64,000 nt of DNA from Squalus acanthias (GCA_030390025.1 CM059433.1:9052001-9116000), one strand, 5' to 3'; counted from the stretch's first letter, positions 1 to 64,000 are shown. Numbers and translations: made by a program. The notes: generated from the sequence alone by a model not told the origin.

Positions 1-148
1 TGGGAGAGGGGGAAACAACATCGACATTCTGCAATATGGGTAACTCAGGATTAACAACACCTCTAATGCTTTGTGACACAGCATTAACTTCCCAAAGGTA
101 AGAGTCAAGCAGAGTCGTCAAGTTTACTTAAATTGATATTTTGCCCTT

Positions 149-202
149 TGTTAGAATGTTTTAACATGATTTAAAAAGTCAATCTATTCCAGCATTCCAA
201 CA
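149..202. repeat. ~50-bp hairpin-forming dispersed repeat, copy 1
   Basis: tgttagaatgtttta..atgatttaaaaagtcaatctattccagcattcc, also present at 1705-1756. Confidence 0.8.
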
Positions 203-376
203 ATAATGCTATGATAAAATGGACTCAGGCACAATATTATGGGAAATAAAAGGTCCTCTAAAATAAACAAAATGTGTTAATAGCTGGACCAGGTGGAACG
301 TTTAATCTATCTTAAGTATTCTATTGAACAGTAAAGTTCCTCCAGGGCTCATGAATGAGATAGAATGGTAAATAAT

Positions 377-1118
377 GGCCCAGAAATTAAAGACTGAGTG
401 TTGACGCGGGGGTAAGGCCTTCCCCGCGATCTCTCACTCCGCGTTGGCTTTTTCAGATCCAGCTCGCACGAACTTGATGTTCTAGACATCAGCTGGGCAG
501 TGCTTGCGTATCCCACCGGCGTAGTGAATTCGTGCGAGCTGTGGGATCACGTGACTCAGTTAGAGCCAATGGCAGCACACCATCTTCCATTCATAAGTTT
601 CACATAAGTGCTGTGAAAGCTATGAATCTTACACACCCCCAAAATAACAGCTAAACCTCAATTAAATTAAAAAAAACCATCACATTAATAAAATAAGTAT
701 AGTTAAATAAATTAACCATTTTAAATAAAAAATTAAATTTTTGAAAAAATTTAAAATCTTTTAAAAAGTTATAAAAATAAACTTACCTGTCTTTAAAGTC
801 TCTAAAAAAGATATACCTGTTAAAAAAAATTCAAAATAATACTTAATTCACTACTTACCTTGTTAAAAGTGGGTCTTACTCCTCCTTTTTTCATTTCTAA
901 AATCTTCCGTCCTTACCTGCGCGTCCAAAGCACTAAGTGCACAGCGTGCGCGCAGCCTGTAGCGCTCACGCGGTGCACCGAGGAACCACCCCCTTTTCCA
1001 AAAACCAAGTGCCGGTTTTCAGCGCATGCGCAGTGCATGCAGAAAACCGGCAATTGGTGACAGAATACGCGAGAGTACACAGTGCGTACTCTCGCGTCGC
1101 GGGACTAATTTTTGGGCC
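377..1118. mobile_element. Non-autonomous PIF/Harbinger-like DNA transposon (MITE)
   Basis: TIR ggcccagaaatta / taatttttgggcc, 3-bp TSD AAT on both sides; inverted homologue of 43833-44595. Confidence 0.85.
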
Positions 1119-1692
1119 AATGGGATGTGTAAAACTGAATGAGAGGAAGTGATTGAAGATGCAAGATAGAAACAGGAAAATTACACCATCAAATGGAATT
1201 TTCCTAACATTCTAATGAAAGTCAGGAAAGTGTAGGTGAGAATAGTAAATTGATAGCTTTCTCTTGGAGTTTGTGTGTCCTTGCCTATGAACAATAATAA
1301 AACTGCATTTGATAGCCTGGCTGCTACCTGAGACATCGGGACCATGCAGGGGGAGGTAAGCAAAGATCTCCAGACACCCCCCCCCCAGCCCACGATTTGT
1401 TGATAAGACCACCGGATAGCCCAAGGATGGCTTGTATCAGATGTCACATGTGGCATGATAGAGATACGTGTGTGTGTGCGTGTGCGCGCAAGCAAATGTG
1501 AGGCAACTAGCATGTGGAAATGCATGGTGAATTTGTGAAGAACAGGGCTCAGACATGCTCAGTTAATTGACAACAGCACAACATTTTAAATCATTAAGGC
1601 ACTGACACATGCTCTAAACTGTAAACTCCAACATGAGCCAAGGTAAAGCCAGAAAGAAAGTTAATTGACTCAGTGATTGCTCATTCTGTGTC

Positions 1693-1764
1693 AAAAGGAG
1701 GGAATGTTGGAATGTTTTAGGATGATTTAAAAAAAGTCAATCTATTCCAGCATTCCTTTCTTTT
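1693..1764. repeat. ~50-bp hairpin-forming dispersed repeat, copy 2
   Basis: aaaaggagggaatgttggaat ... attccagcattcctttctttt forms a ~21-bp imperfect stem. Confidence 0.8.
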
Positions 1765-2259
1765 AACATTTTTAGTGGTAGAGCAAATGTGAGAGAAAGG
1801 GAAATCTTCATCTTGTCTCTATATCTGAAGAACAAGGGCAGAGAATGAAAACATCCAGGTCTAGGGAATGGGATAAACATTTGGCCGAAGCACTTACTGT
1901 ACTATAAACAAAACTTGTAGGACAGAGACAAAGGCTGAAAAGATTATAAAGTGGGTAAACACCTAAAAATGCACCATCAGCTAAACGTGCAATCGTATTA
2001 GGCAAGCACAGGCCAAAGTTGTATTATGGTCTAAGAACACAACCAGGTCCCCTTTAAAGCAGAGCGTTCAAGGGTCAGGAGCAATGCAGCTGCGCAGAGG
2101 GCCGAGGGGGCGGGAGCTGGTCACTCAGGACTTCTGTTGTTCTCTGACATCAGAGAGCATGCTCGGAGGTAGCCTGGGAACCAGGTTGTATTATTTGCAT
2201 GCCATTTAATATAAATGGAAGACCAAATCAGCCACTGTAATAAAGCTTGTTATTATAAA

Positions 2260-2445
2260 AAAACACTCGTGCGTGAATCATAAACGGAGTTATTGTCGCC
2301 AGACGAACAACCCTTTGTTGCGATGGAATCCGCTAACACCCTTACTGTTCTCAGTGTTGCTATTGGTGGATACATCCTAAATCCATCAAAAGCACTGCAG
2401 AGAACAGTCCTTCCCGTACCCTTCGGCCTGCAAAATAGAAGCAAC
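2260..2445. repeat. Inverted repeat, arm 1 (pairs with 5359-5554)
   Basis: Its reverse complement aligns to 5359-5554 with about a dozen substitutions and one ~12-nt indel. Confidence 0.95.
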
Positions 2446-2495
2446 TGGAATTTAGGGTGGGTGGCGTATCTTGAACAGCTGGCATTGTAGGACAG
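2346..2495 (-). CDS. Candidate unannotated KIDINS220 cassette exon (LSYNASCSRYATHPKFQLLLFCRPKGTGRTVLCSAFDGFRMYPPIATLRT)
   Basis: Acceptor cttctctgatcttgtgcag|, donor ACA|gtaagg; 150 nt, open in phase 0-0 like the neighbouring cassettes; no homology recognised. Confidence 0.35.
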
Positions 2496-2569
2496 CTGCA
2501 CAAGATCAGAGAAGCCCCCCCCCCCACCATTAGAGAGCAGCTAGTCCAGCTCAGAGCAGCCCTGCACTG

Positions 2570-2676
2570 TGGGAATGCAGGGCCAGGTTTGAGTAGCCAG
2601 CATTGCTGGGAACAGGACTAAGTTTGACCAGCCGGCATCTCTGGAAAGTGGGACCGGGTTTGAGCAGCCAGCGTCT
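2570..2676. repeat. Diverged tandem repeat, 3 units of ~35-37 bp
   Basis: tggRaa..ggRc..RgtttgaS.agccRgcRt recurs at ~2570, ~2607 and ~2642. Confidence 0.75.
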
Positions 2677-3330
2677 TGGTCCAATCGGAAGCAGCTTTTG
2701 TGGAAGAAATGCGGAAGGGAAAAGATTTAATATTGTTAAAACCAATTACAATTTCAAAATTTTGGCACGGATTTCAGCTCTTAAAAAAACATTTATCACG
2801 CCATTTATAATGTAGACTAAGGTTCTATACTCTGGAATTTTGTTTAATTTTAGAGGAAAGGAAAGAAAACTTTGTAGAACTTTCTCGACAGACTAAAATG
2901 TTGAAATGACTGCAGTATGTTACTGGAACATGGAATGTTTCATTACAAGTGGCTATTGATGCAGAAACATCATGTAAAAGTGAATTGGACAAGTATTTGA
3001 AAAGGAAGAATATGGGAAATAGGATTAGAGTAGATAGCTCAAGTTGAAGAGCATGACACACACAGGGATAGATGAACAGACACAGGGACTCGGGAGATGT
3101 ACGAGAGAGATTTTTGCTGAGGTCCTATTCACGTGTTGCAACAGCCCCCAGGATCTTATCTTCTTCGTGTATACGGCCATGCAGTAAGTGTTGGCAGGCT
3201 AAATGCTTTTCAAGCAGGAATCGCTACTTAGCACTCAGGAGTCAGGCTGGTGGTTAGGCTGCCAGAATGGCCTCAGCACCCTAAGTCAAGGAAAGGAAAT
3301 CCACGGTTTCCACATCTGATGACATATTTA

Positions 3331-4546
3331 GGACAAAAGCAAAATACTGCGGATGCTGGAAATCTGAAATAAAAACAGAAAATGCTGGAAATACTCAGCA
3401 GGTCAGGCAGCATCTGTGGAGAGAAACAGAGTTAACGGGCTGGATTTTGATACTGGGGCGGGTTGGGGTCGTGTCATCCACTTTTCGTGTTATCCACCCG
3501 ACTGCAATTGGATGTGGGAGATTGATGCAATTTTCACCTAATTGGGCAATTGAGTTCCAGCATGTGGGAACCCATGACCCAATTAGTGGTTTCAGTCTGA
3601 AAGTCGCCTCTGATGATGTCATCATTGCTGCTGCATTGAAGGTCTTCAGAGACTGCCTGGCCTTTGCTGAGAGGGGACCTGGATGCAAAATGAGCAGCAG
3701 CAGCCCTAAGTCTGCTCCCAGATATTTTTACACCGAGAGAGAGAGAGATCCAGCCAGCCAAATGTGCTCCCGCCAGGTTTCACAATCGTGGTTCAGAACA
3801 GGCGTGCTTCACGTAGAACAAGGGTTAAAATCACAAAGGCCTTTCAAAATGGCATTATAGGGCCAATTTAGTGCTGATCAAGGGCCTTAACAGCCTACCC
3901 CGTCTCTTATAGGCGGGACGGAGTCGGGACCAGCAGACACGATTTAATGAAAATTGCGTGGATGCGGGATGGAGGCGGACTTGTGCCCGCCCGCCAGTTT
4001 TTGCAATTTTAACCCCCCACACGCCTCCAAACCCGCCTCCACGGGTCAATGAAAATCCAGCCCAACGTTTCAGGTCGATGACCCTTCGTCAGAACTGGAA
4101 AAAGTTGGAGACGTAACAGATTTTAAGCAAGTGTAGGGGCAGGGAAAGGGGGAAGGGAGGAAAGAACAAAAGGGAAGGTCTGTGATAGGATGGAAGGCAG
4201 GAGAGATTGAGAGATGGTGCAAGGCAAAAGGAGATAGTAATGGGACAAGTTAAGAAACAAAAGATGGCTCTAGAGAAGTGTAAATGGCGATGGCAGAATG
4301 AACGACAGTTGCCATGTGGGAGAGAGGGGCAGAGGTTATGGTCTGAAATTGTTGAACTCTATGTTGAGTCCAGAAGGCTGTAAAGTGCCTAATCAAAAGG
4401 TGAGGTGCTGTTCCTCGAGCTTACGTTGAGCTTCATTGGAACAGTGCAAGAGGCCGATGAGGTCTGAGTGGGAGTGGAGCGGAGAATTAAAGTGACAGGC
4501 GACCGGAAGCTCGGGGTCACCCTTACGGACTGAACGGAGGTGTTCC
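3331..4546 (-). mobile_element. Penelope-like retroelement 3' fragment (GIY-YIG C-terminus plus pseudo-LTR), interrupted by a MITE
   Basis: Minus strand 4544-4343 reads EHLRSVRKGDPELPVACHFNS...EEQHL..LGTLQPSGLNIEF; the pLTR carries hammerhead core CTGACGA-stem-GAAAC. Confidence 0.85.
3437..4063. mobile_element. PIF/Harbinger-like MITE nested in the Penelope pLTR
   Basis: Perfect 12-bp TIR gggctggatttt / aaaatccagccc, TSD AAC; the uninterrupted site is seen in the pLTR copy near 51010-51030. Confidence 0.9.
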
Positions 4547-5358
4547 TGCTGTAAGCGTGCATGTGTGGACATCAGTCGAGTACAGCATCATGCTCAGCTG
4601 TAACACCTCTGCACAGCCCAATGGCTTAAAGACACCCACTGTCAATGCTCTCACGCAGCTAATGGCCTCTGCAGCAAGACACTATAGAGCAGTCAGTGTC
4701 CAAAGAACCAACAGCAAGAAGTCAACCTTTACCTTGTTTGTGTGTCATTCCCTGGAACAGCTTCTTCAGCTTAGACCTTAAAGCTTATCCATCTTCAATA
4801 TTGCATGTAGCCATTATATTCTGTGCTCACAAAAGCCTGCTGCTTCATTTAGATAAGGTTATGCACGTCTGTCATCAAACCCACAAATATCATCACTTTG
4901 TACATCACTTACAATGATCCATAGGGATTGAGATTGCGAAACAGCTCTGGCATCAAAGTTAAGAATGAACCAACGAGATGTTTTCAAACAGTGTGATAAT
5001 GTAATCAACAGAAGCCTCAATAAGCTGGAATTCAAAAATAATTAAATTTATTTCAAGGCTGACAGTCAATGACTGAATTGAAGTCAGAGTCTGAACTGAA
5101 TAAAAAGTTCTGAAGTATTTATTTAAACCTTTACGAAGTAACGCGCAAGGAGATTTGACTTTAGTATTTTTCCCTTAAAAGGCTGACAACATAGTTAACA
5201 GGCGTTGTGAAAAAGTTATACTCTCCGAAGAAAACCCTACATACCTGTTCAACAGGGTGAGGTAGGACCACATCATCATGTTGGTAACTTTGGAAACCTC
5301 AAATTCTTGAGATAATAGGGGATTTTCCGGTCCGAGGGCAATTTACATCCGAAAGGAG

Positions 5359-5554
5359 GTTGCTTCTATTTTGCAGGCCTAACGGTACGGGAAGGACTGT
5401 GCTCTGCAGTGCTTTTGGTGGATTCAGGATGTATCCACCAATAGCAACACTGAGAACAGTAAGGGTGTTAGCGGATTTCTTCGTGGTCACCGTCGCAACA
5501 AGGAGTTTAGTCTGGCGGCAATAATGCCGTTTATGATTCACGCACGAGTGTTTT
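5359..5554. repeat. Inverted repeat, arm 2 (pairs with 2260-2445)
   Basis: Direct alignment; also visible as the shared peptide SANTLTVLSVAIGGYILNP in ORFs 2293(+) and 5299(-). Confidence 0.95.
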
Positions 5555-6679
5555 GGGTTTTGCATTGACATAAATAGAAGTGTGAGATTTGGATTGGATT
5601 TGTGCAGCAAGCACACTAGTGGCAGGAACCGAAAACCGCATGTTATCATAATTTAAAGTAATGGGCACAATTAAAGGGGAGTGCCAAAATAGGGGGACAA
5701 CATTCTAAAAGCCATCGAAGCTTCAATTGCATCTCTATCCATTAGTAGCCTTGGGCAAGGCTGAACGGGATGGGAACCAACAAGAAACAGGCAAAAATGA
5801 ATCGAAAGGAAACCCCAAGGTGTAGGCACAAGTGTGCATCCAAGTGACTGAGCAGCCCAGTGCCTAGCCCTCTGCTTGATGGATGCTAAAGTGCAGATGA
5901 CGTTGCATGCCGTGATTGTGAGGAGGGTTGCCTTCTCGGCCAGCCCAAGGCACCATCCCCCAAGGCCAAGACTGCAGCATGTCTGCAAGGAGGTGAAGCC
6001 AAGTTTCAGGCTGCAGTTGACCATTACTGTCACTGCGCCAGCCCTTTGCTGCACCGTAGCTCCACGTGTCTGCCCCATTTGTGCGTGCAAATCTGGCAAG
6101 CTGATCAGAAAATCTTCACTCGTGTCTCAGTGTTCCTCCCTCTCCAACCCTCAACCTTGGGTGATGACCTACTCATTTGTATGTACAGGTTGAATGAAAG
6201 AGAGAAACTTCTTTTCCCTCCACACAACCTACACAGTAAACTCTCTTAATAATTGCCTTTGCTTTCAAGTCGTACAGACTACTTAAGTTATTAAAGTGAA
6301 TACAATGGAACCTCAATTAACCAACAAGATGGTAGAACCCCAACCCCAGCAGATACCAGAAACTGACAGATAACCAAGAGTCCCTAGGATACTATACTCT
6401 GCCGTTCTCTCTACCACTCTCCACCAGCTTGCCTCAGCCCTCACCACCAGCACTTTACTGTATTACATTTACTGGAAAGACCTATTATTTGATAACTTCC
6501 CCAAGCAATCCAGCCACCAAGCCCACCACAGAACTGATAGAGCCAGCCAACAATGCTCCTTGTGATGCCAACCATGGTCTCGCAGCTACAGAGACAAGTA
6601 TTATAGGCATTAATGTGCTCATCTCCACCTGTCCCACTGGCAACCTGCACGGCATTGATCTCAGCAGATCAGTAAAGGC

Positions 6680-6960
6680 GAGCATACACGAGCTGTAACA
6701 CCTCCAGAGGTGGCGGGAAGAGGGCACAAAGCTAATGGGCCTATAGTTGCCACAGTCAGTTTTGTCACTATTTTTAAATATCGGCACCATATTCATTTAC
6801 TTTCAGTCCTGCAAAACCTCACTAGGGCCCAATGGTTCCTTCATTGCAATAACTAGTGTCTGGCATATTTCCTCCCTAGTCTCCTTCAAAACCCGAGAAT
6901 GTATGCTATCTGGCCCAGGAATGTGTCTCTCAAATCTCTTCAATTTGTCAGTATGTATGC
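6680..6960 (-). mobile_element. CR1-type LINE RT fragment
   Basis: PGPDSIHSRVLKE and PIFK..DKTDCGNYRPIS motifs. Confidence 0.7.
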
Positions 6961-7977
6961 CACATTTACCCCTAAAATCCTCTAGGATATTGAGCATATT
7001 ACAAAAATTGGATATCAAGTTCATTTTTTTTGTGTGTTTCCCTTATATGTCCCTCGCCTGGTACCTCTAAAGGTTGAGATTTAGCTTCATACTAATGGAG
7101 GTGAAGTCACATCAGGTTCTTATGGAGATTCAAAAATGTCATGATCACTAGGGTAATAAAGCAATTTCAACATTTCTGAATAGTATGGGTATCCATGCCT
7201 CCATTAATATGAAACTGACCCATTCAACATGTGGCATTAGTGTGCTGGGGGTAGGAGGGGGAGGGGAGAGAAAGAGTGGTGGATTAACAGTGTACTACAA
7301 TATTATTACATAGTAACATAGTTTCAGGCAGAAGACCTTCAGACCATCCAGCCACATATCCACAGTATTCCCTTAGTGTATTTCTAATAACCCTAAATCT
7401 GATTTGTTGACAAGAGCATGTCTAGTTCCTTGTTGAAACCCATTAAGTGTTCTTGCTTCACCACCCGTGCCAGAAAAGCATCAGGTCATTTATATTTTTT
7501 AATTATAACTTCAGATCTGATGCACTTAACAAGCCTAGTATCAACTGTGTTACGTGCAATAAACCAGGACAAAGATTACAAATAAAATGTGCTCATATTG
7601 TGTTTGGCTGCATCAGATACTGATCAATAAATGGGAATTTGTTAAAATGAATTTCTTGTAGAGTAACAGGAATTTGCTTTTACGATTTAAGAGGCATTAC
7701 GATACAAGGGTAATTTTTCCAGAAGCTGGTTTTAATAAAGTCTAGTTCCGTGTACTAACCTGAAGCGATGTACAGACCGATTAAGACTACAAAAAGTGAA
7801 GTTTTTGAAATGACTACATTATGGTCAACACCGCAACCACGTAATTCACACCAGTGACAGACAGTGAGGAAGAAAATGAAAATGTTCTTCAAAACGGCCT
7901 TTCTAAGTGGTTAGGTATCATCACAGTGGAAGAAGCAATGAGATGCTACAACTCCACACCACGTGACTACTCATTAC

Positions 7978-8034
7978 CAGTGAGGTGTCTGAGGGGGAAG
8001 GAAGCCCCTCATCAGCAGCCTCCGCGATCACCTC
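7978..8034 (-). CDS. KIDINS220: KIDINS220 cassette exon (EVIAEAADEGLPSPSDTSL)
   Basis: Resembles mammalian EVIKEDAAEGLSSPTDSSR; acceptor ttcttgtcag|, donor |gtaatg; 57 nt, phase 0-0. Confidence 0.9.
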
Positions 8035-9116
8035 CTGACAAGAACAAAAATCACAATTTTGGGTAACAATACAAATACATCAGAGAGCAAATAATGTACA
8101 CCTTGAACTACTGTAAATCTCTTGTTAACATTACATGCAGAGTGGCGAACTGATTTTTTTTTCTGTTTCATGTAACCATTGTTTTTTTTGTGTAACAACT
8201 TTTTAAAAAACATTTATTTAACTTGAACTAAATTAAATAGTACAAACTATTCTGCAATTATTAAACCTCTTAAATTCACAGACTGATCACCACAAATGGA
8301 TGAAAATCCAAAATACCACATCAAAATATGAAGTGGTCAAAGATGACAATGCGGTGAGTCATACAGCCAGTCTGTTTTAGTTGCTATCTTAGTAATTTAA
8401 AATTAATTTTTGTTCCTGATCATTGAAAATGAAAGTTTGGCAGCAGTCCCATGCCACTTGACTTTTCCCCATTCGATTTATATATATTCTATGGCAATTT
8501 ATGTTACTGCTGTTTCATAGAGAATAATAGCTGCCCACGATCAACTGCAAAAAAAAATGTATGCACTCCAAAATAGTTAGTTTACAATTGCTACAGCCAA
8601 AGGGGTATACAAAACCTCAAATCAAAAAGTTCAGCAATTCACCACTGATCATCCAATACAGGTTTTTAACTAACACAATTCAGGTATTCGGAGCAAGAAA
8701 CACAAAGTTTAAAAAAAAACAACAGCCAGCGCTAGGTTAATATGAACAAAGGCGAAGAGTTTGGAATGAAACAAAAAAAGGAGGGAACAACTTTAGCAGA
8801 ATGTGAAAATAAAAAAATCCGTCAGGATTCAGAAAAATAACAAATAACTACTTGTAAAATTAAAATGGGGAGGGGGATACCCCGAAGAAGCAAAACAATG
8901 TTGTATTGTAAAGATACTATTTTGGTGAAAATGTATGGAGAATCGAAGCAGTATTTTTGAAATTGATACTTCATTAATATTTAGTACCAACATTTTATAA
9001 ATCTGTGGTATACCTAGCAGAAGAAAAGTTTCACAATTATACTTAAATGATTTACAAAATATATTCTACATTTTAGTACTACGAAATTCACCCTTTTTTG
9101 CTTTTGCAATACTTAC

Positions 9117-9233
9117 TAGATGACTGTTCTGTTCCCTTGAGAAAGTGGTTTTAGTTGATGAACGTGAGATGGGATGCTGCAAACTGCCTAAGTATTGCCT
9201 TGGCAGGTAACAAATATGAGGGGCAAAATATGG
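9117..9233 (-). CDS. KIDINS220: KIDINS220 cassette exon (PYFAPHICYLPRQYLGSLQHPISRSSTKTTFSREQNSHL)
   Basis: Hand translation resembles mammalian PFFAPYLYTPRYYPGGSQHLISRPSVKTSLPRDQNNGL; acceptor tttccatag|, donor |gtaagt; 117 nt, phase 0-0. Confidence 0.9.
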
Positions 9234-9559
9234 CTATGGAAAAGGAACAGGTGAAAAAAAAAAACAATTTAGGAAAATCCAAATGAAGTCACAAAGAAAA
9301 TAAATACACATAACATGTGACATGACATAGCTAATGTTCCAATTGTAGAATATGTTTACTTCCCAAATCCTGATTCACAATGGATTAAACTTAAAGTAAG
9401 CACTATAAAACAAAGGTAACACATGGTTATAAATTAAATGCGAGGGAAATGACAAATATGAGGATGTTGCAGTGTCAACATACAGAATTTTTTTTTATAT
9501 AAAAGCCTATAGTCACTTTGTAGCTAGTACAATAAAATGATAGATTTTAGTTTACTTAC

Positions 9560-9783
9560 CCGGTTGTAAAATGGATGCTGTTGTCCCACCATGCCACTAT
9601 AATAGTTGCTAGGATGTTGTGGTGACATTACATTACCATTGAATGAAGTTGAGGAGGAGCAGACTGATGGTGCCTGGCTGAACACAGACGCAGCCCGAGG
9701 TGGAGCTTCCTGCAAAGGTAGTGAAGGATAAGGAATTCCTGTGATATTCACAGTGGACATCTGCTCCCTGGCAGCTCGGATAT
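9560..9783 (-). CDS. KIDINS220: KIDINS220 coding exon (DIRAAREQ...proline-rich...QHPFYNR)
   Basis: Within ORF 9524..9820; acceptor ctgcag|AT, donor CGG|gtaagt; 224 nt, phase 1-0. Confidence 0.95.
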
Positions 9784-9929
9784 CTGCAGGCATGAAGAAA
9801 AAGCATGAGCAAAGAACCAATTTTTTAACAACAGCTAATGCTCATAAACACACACATATTTTCAGCAAGAAAAAAAATACATATCAAAAAGTTTTGTGGA
9901 CTCGGCTTGTACCTTAGATATCAGTATTT

Positions 9930-10531
9930 AAGAACATAAGAAATTTGGCCCCTCGAGCCTGCTCCGCCATTCAATAAGATCATGGCTGATCATCGACCTC
10001 AACTCCACTTTCCCGCCCGATCTCCATATCCCTTGATTCCCCTAGAGTCCAAAAATCTATCTATCTCAGCCTTGAATATACTCAAAGACTCAGCATTCAC
10101 AGCCCTCTGGGACAGAGAATTCCAAAGATTCACAACCCTCTGAGTGAAGAAATTCCTCCTCATCTCGGTCTTAAATGGCCGACCCCTTATCCTGAGACTA
10201 TGCCCCCTAGTTGTAGACTCTCCAGCCAGGGGGAAACAACCTCTCAGCATCTACCCTGTCAATCCCCCTCAGAATCTTGTATGTTTCAATGAGATCACCT
10301 CTCATTCTTCTAAACTCCAGAGAGTATAGGCCCATTCTACACAATCTCACATCATAGGACAGCCCTCTCAACCCGGGAATCAATCTAGTGAACATTCATT
10401 GCACCGCCTCCAAGGCAAGTATATCCTTCCTTAGATAAGGAGACCAAGGCCCTGTCCAATTGTAGCAAGACTTCCTTACTCTTATACTCCAACCCCCTTG
10501 CAATAAAGGCCAACATGCCATTTGCCTTCCT
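9930..10531 (-). mobile_element. CR1/HER1-like LINE 3' end
   Basis: RRMRGDLIETYKILRG and RRNFFTQRVVNLWNSL motifs; 3' tail. Confidence 0.9.
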
Positions 10532-12093
10532 TATTTCAATTTTAAACTACACATCCCACTTCTGGAAATTACAGCTACCTGTCATCAGCTGATAAAAGGT
10601 GCTCCGTAGCAGGGCGAGCTTCAGACTCATGTAGTATCCTACTCTAGATGATACAATACATGCAATATGATGTAATACATCCTTAAAAGGGGTAGGCGCC
10701 ATTAAAATAACCTTCCCCATTGGTTAAAAGGACTTCAGTGAATATTTATATTATGTGGAGGGAATCGAAGAAAGACAACCATAAGGAGATTGCAACATGA
10801 TTTTGTTTCCTAAAAAAAAAGCTTGCATGCACCAGTTAAGAAATATTTGGTATAGTTTCAGGTGTTGACATTTGGTTTTGATATTTGATTATAGTAATAA
10901 AAACCCATTTTAGAGTTTCAAAAAGTATACTAATAGTCAATTATTTGAACAGTGCACATCTAGTCCAAACCAAACTGTTCACTCATTTCTATTACAAACT
11001 TGCGTATCTCCTCAGAAATAGAATAAAGAAAAACATAAATTCAAAACGTGCAGATTAGAAGTTTTTAAGCATACTGGTGCTATGATGACAACTGCTCTTT
11101 TTTGTAGTTTCAACGCCAAACTAAATATAATCTGCTGCTAACCACAAGTAAAGTACAAAAAAGTTAATAAACTTATCTGTTTGGGACTCTTCTGGTCCAG
11201 AACTTTTCTTTCCGCTAGGTTGACCTGGTAGGAAAAGCCACAGTGGCTTCCCCACTCAAACCACTGGTTAAAATACTAGTTGGGACCCGATGACACCATC
11301 AGAGACTGATTTACATATTTCCGGTAGCTGTCCTTCCCGCCTGTTCGGAAGATATCGCCATTGCAGGAAATGGTGAGCCAATACAAGAGCTCAATATAAA
11401 TTTTACCTCAATAAAGCTTTTTAAATAAAATCTGTCTTCCTGTTTTTCAAAATTACGTGACGAAAGCGACTATGCAGAAAGTGCTAGAAGCTCAAGAAAA
11501 ACTTTCCATCGACAGAGCCAACTGAATGGTGTTGATGCAGCCTGGGGAATTATGCACATGCTCTGGCTGAGACTGCAATCCAAATTCAGCTGGTAGAGTC
11601 CCAGCTTCGGGCAAAAATATCAAACCCACGCCTCCGGTTTTGGGAGAAGCTGATGTCATCAAGTAAAACATAAGTAAAGGCATTAAAAGGCATAAAACAT
11701 AGTTACATGGATAAAATAAGTTATTGCGAAACACGTACTTTCTTGATTTTTGTTTTGTTTTGTTTAAACCCTTATATTGATATTTGAAAATTCAGCCACC
11801 CGAGGAAAAGAAAATTGAGCAATTTGTGGGAACATGGCGGCCAGTTAACGCAATCAGTGATTTGGTTACACAGGCAAAATCCATTCTAAATGTGGACATA
11901 GGAATTTATAATCAGCAAAAGTGGATATATAAACTGCAAGAAAAATGTGATAACAGTAAGTCAAGCTCGACAGACATGTATTACGTGTAGACACAAGATT
12001 TCTTTATATTATAATTAATAGACTCGTGTGGAGCATAAACACCGGCACGGACCAGTTGGGCTGAATGGCCGGTTTCTGTGCTGTAAATACAGT

Positions 12094-12835
12094 GGGGGAG
12101 AAATTCAGTATCGCCCCGTTTGGGGCCGGTAACTTTTGAAAGCTGGGAAACTTAGTGCCAGGCGCTAATGATTCCCAGTTTTATAAAAATTGGGTTTTAG
12201 CACTCCAGGAAGAAAGTGGATCAAACGCTAAATCAAGCGCTCCACTTCCTTCCTGGAGCGCGACAGGCAGCAGGCGGGCGGTAGGTGAGCAGCGCCTGTA
12301 CACTGGGCCGTGCGGCGCTGCCGCGTTGGAAGGTTCCTTCCCTCCCTTAAAGGGAAGGGCCATCGCTGCAGGCTCTGCAAGGGGGAAATTTACCTGGTCC
12401 CCGATGGCAGCCACGATCCGGCCCGATCAGCCCGATGCACTGCAGCAGAGCGCCGGGCTGATCGATCGCTGGCGAAGACAAAGGGAGAAAAAAAGAGAAA
12501 GAGCATGTCAGATTTTTTTTTACTTACCTCGGCCACCTCGCCTTTAAGTATCGCCCCCGAAGCGCCCGGCCTCCCGATGGACGCCTCCTGCAGCTGCCGG
12601 TGTTTCCGCCCGGCGATGCTGCAGGGGGCGGAACCGAAGTTCGGGTCCGGGGTGCTGCTCAGCCGGATGACGTCATGATCTCCGGGCGCAGGAGATCATG
12701 GCGCTAGGAGTTACCGCCGCCGCAAACCACCAGGTGAATTTCGCAGGCGGCGGTAACATCGCCACACCCGGGCGGTAAGTCATTAGCGCCCCATTATCAC
12801 CCCCGGAGGCGCTAACCAACCAAATTTCTCCCCCC
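12094..12835. mobile_element. PIF/Harbinger-like MITE
   Basis: TIR gggggagaaatt / aatttctccccc; GC-rich interior; TSD not clean. Confidence 0.75.
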
Positions 12836-12982
12836 ATATATCTATACAGAATCAGGCCACAAGGGGTAAAAAATAACCTTTTTAAAACATATTTCTTGCA
12901 TAGCTTGATTATCAGGAGGAATTTGGATGAAAGATAGTCCTTCACAGATGTTCATCATGTGATTCTTATGTTAACATCTCCC

Positions 12983-13295
12983 ATCAGTACAATTTCAAAA
13001 TTTGCTGATGACACCAAATTGGGGGGTGTAGTTAATACACAGGGGGACTGCGACAAAATACAGGAAGATATTAATAAACCTGCAGAATGGATGTGTAATT
13101 GGCAAATAAACTTCAATACAGATAAGTGCAAGGTAATACATTTTGGTAGGAAGATTAAGGAGGCCACATACGCCTTGGAAAATAAGTGTCCAAATGGGGT
13201 ACAGGAACAGAGGGGACCTGGGTGTACAGATACACAAATCACAAAGTAGCCACGCAGATTAATAACGCCATAAAATAAGCAAACAAAGCTTTTAA
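12983..13295 (+). mobile_element. CR1 RT fragment
   Basis: [29 protein letters not shown]. Confidence 0.85.
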
Positions 13296-13319
13296 TTGGA
13301 ACATTGAATAATTTCTGGC

Positions 13320-14945
13320 TCATCTAGGACTGGATGTCAGACAAGCAGGCCGACAACACAAATGCAATGGAGGGGGTCAAGAGAGGTAGAGCTGGGTGTC
13401 GTCAGTGTACATGTGGTATCTGACATCATGTCTTCAGATGATGTTGCTGAGGTGCTGCATGTAGATGAGAAATGTGAGGGTGCCAAGGATAGATCATTGT
13501 GAAACTCCAGAGCTAACGGTGCGGGGGCAGGAAGAGAAGCCATTTGCAGGAGATTCTCTGGCTACGACGGGATAGATATGAATGGAACCAGGCGAGGGCA
13601 TTCACATTTGCTGGACAACTGAGGATGCATTGGAGCAGGATGGTGTGGTTAACCGTGTCAAAGGCTGCAGAGAGGTCGAGAAGGATGAGGAGGAATAGTC
13701 CACCTTGGTCATGATTAGGATCCTTTCAGTGCTGTGGCAGGCTTGGAAACCTGACTGGAGAGATTCAAACAGAGTTGTGGGAAAGGTGGACGTGGATTTG
13801 GGAGGCAACAACACATTCAAGGACTTTGGTGACGAAATGGAGGGTGGAGATTGGGCGGTAGTTTACAAAGACAGAGGAGTCAAGGGTGGATTTTTTGAAG
13901 AGAGGGATGACAGAAAATTTGAAAGAGAGAAGAACAGTACCCGAGGAGGGAACAGTTTACAATAGCAGTGAGCTTGACTGCCAGGAAGGGAAGATGGGCG
14001 GTCAGCTGTTAAGTGGGAATAGGGTCAAGAGAGCAAGAGATGGGTCTTGGACAACTTGAACTCAGAGACAGTATTAGGGAAGATAAGAGAGAAACTAGAG
14101 AAAGATGCTAGGGTAGGGGGGTAACCTTGGTGAAAGCATAGCTTGGTGGGCAAGCGGAAGCAAGGGTTGCAGCAGAGGCAGCTGAACGGTTAATGATCTT
14201 ATTGAGAAAGACGTCCTTGAGCTCCTCGCACCTGTCGTTGGAGGCGAGGGTGGCGGGTGCAGGGCAGAAGGGTTTCAGGAGTTGGTTGATCCTGGAGAAA
14301 AGAAACCGGGGAATATCTTTGCATTCCAGGGTGATCCTGGAAGAGTGAACCGTTTGGGCAGAGGAGAGCTGGTGCCTGATGTGGCCCAGTCAGATCTGGC
14401 AAGGAATAGCTAAACTAGTTGTGCGCAACAAACATTCAAGTCTGGGCCCCTTGGACTTAAGAGAATGAAGATGGATGGCATACTGGGAGAACGGCCATGG
14501 TGGGAGAGAAAAAGGGCATTACCAAGGACAAGGGCATCAAAGGCGGAACTGAGGGAATGATTGAGCAGATCGACAGCTGGAGAAGCATCGTGGTAAGTGG
14601 AGGGCCAAAGACTGGACAGTTGGGAGTTTGATAGTGTCGTTGTAAGTGACTTTGGGGACAGTTTATTCCGGGGCAGAAGCAGGAAATGGGGTTATAAAGG
14701 GGGGGGGGGGGGGGGGGGGGGGGAAGAGAAGGAAAGGTGAGTGGTGAGGGATACAAGGAATTGATCAGAGATGGCCTTATTTGTGATTGAGACGATGGGA
14801 CTAGAGAGGCCATGTGACATGGTAAGGTCGGGGGGGAGGTCTTAAATATGGGTAGGAGAGTTTATATGGAGTGAGTGTTAAGAAAGGACAGGAGAGCAGT
14901 GAACTCAGGAGAGAGGGCAAGAGGAGTTCAGATGGAGGTTAACAG
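13320..14945 (-). mobile_element. Degenerate L2-type LINE ORF2 fragment
   Basis: [14 protein letters not shown] and RT-core remnants in several frames. Confidence 0.7.
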
Positions 14946-15104
14946 TATATTCAAGGAGGATTTAAAAATTGTGATTCGAGCCCCTGCTATCTCTTCTCTA
15001 ACTTCTTTCAGCAGCTTAAGGTGCGTGCTTTCTGCTATTTTTTTCTAAAACTAATCCCTTTTCTACAGTTAGTTCCATCAACTGTTCTACATCCTCCTCT
15101 GGTG

Positions 15105-15512
15105 TAGCGTTACCCAATACGTTAGCCACATGTGGCGAATTGAGAAGCCAGATGTGGCTAAATGCATTTCTGATTAGTAAATAAAAATGAGTAATAGACA
15201 CCGCTGTTGGTCATGAGATTTCAATATTCATATTAGCACAGCGTATGGATGTGTACTTTAATCTATTTGTTGGTAAAATGGCAAGACCAAACGCAGTGCG
15301 TGTGAATGTTTTTTGATCAATAAGTGCTTTACTTCGTTTGTCACTAAATGGTGGCAGAGGTTTGTTGAGTAGAGATATACTTGTGAAGTACATTTACCTG
15401 TATTGCAGGAGTGTATGTAATGCGTTTTCTACTAAAATGAGAGTATGTGGCTAAAATGGTGTTTTCGTAGCCACGCTTGTGGCTAGTCAGTGATTTCTAT
15501 TGGACAAAACTG
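15105..15512. mobile_element. hAT (Charlie-like) MITE
   Basis: TIR tagcgttacccaata / tattggacaaaactg, degenerate 8-bp TSD ctctggtg/ctctagta, repeated subterminal tagccac/gtggcta motifs. Confidence 0.7.
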
Positions 15513-15816
15513 CTCTAGTACATCGACGCTCTCACTTCCACTTTAAATTAAAAACAAAACTGATGGAAAATATTTATTTAATGTCATCTATGACCCACCA
15601 GCTCCTTATTACCAACACAGACAAGTGGAAGAAAGAAAAATGGAGGGCATGCTTACTTAATGAATGGTGTCAAATTAGCTAGGGAGAGACTTAAACTAGT
15701 AGTGTTTGTGCTGGCAGTGCTGTAGCAGTGTCATTTCCATTTCTTCTGTTGCCATATTTCTAATTTCTTGATTGTTTAGAAGCTAAGCATATGTAGCAGG
15801 TGGATATTTTGATAAT

Positions 15817-16190
15817 ACAACAACAAGTATTTATATAGCACCTTAAGCGTAGTAAAACGCCCCAAGGCACTTCACACGAGCATTATCAAACAAAATTTCA
15901 CACCGAACCACATAAGGAGATATTCGGGCAGATGAGGGGTAGGTTTTAAGGAGCATCTTAAAGGAGGAAAGAGAGGTAGAGAGGCGGAGGGGTTTAAAGG
16001 AGGGAATTCCAGAGCTTAGGGCCTTGGCAGCTGAAGGCACGGCCGCCAATGGTGGAACGATTAAAATCGGGGATGCTCAAGAGGCCAGAATTAGAGGAGC
16101 GCAGATATCTGAGGGTTGTGGGGCTGGAGGAGATTGCAGAGCTAGGGAGGGGCGAGGCCATGGACGGATTTGAAAACAAGGATCATAATT
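15817..16190 (-). mobile_element. L2-type LINE 3' end
   Basis: LRSSNSGLLSIP..STIGGRAFSCQGPKLWNSL; tail tgctatataaat-(tgt)n. Confidence 0.85.
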
Positions 16191-16847
16191 CAGTCTAAAA
16201 TTACATGAATCAAAGATGATTCACAAACGTACAAACAGATAAACTAGTTTATCTTACGGCAGGTTTATTCCAGAATAATCATTAGTTAATAAGTAAAACC
16301 CATGAACTGTGCACACTCATTTCCAAATGCTCCTTGTTCACGGTTTATAAAAAAAAAACGTTCAACTGTCACGATTCAAGGTCATTTAGAATCTGACTTG
16401 TGAATGGTCTCCATTCAAACGTAATTTTCCCCACCAGCTATCACTGAAGCATCCTACAGTTTTAAGTTTCGAAGAACTGAAAATACTTCTAAAGTGACAC
16501 TTGTTCGCAAGCCTCTCATGATACTTATGATCAATCCTGCTATCTATTATGACATGGATTGCAATTTATCAATTGAAGAACATCTTCAATTTTGCATAGA
16601 TACAAACTCACTTCATGGTAATTTGGAACTTCAGACGATTCTAGTTTCTCTTCTTTCACTGGCCCCCCAAAAACAGCAGACATCTGAAAAAACGATGAAG
16701 CTTCTCCAACCTGGCAATTGGACATGCAGTTTCTATCTACCTCATTTTCTTGTCCTATCTCATTTTCCAGAGGTAGTTTCTCAACTAGTTTAGGATTTGG
16801 TTTCCACATAAACTAGGTTCAATTTTATGTCACACAAAGAATTAAAC

Positions 16848-17063
16848 GGAGAAGTCGCACAACACCAGGTTATAGTCCAACAGATTTATTTAAAATTACG
16901 AGCTTTCGGAGCTGTTGCCCCTTCATCAGGTAGAGTTACTCTACCTGACGAAGGAGCAGCGCTCCGAAAGCTCGTAATTTTAAATAAATCTGTTGGACTA
17001 TAACCTGGTGTTGTGCGACTTCTCATTTTTGTCCACCCCAGTCCAACACCGGCATCTCTGCAT
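16848..17063. mobile_element. Fold-back Penelope-derived mini-element with two minimal hammerhead ribozymes
   Basis: 176-bp near-perfect palindrome (16849-17024) plus tail; 12-bp TSD aaagaattaaac; CTGA(C/T)GA-stem-GAAAGCTC on both strands. Confidence 0.85.
16942..16976 (+). ncRNA. Minimal type-I hammerhead ribozyme motif
   Basis: tac-CTGACGA-A-GGAGC-agc-GCTCC-GAAAGCTC-gta: conserved core, stem II, palindromic AGCT in place of stem III, 3-bp stem I. Confidence 0.7.
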
Positions 17064-17654
17064 AAAGAATTAAACATTCAGGGATTGAGTGAGAGCGAGT
17101 GCGAGACTGAGCAAGTCTGAAAATATGTCCACTAATGCTGCAAAAGAGTTTGGAGGAAAAGTAAAACTGCTGCTGATGTCTGCAGGAGCAGATTGGAGAA
17201 CTTTAAGGTCACAACCTAGAAAGGAAGACCTCAAGTCAAACTTTTTACAGAACATTAAAGCTCAAATACTGCATATTAGAAAAACTATAAATAACCCTTC
17301 CTAAGAAAAGAATCAATTAAAATAACTATTTTGCAAAGATTTTACCTCACAAGCAATTCCAGCAACTTGGCTAAAGATCATTACCCTGGAGATAAAAACT
17401 TTTAGAAAATTTACCTAATACAAAATTAACATTTCTATTTTGGGGGGGGGGAAAGAGATTGGTTAACAAGCATATAGGAACTATTCCTTAAAAAAATACA
17501 TTATAAAAAGAAAAGCATAATTAAAAAAAGATGAAACCTAAGTTTAGGGTGCATATCTTCTTTATCATTACGTACCCGAGGCCGGCACTGGTCCTTACTG
17601 TAGATCTGCCAGCAAATATTAAGAAATATCAAAGACTCTGGTTGACCACCCAAA

Positions 17655-18742
17655 TGGTACGTTGGCCTTTATTACAAGAGGATTTGAGTACAAGAGTAAA
17701 GACGTCTTACTGCAATTATATAGGGCCCTGGTGAGACCACACCTGGAGTATTGTGTACAGTTTTGGTCTCCTTACCTAAGGAAGGATATACTTGCCATAG
17801 AGGGAGTGCAACGAAGGTTCACCAGACTGATTCCTGGGATGGTGGGATTGTCCTATGAGGAGAGATTGTGTAGACTAGCCTATATTCTCTAGGGTTTCCA
17901 CTATGCCACCTAGTGGGCAACACGGTGGCATAGTGGTTAGCACTGGTGCCTCACAGCGCCAGAGACCCGGGTTCGAATCTGACCTCGGGTGACTGTCTGT
18001 GTGGTGTTTGCACATTCTCCCCGTGTCTGCGTAGGTTTCCTCCGGGTGCTCCGGTTTCCTCCCACAGTCCAAAAATGTGTGTGGGTTAGGTTGATTTGGC
18101 TATGATAAATTGACCCTTAGTGTTAGGGGGGATTAAATATGTGGGGTTATGGGGATAGGATGGGATATGTTAGGGGGAATTAAATACGTGGGGTTACGGG
18201 GGTAGGGTGGGATATGTGTACTGTGGGGATTAAAGCAGGGACAGGGTACTGGATTTGGATGATCAGCCATGATCGTATTGAATGGCGGAGCAGGCTCGAC
18301 GGGCCGAATGGCCTACTCCTGCTCCTAGATTCTATGTTTCTATGTTTAGAAGAATGAGAGGTGATCTCATTGAAACGTACAAAATTCTTACAGGGCTTGA
18401 CAGGGTAGATGCAGGGAGGATGTTTCCCCTGGCTGGGGAGTCTAGAACCAGGGGTCACAGTCTCAGAATTAGGGGTCGGCCATTTAGGACTGAGATGAGG
18501 AGAAATTCCTTCACTCAGAGGGTGGTGAATCTTTGGAATTCTCTACCCCAGAGGGCTGTGGAGGCTCAGTCATTGGTTTATTCAAGACAGAGATCGATAG
18601 ATTTTTGAATACTAAGGGAATCAAGGGACATGGGGATAATGCAGGAAAGTGGAGATGAGGTAGAAGATCAGCCATGATCTTATTGAATGGCGGAGCAGGC
18701 TCGAGGGGCCAAATGGCCGACTCCTGCTCCTATTTCTTATGT
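17655..18742 (+). mobile_element. CR1/HER1-like LINE 3' end interrupted by a SINE
   Basis: [19 protein letters not shown] lies before the SINE and RRMRGDLIETYK after it. Confidence 0.9.
17915..18345 (+). mobile_element. HE1-like tRNA-derived shark SINE
   Basis: A box tggcatagtgg, B box gggttcgaatc, central gtttgcacattctccccgtgtctgcg, CR1-type (ttctatgt)n tail. Confidence 0.85.
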
Positions 18743-18783
18743 CTACAGAACCACCCCATTTGTCATACATAAAAAATACTAAC

Positions 18784-18962
18784 CTGCAATAATCTCACGC
18801 AGTTTAGGATCCAAATTTACTGTGCATGGTAGAAATGTTTTTACATCTCGTGATGAAAGAATTGGCATTCTTGAAGATAGGAAAACTTCAAAGCTACGAA
18901 TATCGCTGTCAATTTCTAGAAGTGGCTCCACATCTTTGGTAGTTGGTATATTTTTGGAAATT
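18784..18962 (-). CDS. KIDINS220: KIDINS220 coding exon ([31 protein letters not shown]...[13 protein letters not shown])
   Basis: Within ORF 18779..18976; acceptor ttcag|A, donor G|gttagt; 179 nt, phase 2-1. Confidence 0.95.
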
Positions 18963-20092
18963 CTGAAGATAATCATAGGAAATACTATTACATAAATTAA
19001 AAAAAGAGACTTCTAGAACTGTCAGAAACAGCAACAGTATATTTTACATTTTGTAAAGAAACATTTACCAAGTATGTTATTTGTACCATCTCAAACTGCA
19101 AAGGGGCAAATAAAAACACACTGATTAACAGAATTTTAAAAAACCACAAATTTTCATAACCCAGTGCTATTTATAAGTGAAGTGACAGTACTGAAATGTA
19201 CACTTCTTGTCTATAATAAGTTTTAAACAGATGAATTTCCCTTTGTTTTTTGAAACCAGAAAACAATCACAATCAGGAAGTGAATGCGGTGAGAACGCAA
19301 TGTACTAATGTTTTCATTTAAGTGAAGAAATGCTGCTATAGTCGTCAAAGTTGTGCCAATTAAGTGAGTAAATATTCTTGAGATAGCAGAATAATTTAGA
19401 TTTTTAAGCCATCTCTTATGAAAGAGAGAGCAGAAAGAAGACAAACGATGCAATTCAAAAACTCAAAACAACCAGATTATTGTTCTCTCGTTACATTATA
19501 ACCTAAATAACATTTTTGCACAATTGGTCGCGCAAATATCATTTTTGATCCATTGGTCACATAGGAAAAAAAAAATTGAACTGGCATTAAATAAAATAGA
19601 ATTGAAGCAGCTTTTTTAAAGATCATATCAATGTAGTCCTTCAGTACACAAAGGAAATGTATTTAGTTCTAAGAATAATTAGCAATTAAACAGGGTTGCT
19701 TTAAAGGATTTGAATTTCATTCTCAGCTGACACGTCACATGAAGCAGACTAAAATAATTTTTGTCAGCTGCACCCTGCAAGCTGAATCTCAACGGTGAAC
19801 CCAGTATGCAGCCAACAAATGTTTTCAGTGCTCGAGTGTTCAGTATTTTACATATAGCTCAATCAGCTTTACTAGGCCATACTAAAAGAAAGAGTTGACT
19901 ATTATAAATATTGTGCACGTCAGTCAAAAAAATCACGCTATCAAATAGTTCACCAAATAACAAGCATTTTACTTGTAACTGGCTGAGAGGTACACATGTA
20001 TACAATAGCGTTTTGTTTTGCTTAGATAATGCAGTCCTTTGCCACTCAATTTTGTAAGCATCAGACAGTTGCAAATATTAAAGAAAAACAAT

Positions 20093-20535
20093 GGCCTGGA
20101 TTTTCCGGGGCCTATGACTGTGTACCCGACCGTAAGTGCCCCGCTGTTCCTGCTTTCCGCACGCGCGAAAACCCGGAACTTGCGCTGTGTGAAGTTTCAG
20201 CTTGACCGATCATCCGCATCTCCGGGAAATGGACATCCGCTGGTGGCGAGTTGGGCTATTTGTACCATGCTTTACCCAGATTCCGTACGTAAATGGAACC
20301 CCTATAAGCATAATGGGGATTCCCCCCTTTCGGATTGGTTGGCCTGGCCCACGTGATCCCGGGGGTGCTGGCGAACCACATGCACCCCTGGGATACGTGG
20401 GCCTGTACGCAGGAGTACGCCTGCAGCCCAGGAGCGGGAGTCGACGAACCTCCGGGACCATCAGATAGGTTCGTACTTTTCTTGCCGTTCAGAGGCATTC
20501 GCCCGCGTTGAGCCTCCAACCGCAAATTCAGGCCC
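20093..20535. mobile_element. PIF/Harbinger-like MITE
   Basis: Ends ggcctggattttccgg / ccgcaaattcaggccc, flanks AAT/ATT; shares tggcccacgtgatccc..tgcacccctggga with 44405-44455. Confidence 0.75.
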
Positions 20536-21629
20536 ATTTAATTTTCACCATACAAAGCAAAAATACTACAGCAAACATACAATTACTATAAAATGGTGAA
20601 ATATTATCAATCATACCCAGTACCCACATTTTAAAAGGCAAAAGTGAAACTCTGCATGAGTCCATTTTTCCTACTAAATCACAAGTATTTTAAAATAGGT
20701 GTGCTCAACTCACAATTTAAACATTTTCAGAAGACTACCCGTTTAATATATTTTCCCCACCACTTAAATGGTTACGCTATCCTTCAGCTTCCAGCAATCC
20801 TTGTTCAATTGTTCCAAGATTATTTGAAGAGGACTTAATTTTAAAGCATTATTTTTTTTTTATATAAAAAAAAGCAAGTGTAAAGATAGCAAGTGAGAGA
20901 AAAACAGAACCTCATTTCTCACATGACCCTTACAGACCAGCTATAGCTTTTGTTCGTGTTAGAAATATGAACATTCTAATTATTTATCTCAACGTAAAGT
21001 CAAATTGTGCCTCTGACCATAACAGTTTGTGTTTTTGAAATGTATTTGAATGTAAATTGGACAATCATTTTTTTTTTAAATAAAAGCTATTCATTTTTTA
21101 TTTTAGAAAGCATGAGAGGGGGAGAGAGAGAATGTCATTCGTCATCCTAATTAGACCCAATTACAAAACAATGAAATCAATGTTAACCAAGATCTTATCG
21201 AAACTTACAAACCGTGCTGCCAGGTCTGGGCCCTTCCCTTTCTGCTGACAGACACCAGGAATTCAACAGTTAGCCAAACCTCCACATTCCACTTCCCAGT
21301 TCTGCCAAATCTCAGGTCCTCCTCCAGTTTGCCAAATCCAGGTTCCCCCTTTACAATAAAGCCAAAACGAATGACCCATGCTGGAAAATTGAGCGGGGTG
21401 TATAACAGGTGAACGATTCGCTACCACCCGTTTTATCCCCACTGAAGTTGAAAGTTCCATTCACTGTTTCTTAGAAAGTGGGGGTGCGCATGGGACGGAG
21501 AAAAATTGGGAACATCTGATTTGATAAAAGAGTAGAGTAGAAATCGAAATAAGTCATTCTGAAATTGTATAGTGTGCTCTAGTCAGATGACATCTGGAGT
21601 ACTACATCCCATTATGGTCATCAAGACAT

Positions 21630-22070
21630 TTGCAAGTCAGCGGCATAGCAAAGGCGCTCGGCGCTGGCCCCGAAGTAAGCGTCCTACAAAGATCTCGCAA
21701 TCTCTGTGGCGAGAAGTTCGGCTTTTCCGAGGCGTAATTCAAATCAACGCAAGTTAATGGGAATTCCCAGCGAAGAGCTGCTGTGACGTCAACAAGCTGT
21801 CCAAGCAGCCAATCAAAACGCAGAATTCTCAGCAAGCCAGGACATGGGTAAGTGCCTTTGAATCTAACTTTTTTTTAAATGTTAGAGAGCAAAACAAAGA
21901 TTGGGGCTCTCACATGAGGAAAAGGCAAACCTGAAATAAAGATGAACAAACTTTAAAAAAAAAATTGATTTTCGGATGCGCTGCACTAAATCCCGAGGTT
22001 GCGGTTAGTTTCAAAGGGGCAACAGTGAACACGGTTCGTTGGCCGTTATTACCACCGCAAATTCCGAGCC
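21630..22070. mobile_element. Internally deleted PIF/Harbinger-like MITE (same family as 29614-30308)
   Basis: Shares aaagatctcgcaatctc, gctgtgacgtcaac, gcagccaatca, atgggtaag; right end accgcaaattccgagcc-AAT. Confidence 0.75.
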
Positions 22071-22280
22071 AATAGAAATATTCAAGCATAGGAGACAGTT
22101 CAAAGAACCAGGAGACTGATCTGTAGCATCAATGGAATCAGTTATGAGGAAACACTAGAGAAATTAGTTTTTTAAGCCTTGAAATGAAGCATCTGATAAA
22201 ATAGCAAGCAATATAGAAAAGGTACATCACAAACGATAGGGCAAGGTGATACACCTCAAACTAATAAAAGGTAAACATTG

Positions 22281-23122
22281 GACATAATAGGAACAGGAGG
22301 AGGCCATTCAGCCCCTCGAGCCTGTTCTGCCATTCAATGAGATCATGGCTGATCTGTATCTTAACTCCATCTACCCACTTTGGTTCCGTAACCCTTTATA
22401 CCCTTGCCGAACAAAAATCTATCAATCTCAGTTTTAAAATTTTCAACTGATCGAACCTCAGCAGCTTCTTGGGGAGCGGGGCGGGTAGAGAGTTTCATAT
22501 TTCTACTACTGTTGGTATGAAGAAATGTTTCCTGACATCACCCCTAAACAGTCGAACTCTAATTTTATGGTTATTTCCCCTTGTTTTGGACTCCCCCCCA
22601 CCAGAGGAAATAGTTTCTATCTATCCTATCAACTCATTTAATCATCTTAAACACCTCAACTAGATCACCTCTTAACCTTCTATACTCAAGGGAACACAAG
22701 CCTAATCTATGCAGCCTGTCCTCGTAATTTAACTCTTTTAGCCCCAGTATTATTCTGGTGCATCTGTGCTGCACCTATTCCAAGGCCAAATATCCTTTCG
22801 GAAATGTGGTGCCCAGAACTGAACACAGTACTCTAAAAGGGGTCGAACTAGAGCTTTATACAACTGTAACATTACTTCCACCCCTTTGTAATTCCAGCCC
22901 TCTTGCGATAAAGGCCAATATTCCAGTGGCCCTTTTAATTAATTTTTGTACCTGTCCAGTCGCTTTTAGTGATTTCTGTACTGGGACCCCTCGAACTCTC
23001 GGCTCCTCCACAGTTCCTAGCTTCACGTCATTTAGAAAATACTCTGATCCATCTATCTTGGGTACAAAGTGGATGACCTCACACTTCCCCAGATTGAACT
23101 CCATCTACCACAGTTTTGCCCA
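22281..23122 (-). mobile_element. CR1 LINE 3' fragment
   Basis: MEFNLGKCEVIHF; CR1 3' UTR. Confidence 0.85.
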
Positions 23123-23699
23123 GATGTCAGAAAGTTCTTTACAGAGTGACCAACACATGGAATGGGTTTCCAAGTAGGGTTATGGAGGCAAAAAGCCGAG
23201 AACCATTTAAAAAGCAGTTAAATGTCATGATTGGGGGCCTGGAGGTGAGCCAAAGATCCTTCCACACCTGCATCAATCTTGAGATGTGAATGATTTTGAC
23301 TTTAGATACTGGAATGAAGTGTTTGCAAGATGCAAACAAAAAGTAAACCTGAGATTAGAGGGCAAGTGTTTTAATATCATAAGCCAAATCTTTCTTGTAA
23401 CCATGGACAAAATGGATAAAAATGGGCACCACCGTTCCAAAAACTGACCCAAAAATGCAAAAAGGGAATCCAAGGAAGACAACAAGAACACAAAATTAAA
23501 TTAAGATCGTAATACACAAAGATCATTTTCTACAATAAGACGGATTGAAAATTGCTTAAAGATCACAGAAAGCCACTTATTGCTAGTTTTTGTCATAATG
23601 CTGTCATTAATATTGTCTGCATGATGTCATGCATGAGCACCAACCAGCTTATTTGAGTAAAAGCAACATAAGTTTGCTCTTTTGTAAGCCAACTATGCC

Positions 23700-24310
23700 C
23701 TCATGGTCAATCACACCTTCCTCCTCCACTGCCCTTCCTCTGTTGTCCAGATCGATGGGACTGCCTTTACTTAATTCCACTCACGTATCTGTAGCCACAG
23801 CATCTCTAGCAATGTCTTCTCTTCCCTTTCCTGCACCATCACCTCTGAAGTCCTCCATGGATCTCTCCATGGCTTCTCCACATATTCATCTATGTGCTGT
23901 CCCTTAGCTACATCTTTGGGATAAAACAAGGTCAGCTTGCATGTACACTGATGACACCCAGCTCTACAGATTACTTGCTTGATATCCAATATTGATAAGT
24001 CATAATTTCCTCTAGAATCCCTACCCTACAATCCCCTTCTGTACTCTCCATTCCACTTACTCTGGGCCCTTGTACATTGCCCCCTCCCTTCACTCCATCA
24101 TTGGCAGTGGTGCCTTCAGCTGCCGAGGCCCCACACTCTGAAATTCCCCCCCCCCTAAACTCCATCCCCCTCTATGCCTTTGACACCCTCCTCAAGACCC
24201 ACTTCTTAATCTTTGTATCTTTGGTGCAGCATCTCTTTTTCCTCACGTCTTGGTGAAGCACATTGGAGTGTTTTTCTACACTAAAGTTACTATATAATTG
24301 CAAGTTGTTG
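23700..24310 (+). mobile_element. Degenerate L2-type LINE 3' fragment
   Basis: YTDDTQLY remnant; tail tactatataattgcaagttgttg. Confidence 0.65.
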
Positions 24311-24796
24311 TCATCATAGTCATCTTTGGCAGTTCAGAAAGTTTTGCCATTGTAAAAGGTTTTAAGGCTGAACATCCATGTTCGTTGGAAGACTATTTAT
24401 CTTTTCACTCATTTTTTTCACCATTGGTTAGATTCTTCTGTTGACTGTGCAAAATAATTAACATATCTCAATACGCAACTCTCAATAAAACAACACAGAT
24501 TCTTCAACCAAAAACCCAGTTTCACTAAGGAAATATCTACAACTTTCAAACTATCATGATTTTTGTAGATAAGGATTTAAAGTATTTGCATATAAGCAAA
24601 TACTTCCTTAAACACGGTAACAGAACACATGACCGTTCGGTTACTGGACAGGACCAATAGATCACTACCGAGGAGCACTGCGTTGTACTGTACTTATAAA
24701 TGTTTCTAATGAAACAGTGGCCTCTGCTGGTAGATATCACTTTCACATATTTATACTAGTATTCCATCTAATGGAAGCAACGTAGCCCCAATGGCC

Positions 24797-25083
24797 GCTT
24801 GCCTGGTCAAGTCTAAGTGCTCCCAATTGCTTCCCCAGTCAGTTTCTCCACCCACCAGCATTAATTTTTATTAGGAGTCTGTTTTAATGTGGCAGTGCGC
24901 TGTCCTGCTCACCAGCGTCTTTTAAAATTAGAGTCTAAATTAAAGTGTCGGTGAGCGGATGGAGCGGAAGTACATCACTGACCGGCGGAGCACAGACGCT
25001 CTAAAACACTCTCCTGAATAAAACTGAAATGCTGGTAAGTGAAGACTGGGGAAATTTATGGGACAATCAGGACCCAGGTAGGC
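24797..25083. mobile_element. Old fold-back (palindromic) MITE
   Basis: Nested inverted pairs ttccccagtc/gactggggaa, accagcatt/aatgctggt, gctcacc/ggtgagc. Confidence 0.6.
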
Positions 25084-25610
25084 AGGAAATCTTCTCATAC
25101 AATTCCTACACTGCTGGCACGATTGAATCTTTAAGCTGATGAAAGAGCCCCAGTCCAGACCATTTGCGTGTCAGGGGGAGTGGATTTTACAAATATAAAA
25201 CAACATATGAACAAGGATCAACTGAGAAAAAAAATGACAGCTGAAATGACATTATTTCAACTGCCGGGCATCTTGGTTACACAAACACTGCCACCACTAC
25301 TATGATGGAATGTGAATTCACCTACATGGTTCCTCCCAAATCTCAGAAGGGGCATCTGGTAAGAAGTCAATTCCTACCTCCCTCCCATCCCACCATTAGA
25401 AGGAAAGAACGTGCCGAAGGAAGACACGGAAAGATCAAGAGGGTTAATCTTGTATACCTGCTAGCATCTAGCTGAAAACATTTAGACAAAAGAGCAGGGG
25501 GCATAACTTTATGACAAAACCATATAGAAAAAGTAAACATGTGCCAAGATAAGCATGTTTGAAATGGGGCAATTAATTTAAATTAACTATGAAGTACATT
25601 AGTTACATAC

Positions 25611-25773
25611 CTTTCATAGATGTTTTTCAGGGTGAGATGATCTGGAACATTGTCAGTCTCTTCCAGGTATAGAATAAGCCAAGAGGTTCTGTACGGCCAT
25701 TGTTCTGTGAGGTTTATCCAAGAGGCAAGCCGGTCCCAATTGAAACTAATCTGGTTAGCCCTCAGTAAACGCC
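25611..25773 (-). CDS. KIDINS220: KIDINS220 coding exon ([39 protein letters not shown]...IYER)
   Basis: Hand translation; acceptor ttacag|GG, donor AG|gtatgt; 163 nt, phase 1-2. Confidence 0.95.
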
Positions 25774-26189
25774 CTGTAATGAAATATAATTAAATCCATC
25801 TCTGAAAGGCTTTATTCTTGAGATCACAAATATTTCCAAGACTGAAACAAATTAGAGATGCTATTTTAAATTACAATTCAAACCAACTTGTAGGATAACT
25901 CTTGAAAATTGGACGGCCACTATAACTTCTAAACCATCAATACCTTACATATTAAAAAGCATTTATATAATTTCATCCTGAACTTTAAATGGGAATCAAC
26001 TATTAGAATTGTACAAGCATCTTTTCTGCATCTTCCTGGTTAAACTTTTAAAGAAATAGTTAAGTAAACAATGGCAAGTATGTTTGCCCAAGGAATAATG
26101 TTTTAAAACCATGAGATTTAATTTTAACGTTAGCTTCATTTCACTGTAACATTTTGATATTCGAAATAGCAATTTAATTGGTGACACCC

Positions 26190-26800
26190 GGTTGTGCTTC
26201 CAAAATTCCATAGATTCTAGAACAGTTCCCGTGGATTGGAAGGTAGCAAATGTAACCCCACTCTAAGAAAGGAGGAAGAGAGAAAACGGGGAACTACAGA
26301 CCAGTTAGCCTGACATCAGTAGTAGGGAAAATGCTAGAATCTATTATTAAGGACGTGGTAACAAGGCACTTAGAAAATAATAGGATTGGGCAGAGTCAAC
26401 ACTGATTTATGAAAGGGAAATCGTGTTTGACGAATCTGTTAAGAGTTTTTGGAGGTTGTAACTAGCAGAATAGATAAGGGGGAACCAGTGGATGTGGTGT
26501 ATTTGGATTTTCAGAAGGCATTCGATAAGGTGCCACACAAGAGGTTATGAAACAAAATTAGGGCTCATGGGACTGGGGGTAATATACTCGCATGGATTGA
26601 GGATTGGTTAACGGACAGAAAACAGAAAGCAGGAATAACCGGGTCATTTTCAGGTTGGCAGGCTGTTAACTAGTGGGGTACCGCAAGGATCAGTGCTTGG
26701 GCCTCAGCTATTCACAATCTACATCAATGATTTGGATGAGGGGAACCAAATATAATATATCCAAGTTTGCTGAGGATACAAAGCTGGGTGGCAATGTAAT
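26190..26800 (+). mobile_element. CR1 RT fragment
   Basis: GNYRPVSLTSVVGKMLES, DFQKAFDKVPH and [10 protein letters not shown] by hand translation. Confidence 0.9.
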
Positions 26801-28002
26801 TTTATTTCAATATTTTATCATTCTTCACCCCTTTAGGTATTAAAACAGTAATTTGGTTCCCCAGTCCTAGCATCCTTCAAAAGACCAGCTGCTGTTCAGC
26901 ACCATTGGTTGGCCAGTCTTGTTCTCAACCACCACGACTCCCTGTGTTGGCTGCGGGCTAGTTCTCTGCTGCCAATATTGTCCTGATCTCCCTACTGATG
27001 CACCAATCTATAGTATGACTTTAAAACAAGGACTAAATTTTGTTTGCATATCTTGGGTCCAATTAACCCCTATCCTTTAACCCCACTTCATCCGAGGACT
27101 ACAGCTGTTCTCGACTCCTGTGAAAGAGAGAACCTGCTTGTCACCACCCTATGGCACAATATTGTGTACTACTGGGTTTCATTCAATTTCCATGTTAAAC
27201 CCATGTTGAAGTGGTCAGTGACCTTCAAGTATATTAAATTTTCATGGAATTATTAAGAACTCGTAAAGGTTATAGAGAATGGCAAATACCCAAGAATGAT
27301 TACAAGGCAATAATCTGACTGGGAGATGTAGAGAACATAATGAACTGTGAGTGAAATTCAAGTAATTTATAGCTGTTACTTGAACCAGAAAATAAGATTA
27401 GTGTGTTGAAATCACTCCAGGGTAGTGAACTTCACTGTAGCTTTATTCATTTTGACTCCGTTTTTTGGCAGCAGCAGCTCTCAGTGCAGATGCCAGTCAA
27501 CGCACTCGAAGTTGTTGCCGTGTGTCGATGTCCACCATATAGAACATAACTACTGAAAGTTTATCAGCAAAAAATAAATTGATTACTAGGCAATAACAGA
27601 AGTAATATGATTACAGAGAAAACAATACCATGATTACAAAGCAGGAATCCATGATTACAAAGCAGGAATCCTATGAAGGGGTTTGGAATATATCAAAATT
27701 CTACCACCACTCCACCTCGCCAGATATCATGTAGTACACTAGCAGCTGAGGAATAATGGCACCCAGACTGCAGGATTAAATATTATGGTGTAATGACTGC
27801 AATGGTCATTGAACAATAACCGACAGTTTATCAGAAAATAAGAACCTATTAAGGGTTTATCAAGCACCTGTAATCTTAAGATGTTTAGACATTTTAAGTA
27901 TTAACCATATAAGGCATATGTAGCAGATATGTTCCTAGTGTATTATTGAAAGTACATCTGCATGGAAACCACGCGAAAGTGAAAATCAAAGTTACTACTT
28001 GC

Positions 28003-28147
28003 CTGTTACGGAAACAATGTTGAGCAATCGCCTCATGGTCTGAGGACTAATGTCACTAAACCAATCTTCAGTAACCAGAAGCTTGGTCAGATCAAAAGAC
28101 ATCTGCCTTGTAACTTGTCGCTGCATCTGTCGGCGACGATATGTATC
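28003..28147 (-). CDS. KIDINS220: KIDINS220 coding exon ([48 protein letters not shown])
   Basis: Acceptor caacag|GAT; keeping frame with the next exon requires the non-canonical donor G|gcaagt; 145 nt, phase 0-1. Confidence 0.93.
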
Positions 28148-28199
28148 CTGTTGACAGAGAAAATGATCAGAGTGTTCAAAAAAATGAGAGAAAGAGAAA

Positions 28200-28740
28200 A
28201 GAAAAAAGGAGGGAAAGAAAGATAGAGAGGGGGAAAAAAAAGAAAATAGAGATAGAGGAGAGAGAGTAAGAGAAAGAGAGACAGACAACGAAAGGACTTG
28301 CATTTATATAGCACCTTTCACGACCTCAAGCCATCCCAAAGAGCTTCACAGGCAATGAAGTACTTTTGAAGTGAAGTCACTATTATAATGTAGGAAAACG
28401 CGGCAGCCAATTTGCACAGAGCCAGATCACACAAACAGCAATGAGATAAATGACCAGATAATCTGTCTTAATGAGGTTTGTTGAGGGACAGGATACCGGG
28501 AGAACTCCCCTACTCATCTCCCAAGAGGGCCATGGGACCTTTTACTTTTACATGAGGGGGCTGACGGGGCCCTGGTTTAATACCTCATCCAAAATATTGG
28601 ACCTCTGACAGTGCGTCACTGTTTCAGTACTACACTGAAGTGTCAGCCTAGATCATGTGCTCGTCTCTGGAGTGGGACTTGAACCTGAAATCTTCTGTTT
28701 CAGTGGAGAGAGCGTGATCTCTGAGCCCAGGCTGACACCC
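28200..28740 (-). mobile_element. SacSINE1-like (Deu-domain) SINE
   Basis: Reverse-complement homologue of 62688-63150. Confidence 0.75.
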
Positions 28741-29613
28741 GAGGGCTGTATAATGCAGGATTTAAAATGTTTAAGTATTTAATGACAATTCTAATAAAGG
28801 ACCCATTTTGACAGAATTTAGCCATAAAAAGTAGTAACACTTATCCCTCAAAAACTGATGATACCTACCTGATGAATAAATTGCAGTTCATTCTAATGAA
28901 GCAGATAAGATCAGAGAGCACCTTTAAAATGAGAGTCCCTGACACACACACCTAGAGTGCTAATCACTGCTGCTTGAAATCTCTCTTTTCTTCACCTTAT
29001 TGGCCACCAACCGATCCCTCGTTATGTGGACTGGATCCTAAATTCATTAAAAAATGAAGGTATTTCCTCCTCTCCCCTCTCTTGGGTCTCACTGTACATT
29101 GCAATATGCTTTGCTGAAAAGAGTAGTAACCTTCTCCCTAGCCGCCACCATCACTTTGAAGATAGCTGCAAGAATGGCCTAGGATAACCTGTCCCTATCG
29201 GGAAGCAGTTGATCGCTCCACAATTAAATATTGAGCAGAGTCAATATATGGAATCTAACATATAGCAACACCTTGTGTGCCACAAGTACTACGTGCTGTA
29301 CCACTACAAAAGGACTACCATTTTTAGTTAATATGATTGCTAAAGCCTATATTACTTTTGGTAGAAAGTTAGTATAAGGCATGGCATACATTGTTCAATT
29401 TTACTTTGATTCTAAGGAATAAAAACAAACAAACACGTCCTTATAGGATTCTTTTTAAAATACACACACACACACTTCATTAGTGTTCATTACCTTATAA
29501 ATGCTACAGAGGGTTGGAAGAAAGGAACTTAAACTAGAATCTTGCTTTTAAAAAGCAACATGAGCAGTTATCGTTTTAATTTGTACTTTAGCAAACGTAA
29601 ACCAAGCATCAAT

Positions 29614-30308
29614 AGCCCGGAATTTGCGGTCAGCGGCAAAGCAATGGCCTTCACCACCGGCCTCCGGAGTAAGCTTCGCACAAAGATCTCGCAATCTCCG
29701 TCGAGAAATTCGGGTTTTCCGAATCGCTGTGACGTCAACAGGCTGTCTAAGCAGCCAATCAGAAGGCAGGATTCTCACAGACAGCGAACCAGGAAATGGG
29801 TAAGCTCTTAAAATTCTAACTTTTTTAAAATGTTAGCGAAAAAGGCAAACCTAAAATAAAGATGAACGAACTGTTAAAGATTTTTTTTAAAGTTTCTTAA
29901 AAATTTAAATTTTTATTAAAATGGATAAATTTGACAACTGCACTAAATTAAAATTAGTTTTTCAAGTCCATAACCTTTGTTTAGCAGTCAATACCGCTGT
30001 TAAAACCCCAGTTATACCTAATCCCTTTGTGTCGAACTTTTAATGGGGTATTTAACAGCGTATTTACTGCGGAGGAGCCAAAGTTTTTGTTCGTTCCCAT
30101 GATTTGAGAGATTTCACTGATTGCCGGCTCTGTGGGGCGGTGGGTCCACAGCGTAGCCTGTGGAGGAGCAGTGAATGACAGACCGCAACTTCAGGATTTC
30201 CGCATTAGGCCGCGCATGTGCCAAGTCCTGAAGTTGCGGTCAGTTTCAAAGGCGAAATGACGGTGAACGCTGCCAGCTCGCTGTCATCAGGACCGCAAGT
30301 TCCAGGCC
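29614..30308. mobile_element. PIF/Harbinger-like MITE
   Basis: 18-bp TIR agcccggaatttgcggtc / gaccgcaagttccaggcc, TSD AAT on both sides. Confidence 0.85.
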
Positions 30309-30612
30309 AATGATCTTATCTGTATGGGGTTCTACTTTCCAATGGTTCCCAACCCTCACTCTGTTGAGGTGGTGACTTAGCTACTCTATAGTCTCTTTCA
30401 GCACAATTTAACAAAACTCCAATCTCAACTCCACTATTAATTTCTCTTCCAGAGGTGGTGTCTGTAAGGACGAAATCCTCGGTCAATACCAATTTCCAGG
30501 ATTACTGTTGAAGTTACACTGAAAATAGTTCAATTGTCTTATACAGTAAAGCCTCATCATGTAAGCATCAGATGAAAGAAAAAATAATAATTTGAATTTA
30601 AAAGTTTCTTAC

Positions 30613-30701
30613 CCTTCTATTGAGTGCTGTCTTACTGCCAAGTTTGGTCAATTCCCCCAAGCTGTGCTGGGAAAGTTTTCGATCATTATCTTCATGCCAA
30701 C
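30613..30701 (-). CDS. KIDINS220: KIDINS220 coding exon ([29 protein letters not shown])
   Basis: Acceptor ctgcag|GT, donor AGG|gtaaga; 89 nt, phase 1-0; preceded by a short 118-nt intron. Confidence 0.93.
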
Positions 30702-30819
30702 CTGCAGCACAGTAACAAAGACGGTTAAAACTTATTTGTACTCCCAGAACATCTGCAACACAGCTAGAATGGTCAGGAAAAACATATTGTAAAATTGAAG
30801 TCACTGACGAGACTCTTAC

Positions 30820-31063
30820 TTGTACAGTCTGAGTTTCCAACATCTCCATTAGATGGCGCTGCTGCAAAAACCTTCTTTGCACTACTCAACCCACGACTGT
30901 TTAGATAAACAGGCAGATGGACTATATTCCGCATATAGTCATGTCCATTTATATTAGAGTCTCTTAAAACACTGTTCAGATTTTGATTGATAGCTTTTAT
31001 GATGATATGTGGGTCACTGGCAAAAATGGCAATAAAGGGACCTTTTGAAAACAGAACACGTAC
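30820..31063 (-). CDS. KIDINS220: KIDINS220 coding exon ([59 protein letters not shown]...DCT)
   Basis: Hand translation; acceptor cttctag|GTA, donor A|gtaaga; 244 nt, phase 0-1. Confidence 0.95.
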
Positions 31064-31139
31064 CTAGAAGATAAATTACATGATAAAGTTGACATTTAAG
31101 AAACTAAACTCAAGGGCTAATATATTATCTTACAAATAC

Positions 31140-34100
31140 TGTATGCCCATCCCTTTATAACTTGAAACACATCCATCAAATCACCCCTTAAAACAGCTTC
31201 AGTTTTTCCAAGTCATTTTTCATACTTGTATTCCCCATATCAAACAGCATTCTAGTGAATCTATGTTATATTTTCTCTATTGCTTCAACATCCTTCCAAA
31301 AGTGTGGAACCCAAAACTCCACACGGTATTCCAACTGTAGTCTTACGAAGGTTTTATGTAGATTCATCATTGCAGCTCAACATTTATATTGTTTACCTTT
31401 GGCCATAAAACCCAGTATTCCATTAGCCTTTTTATGGCCTTCTCCACATGAGCTGCTGCTTTTAATGTCTTGTGAACCTGAACCCCCCCAAAATCTTTCT
31501 GCCCTTCCACATCACTCAGCTTCTCCCCCTCCACATTCAAGTACAATCATTACTTTTTCAACCAAAATGTACCTTCTCACATTTACTGACACTGAATTCC
31601 ATTTGCCACTTTTGTGCCCTTTCCACCATCTTATCAATATCTCCTTGCAACATAGAATCATAGAATAGTACAGCACAGGAGGTGGTCATTCGGCCCAGCG
31701 AGTCTGTGCCGGCTCTGTCAAAGAGCAGTCCGGTTAGTCCCACTCTCCAGCTCTTTCCCCATATCCCTGCAATTTTACTCAGCTTCAAGATTTTTCCAAT
31801 TCCCTTTAGAAGGCTACTACTGAATCTGTATCCACCGCCCTATCAGGCAGTGCATTCCAAATCCCAACCACTCGTTCCCTAAAAAAGTTTATCCTCGTGT
31901 CGCCTCTGATTCTTTTGCCAACCACCTTAAATCTGTGCCCTCTGGTTATCGCCCTTCAGCCATTGGAAACAGTTTCTGTCACCATCTTCCTCACTGCTTA
32001 CTACACTTCCAAGTTTCGTGTCATCTGCAAATTTCAAAATTGTGCCCTGTACCCTCAAGTCCAAGTCATTAATGTATATCAGAAACAGCAGTGGTCCTAG
32101 TACTGAACCCTGGGGAACACTACTGTATAACTCCTTCAATTCTGAAAAACAGCCATTCACCACAACTCTGTTTTCTATCCCTGAGCCAATTTTGTATCCA
32201 TGCTGCTGCTGCCCCTTTTATCCCATGGGCTTCAAATTTGCTAACAAGCCTATTATGTGGTACTTTATCGAACGCCTTTTGAAAGTCCATATACACATCA
32301 TCAACCGTACTGGCCTCATCCACCTTCCCTGTTACCCCATCAAAAAACTCAAACAAGTTCATCAAACACAATTTTCCCGTTACAAATCCATGCTGGCTCT
32401 CCTTTATTAGCCCATGCTTGTCCAAGTGGCTGTTAAGTTTCTCCCGAAATTGCTTCTAAAAGTTTCCCCATCACCTACGTTAAACTGACTGGCCTGTAAT
32501 TGCCAGGTTTATCCTTCTCCCCTTTTTTGAACAAGGGTGTAAGATTTGCAATCCTCCAGTCCTCTGGCATCACCCTGTATCCAAAGAGGATTGGAAGATT
32601 GTGGCCAGCACCTACGCAATTTCTACCACTACTTCCCTCAGCAACCTAGGATGCATCCCCATAGGACCGGGTGACTCATCCACTTTAATTACTGCCAGCC
32701 TTTCTACTACCTCCTCTTTATCTATTTTTATCTCACCCAGTATCTAGACAACCTACTTGTTTAATCGCAGTGGCAACAGCCTCTTCCTTGGTAAACACCG
32801 ATGCAAAGTACTCGTTTTGCACCTCATCCATGCCTTCTGCTTCCACCAATAAATCTCTGTTATGGTCCCTCCTTTAGTTTAAATTAGCTTTTTTAATGCA
32901 TTCTTTTTAGTTATGACAATATCTATCATCTTGCTTTTAACCAATTCAGAAAGTACTTCCTCCCAATATCCTCTCTTTTGTAAACGCTGAAGCAAAATGT
33001 GTGTCAAGTATCCCTGTCGATTTCTGTTTATGCTCTACTAATTCACGGTTCTCTCCTTTCAGGGGCCCCACCTAACATTTGACAATGCTCTTTTTACTGA
33101 TATATTTGTTGAATACTATACTGTCCCTTTTTTTAGTTTTTTCCAGATTCGCTCCTCTTATTCATCCTTGCTTTCCCTCATCGCTCTCTTAACCTCTTTC
33201 CTTACTTTCTTATATTCTCTCATTTTTATCATACCTATGGGCCCCTTATTGCCTCTCCAGTTTTTGTTTGTTTCTAACCTTACTTATCCACAACATTCTA
33301 AAATTTGAGCTTTTAAAAAAGGTATATATTTATTCTACAACTCTGAAATCTCTAAAAAAAAATATCCGTGTTCCAATTTACCTCAACCAGCTCACTCATC
33401 TTTCGAAAATCTGTCCCAAGCCACTCTGACTCCTTTGTTTTTGTACTATATTTTTCCCCTTTATATCTGCAACTAAACCTTCATCATATTATGATCACTA
33501 CTCCAGAAGCACTAACCCACATTAACACATCTATGTCATTACTCATAACTATATCAAGCAGTGCCTCTCCCCTTGTAGGTATAGAAACATACCTCTTGAG
33601 GAAGGAGTCCTACACACATTTTAGGAATTCCATCCCTTTTTCTTTGTTTACTCCCTTCCTATCCCAATTAATGAGTGGGTATTTAAAATCTCCTAGAACA
33701 ATAATGTTCTTACTCATCTCCCTGCTCGTTGTAAAGATTTCTTCTTCCATTTCCCTTCCACAATACAATCCCTGCAAATACACAATACAACCTCGCTAAT
33801 GTATCATTTAAAAAAAAAAATCTTTGATCCTTAACTATGTTGACTCTGTTTGAACCTCTTTTTGTGCACATCAGTTCCTTCTACAGCATGTGGTCCCTGC
33901 TGAGGGAGTAGTGATCAGTACATGAATAATTTGAAACATGACATGTAGTAAGTGTAGCATGCTTGGGAGGAACAGGTGAATTTGGACCTGTGGTTTCCAA
34001 AGCTCTCCACCACTGGGATTTTCCTCGCCTCATGTCTGGGTGTGTGGTCGACCAATTGATAGAGATCAATTGCTACGATTAGTCAGCAACTCCATTATCA

Positions 34101-35060
34101 TTGTATCATGCAGCTACTTGGATGGTAGAAGGCGAACTAGATAGACCATGGTCATTTTTCATCTAGCAATTCCTACATTCCTATACTTCACCAATATTAC
34201 CACTCCTCCTATTTTATTATGTTCTGTCCTTCTAAAACTATTATAACCCAATATGTTTATTTTCTATTTCTGGCCAGTTTGCAGCTAAGTTTCTGCTAGT
34301 CCTATTAGATCTACATCTTGTGAGACAATTGTTTCTAATTCTCCCAGTTTATTTCCCACACCAAGCAAAGCAATACGTGCATTTTCTATTTTTTTTGTTA
34401 GTATTTAACCCTACCCTTTCCCCCTTTTTTGTCCAAGCTAACATCACGTTCCTTTATCTCACTCTTTTCCTGCTTATTAATTCATTGATTTAATTTTACT
34501 CCTCTCCTCCCTTTATCCCTTTTCCCTGCTATCTTTGCTAAATTCTTTTTTCCTTTCTATATTTACCTCATCGACTTCTACCTGGTCTACTTGCTCTTTC
34601 TGATTGCTTTCCTTTTTGGCCCTTCCCTTTCCCGTTAAAATGATTCTTCACTTCCCTATTTATTCATTCTGCCAGTTCATAACAGGAAAGGAGGCCTTGC
34701 TGTTCGGTATCCTTAGTGAATAGCTCCCATCTTACCCAGAACTGGTGCCCCATGAAACAGAAATTCTCTTCCCGACACCACCTCTTTAGCAATGCGACAT
34801 GCTCCCTAAATTTCCTATCCTTAATCTATTCTAGCACATGGCTGGGGAAGTAAACCAGAAATTACCACCTTTGAAGTCCTATTCCTAAACCTGCTTCCTA
34901 ATCTCCTAAATTACTCTTGCAGGGCTTTAGGCCTTTCCATTCCTGTGTCGTTGGCTCCCACGTGGACCACAATGACTGGATACTCTCACTGACCAGAGTC
35001 CTCATCCATCTCAAAGGAAGCTAGTGCTTCAAACTTTTTGGAGAGGGTAATGTGCTCTGG
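31140..35060 (-). mobile_element. Composite of degenerate/nested CR1 LINE fragments (RT and endonuclease)
   Basis: [50 protein letters not shown]; a nested CR1 3' tail near 31650. Confidence 0.75.
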
Positions 35061-37116
35061 ACGTTGCTGCTCTATTCTGTCCCTCTTCACTCTCCCTGAC
35101 CTGTGTGTAGATTAAACTGCTCTATATACCTTATAGCTTCCTCAGCCATGCAATAAAAGTTCCATCTTGCAAATAGCATGGCTTAAACTCCCCCATTCGG
35201 ACATCTGCACTATGCAAAGGTGAAGTTGTTATTTTTTTTTTAAATGAAGCTATTTAGGTGCACATTGACGTATATACTTTATGAAGACACTGTACATTTT
35301 GATCACATGGTGCATGTGGGAGGAATGCATCAACCCATCCAGGTTTCTTGGCATAACTGTATATGCACTGGAAGCATTGTGGGTGGGTGGGAGGTTAAGT
35401 AACTTTTTGGGTCTTGGCTTAGTTATGCCTCAAGATGGGGGGAGAAGGCCCTGTATATTTGTGGTCATGTCGGTTGGGATCACTGCCCTTCAGAGTAATT
35501 GGATGAGGTGCCATGCTAGAAGAGAAGCAATTTAAGTTGAGTGAGTCTCCAAGATGGCCCAGACTGCTTGGTATTTCCACATTTCCAGGCAGAGGGCTGA
35601 TATCACTCACTCATGATTGACATGTCCCACATGTGTTTCATTTAGTTGTGGGGAGGGCTGCATTTCCTCATGGGTACCCTCCTCAGCACTAAGCTATGTC
35701 CCAGTGGACTCCCAGACTGGCTAGATGCAGGGGTAGAAAAGTGTCCTTCTGGCCACAGCCCCTCCAATGCATAACTGCTCCTTAAAAGGTTTCTGCTATG
35801 GTACAAGCATAAAAAATGTCAAAGGTGCAAAAGTAAATTACATAGAATGGGGAATATGAGTAGATCCTTGGTTGTATAAGCTAAGCTGCATCTTGAATTC
35901 CGAAGTTTGCTCATAACCATAATATAGTCACCACGGAGATAAACTTTAAGTCTTAATTACAAATAAAATTAGCTGGTTATTCAGACTGATCTTCACTGTG
36001 CATTCAGCGTTATTTGGCTTAATACACCAACTAAATGAAGATTAAAACACATTTTATAAAGTTCACTCAGGGATCTCCTATGGCATGGCTGACTAAGGAG
36101 TAGAGCCAGTGTAATCACAGTATTTTAATAATGAGTTGGAACGGCTCGTGTAGGGTTGGCACTTCCCTGGGCTCGGAGAATATGCATGCATCAATGGGGA
36201 ACAATGCACTCAGTTCTCTCGCAACAAAATTGGGCAGACCTTCCACATGGGTACTCTATGTCAGCGGCAAATTATTTTTCTTCAAAAAGCACACCAGTAT
36301 AACTCTCTCCACCACGAGTCAGCTGCTCTATTCAACCACGCAACTGGCTTCATTAAGGCCAGATCAAGATTAGAATATCAGATGGTCAGAATGTCATTCA
36401 GAAAAAGAGACATTTTCAAAGGCTAGAAATGACAAATTGCTATTTTCAAAGTAAAAATTTGTCACACCTTCACAGAGGCTTGGAAAATATTAGGAGAGAA
36501 GGCGAAGCTGAACAAAGCGAGCGCCAGGAAAGAAGCAAAACCCAAACTTGTTGGAAGTAGTCTTTTTTGAAGATATAGTTTTCTCTGCTAGTTAGGAAAC
36601 GCTTGTGTCTTCTCCAGTCTCCTTTAAGCAACTTTGGTGATTTTTTGTGATAAAGGTGAAAGCTACTAACACTGGGAAACAGAACACTGTTCCACTCCTT
36701 ACAATTCTAGCTAAGCAACGACAGAGGCCAGACACAAGGTAAACTTGCTCCATTCTATTGGAGCTCCTTAACCTCATCCTCAGAAGAGCACTTCCTATTT
36801 ATAACACCAGTTAATTTTGTCTCTCTACACAAATCAATTTTATACAAATTAGTGCCAAATACAGGCAGTTTTGTGGTGCGACTTTGCAATCATTAAAACA
36901 AGATTAAGACTACCATATCTAATTTCACATGGTCATTAACAACCAGCAAAATGAGACAAGACTTTTATGTCCATCAGCCTGGATTGGATTCCAATTCAGA
37001 TCCCAGGAGGTGAATGGTCAGTGTAGGAATTGATTTCTGAACACAACAAGTTTAAGATTGAAAGAGGCATCATAATAACAAAAAAAATGCACAAATATAT
37101 TTTTGTAAGAGCTTAA

Positions 37117-38770
37117 TAGGAACAGGAGGAGGCCATTTAGCCCCTCGAGCCTGTTCCAGCATTCAATGAGATCATGGCTGATCTGCGACCTAACTCCATA
37201 TAAACACCTTTGCCCCATATCCCTTAACAACAAAAATCTATCAATCTCAGATTTAAAATTAACAACTGATCTAGCATCTATTTCCGTTTGCGGAAGAGAG
37301 TTCCAAACTTCTACCACCCTTTGTGTGTAGAAGTGCTTTGTAACTTCAATCCTGAAAGGCCTGGCTCTAATTTTTAGACTATGCCCCCTAGTCCTAGATT
37401 CCCCAACCAGCAGAAATAGTTTCTCTCTAGCTACCCCATCAGTTCCCCTTAATATCTTCAAAACTTTGATCAAATCACCCCATAACCTTCTAAATTCTAG
37501 GGAATACAACCCTAGGTTGTGTAATCTCTCTTCGTAACTTAACCCTCGAAGTCTACACTGCACTTCCTCCAAGGCATTATCCTTCCACTAGTCACATCCT
37601 GCCAATTAGAGTACCTGCCCAATTATCCCGACTCTGTCTCCTGCCACTCAGACAATTTCCTAACTAGGTCAATAATTTGCCTTCAATTCCATGAGCTTCA
37701 ACTTTAGCTAACATTCTCTTATGAGGGACTTTATCAAATGTCGTCTGGAAGCCCATATAAATAACATCCATAGACAGTCACCTGTCCACTACTGTAATCA
37801 TCTCTTCAAAAAATTCAATCAGGTTCATCAGGCATGACCTACCCTTTATAAATCTATGCTGGCTCTCTCTAATCAGCTGAAAAATTTCAAGGTGTTTAGT
37901 CACTATCACTGATGATCTGTCGTTTTACCCATAACAGATTTGCCCAGTTTACTGTGGACAGTCTCTGTCTCATCGCATTGAAGTCAGCCTTGGGAAATCT
38001 AGAATCTGTTTTGCATTTCTCCCTTTCAAACACTACGTTTAACGCGATCATATTATGATCGCTATTCGATAAATGTACACGCGCCGTTAGGCTATTAACT
38101 AAATCTGGTTCATTACTCATTACTAAATCCAAAATAGCCTGCCCCCTTGTTGGTTCTAGGACATATTGTTGCAGAAAACTATCCTGAACACACTTGAAAT
38201 TCACTACCTTTCTGACATAAGCTAGTCTACTTATCCCAATCTACATGAAAGTTAAAATCCTCCATTAAAACCACTCTGTCTTTACTACATGCTTGTCGAA
38301 TCTCTGCATTTATGCATTCTACCACTTCACAGCTGCTACCAGGGGGTCTATACACAACTCCTACTAGTCTTAAATCCTTTTCTATTTCTTAACTCTACCC
38401 ATAAAGTCTCCGCCGCCTGCTTACCTCTCATTATATGCTCTCCTATTATTGAAGTGATTTCATCCTTAATCACTAAGGCTACTCCTCCCCCTCTACCATT
38501 TTCCCTATCTTTCCTGTAGACCTTATAACCGGATATATTTAGTTCCCAGTCCTGACTGTCTTGCAACCATGTCTCAGTAATGGCTATCATGTAATACCCT
38601 CCAAGTTGAATTTGCACCTGCAATTCATTCAATTTCTTCCTTATACTCCGTGCGTTTGTATAAAGAACGGTTATTTGGGCCACACCCCCTAGCCTGTCCT
38701 TCAGCTCTAATGTTTTACTCACATTTTTCTTATTTCTCTCTCCTGGTTTAATTACTTTACATCTTTTAGT
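37117..38770 (-). mobile_element. CR1 LINE with internal deletions (endonuclease to 3' end)
   Basis: YTNARSIRKK..IAITETWL, EPTRGQAILDLV..SDHNMI, TQRVVEVWNSLP. Confidence 0.9.
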
Positions 38771-38956
38771 TTTCCCCTTTACCAGCCTGAGCCCACAGAT
38801 AATAAAATCAGGTAACTTATCATAGACCATGGACTCTGACTCTTCCTGATCTCATGTCTCATTATCACACCACATGTGATTTCACCCACTGAGCGATTAG
38901 AAGTGAGCGCAGAGCATGGAACCATTTTGTCATCGCTCTCAAAATCAATATATAAT

Positions 38957-39718
38957 GGCCCAAATTTTGCGGTCAGCAGCAAACGAACGATACTCGCTGT
39001 TCGTCGCACTTACACTTGCCCACAGATTTTCTGTGGGCTTTTACATTGCGATTTGCAGTAATTAGAGAGCCGAAACAGCGCAGCGCCCACTACAGGGGAT
39101 CTGGGGCGTGTGTGAACAGACAAGCAATGGCGCGCCTCCTCAACCAATCAGACTGACGAATCCTCACTGAGACACGCAGAGTCTAAACTAGGAAGTGCAA
39201 GTTAGAATATTTAATTCAATGTAAAATCATGTACAGAAAGCAAAATAGGAGAGGAAGATGGGATTGAGAGAGAGAGAGAGAGAGAAAAAAGAGACAGAAA
39301 GAAAAAGTTAGAAAAATTTACTTTTTTTAAAAATCGCCAATAATTAAAATCTGAAGGAATGAGACTTCACACTTGTAAAAGTAAATTTTCAGTGCCAGAG
39401 CGGTTGTTTGGTAGTAATTAAGAATTAACGCACCATTAAAAATTCACTTACACTTGAATGGACGACCTTAACTTTTTCCGGCTCATTTAATAAGTAAGTA
39501 CCCCAACTTCACGCCGTTGCATGTATGTGAATGCAGAGCCTCTCGGCGAGGTACCAGTATAGCGAAACTTGTGGAGGAGCAGGGAAAATTGGACAGCAAC
39601 TTCCTGATTTCCACGTTTAACTGCGCGTGTGTGGTTGTCAGAGGTGCTGTCTGATTTACTCCACAATAGCGGTGAGCGCCGATAGCCTCACCGTTATTCT
39701 TACCGCCCAATCCGGGCC
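38957..39718. mobile_element. PIF/Harbinger-like MITE (related to the 29614 family)
   Basis: Ends ggcccaaattttgcggt / accgcccaatccgggcc; left flank AAT. Confidence 0.75.
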
Positions 39719-39965
39719 AAATGTAAAGTAGCTTTTAGGTTAAATAGTGTAGCTCCACTGAAATTATTGCAGCACTCACACTGCAGGCATCATTTAACAC
39801 AACTATAATAGAAAAGGACAAAAGCAAAAATGGATGAGCATTTAAAAAAAAAGCTCCTGATTAATAAGGGACCATTAAATTTCATTTGTAGCAAAGGCTG
39901 GCAAACAGTTTCATTGTGAAGGGTTTTGTTAATGTATGGATAGTGGTGATTGAAAGATTACTCAC

Positions 39966-40106
39966 TGTGTCGAGCATCTGCAGGACTTTATCTTGCTCAC
40001 ATGCATCCAATCCATCAATAACAACCACAAGTCGTGTTTGATTCTGAGTAAAGCCATCAATAGACTTGGCCATCCGGGCCATGAGCTCCACTTCATTCTT
40101 TAGAAC
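39966..40106 (-). CDS. KIDINS220: KIDINS220 coding exon ([14 protein letters not shown]...[23 protein letters not shown]; KAP NTPase Walker B)
   Basis: Acceptor aaag|GTT, donor ACA|gtgagt; 141 nt, phase 0-0. Confidence 0.95.
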
Positions 40107-40939
40107 CTTTTAAAGCAAACAGACAATGTCTTTTCCACCGAAAAAACCTTCTACTATTATAAGTGAACTGTTAGTATTAAAGAAGTTATTTCTACATCTA
40201 GTTCTTTGAGTTGGGAAGAACTGTAACAAATCAAATTAAATGAAAATTATAGGCCCACTCAAAGTTCATCCATGCTTTGGCTGCACAAGAATGCTGTAGC
40301 CAGAAATGTATTCTCTTTCTATCTTTCTCCTCTCTCCAAGCCAGAAGATCAAGCTGAGGTTAGGTTTCACAGGCCCTGCCCTGGCAACCTTCCAGTACAT
40401 CTCTCAAGTGAGCATTCTTCATGTGTAAGTTTAGACAGCGCGTGCCATCAAACTATTTGCCAAGGAGGGTATTACAACCGACCCTGATCCAGTTTTCATC
40501 TAACACCCATTCACAAACTCTTTCCAGCAGGGGTCATTGGATAACAACCAAGAGTAGAGATTGGTTAATTTTCCTTACTTAGCTCAGGAGCACTGAAGTT
40601 AAGTTTTACTACTGCTGATGTCACCCGCCCCAAGCGCCAACCACCACGAGATCAAATGACTCAGCACAGACAAGGATCAAACCGGAGACCTTCTGGCTTA
40701 TGTGACATTGCTGCCCTGGGCAGTGCCTTTGGCCACTATACCTTCAAGCATGCTCATGTAGATTTGTTTTTAAATTAAGGCTCTGAAGTCTAATTTCAAA
40801 CAAGGCTTAGACAGGAAGTCCTCATTTTATTCAATAAAACTGCCTTTTCAACAGTGGTTGTAGGCACAGGCACAATGGGCCGAATGGCCTCCTTCTGTGC
40901 TGCATCATTCTATGATATCTGCAGTATCACTTAGTCACT

Positions 40940-41350
40940 TTGTGTCAGCTTGGCTCAGTTCGTAGAACTGTCACCTCCAGATTACAAGGTTATGGCTCAC
41001 AAGTTTGAGCACAAAATATAGACAGACACTCCAATGCAGCATTGAAGGAGTGCTACATTTCTGGAAGTGCTATAATTTCAACTGAGACGTTAAACAAGAG
41101 ATCCTTGCTGTCCATTTCAATGGATGTTAAAGATCCCATGGCACTATTCAAAATAGAACAGGGAATCGTCTCTCAACCAATATATTTAAAAATAGATCAA
41201 CTTGTCATTCATCTCATAACTGTTTTTGGGGTCATTCCTGGAGCAAAATGGCTGCTGCATTTGTCTACCTAACACCTCAAAATTATTCACTGTGTCAAGT
41301 GCTTTGAGGTATTGGGACATGAAAGTTGACATTTGACTGCAAGTATTTTT
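40940..41350 (+). mobile_element. Degenerate SacSINE1-like SINE
   Basis: gtgtcagcttggctcagt head and aaagatcccatggcactatt core. Confidence 0.7.
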
Positions 41351-41427
41351 CTACCAAATTATATTACTACTGCAAATGCTCCAACAAAGAATCCCTCTGC
41401 ACAAAATGCACTCTCATATCCTACCAA

Positions 41428-42130
41428 TAACAACAACTTGTATTTATATAGCGCCTTTAACGTAGTAAAACGTCCCAAGGTGCTGCACAGGAGTATTTTA
41501 AGACAAAAAAATGTGACACCGATCCACATAAGAAGAAATTAGGGCAGGTGACCAAAAGCTTGGTCAAAGAGGTAGGTTTTAAGGAGCATCTTAAAGGAGG
41601 AAAGAGAGGTAGCGAGGCGGAGAGGTTTAGGCAGGGAATTCCAGAGCTTAGGGCCGAGGCAACAGAAGGCACGGCCACCAATGGTTGAGCGATTATAGTA
41701 CCAGGGATCCTCAAAGAGGGCAGAATTAGAGGAGCACAGATATCTCGGGGGGTTTGTGGGGCTGGAGGAGATGACAGAGATTGGAAGGGGCGAGGCCATG
41801 GAGGGATTTGAAAACAAGGATGAGAATTTTGAAGTCGAGTCGCTGCTTACCCGGGAGCCAACGTGGGTCAGCGAGCACAGGGGTGATGGGCGAATGGGAC
41901 TTGGTGCGAGTTAGGACACGGGCAGCCGAGTTTTGGATGACCTCATGTTTACGTAGGGTGGAATGTGGGAGGTCAGCCAGGAGTGCGTTGGAATAGTCAA
42001 GTCTAGAGGTAACAAAGGTATGGATGAGGGATTCAGCAGCGGATGAGCTGAGGCAAGGACAGAGACGGGTGATGTTACGGAGGTGGAAGTAGGCAGTCTT
42101 AGTTATGCTGCGGATATGTGGTCGGAAGCT
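41428..42130 (-). mobile_element. L2-type LINE 3' end
   Basis: Homologous to 15817-16190; RSTIGGRAFCCLGPKLWNSLP..LKTYLFDQAF. Confidence 0.85.
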
Positions 42131-42181
42131 TTAAGGAAAATTTAGCTACTAGCACAAATACTCACATTAACCACAATTACA

Positions 42182-43122
42182 TTTTTTTTAATTCGTTCCT
42201 GGGATGTGGGCATCGCTGGCAAGGCCAGCATTTATTGCCCATCCCTAATTGTCCTGGAGAAGGTCATAGTGAGCCGCCTTCTTGAACCGCTGCAGTCCGT
42301 GTGGTGAAGGTACCCCCACTGTGCTGTTAGGGAGGGAGTATATTTTGTGCCCTTGCTACCCTCAGTGCTTCTTCCAAGTGGTGTTCAACATGGAGGAGTA
42401 CGGATTCATCAGCTGAGGGAGGGCGGTAGGTGGTAATCAGCAGGAGGTTCCCTTGCCCATGTTTGACCTAATGCCATGAGACTTCAAGGGGTCTGGAGTC
42501 AATGTTGAGGACTCCCTCCCGACTGTATACCATTGTATCTCTGGTGGGTCTGTCCTGCCGGTGGGACAGGGCCTACCCAGGGATGGTGATGGAGGAGTCT
42601 GGGACATTGGCTGAAAGGAATGATTCTGTGAGTATGACTATGTCAGGCTGTTGCTTGACTAGTCTGTGGGACAGCTCTCCAAATGTTGGCACAAGTCCCC
42701 AGATATTAGTGAGGAGGACTTTGCAGGGTCGACCGGGCTGGGTGTGCCTTTGTCCTGTCCAAAGACGGTGCAGAGGTTGATGTCGGTGGTCTGACCAGTT
42801 TTATTCTTATTATTGTTTCTTGTAGAGGTTTGTTCCAACTGAGTGGCTTGCTAGGCCATTTCAGAGGGCAGTTAAGAGTCAACCACATTGCTGTGGGTCT
42901 GGAATCACATATCGGCCAGACCAGGTAAGGACGGCAGATTTCCTTCCCTAAAAGGACATTAGTGAACCAGAGGGGTTTTTACAAAATTATTGATACTCGC
43001 TTTTTATTCCAGATTTATTTAATTAACTGAATTTAAATTCCACAGCTGGGATTTGAACTCACGTTAGTCCAGGCCTCTGGATTACTAGTCCAATAACATA
43101 ACCACTATGGCTACTGTACCCC
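42182..43122 (-). mobile_element. Internally deleted LINE with tRNA-like 5' head
   Basis: Pol III A/B-box-like head, endonuclease N-terminus VLLTNIWGL..QPDIVILTES, 3' end matching 51320-51470. Confidence 0.7.
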
Positions 43123-43370
43123 TGATAAAACACAAAAGTGTAGTCAATCTGATAATTAGGCAGTCGACAAATAGGTTACTGGCATAAATGCTACAATTAA
43201 TATTTAAAATAAATCTAAGACGACACTTGCTGTTTGAATCATGACTATCTGCAAATAAATAGCTCAGAGAGAGAAAAGCAAGAATAAATGAAACAATTAT
43301 AAAATGCATCTTTGGCATTCACACACTTCACCAACATCCTTCTTTCACATTATGCATACAAAATACTTAC

Positions 43371-43669
43371 TTTCATAAAGCCTTCGGGCTTCAGCTTGTG
43401 AAGTTTTGTCGCTGCTAGTAAAACTCGCTTTCTCTGAGAGTGAAGGACAGAATCTAGCACCTGCCACCATGTGTGGCAGTTAAGGACCAGTGCCAGACCA
43501 ATGATGCAAGCAATAGATATCAGAATGGCATTTACGGTTAGGTGTTCCTTATTTGCCTTGAAGATGGCCAGCAGCAAGACGCCAGCAACGAAGCAGGCCA
43601 AGATAAAAATAAAGATGACAAACGATGGGATGCAGCAGGTCTTTTTCCACTTCTTCACTCCTTTTTTAC
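43371..43669 (-). CDS. KIDINS220: KIDINS220 coding exon ([12 protein letters not shown]...WWQVLDS...EGFMK; second transmembrane pair)
   Basis: Within ORF 43350..43706; acceptor aaag|GT (an alternative AG lies 9 nt downstream), donor AAA|gtaagt; 299 nt, phase 1-0. Confidence 0.93.
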
Positions 43670-43832
43670 CTTTAAAAAAGATACAAACCAACATCATTGT
43701 TTTCATAAATCTTAATTTTTGAAGTTAGTGCTCCTTTTAAAAGGGCTACACACACTGTATGGAATACACACACACATTGTATCCCGTTCATTTCACCATA
43801 TCATTTATCTTCAATACTTTTCGTTTCTCAAT

Positions 43833-44595
43833 GGGCCAAAAATTCGGCCCTTCCCGGGTGAGTACACAGTCCGTACTCACCCGTAATGCGTCCCGAAGTG
43901 CCGGTTTCCTGCATGCACTGCGCATGCGCGGGAAACCGGAACTTCCGGTATGGTGAAGGGGGCGGTTCCTAGGTGAACCGTGTGCGCGGTAGAGGCTGCG
44001 CGCACGCAGCACACTTAGATTTTTTTTCAGGTTTCTACGCGAGGGTAAGTATTGAAGAAACTACGCTATTAAAAAGGAGGTGCAAGACCCGTTTTCAACA
44101 AGGTATGTGGTTAATTAAGTATAATTTTAAATTTTTTTCAACAGGTTTATCTTTTTTAGATACTTTAAAGAAAGGTAAGTTTATTTTTATCACTTTTAAA
44201 AAGTATTTAATTTTTTCAAAAATTAAAATTTTTGTTTAAAGTGGTTAATTTATTTAACTATAGTTATTTTATAAATGTGATGGTTTTTAAAAAAAATTAT
44301 TTTAAGTTTAGCTGTTCTTTTGGGGCCGATTTCAATTCACAGATTTGACAGGTCTCCTGTCAAATCTATGAATGAAAGATGGTCTGCTGCCATTGGCTCT
44401 CCATGGCCCACGTGATCCCAGGGGACGCATCGCACTAACTGCACCCCTGGGACACGCAAGCACTGCGCGCCGGCACTTGGGGCAGGCCCAGGAGCTGAAG
44501 TTCCCGTGGGCCCAAAACACAACGGCAGGCGCGGTAGGTAAGAGCGCGCGCGATCCTTACCCCCGCAGCAAGCCGGAGAGGCGAATTTCTGGGTC
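43833..44595. mobile_element. PIF/Harbinger-like MITE (inverted relative of 377-1118)
   Basis: TIR gggccaaaaattcg / cgaatttctgggtc, flanks AAT/ATT; collinear with the reverse complement of 377-1118. Confidence 0.85.
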
Positions 44596-44712
44596 ATTAG
44601 TAATTATTTTAAGTCAGCCTAAGTACACAGAATTCACTGGTTGGTCGATAATGAATATATGAAACGGATTTGAAATTCACGACGAACACTGGACGAGGCA
44701 TCTTAACCACCA

Positions 44713-45447
44713 AACCCCGGAGTTTCCGCTTGGTTTGATTGCACTGATATCTGGGCGCAATCAGATGAAAAAGCGCAAAAGATCGCAGAATTTACAACGC
44801 AAGCGAGTTACGCCCATAACCACTTACGCTCAAGATTCTGCAGTCAAGTACCAGTCTGGTTCAAAAGTCAATTCCCCCCGAAGCAGTCCCACCCACAAAA
44901 CTGGCCACGCCCCGAGATCAGCATGGCAAGTTTCCACCGATTGTACCAGTTTTGGGGGGGGGGGGGGGGGGGGGTGCGTTCATCACAGACACCCGCGGTC
45001 ACATTAATCCATTGTTAATGACCTGCAGCTGCAGTGACCAGCAGCCAATTGAAGCCTCACTCAGGTCTATTTCTCATACTGATGTTACAATTACTTTAAA
45101 TTCAGTTTAAATGAGTTCAAATTCAGTCAATTGATCTTCCCTTGGTACACAAGACCTGTGACCAGCAGTCACTTGAAACCACTGATTGGCCTGTTTCTTC
45201 AGCTGCAGCAATTACTTGGAACACATTCCGTTTAAACTAGTTTAATTCAGCAACCCTGATGCCCCATTGGCCATGTTCCAGTCAGTAATTGATTACGCCT
45301 ACCGACTGGGCTGATTCACGCGAGAGTTTATGTTCGGCCATATGCAAATGAGTTTGCACAGAAACTTGGGCGCAACTGAACCTCAGCAAAGCCAGCGCAG
45401 TTTCCAGCGCATTTTCCCAATTGCGCCCCTGGTGGAAACTCCAGGCC
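44713..45447. mobile_element. PIF/Harbinger-like MITE
   Basis: Ends ccggagtttcc / ggaaactccagg; subterminal gggcgcaa/ttgcgccc motifs. Confidence 0.6.
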
Positions 45448-46794
45448 TAAATTTTGACAGAACCACCAGAGAAATGGGGTAAATGGCCATTTACAACCAT
45501 TTCCTCGGGGAATCCACTAGTCTCCAAGCGATGTTATGGCACTTTGGGAGAAACCCTGTGAAATTTCCAGGTCAATCTTTTTATTCAGCTCATTTGTCTA
45601 GACAGACGAGACAAAATATATTGTTGCAAGGGTACAAAGTGATTCGAGTCTTGCACTGAATGCTTATACAAAAATGAATGTTCAAATTAATTGATCTAGT
45701 TTATGTGGTATTGAACACACAGTAAAGGCAATCTAAATAAGTTTCAGTTCAGACACACAAATGGAACATATCACCACACATTTTCCAGCAGGAACTGCTC
45801 ACGAACTGGGCTCTTTGGGATCAATCTAAGCAGAGGCATGAAGGAGAAGGAATGGGTGAGGTAAAATGAAAAATAGTTGGAAAAGTCAATACACCTGAAA
45901 AATTGGTATACAACTTCAATTAGTTTTATTCAACTTGTTAGGGAATGGCGCACCTTGAAACCTAAAAAGCGGTAGAAAAACTATAAAATAAAGAAGAAAG
46001 AGTTCAGAGCAGGAGTCATGTAAGCAACTATATGCCTACCACCAGGCAATAATAGCCTTTTGTATATCCCCTTACGATCATTAGTTGTCTGCAACGTCTG
46101 GGGTAGTAGACAAGCTCTAACACAATCAGCATAGCTCATGTGGTGCTACTTATAGGTAGTCCACAGTACAGGACAGGAAGCAGAGCCATTGAATGGTTAA
46201 AGCAGTATTGATTCAGGCATCTAAATTAGCGTGACTTGTGTAGCATTTCATCATTTTCATGCTAGTTTATTTTGTTTCATTAGAAACACTATTATACATA
46301 CAGTACTGATTTATCCAACAACGATTCCCTCACTTGGTTAAATTACATTTTTCCAAAACTACTGACATTTGAAATGTCTAAGAATGATTGTACTAATAGA
46401 TTTCTCAGCTAACCCTTTTCTTCAGCATTCGTATTCTTCTTCCACTGCTCGAGTTAGAAGTGGGTGTGTATTTGAGAAGGTCTCGAGGATCTTTTCAAAT
46501 ACACTCAGCAAGGATGTAGAATAACTACAATCCCATCTTCTGCAATTAGTCGTGCGCAGCAGCAGGAAAGACAGCTCCCTTACATTCCTAAACAAAAACA
46601 CTGGTAACTGTGAAGATATCCTATAGGCAGCTTGAGGACTATTTTTTTTTTAATTAATCTGCTTTTCAATTTTAGTGTCTGCATTAGCAAACCGTTAGTG
46701 CTTACAAAATGGAGATGACACAGAACACCACCACCCTTGGTTCAACTGGCAAAAACTCTTCTATAGTAGCTGCAGTAAAAATCCATTTAAGCAA

Positions 46795-49380
46795 TAGAGC
46801 TGTATATTCAAGTTTGCAGATGGCACTAAGTTAGGAGGCACAGTAAGTTGTGTAGATGGGAGTAGGAAGTTACAAAGGGACATAGACAATGAGTGGGGAA
46901 AAACTGTGGCAATGGGAGTTTCAATGTGGGGAAGTGGGAGGTAATCCACTTTGCATCCAAGAAAGACAAATCAGAATATTTTCATAATGGCTAGAGACTA
47001 GGAACTGTGGAAGAGGAAAGGCATTTGGATATCCAGGTACACAAATTGTTAAAAGCTAGTGCACAGGTACAAAAAGTAATCAAAAAAAGCTAATAGGGTG
47101 TTGGCCATAACCTAAAGGGGGTTGAAATACAAAAGGGGCGAGAAAGTGATGCTTCCGTTGTGCAGAGCCGTGGTTATACCCCATCTGGAGTACTGCCTTC
47201 AGTTTTGGGCACCGCACCTTAAGCAGGATATATTGGCCTTTTTGGGAGTACAGTGCAGATTCACCAGAATGATACCATGGTTTAAATTATAAGGACAGGT
47301 TGCATAAACTTGGCCTGCAATTCCTTGAGTTTAAAAGATTGTGGGGTGATCTAATCTTTAAAGTGATAAAAGAATTTGATAAGAGTAGACAGAGAGAAGC
47401 TATTCCCTCTGGTGGGGGAATCCTGAACAAGGTGCACAATCTTAAAATTACAGCTAGGACCTTTCTGGAGTCAAATCAGGAAGCATTTTTTCACACAAAA
47501 GGGGAGTGGAAATCCCAAAAGGCTGTGGATGGTGGGTCAATTGAAATGTTCAAGACTGAGATCGACAATTTTTTTTTATTAGTTAAGTGTAACAAGGGAT
47601 ATGGATCAAAGGCAGGTAAATGGAGTTGAGGTACAGGTCAGCCATTATCTAATGACAGAACAGGCTCGAGGGGCTGAATAATTTTCTGTTCCCAAGTTCC
47701 GTTTCATGAAGCTTAATGGATGTAAAGGTTTCACATCCACGCAAATTAACAGAAGCCAGAAAAACATTCACCACCATGCACATTCACAAACCAGTTTTAA
47801 ATTTAAGTAAGGCAAACTTCGAAGGGATGAGGAATGAATTAACCACAGTAAACTGGGCTGAACTGTATGGGGTAAACCTACAAATAATGGGAAGTATTTA
47901 AATAAGTATTTGGTACAATACAAAACCAGCGCATACCCCAAAAAGGTATTGTTCTTGCAGGCTGATAGGGCAGTAATTGGATGGATTAGATTTGTCCTAT
48001 TTTAGTGGATAATTTTACTGGGTAATTTTCTACCTTGTCAGGTAGATATACTGGAACAGGTTGGCTAGAAGCACGGCTAGTTCTGGAGCACAGGTCTTCA
48101 GCACTAAAGCCAGGATATTGTCGGGGCCCGTAGCCTTTGGTGGGTCCAGTTGTTTGATATCACGTGGGGTGTCCAGTTGTTTCTTGATATCATGCGGGGT
48201 GAATCAATGGTTGCAAATGCTTCACCCTTCTCTTTTGCACTCACGTGCTGGGCGCCACCATCATTGAGGATGGGGATGTTCATCATTTTGATATAATTCC
48301 TCTTGTGCCTATGTCTAAATCAGTTATATAAATGGAAAATGAGAGAGATTCCAACACAGTTGCTTGCAGAACACCACTAGCTACCATCCAGCAATGAAAA
48401 AAACATCCATTGATCCTTACTTTCTGTCCCTTAGTCATTTCTCTATCCATGCAGCTCAGTCCCTTTAATATCACGTGCCTTAATTTGTGCAACAAGGCTG
48501 GTTGTGTGGCACATTAGCAAAAAAAAACCCTGAAAATCCCTAGCATGCCTGTAGTCCTGTGTTGCAGCTTCACCAGGTTGGTACCTCATTTTCAGGTACG
48601 CGTGGTGCTGCTTCCGACATGCTCTTCTACACTCCTCATTGAACCAGGGTTGGTCATCTGACTTAATGGTGATGTAAGAGTAAGGGATATGCTGGGCCAT
48701 AAGGTTACAGATTGTGATTGAATACAATTCTGATGCTGTTGGCATGGTGGATAAGTAGTCTCTATGTACGCTGTCTATATGGACTTCCCAGAAGGCATTT
48801 GATAAGGTTCCACACAAGAGATTACCACCAAAAAATGAGTGCACAGAATTGGCGGCAACCTCGTGACATGGGTTGATAATTAGTTGGGAGGTAGAAGACC
48901 GAGAGTAGGGATAAAGGGAAAGTTCCCTGACTGCCAGAATGTGACAAGTGGTGTTCCCAGGGATCTGTACTGAGGCCTCAGCTTTTCACCATATATATTG
49001 GTGACTTGGATGAAGGAATAGAGTTGGTTATCCAAGTTTGCAGATGACACTAAGTTAGGAGTCACAGTAAGCGGTGTAGATGGTAGCAGAAAGTTACAAA
49101 GAAGCATGGACAGACTAAGTGAGTGGGCATAACAATTCATTAAATAGATTCAAGAAGGAGTTGGATATATTTCTTAAGGCTAAAGGGATCAAGGGATATG
49201 GGGAGAAAGCAGGGACAGGGTACTGAATTTGGATGATCAGCCATGATCGCATTGAATGGCGGAGCAGGCTAGAGGGGCCGAATGGCCTACTCCTGCTCCT
49301 ATCTTCCATGTTTCTATGATTCTATGATAACAATGGCAAATGAAGTTCAATGTGGGGAAATGTGAAGGTGATACTCTTCG
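46795..49380. mobile_element. Cluster of nested CR1 and other LINE fragments in both orientations
   Basis: KFADGTKLGG, DFPEAFDKVPH, DDQPWFNEECRRAC motifs and CR1 3' tails. Confidence 0.75.
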
Positions 49381-50149
49381 GATCTGAGAAACACAAATCA
49401 AAGGGTGGGGAGGAAAGGAGCAGGGGAACGGGGTGGGCTTATATTCCCATAGCTTCCAGCTCCAACATGAGGAACTAGGGGTTGAAAGCTTTATGAAAAT
49501 TGATGAAAGCAGTGTACGTGGGGCTCCCAAGCCATGTGACATGCTGCAATTTCAAAAGCCACAACCTGTACTACAAATGTCCTGAGAGCAAAATCTTGCC
49601 TGTTCTTTCTGATTGCTTCATCTTCCAAAGCATCCGATATGCATGCTACGCCAACCTGAAGAATCACTTCAACAGCAACGGATATCAGGATTACTCAGTA
49701 ATTTTCAGGCTAAGTTACCCTTTTTGTGGATAAAAGCCACAACTGCTCTCTGGAACATTGTGGGTGCGTATGCCTCAAATAGAATCCTAATCACCTTCCT
49801 CAGAAGACAGCTCTGTGAGGAGGTGAAGTTTGGCACTATTCCCCCATCCTAATTAGCTTCCAGGAATTTTGTGTGAATACTGTCCACACGTGCCACCCTA
49901 CCTTTGGATAGCCAATGTAGTGCAGAGTCCACTTCCTTCCATCAAACTGATTAATTAGATATTTGATCAGTGCGATGCACTCCATCAACTTATCAAACTT
50001 CCATGTAAATGGGACCTGTTGGGTTGGAAGCCAACTCAGTATAATGTTCTCCCCGGGCCCCAAGGACGCCCTCAGAGTCCTCTAGACTGCAAAGAAGTTG
50101 TCATAGGCCAGCGGAAACATTTTGACTGTGGTCAACGACAGACTGCGTT

Positions 50150-50570
50150 CAAAGCTTGTGTGTTCAAACCCCACCATCGATGTGAGCACATAATCTAGGA
50201 TGATACCTCGGTGCAGTTCTGAAGGAGTTCTCCATTGTTGGCGGTACAATTTTCAGATGAGACATGAGATCAAAGGCCTGTATCTGCTCAGTGAACAGAA
50301 AAGATCCCATGGTAATTTTCCAAGAAGAGCAGGAAATTCTCCTGATGTGCTGGCCAACTTTCCTCCCTCAACCAACAGCACCAAAAACAGATTACATGGT
50401 CATTTGTTTAATTGATGTTTACGGGATCTTACTGTGTGCAAATTGACTGCTGCATTTGGCTAAAAATGTTACTGCATTTCAAAAGTAATCCATTAGCTGT
50501 AAAGCGCATAGTGACTTTTTGAGGATGTAATAAGTGCTGTGTAAATTAAAGTCTTTTCTTTCTCTTTTTT
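50150..50570 (+). mobile_element. Degenerate SacSINE1-like SINE
   Basis: aaaagatcccatgg core and tail similar to 62688-63150. Confidence 0.6.
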
Positions 50571-50915
50571 GTACATGCATAAAGTTTGGTACATGCTCCC
50601 AACTGCCCATGGTCTATTGGAAGGAACAGAGTTGGTGGGCAGAAATGTTATTTCTCATTCCATCCTTTCAATGTCTTATGTAATGCAAAACAGATAAAGC
50701 CAGGGACTTCTCCGTAGCTGCTACAATGCTGCAGTGATGGAAAATAAATTACCATCAAGTAAACGAACCACAGGGTTACTGGTAAAGAGGTTTACAATAT
50801 CCTTGGGCCTGCTAGCTTTTGATGAGGTTTGCCCAACTTATTAAACATTAGAAATACATGTAGAAATTAATGCACATAAAACAACTGGAAGGGAATGAAA
50901 CAAAACAGTAATTAT

Positions 50916-51072
50916 AAAAGCAAAATATTGCAGTTGCTGGAAATCTGAAATAAAAATAGAAAATGCTGGAAATACTCAGCAGGTCAGTTAGCATCTGTGG
51001 AGAGAGAAACAGAGTTAATGTTTCAGGATGCTGACCTTCCATCAGAACTATTTGCAGCATTTTCTGTTTTTA
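50916..51072 (-). mobile_element. Solo Penelope pseudo-LTR fragment
   Basis: Homologous to 3335-3436 joined to 4067-4096; degenerate CTGATGG-stem-GAAAC core. Confidence 0.8.
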
Positions 51073-51319
51073 TATTTAAAAAGTAATAATCTTTGGCCCA
51101 ATTAGATCACTTGGCAATGGCGTCTGGCAATTTCTTGAATGTAGTGATCAGTAGATGCTGAAATGTTGGAGGTGGGAGAGCATGGAAAAACAAAAATATT
51201 CTTCTCTCCTGAAGGCAGTGACTCCTAATGGGATACAGTTTTGCAGGTGCTGGCAGTCCACCAGTACTTCAGCCAGGTGGCCATTCTTAATGTGGCACAA
51301 CACAGTTGAGCCAAATTCT

Positions 51320-52115
51320 TTTTTTTTTTTTATTCGTTCCTGGGATGTGGGCAAGACCAGCATTTATTGCCTATCCCTAATTGCCATCGAGAAGGTGACG
51401 GTGAGCTGCCTTCTTGAACCGCTGCAGTCCGTGTGGTGAAGGTACTCCCACAGTGCTGTTAGGGAGGGAGTTCCAGAATTTTGACCCAGCGCCAATGAAG
51501 GAACGGCTGATATATTTCCAAGTCAGGGTGGTGTGTAATTGGAGGGCAACTTGCAGGTGATGGTGTTCCCATGCACCTGCTGCCCTTGTCCTTCTAGGTG
51601 GTAGAGGTCACGGGTTTGGGAGGTGCTGTCGAAGAAGCCTTGGCGAGTTGCTGCAATGCATCTTGTAGATGGTGCACACTGCAGCCACGGTGCGCCGGTG
51701 GTGGAGGGAGTGAATGTTTAAGGTGGTGGATGGGGTGCCAATCAAGCGGGCTGCTTTGTCCTGGATGGTGTCGAGCTTTTTCAGTGTTGTTGGAGCTGCA
51801 CTCATCCAGGCAAGTGGACAGTATTCCATCACACTCCTTACTTGTGCCTTGTAGATGGTGGAAAGGCTTTGGGGAGACAGGAGGTGAGACACTCGCTGCA
51901 GAATACCCATCCTCTCACCTGCTCTTGTTGCCACAGTATTTATGTGGCTGGTCCAGTTAAGTTTCTGGTCAATGGTGACCCCGCGCCCCCCCCAGCATGT
52001 TGATGGTGGGAGGATTCAGCGATGGTAATGCCGTTGCGTGTCAAGGGGCGGTGATTAGACTCGCTCTTGCTGGAGATAGTCATTGCCTGGTACTTGTGTG
52101 GCGCGAATGTTACCA
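51320..52115 (-). mobile_element. Non-LTR retrotransposon 3' end (CR1-group RT C-terminus)
   Basis: IYKAQVRSVMEYC..W..A..T.L..LD.IQ.KA.RLI..SLHHRR; poly(A) tail. Confidence 0.85.
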
Positions 52116-52661
52116 TTCTGTTATTAATTAATGTCTACACATGCATACTTTCCAATACAAGTCATGATGTAGCAGTCAGCAGTGGAAACCCTGGCTGGTT
52201 TGTTCCCTTCTCCCTCCCTGCAATGACTGTAAGAGTGCTGTGGCCAACGTCACCGGCAGTATTAAGGGCAGACCAATTTTGGGTAGGGGACCTGAAACAC
52301 GCATATGCATATGCAAATAAGGAGCCTAATGCCCATTTCAACCGCGGGCCCTGGACACCCTTTCTGCCTTCACCAACATAGTGGGCAGCGCACTTCCGGT
52401 GTGAGATGTATGTGTGCACACCGCTCACCATAGTGCATGCTTCGGCACCAATCAATTTCTAGACCTTGAAGTTTCATTCCTGCTATGGAAAATGTTGATA
52501 TATAATCAAGTGATTACACTAAACCAAATCATGCTTTATCTTTTTAAAATGGGTTGAATATAAAATATGATCTGCATGTGAATATTGTTTAAATATAATC
52601 TTTCTATTTCATAAGTTTACATCATTCTGAAAACAAAACCCTTCTCATAACAGATTCATAC

Positions 52662-52813
52662 CTTGCGTAGCTTCAGTCTTGAAGACTCTAAAAAGTCTTG
52701 TTGCCAGAAAACCAAACTCTCTTTCACAAGCATCAGAAAGAGTTGCAATCATCTCAGCCATTGATGTTTCTCCACCAACACTAGACAGCCTGTTATAGTC
52801 TGTGAAAAGAAAT
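52662..52813 (-). CDS. KIDINS220: KIDINS220 coding exon ([50 protein letters not shown])
   Basis: Within ORF 52645..52863; acceptor aaag|A, donor G|gtatga; 152 nt, phase 2-1. Confidence 0.95.
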
Positions 52814-53210
52814 CTTTTAAACAGAAAAGGGAAAGTTTTAAAAATGAAATTCCATAAATTCACTAAAGCACCGAGGACAATGCTGACTTACAAGAGTTTA
52901 ATACATAAAGTATTAACGTGCATTTGAATTATTTCAAAAATAAATGCTTAATTTTAAATCGGAAATCAGTAAATAGAGTGAAAAATTGCACATATAAATA
53001 AAGTGGAAAGTCAAAAGATAATTATTAAGATGATCCTGGAAAATAAAAGATTCCCTACTTTTAGTATAGCGTGTCTGATTCTTTAACTGCAGTTTATCCC
53101 GCACATAGTTCTAGACAACCTCAGCCAGTGGGAGAAAATCACTGGGACAATGTTCCTCTCAGTAATATACTTTGAAGTCATGAGATCTTCCCTTACTCAC
53201 ATACTGCACA

Positions 53211-56200
53211 AACATAGAAACATAGAAGATAGGAGCAGGAGTAGGCCATTCGACCCCTCGAGCCTGCTCCGCCATTCGATGAGATCATGGCTGATCATCC
53301 AAACTCAGTACCCTGTACCTGCCTTCTCCCCATATCCCTTGATACCTTTAGCTTTAAGAAATATATCTAACTCATTCTTGAATATATTTCATGACTTGGC
53401 CTCAACTACCTTCTGTGGTAGAGAATTCCACAGGTTCACCACTCTCTGGGTGAAGAAATTCTTCCTCATTTCTGTCCTAAATGGCTTACCCCTTATCCTT
53501 AGATTATGACCCCTGGTTCTGGACTCTCCGACCATCGGGAACATTCTTCCTGCATCTAGTTTGTCCAGACCTGTCAGAATTTTATATGTTTCGATGAGAT
53601 CCCCTCTCATTCTTCTATACTCCAGCGAGTATAAGCCCAATCGACCCAATCTCTCCTCATATGTCATTCCTGCCATCCCAGGTATCAGCCTTGTGAATCT
53701 TCGCTGAACTCCTTCCATGGCAAGAACATCCTTCCTCAGATAAGGCGACCAAAACTGCACACAGTACTCAAGGTGTGGTCTCACCAAGGCCCTGTACAAC
53801 TGCAGCAGGACATCCCTGTTCCTATACTCAAACCCTTTCGCTATGAAGGCCAACATACCATTTGCTCACCTGCATGCTTACCTTCAGCGACTGGTGCACA
53901 AGGACACCCAGGTCTCGTTGCACTTCCCCTTCTCCCAATCTATTGCCATTCAGATAATAGTCTGCCTTTCTGTTTTAGTCACCAAAGTGGATAACCTCGC
54001 ATTTATCCACGTTATATTGCATCTGCCATGCTTCTGCCCACTCACCCAACCTGTCCAAATCATCCTGGAGTTTCTCAGTATCCTCCTCGGAGCACACACG
54101 CCCACCCAGCTTTGTCTCATCTGCAAACTTGGAGATATTACATTTAGTTCCCTTATCTAGATCATTAATGTATATTGTGAATACTGGGGTCCAAGGACCG
54201 AACCCTGCGGTACCCAACTAGTCACTGCCTGCCACTCGGAAAAAGACCCATTAATTCCTACTCTCTGCTTTCTGTCCGCCAACCAGTTCTCTATCCAAGT
54301 CAATACCTTGCCCCCAATCCCATGTGCCTTAACTGTATACGCTAATCTCTTATGCGGGACCTTATCGAAAGCCTTTTGAAAGTCCAAATACACCACATCT
54401 ACTGGTTCTCCCTTATCTATTTTCCCAGTTACATCCTCAAAAAATTCCAGTAGATTAGTCAAGCACGATTTACCTTTTGTAAATCCATGTTGACTTTGTC
54501 CGATCCTGTCACTGTTTTTCAAGTGTTCAGCTATTACATCCTTTATAATGGACTCTAGCATTTTCCCCACTACCGATGTCAGGCTTACCGGTCTGTAATT
54601 CCCCGCTTTCTCTCTACCACCCTTTTTGAATAGCGGGGTAACATTAGCTACCCTCCAATCAATGGGTACAGTTCCAGATTCCATCGAATGTTGGAAGATG
54701 ATCAGCAATGCATCTACTTTTTCGAGGGCCACTTCCTTAAGTACCCTAGGATGTAGATTATCAGGCCCTGGAGATTTATCGGCCTTCAATCCCGTCAATT
54801 TCCCTAACAATACTGATTTCTTTCAGTTCCTCCCTTTCATCAGACCCTATGTTCTCCAACATCTCTGGGAGGTTATTTGTGTCCTCCTTTGTGAAGACAG
54901 AACCAAAATATGCATTTAATTGGTCTGCCATTTCTTTGTTCCCCATTATAACTTCCCCCGCTTCTGACTGCAAGGGACCTACACTTGATTTCACTAATAT
55001 TTTTCTCTTCACATATCTATAAAAGCTCTTAGTCAGTTTTTATGTTCCCTGCAAGCTTACTTTCATATTCTATTTTCCCCTTCTTAATTAATTCCTTTGT
55101 CCTCCTTTGTTGAATCCTAAACTGCTCCCAATCCTCAGGGTTACCACTTTTTCTGGCCAATTTATATGCCCTCTCCTTGGATCTTATGCTATCCCTAATT
55201 TCCCTTGTTAGCCATGGTTGAGTCACCCTTTTTGTTTTATTCTTATGCCACACTGGGATGAACAAATTCTGTAGTTCATCCATGCAGTCTTTGAATGTTT
55301 GCCATTGCCTATCCACCGTCAACCCTTTGAGTGACATTCCCCAATCAATCCTACCCAATTCGCGCCTCATACCATCGTAGTTTCCTTTATTTAAATTCAG
55401 GACCCTAGTCTCTGATTCAACTACTTCACTCTCCATCCTAATGAAGAATTCTATCATATTATGATCACTCTGACCCAAGGGGCCTCGTACAACAAGATTG
55501 CTAATTAATCCTTTCTCGTTACATAATACCCAGTCTAAGATGGCCTGATCTCTGGTTGGTTCCTCGACATATTGTTCCAGAAAACCATCCCGTAAACATT
55601 CTAGGAATTCCTCCTCCACAGTATTTTTACTAATTTGGTTAGCCCAATCTATATGTAAATTAAAGTCACCCATGATGACTGCTGTGCCCTTACTGCATGC
55701 TTCTCTAATTTCCCTTTTAATGCCGTCCCCAACCTCCGTATTACTGTTTGGAGGTCTATATACCACTCCCACTAACGTTTTCTGCCCCTTGGTATTTCTC
55801 AGTTCTACCCATACAGATTCCGCATCATCAGAGCTAATATCCTTCCTTTCAATTGTGTTAATCCCCTCTTTAACCAGCAATGCTACCCCACCTCCCTTTC
55901 TTTTTTGCCTATCTTTCCTAAATATTGAATACCCCTGGATGTGGAGTTCCCAGCCTTGGCCACCCTGGAGCCATGTTTCTGTAATCCCAATCAAATCGTA
56001 TTCATTTACGTCTATTTGCGCAGCTAATTCATCCACCTTGTTCCGAATGCTCCTTGCATTAAGACACAAAGCCTTCAGGCTTGTTTTTTTAATGCTCTCA
56101 GACCTATATGAATTATTATTTACTGTGACCATGTTTGATTTAAACCAATGAGTTCTTTGCCTTCTACTTTTGTTTTTCTCCTTCCTGTCTTTTGCTTTTA

Positions 56201-56280
56201 TCCTTGTTTCCCTTTCCTGTGTCTCCCTGCTCAGGTTCCCAACCCCCTGCTACTTTAGTTTAAACCCTCCCCCAGCCCCC
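53211..56280 (-). mobile_element. Young CR1/HER1-like LINE with nearly complete, frameshifted ORF2 (endonuclease plus RT)
   Basis: Consecutive ORFs 55029-56132 (APE), 54776-55012, 54157-54810, 53975-54217, 53389-53856 (RT); (ttctatgt)n tail; possible TSD gcacaa. Confidence 0.95.
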
Positions 56281-57454
56281 CAGCACAAGAGCGTGCCCAC
56301 AGAGTATTCATCAGTAAAAGTAGCCTGAGTATAAAGCTTTGTTTATACAGCAGGATAGACAAATTCATCAACATGAAATAATGTCCAAATGTTCGAAAAA
56401 CAATGAGATGAGGAAGATGGGAGAAGGTAATGGCCTGTTTCTGTATAGAATTTCTATGTATTTTTGTGCATGTAGAGGATAAATTATATTCAAAAAATGA
56501 AGGAAGATCATACCAGTAGTATGCAAATCTTTTTTCGTCATTAATTTATTCTTCATGTAGCTCAGGAGCACAAATCATAGAAAAGCCAAAGAATGACTTA
56601 ACTATGATTGAATGTAAAGATCTTCCTTAAGAGGCAATCGGTCAACATAAGCATCTTCTTAGGAAGATAAATTGAACTTAATAAAAAGGTGCCAATACAC
56701 AAACGCACTGCACCAAAACAAAACAGACTTTCAGTTCTTGCGGTGAAGATTGCAAGCTTTCTTCAGTCTATTCTCCAAAGGGGATTCTTTACCTCACGAG
56801 GAAACACTGAGTTATATCCAATTTGCCTATGGGAAATTTGGTAAGTCACTGGATAGCATTGCACCCCCACAGCATTAAATCACCAGCAGTGCATGACCAA
56901 AGTAATTTCACAAATGTTATATTACCATTCACTAGCATAAATAACTTTCCTATCCTGCCAAAATAACTGTTTGAGCTACTTGCTAGTGGATAAATGTGCC
57001 CAGTGAATCTGATATACAGCTGCTCAAGAACTACACTCCCCTTTGTACACTCCAAGAGGTACAGGGCTGTTAATGTATTTCAGTGGGGAATCTGCAAGTA
57101 AATTGTGCTTCTTCAGTGATCACTGTGACTCTGAAGCTTCCACCATAGGAATTGGCTGAAACTCTTGTAAATTGAATCCATGATTCAGGACCACGTTGAC
57201 AACCGCCACCAACATTCTCAGCTCATTTAGGTCGTCTGCAGCACAGCTGATGGCTGAGCATCAGTTGGGGAAACTACAGTCCCAAGGCTCCCAACATCTG
57301 TATTCTTACCCTGGAAAGATTTTTCAGCAAATAGTTCAGCACCACAAGGAATTGGAGCTTCCTCAGTGCACGGTCTAGTTCATGCCAGTTATTTTTTCAT
57401 GCCAGTTCCTAGAAAAACTCTCTCCCTGGTTATACAACATAATGCAGCATGTAT

Positions 57455-57720
57455 GCGCTCCTGTTAGCTCAGTGGGATTAATGCCACAAGTGCCCGAGTA
57501 ATACGCGCCATGGAAGTCTCGGGTTCAATCCCCATTAGGAATGAGAAAATGACCAGGGTCCCCAATCCAGATCGCTATCCAGTTATCCCTGCCGGAAGCA
57601 TATGTGTGCAAATATTGGACGAGAGCAGCGCTGTGACATCCCTCCAACCCATGGGGGAATAGCCTGCTGACACACCCTCATTAGCATGGTCTGGGCACCC
57701 TTCCAGCACAGGACCGGAGC
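57455..57720 (+). mobile_element. Old tRNA-derived SINE (LF-SINE-like); related minus-strand copy near 40330-40735
   Basis: tagctcagtgg A box, gggttcaatccc B box, gatcgctatccagttatccctgccggaag core. Confidence 0.45.
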
Positions 57721-58050
57721 TGGTGAATCTTTAGGAACATCCATCTAATTTTTTTTTTTAAGATTTGGACTAAAAACCCATTTCAGTTTGAAAATACATC
57801 AGTGTGCTGCTGTGCATTACGCTGCCAAAACATCTTAAAAAAAGACAGGAAATTTAACAATTTGGAGCTCTAAAGAACAGACTTGGAACTTGAATTTCCT
57901 TGGTCCAGTGAATTTCCCTCAACTGGATAATGGCAGGTGGAGAGTAAATGAGCAAAAGAGGTGGGCAATTATTTTGAAAAAGTTATGAAAAGCTCAGGAC
58001 TGAGAAAGGATAGAAAGCATTCTTAAATGGCTTTTAAAATTGACCATTAC

Positions 58051-58216
58051 CTGACAGGCAAGGCTCTGGAAGTCTGTTCTGGTAGTTCGGGTGGGTTTAC
58101 AAAAATCAATTTAAGCAGCAGCTCCAGGTAGCTGATTTGCCGAGCAAGCTTAGCACTCAATACCCAGGCCCAATTCCAATTTTCTCCCTCTTGTCGACCA
58201 CCAAAGTATATAATTG
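58051..58216 (-). CDS. KIDINS220: KIDINS220 coding exon ([56 protein letters not shown])
   Basis: Hand translation (not in ORF track); acceptor tccaaag|CA, donor AG|gtaatg; 166 nt, phase 1-2. Confidence 0.95.
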
Positions 58217-58664
58217 CTTTGGAAATTAAAAATAAAAATTAAGTTAGTGTACTGCAATATGACGAACCAAGTTAGTATTAAGAAGATAACCTGCATTGTA
58301 GGGTGATCTTCGCCCTTGTAAGGAACATCATCCAAACAACACTGGATGGAGTAGTCAGACTTTCACTGAAAAATTACATATTAGGAACAAACATAGGAAC
58401 AGGAGTAGGCCATTTCCACCGCTGAGATCATGGCTGATCTGTGACCATACTCCATATACTCTTTCAAACCATAACCTTTTAACATATTTGGTGGTCATTC
58501 TGCCAAGATGTCACCATATGACCCTTCCTGCTCTCAGGCAGCATACAAGGGCAAACACCATTTGAAATGCCATGGCCCAACAGGCAAGAGAGAGGGCAAG
58601 GAGGTTTTCAGATGCGGCACTGGAATCCTTGGTCCTGGGGGGGTTCAAAGATGCCGTCAGTTAC

Positions 58665-59116
58665 GGGCAATACGGTGGCATAGTGGTTAGCACTGGTGCC
58701 TCACAGCGCCAGGGACCCGGGTTCGAATCTGGCCTCGGGTGACTGTTTGTGTGGAGTTTGCACATTCTCCCCGTGTCTGCGTGGGTTTCCTCCGGGTGCT
58801 CCGGTTTCCTCCCACAATCCAAAAATGTGCGGGTTAGGTTGATTTGGCTATGATAAATTGACCCTTAGTGTTAGGGGGGGGATTAAATATGTGGGGTTAC
58901 GGGGATAGGATAGGAAGGGATATGTTAGGGGGAATTAAATACGTGGGGTTACGGGGATAGGGTGGGATATGTGTCAGTGCAGGTTCGATGGGGATTCTGT
59001 GAGAAAGCAGGGACAGGGTACTGGATTTGGATGATCAGCCATGATCGTATTGAATGGTGGAGCAGGCTCGACGGGCCGAATGGCCTACTCCTGCTCCTAG
59101 TTTCTATGTTTCTATG
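58665..59116 (+). mobile_element. HE1-like tRNA-derived shark SINE
   Basis: Nearly identical to 17915-18345. Confidence 0.85.
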
Positions 59117-59224
59117 TCAGGTCCTCTACCCACAGCGGGACAGGAGGCCTACCAGGCAAAATGCCAGAAGGATGTTTTGGGGGGGGGGGAGAGAGGAGAG
59201 AAAGAGATATCGCAAGCTGTTGAT

Positions 59225-60420
59225 TCCATAATCCTGAATACCCTTGCCTAACAAAAATCGATCATTCTCAGTTTTGAAATTTTCAATTGGCCTAGTCTCA
59301 ACTGCTTTTTGGGAGAGAGAATTCCAGATTTCTACTACCCTTTGTGTGAAGAAATGCTTTCTGACATCACCCCTGAACGATCTAGCTCTAATTTTAAGGT
59401 TATGCCCCCTTGCTATGGACTTTCCCACCAGAGGAAATAGTTTCTCTCTATCGACCCATCAAATCCTTTAATTAGATCACCCCTTAATCTTCTATAATTA
59501 GATCACCCCTTAATCTTCTATAATTAGATCACCCCTTAATCTTCTATAATTAGATCACCCCTTAATCTTCTATACTCAAGGGAATACAAGCCTCGTCTAT
59601 GCAACCAGTTCTCATAAATTAACCCTTTTAGCCTCAGTATCACACTGATGAATCTGCACTGCACCTCCTCCAATGGCAATATATCCCTCCCAAGGTGCAG
59701 TGCCCAGAATTTAATGCAGTATTCCAGATGGGGTCTAACCTGAGCTCTGAACAGCTGTAACATCACTTCCACCCCTTGCGAGATAAAGACCAACATTCCA
59801 TTAGCCCTTTTAATTATTTTTGCACCTGTCCACTAACTTTTAGTGATCTCTGTACTTGGATCCCTAAATCTCTCTGCTCCTCCACAGTTCCAAGCTTCTT
59901 GCAATTTAGAAAATACTCTGATCCATCTTTCTTTCTTCAGTCCAAAGTGGATGACCTCACTCTTTCCCCACACTGAGCTCCATCTGCCACAGTTCTGCCC
60001 ACTCACTTAATCTATTAATATCCATTTGCAACTTTCTGCTCCCATCCACACAACTTACTATGCCTCCCAACTTAGTGTCATCTGCAAACTTGGATAACCA
60101 ACCCTGTATTCATTCATCCAAGTCATTTATAATTATAGTTAAAAGCTGTGGCCCCAGTACAGATCCCTGGGGGACACCACTAGTCACATCCTGCCAACTT
60201 GAGGACATACCCATTATCCCTACTCTCTGTCTCCTACCTCCTAACCAATTCTCTATCCAAGCCAACAGATTGCCTCCAATTCCATACACTCTCATTTGTT
60301 AGGTTTTTTACGTGGAACCTTGTCGAATGCCTTCGGGAAGTTCATATAAATAGCATCCCTTACCTACCACGTTAGTTATCTCCTCAAAAAATTAAACTAG
60401 GTTCATTAAACATGACAGAG
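59225..60420 (-). mobile_element. CR1 LINE 3' fragment
   Basis: [38 protein letters not shown]. Confidence 0.9.
59469..59572. repeat. Perfect tandem repeat, 4 x 26 bp (taattagatcaccccttaatcttcta)
   Basis: Four exact units read directly. Confidence 0.95.
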
Positions 60421-61314
60421 ATGCAGAAAATTGTGCAAACGCCATATAGTTTTTTTCTATAATCTTTACTTCATTCCAAAGCGACGACTGGACTTCATGT
60501 AGCAAGCAGGAATAGCACCCACCTATGTACCAACATCATATGGTGAAGTCTTACAGATTATCCCACTGTGCAAGAAATAAATTGTGACCTTTTAAACTCT
60601 TGTGTACAGAACCAATCTTTGTTTTCTAAGTATATGTGCCATCAGCACCTTGTGATTTTCTTGTGTGTAAATTATTTTACTTGTAAATGAATATTAGTTT
60701 TAGGCTGAACGTAATGTGTGACATTATGGTATTTACTGCCTTTTGGAATAGACAAGAGAGCATGCTGAGCATCCCACTACCTTGTCTCCAGTGCTTTACA
60801 CCGTAATTAAAGTAGAACAGTTAGTCCTGTGGCATGCTATCCTATTCACAGGATGCCTAAAGACACAGGTTTTTGTCCAAACAAGTCTTTTTGCGATGAA
60901 TTGTTAAAAAAAAAATTGGAAGAAAGCTCAAATCACACAATTATGTCGAGAAACTAACCAATTTTGCATCATTGCTGGTAGGTGTAGCAATATTAGAACA
61001 GACTTATCAGTAAGTGTTTTTTTTTAAACTTACTTCTGTAATTTCCTTGCTCTTGGGGGCTTACTTGTTTCAAGTGTTATAATATTTGTACTCAAATTCT
61101 CATATTCTTTATGTTGCAGGATACCATAGTTTCATCTCTGATATTATTAAACAAGCCATATATCACATGGCTTAAATGTCCTCAACTCAAATTAAATATC
61201 TTAACCTCATCACCACCACCGCCTCCTCCCCCACCCCACCCCCGAGTACTCGTACCCTTGGTACCAATGAAAGAGGTCTACTGCATTCAGAACTCCTCTG
61301 GATACTAGGACAAC

Positions 61315-61530
61315 AGTGAGAAGTCGCACAACACCAGGTTATAGTCCAACAGTTTTATTTGAAATCACAAGCTTTCGGAGCTGCTGCTCCTTCGTCAGGT
61401 GAAGTGAAGGACTTCAGCAGCTCCGAAAGCTTGTGATTTCAAATAAAACTGTTGGACTATAACCTGGTGTTGTGCGACTTCTCACTTTTGTCCACCCCAG
61501 TCCAACACCGGCATCTCCGCATCATGGCTC
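61315..61530. mobile_element. Fold-back Penelope-derived mini-element with hammerhead (second copy)
   Basis: Palindrome 61315-61486 plus the same tail as copy 1; 10-bp TSD ctaggacaac; intact hammerhead on the minus strand. Confidence 0.85.
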
Positions 61531-61967
61531 CTAGGACAACGCCACAGCAATATTCCCTTTAATTTTCTTTTTGTGGGGCTGCGCAGCCCATTCAAAATAC
61601 CACGCAGGCGCGGTTTCCCCCATTTAAAAGCCGGTGAGCCGGCTGCGTGGGAGCTCAAGAGTGCTGCGCAGCGGCTTAAAGGGAGCATTGCTCCGCAGCA
61701 CTTCCTTTTGTAACGCATGAGACCAAAGGAATAAGCAGCAGCAGCTGAAGCACGATATCAGCAACGGAGGGGTTTGTGAGGAGGGAGAGGAAAATAAATC
61801 GGAGAAAAAGTGAAGCTGAAAAAGAAAAAAAGTAAAACGCATTGCTCCTATACAGGAATACTTCCATTTCAAGCCCCATCAATTGCAAGACGATAAAATT
61901 GGTATCTGATCACCAGCAGCACTAATAGACAACAGATATATGTTTTTATACAATAAGTTACACGTAC

Positions 61968-62147
61968 CAAAGAAGATGTAAATAAGCGCCAGTAAACTCA
62001 GTCCAACTGCTATACCAAGCTTCAGATCAACTGCGAAGCCAAGAAGTACTCCTGTTCCTCCACATATCAAGAGTGTAATGAACACCACCAGCCAAGAGAA
62101 CTGGAAAAGGGGTTCCACCTGCTGACCAGCAAATGTCTTCATTTCAT
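61968..62147 (-). CDS. KIDINS220: KIDINS220 coding exon ([19 protein letters not shown]...YIFF; first transmembrane pair)
   Basis: Translation matches recalled vertebrate KIDINS220; acceptor ctcttag|AT, donor G|gtacgt; 180 nt, phase 1-1. Confidence 0.95.
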
Positions 62148-62687
62148 CTAAGAGTAAGAGTGAAACATTAGCTTGCTCGACAGAAAATTAGTGCAAGTAA
62201 ATTATTCACTATAACATGTTTATTCCTCATTTCATGCATCTGAGGCTGAAAACAAACTGATTAAAAAAAAAAAATCTATATCCAAGAAAGGCTCACACAT
62301 ATTTGTGATCCTTCTTCTGGTGCCCAATATTCTTAAAGCAAACATTAAACATCAATATTCCCAGTATTTTAATTTTCCAGCTGCCTATCAGCATGTGGGG
62401 CAAATGGTGACCCTGTTGCTGTGCTTGCTTTTGAAGCATGTGGCTCTGGAGTTCATCACTTGCCGGTTTGAAGTCAATGCAGTCAGTCCAGGGCCCTTCC
62501 AGTAACTGACATCACCAGAGCAGCCCAGCATGGAGGGAAACCCTATTCTGGGCATTTCCACAAAAACAGGGCAGTATTTGGTTTTTTTTTAAGTCAAACA
62601 AATTTCAGGTTAGTTTATTTTCATTTTCTTCTGTAAAAGGGGGAATACGTTCAATAAGTAGCATCTCCCTCAGAACTTAGGTTTTAG

Positions 62688-63150
62688 GTGTCAGCTGTGG
62701 CTCAGTGGGGAGCACGCTTGCCTCTGAGTCAGAAGGTTGTGGTTTGAGTCCCACTCCAGGGAGTTCAGCACAGAAATCTTGGCCCACACTCCAGTGCAGT
62801 GCTAAGGGAGCACTGCACTGTCGGAGGTGCGGCCTTTCGAATGAGACGTTAAACCGAGGCCCCGTCTGCTCTCAGGTGGACGTAAAAGATCCCATGGCAC
62901 TATTTCGAAGAGGAGCAGGGGTGTCGTGGGGCCAATATTTATCCCTCAATCAACATAACAAAAAACAGATTATCTGGTTCATTATCACATTGCTGTTTGT
63001 GGGAGCTTGCTGTGTGCAAATTGGCTGCCGCGTTTCCTACATTACAACAGTGACTAAACTCCAAAAGTACTTCATTGGCTGTAAAGCGCTTTGAGACGTC
63101 CGGTGGTCGTGAAAGGCGCTATATAAATGTAAGTCTTTCTTTTCTTCTTT
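62688..63150 (+). mobile_element. SacSINE1-like (Deu-domain) tRNA SINE, well preserved
   Basis: tggctcagtgg A box, gtttgagtccc B box, gtggacgtaaaagatcccatggcacta core, gcgctatataaatg tail. Confidence 0.8.
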
Positions 63151-63159
63151 TTTCTTCCA

Positions 63160-64000
63160 CTATAATAGATGTAAACGGATATGATATAATTGGGATTACG
63201 GAGACATGGCTCCAGGGTGACCAAGGCTGGGAATTCAACATCCAGGGGTATTCAATATTCAGGAAGGACAGGCAAAAAGGAAAAGGAGGTGGGGTAGCAT
63301 TGCTGGTTAAAGAGGAGATTAACACAATAGTAAGGAAGGATATTAGCTCTGATGATGTGGAATCTGTATGGGCAGAGCTGAGAAATATCAAGGGGCAGAA
63401 AACATTAGTGGGAGTTGTATACAGACCCCCAAACAGTAATGCTGAGGTTGGGGATGGCATTAAACGGGAAATTAGAGACACGTGCAATAAGGGCACAGCA
63501 GTTATCATGGGTGACTTTAATCTACATATAGATTGGGCTAACCAAATTAGTGACAATACTGTGGAGGAGGAATTCCTAGAGTATATACGGGATGGTTTCC
63601 TGGACCAATATGTAGAGGAACCAACTAGAGATCAGGCCATCTTAGACTGGGTATTATGTAATGAGAAAGGATTAATTAGCAATCTTGTTGTGCGAGGCCC
63701 CTTGGGGAGGAGCGATCATATTATGGTAGAATTCTTCATTAAGATGGAGAGTGAAGTAGTTGACTCAGAGACTAGGGTCCTGAATTTAAATAAAGGAAAC
63801 TACGATGGTATGAGGCGCAAGTTGGCTAGGATGGATTGGGGAATGTTACTTAAAGGGTTGACGGTGGATAGGCATGGCAAACATTTAAAGATCGCATGGC
63901 TGAACTACAGAATTTATTCATCCCTGTTTGGCATAAAAATAAAACAAAAAAGGTGACTCAACCGTGGCTAACAAGGGAAATTAGGGATAGCATAAGATCC
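63160..64000 (+). mobile_element. Young CR1 LINE endonuclease region, continues beyond the window
   Basis: ORF 63075..63956 is nearly the same protein as ORF 55029..56132. Confidence 0.95.

Follow-up and report, generated by a model that had tools for sequence, protein, structure and literature searches.

Two inverted arms in an intron of KIDINS220 (arm A and arm B in Table 1) probably represent a transposon junction and its repair-made inverted copy; the duplex that they would form in RNA appears incidental, is likely edited and likely has no selected role in splicing. In the history that we propose, an LTR would have inserted beside an old palindromic repeat in the intron, creating the junction; template-switching DNA repair would then have copied this junction, reversed, into another old repeat 2.9 kb away; and the two copies would pair in the KIDINS220 pre-mRNA, with A-to-I editing as a by-product. 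The repair mechanism, the pairing in vivo, the editing and the neutrality are what we infer from the observations below.

Within the window, by which we mean the whole 64-kb stretch of DNA that was analysed, the arms are reverse complements with 86.9% identity over 198 columns (E 3e-67 in a within-window search), separated by 2,913 nt. This agrees with the first-pass annotation, made from the sequence by itself, which had described arms of about 190 nt, 2.9 kb apart, without another copy in the window; no third full arm copy was found in the 64 kb. In a global alignment the arms differ by 12 substitutions in 184 columns and by two indels (2 and 12 nt), and 5 of the 12 substitutions are transversions, which break a pair on either strand. 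The longest perfect run between the arms, 52 nt, contains the splice donor at 2346 (p=0.12), and the inner part has diverged less than the LTR part (5/107 versus 7/77 positions; p=0.24); neither is significant, both lying within chance, and both were nevertheless counted against our preferred explanation. Across the whole gene (124 kb) we obtained 90 inverted alignments, with 5, the arm pair included, equally strong or stronger within 10 kb; only 2 inverted pairs, one of them the arm pair, reach at least 100 nt and 80% identity at less than 5 kb distance.

Table 1. Coordinates of the features discussed, numbered from the first nucleotide of the window.
Feature	Position	Strand	Remarks
Left TSD of solo LTR, CCCTT	144..148	+	
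Solo LTR, long form, antisense to KIDINS220	149..2338	+	TGTTAG start, CTAACA end
Right TSD of solo LTR, CCCTT	2339..2343	+	overlaps cryptic donor positions +3 to +7
Arm A, template	2260..2445	.	last 79 nt of LTR + 107 nt flank
Old palindromic interspersed repeat (MITE-like)	2345..2504	+	profile from 5 other copies, E 7e-17
Candidate 150-nt exon, phase-0 open, weak acceptor, middling donor	2346..2495	-	wholly inside old repeat
82-nt variant from stronger acceptor, would-be poison exon	2346..2427	-	frameshift, two phase-0 stops
Left piece of older dispersed repeat interrupted by arm B	5300..5358	+	
Arm B, reversed 196-nt copy of LTR/flank junction	5359..5554	.	no TSD
Right piece of older dispersed repeat interrupted by arm B	5555..6070	+	323 candidates, about 70% identity
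KIDINS220 57-nt alternative exon (EVIAEAADEG...)	7978..8034	-	protein mapping
KIDINS220 117-nt alternative exon (PYFAPHIC...)	9117..9233	-	protein mapping
KIDINS220 exon ending ...HPFYNR, precedes alternative cluster	9560..9783	-	protein mapping

No transposable element had been recognised in the arms at first. This view fails: each arm consists of the 3' end of an LTR family, over its outer 79-90 nt, and of an old palindromic repeat further in. The LTR family is dispersed, with 201 and 1,950 candidates in two genome searches; in the former, made with arm A, 38 of the 40 candidates scored were other loci that match the outer 66-90 nt only. The expectation of single-copy arms therefore holds for the LTR/palindromic-repeat junction, which is unique, but not for the outer and inner parts, each of which recurs at other loci. 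At the LTR loci, similarity to the window extends leftwards as far as about 1705 and is seen again over 1119-1584 and 193-378; all of these loci end at ...CTAACA, 2338. The element to which arm A belongs is a solo LTR with TG...CA ends and short inverted termini, which carries TATAAA at 2210 and AATAAA at 2239 and is interrupted by a younger insertion of ~740 nt at about 378-1119. In a survey of target-site duplications (TSDs), 20 LTR copies with the 3' end motif were found, 11 of which had the start motif in reach, and 7 of these 11 are flanked by a 5-bp TSD (6 exact, 1 with one mismatch); among the remainder, 2 run into primer-site-like sequence and 2 hit an internal start-like motif. Past the LTR end, copies L006, L012 and L020 continue with primer-site-like sequence starting in TGGC, while L117 and L118 each comprise two LTR pieces. 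By eye, no gag/pol-like ORF of at least 130 aa was recognised in three LTR copies.

The palindromic repeat beyond the LTR recurs in 6 copies elsewhere, spread over 4 other contigs; these copies are 65-80% alike and, in three cases, self-complementary over 150-230 nt. The left half of the repeat beyond the LTR was not found (best E 2.6), and its central hairpin corresponds to 2344-2408. No Rfam family reached its gathering score in the window, the best E around the arms being about 2; since no family was found and the hairpin is the centre of the repeat, we dropped its reading as a pre-miRNA or snoRNA. According to the five-copy profile, by which the continuation of the repeat was judged (pairwise single-copy tests being weak), the match runs past 2445 in arm A and stops at 5394 in arm B.

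Arm A is thus placed differently from arm B: it is continuous with repeats on both sides, whereas arm B splits a third repeat, and as read from these neighbours the direction of copying is from A to B. Arm B combines the end of the LTR with its TSD and the adjoining flank and is therefore not an independent insertion of either repeat, and, as the first-pass annotation had stated, no TSD flanks it. The 59 nt to its left align directly upstream of the right repeat piece in 5 of the 15 testable copies of the interrupted repeat (p<=0.03 each versus 300 shuffles; another 2 of the 17 copies fell short of the length needed). Rejoining failed in the 10 others of this old, diverged repeat, which we also counted against our preferred explanation. 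By itself, the left flank gave E 0.94 with the repeat profile and no match in a short-target run, and the claim of a continuous site rests on the copy-by-copy flank test. The gap between the rejoined flanks is 3-12 nt in the repeat copies, and 2-6 nt are unaligned at arm B. Since its flanks rejoin in 5 of the repeat copies, arm B has split a continuous site with the loss of few bases and without a TSD, which argues against both transposon ends and an inversion scar. At the junction, examined for microhomology as it now stands, arm B ends in GTGTTTT next to GGGTTTT. Arm B fits an inverted templated insertion, with an order of events in which the old repeats came first, followed by the LTR, the copy and lastly decay. 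Templated insertions of the MMB-TI / MMBIR type, as described in PMC8421209, are germline variants that, like arm B, form inverted copies of a nearby template without TSD; the templates in that study lay within 100 bp and the inserts were of read length, whereas arm B comprises 196 nt from 2.9 kb away.

Compared with 26 family copies over the LTR part, arm B departs at 5 columns and by one 2-nt gap, and arm A at 1 column and by a 12-nt gap, the missing segment being present in both the family and arm B; 1 column is split 13:13. By this comparison both arms have decayed independently. In DNA of a relative that differs from the window by about 4% (run X6), contigs cross 2338/2339, 5358/5359 and 5554/5555, and the arrangement therefore predates that split. 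That the pair is old and that both arms persist in the relative, not deleted, was likewise counted against our preferred explanation. The X6 contig at 2306-2841, which is wider than the candidate exon, differs from the window at 39 of 536 letters (7.3%) plus 11 gap letters, versus 236 of 5,781 (4.1%) in six other pieces (p=0.001), a background that leaves out the contig over the 9560-9783 exon; over a real exon, 9 of 363 letters differ. Conservation in relatives, which had been named as a check, was thus not seen in this one relative, in which 2306-2841 gives no sign of purifying selection as judged from these counts.

The host gene is KIDINS220, transcribed from the minus strand, with a window peptide matching shark KIDINS220 at 96-97% identity. 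Shark proteins mapped to the DNA place the arms among alternative phase-0 exons, so that both the gene and the exon cluster had been named correctly. The 57-nt exon is the nearest real exon upstream of the arms in the pre-mRNA; a 15-nt micro-exon (LKLKQ), annotated in several species, and the next constant exon are situated outside the window, ~4 kb and ~6.6 kb to its left, respectively. Phase-0 exons of 39, 19 and 5 aa are optional in shark isoforms. In mouse and human, the alternative region lies between exons 24 and 29/30, as reported in PMC4470590, and is the same gene region as that of the candidate exon; the known alternative exons are conserved across species, whereas the candidate is repeat-derived and, as shown next, absent from the proteins compared.

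The 150-nt stretch is indeed open in phase 0 and runs from an AG to GTAAGG, as the first-pass annotation had claimed, and the profile match of the palindromic repeat spans all of it. A GTAAG donor at the matching place is absent from all 6 other copies of the repeat. The 50-aa peptide of the candidate exon occurs in 0 of 153 KIDINS220 proteins (47 of them from cartilaginous fishes), the best match being 5 residues at E 19, and has no Pfam match. We scored splice sites with matrices built on 23 acceptors and 22 donors of KIDINS220 itself, which makes them rough: the acceptor at 2495 is weaker than 18 of the 23 real acceptors, that at 2427 outscores 11 of them, and the donor at 2346 outscores 10 of the 22 real donors. 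An in-frame pseudo-exon filter was passed by 4 unannotated donor sites in 122.6 kb, 2346 included. The rarity of such donors, together with that of the inverted pair, was a further point counted against our preferred explanation. Judged by these features, the 150-nt candidate is likely a fair cryptic exon. A second acceptor had been proposed at 2427; its AG is present, but the resulting unit of 82 nt is not a multiple of 3 and contains TGA and TAG in phase 0. Editing of the TGA had been noted to give Trp. With the second stop and the frameshift remaining, one TGA-to-TGG edit rescues nothing.

Among sequencing runs X9-X14, whose RNA status was guessed, X10 and X11 contain the spliced joint 9559-8033, which skips the 9117-9233 exon, and therefore hold mRNA. 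Among the 15 joints listed from contigs of three runs, with 455 more outside this list, none falls at 2495, 2427 or 2346; X9 and X10 are without coverage at 2489 or 2337, and X9 has a low depth (1.4) in the bin that holds the 82-nt unit. In X11, from a distant relative, one contig crosses 2495 unspliced, and an X11 contig terminates at 2418, close to a putative donor (2420, score 6.9); as other X11 contigs also carry 40-55 loose letters, this end was left unused. No report of the repeat or of the candidate exon came up in the article texts searched.

In a predicted fold of 3.6 kb of pre-mRNA, 173 of the 186 bases of arm A pair with arm B, the arm duplex being predicted at about -311 kcal/mol. 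The long duplex over the 2346 donor and the 2427 acceptor that had been postulated is borne out to this extent, with both sites buried in the predicted fold. Back-splicing of the candidate exon, also suggested earlier, is unlikely because the donor would lie in the stem and not in a loop. Given that both sites are buried, we considered whether arm B, although accidental, might have been retained because the duplex silences the transposon-derived 82-nt poison exon, whose inclusion would cause a frameshift and decay. The strength of both sites relative to real ones, a copy that covers exactly the 82-nt unit and the presence of both arms in the relative would fit such a silencer. However, the donor GT is paired, and A2386 faces C2366, in a local hairpin of arm A that does not require arm B; the arm A region is not conserved in the relative; and pair-breaking changes have accumulated in both arms. 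We therefore regard this reading as improbable, and there is similarly little chance that a one-step, repair-born antisense copy has been kept as an ADAR-edited duplex that blocks the 82-nt (or 150-nt) exon from the mRNA. Nor did the article texts searched contain a report of a cryptic exon silenced by an antisense copy made locally.

As for editing, the minus-strand RNA would have an A of arm A facing a C of arm B at 2296, 2314, 2324 and 2386, the four mismatches claimed by the first-pass annotation. The first three are in the LTR part, outside the exon, leaving 2386 as the only one within it, and a fifth A-C mismatch has its A in arm B. Of the 7 transitions in total, 5 lead to an A-C mismatch in minus-strand RNA, an excess that is within chance (p=0.23). 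Of the ADAR proposal, editing of the duplex is plausible, with a hint from one RNA contig; the A-C bias is not significant. This contig, from run X10 and lying over arm B (5231-5459), differs from the window at 12 of 229 letters where about 1 is expected; in six other X10 pieces, a background that leaves out piece 3 (4334-4516, a high-copy repeat), 18 of 4,452 letters differ (0.4%; binomial p 3e-10). An assembly chimera cannot have added these differences, because the 31-mers shared by the arms occur only where the arms are identical. The one difference among the 12 whose kind was seen, 5317 A>G, is common to the DNA of the relative. The excess over the DNA of the window hints at hyper-editing; gene conversion or a paralogous contig is a possible source as well. 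Over the whole stretch, the excess of A>G/T>C over the DNA run is not significant (p=0.21).

In animals, duplexes formed by repeats are commonly hyper-edited, mostly in non-coding sequence, according to PMC5625713. The Xenopus Harbinger palindromic repeats described there are self-folding targets of hyper-editing, and the inner arms likewise contain a self-folding repeat centre, whereas the shark repeat is unnamed and, with copies 65-80% identical, much older. The arms also resemble the ADAR-edited inverted Alu pairs treated in PMC526178 and PMC2533698, in that one intron holds both repeats, cryptic splice sites lie in the duplex and A-C mismatches stem from ordinary transitions. They differ from these in their origin, by local copying of an LTR/MITE junction instead of two SINE insertions; in their spacing, 2.9 kb being beyond the range of roughly 2 kb given for efficient pairing of Alu pairs; and in that the Alu pairs affect flanking or Alu-derived exons (PMC526178, PMC2533698), whereas an effect of the arms on splicing would be hypothetical.

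A transcript of the opposite strand would turn the A-C mismatches into G-U pairs, as the first-pass annotation had correctly cautioned. The solo LTR might drive such a plus-strand antisense RNA, whose long hairpin would be subject to editing or dicing and might affect KIDINS220. The LTR points towards the arms, with its TATAAA upstream of them in that direction, and for the stretch as a whole the plus-strand differences listed for X10 comprise 27 A>G versus 16 G>A. The AATAAA, on the other hand, could terminate the RNA at the start of arm A, and the change counts, which come from strandless contigs and include repeats from elsewhere, are not significant. We consider this origin of an active hairpin quite improbable.

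The first-pass annotation had favoured yet another role, a regulated 150-nt in-frame cassette exon, with the duplex and ADAR switching its inclusion and an Asp-to-Gly recoding. The open frame, the 0-0 phase, the position inside the phase-0 alternative cluster, the A-C mismatch at A2386 and the possible editing signal over arm B would agree with it. Against this, even a micro-exon of 15 nt is annotated in several species while the candidate peptide is missing from every protein compared; the peptide lacks a Pfam match, its acceptor falls below most real ones (18/23), the exon lies wholly within an old repeat and diverges faster than the intron in the relative, one RNA contig passes the acceptor unspliced, and the A-C bias is within chance. 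A new cassette exon is not supported, and we deem this reading very unlikely. Recoding sites of the GRIA2 Q/R type are found in conserved coding exons, with conserved imperfect duplexes between the exon and its intronic complement. The arms are alike in that an intronic complement pairs with the end of a putative exon and its donor, whereas the candidate stretch was tested for conservation and none was found. With transposon-derived arms, a templated arm B and no conservation, a selected duplex acting as a splicing switch is unsupported.

Two further readings concern the origin of the arms instead of their function. A staggered-break inversion is expected to leave inverted duplications on either side of the segment concerned, and the arms do flank 2446-5358 in this manner; however, the palindromic repeat continues across 2445/2446 and not across 5359/5358, and both flanks of arm B are parts of a single repeat with a shared orientation, which makes an inversion highly unlikely. 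It is next to untenable that the arms are the terminal inverted repeats of a 3.3-kb DNA transposon, a reading that two inverted arms around 2.9 kb might suggest and that is largely refuted: there is no TSD outside the arms and no break in arm A at 2260, which the LTR runs straight through; the full arm was found at no other locus, so that the high-copy terminal repeats named earlier as a refuting observation did not appear; and no other copy of the interior was found at 2400-2800 and 4950-5358, in a search that can miss old copies.

As a transposon junction with its probable repair-made copy, the arm pair is most likely of minor consequence, a clean and datable case of a templated inverted insertion, and it illustrates how double-stranded RNA open to editing may arise from repeat debris in the long introns of sharks. 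Were arm B to repress the cryptic exon, it would represent a one-step route from a repair error to a splice silencer. Such a route, if true, would differ from the two-insertion route of Alu pairs, and it would concern a gene with isoforms under regulation in brain and heart.

KIDINS220 also carries a further small exon to the left of the window, the LKLKQ micro-exon, which is optional in several isoforms from sharks and rays (see table). Within the window, two sequencing runs contained an RNA joint, 8033-9559, in which the 57-nt exon of this gene is included and the 117-nt exon is skipped, a combination that was absent from the 47 cartilaginous-fish proteins examined.

Additional features in and near the window (window numbering unless a locus is named)
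Feature	Position	Strand	Description
KIDINS220 micro-exon LKLKQ	L048:5941-5955 (genomic locus; ~4 kb left of window)	minus	15 nt; strong splice sites
High-copy repeat	3333-4546		interrupted by 630-nt insertion
Near-perfect palindrome	61308-61493		arms 79 nt, 99% complementary; gap 28 nt

The two pieces of the high-copy repeat, 3333-3437 and 4064-4546, are contiguous in other copies, and this repeat dominated the read depth in all four runs. The LTR family represented by the solo copy at 149-2338 occurs in a short (~570–700 nt) and a long (~1,280–1,490 nt) form, the latter carrying a second, internal start-like motif (at 1705 in the window copy). As for the old palindromic repeat at 2345-2504, one copy lies within each of two ~2 kb inverted duplicates (genomic loci L033 and L034, on G000:C4), which are 95–98% identical and ~145 kb apart. 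The palindrome at 61308-61493 is a young palindromic repeat and a likely editing target.

We also observed an inverted pair of 2.8-kb LINE (CR1-like) copies, at 53214-56016 and from 63164 past the window's right end to 65959 (in window numbering), which are 89% identical, spaced 7.1 kb apart and enclose two constant KIDINS220 exons (~62163-61968 and ~58216-58051). This pair is a candidate for promoting back-splicing or exon skipping, and a far stronger one than the arms at 2260-2445 and 5359-5554.
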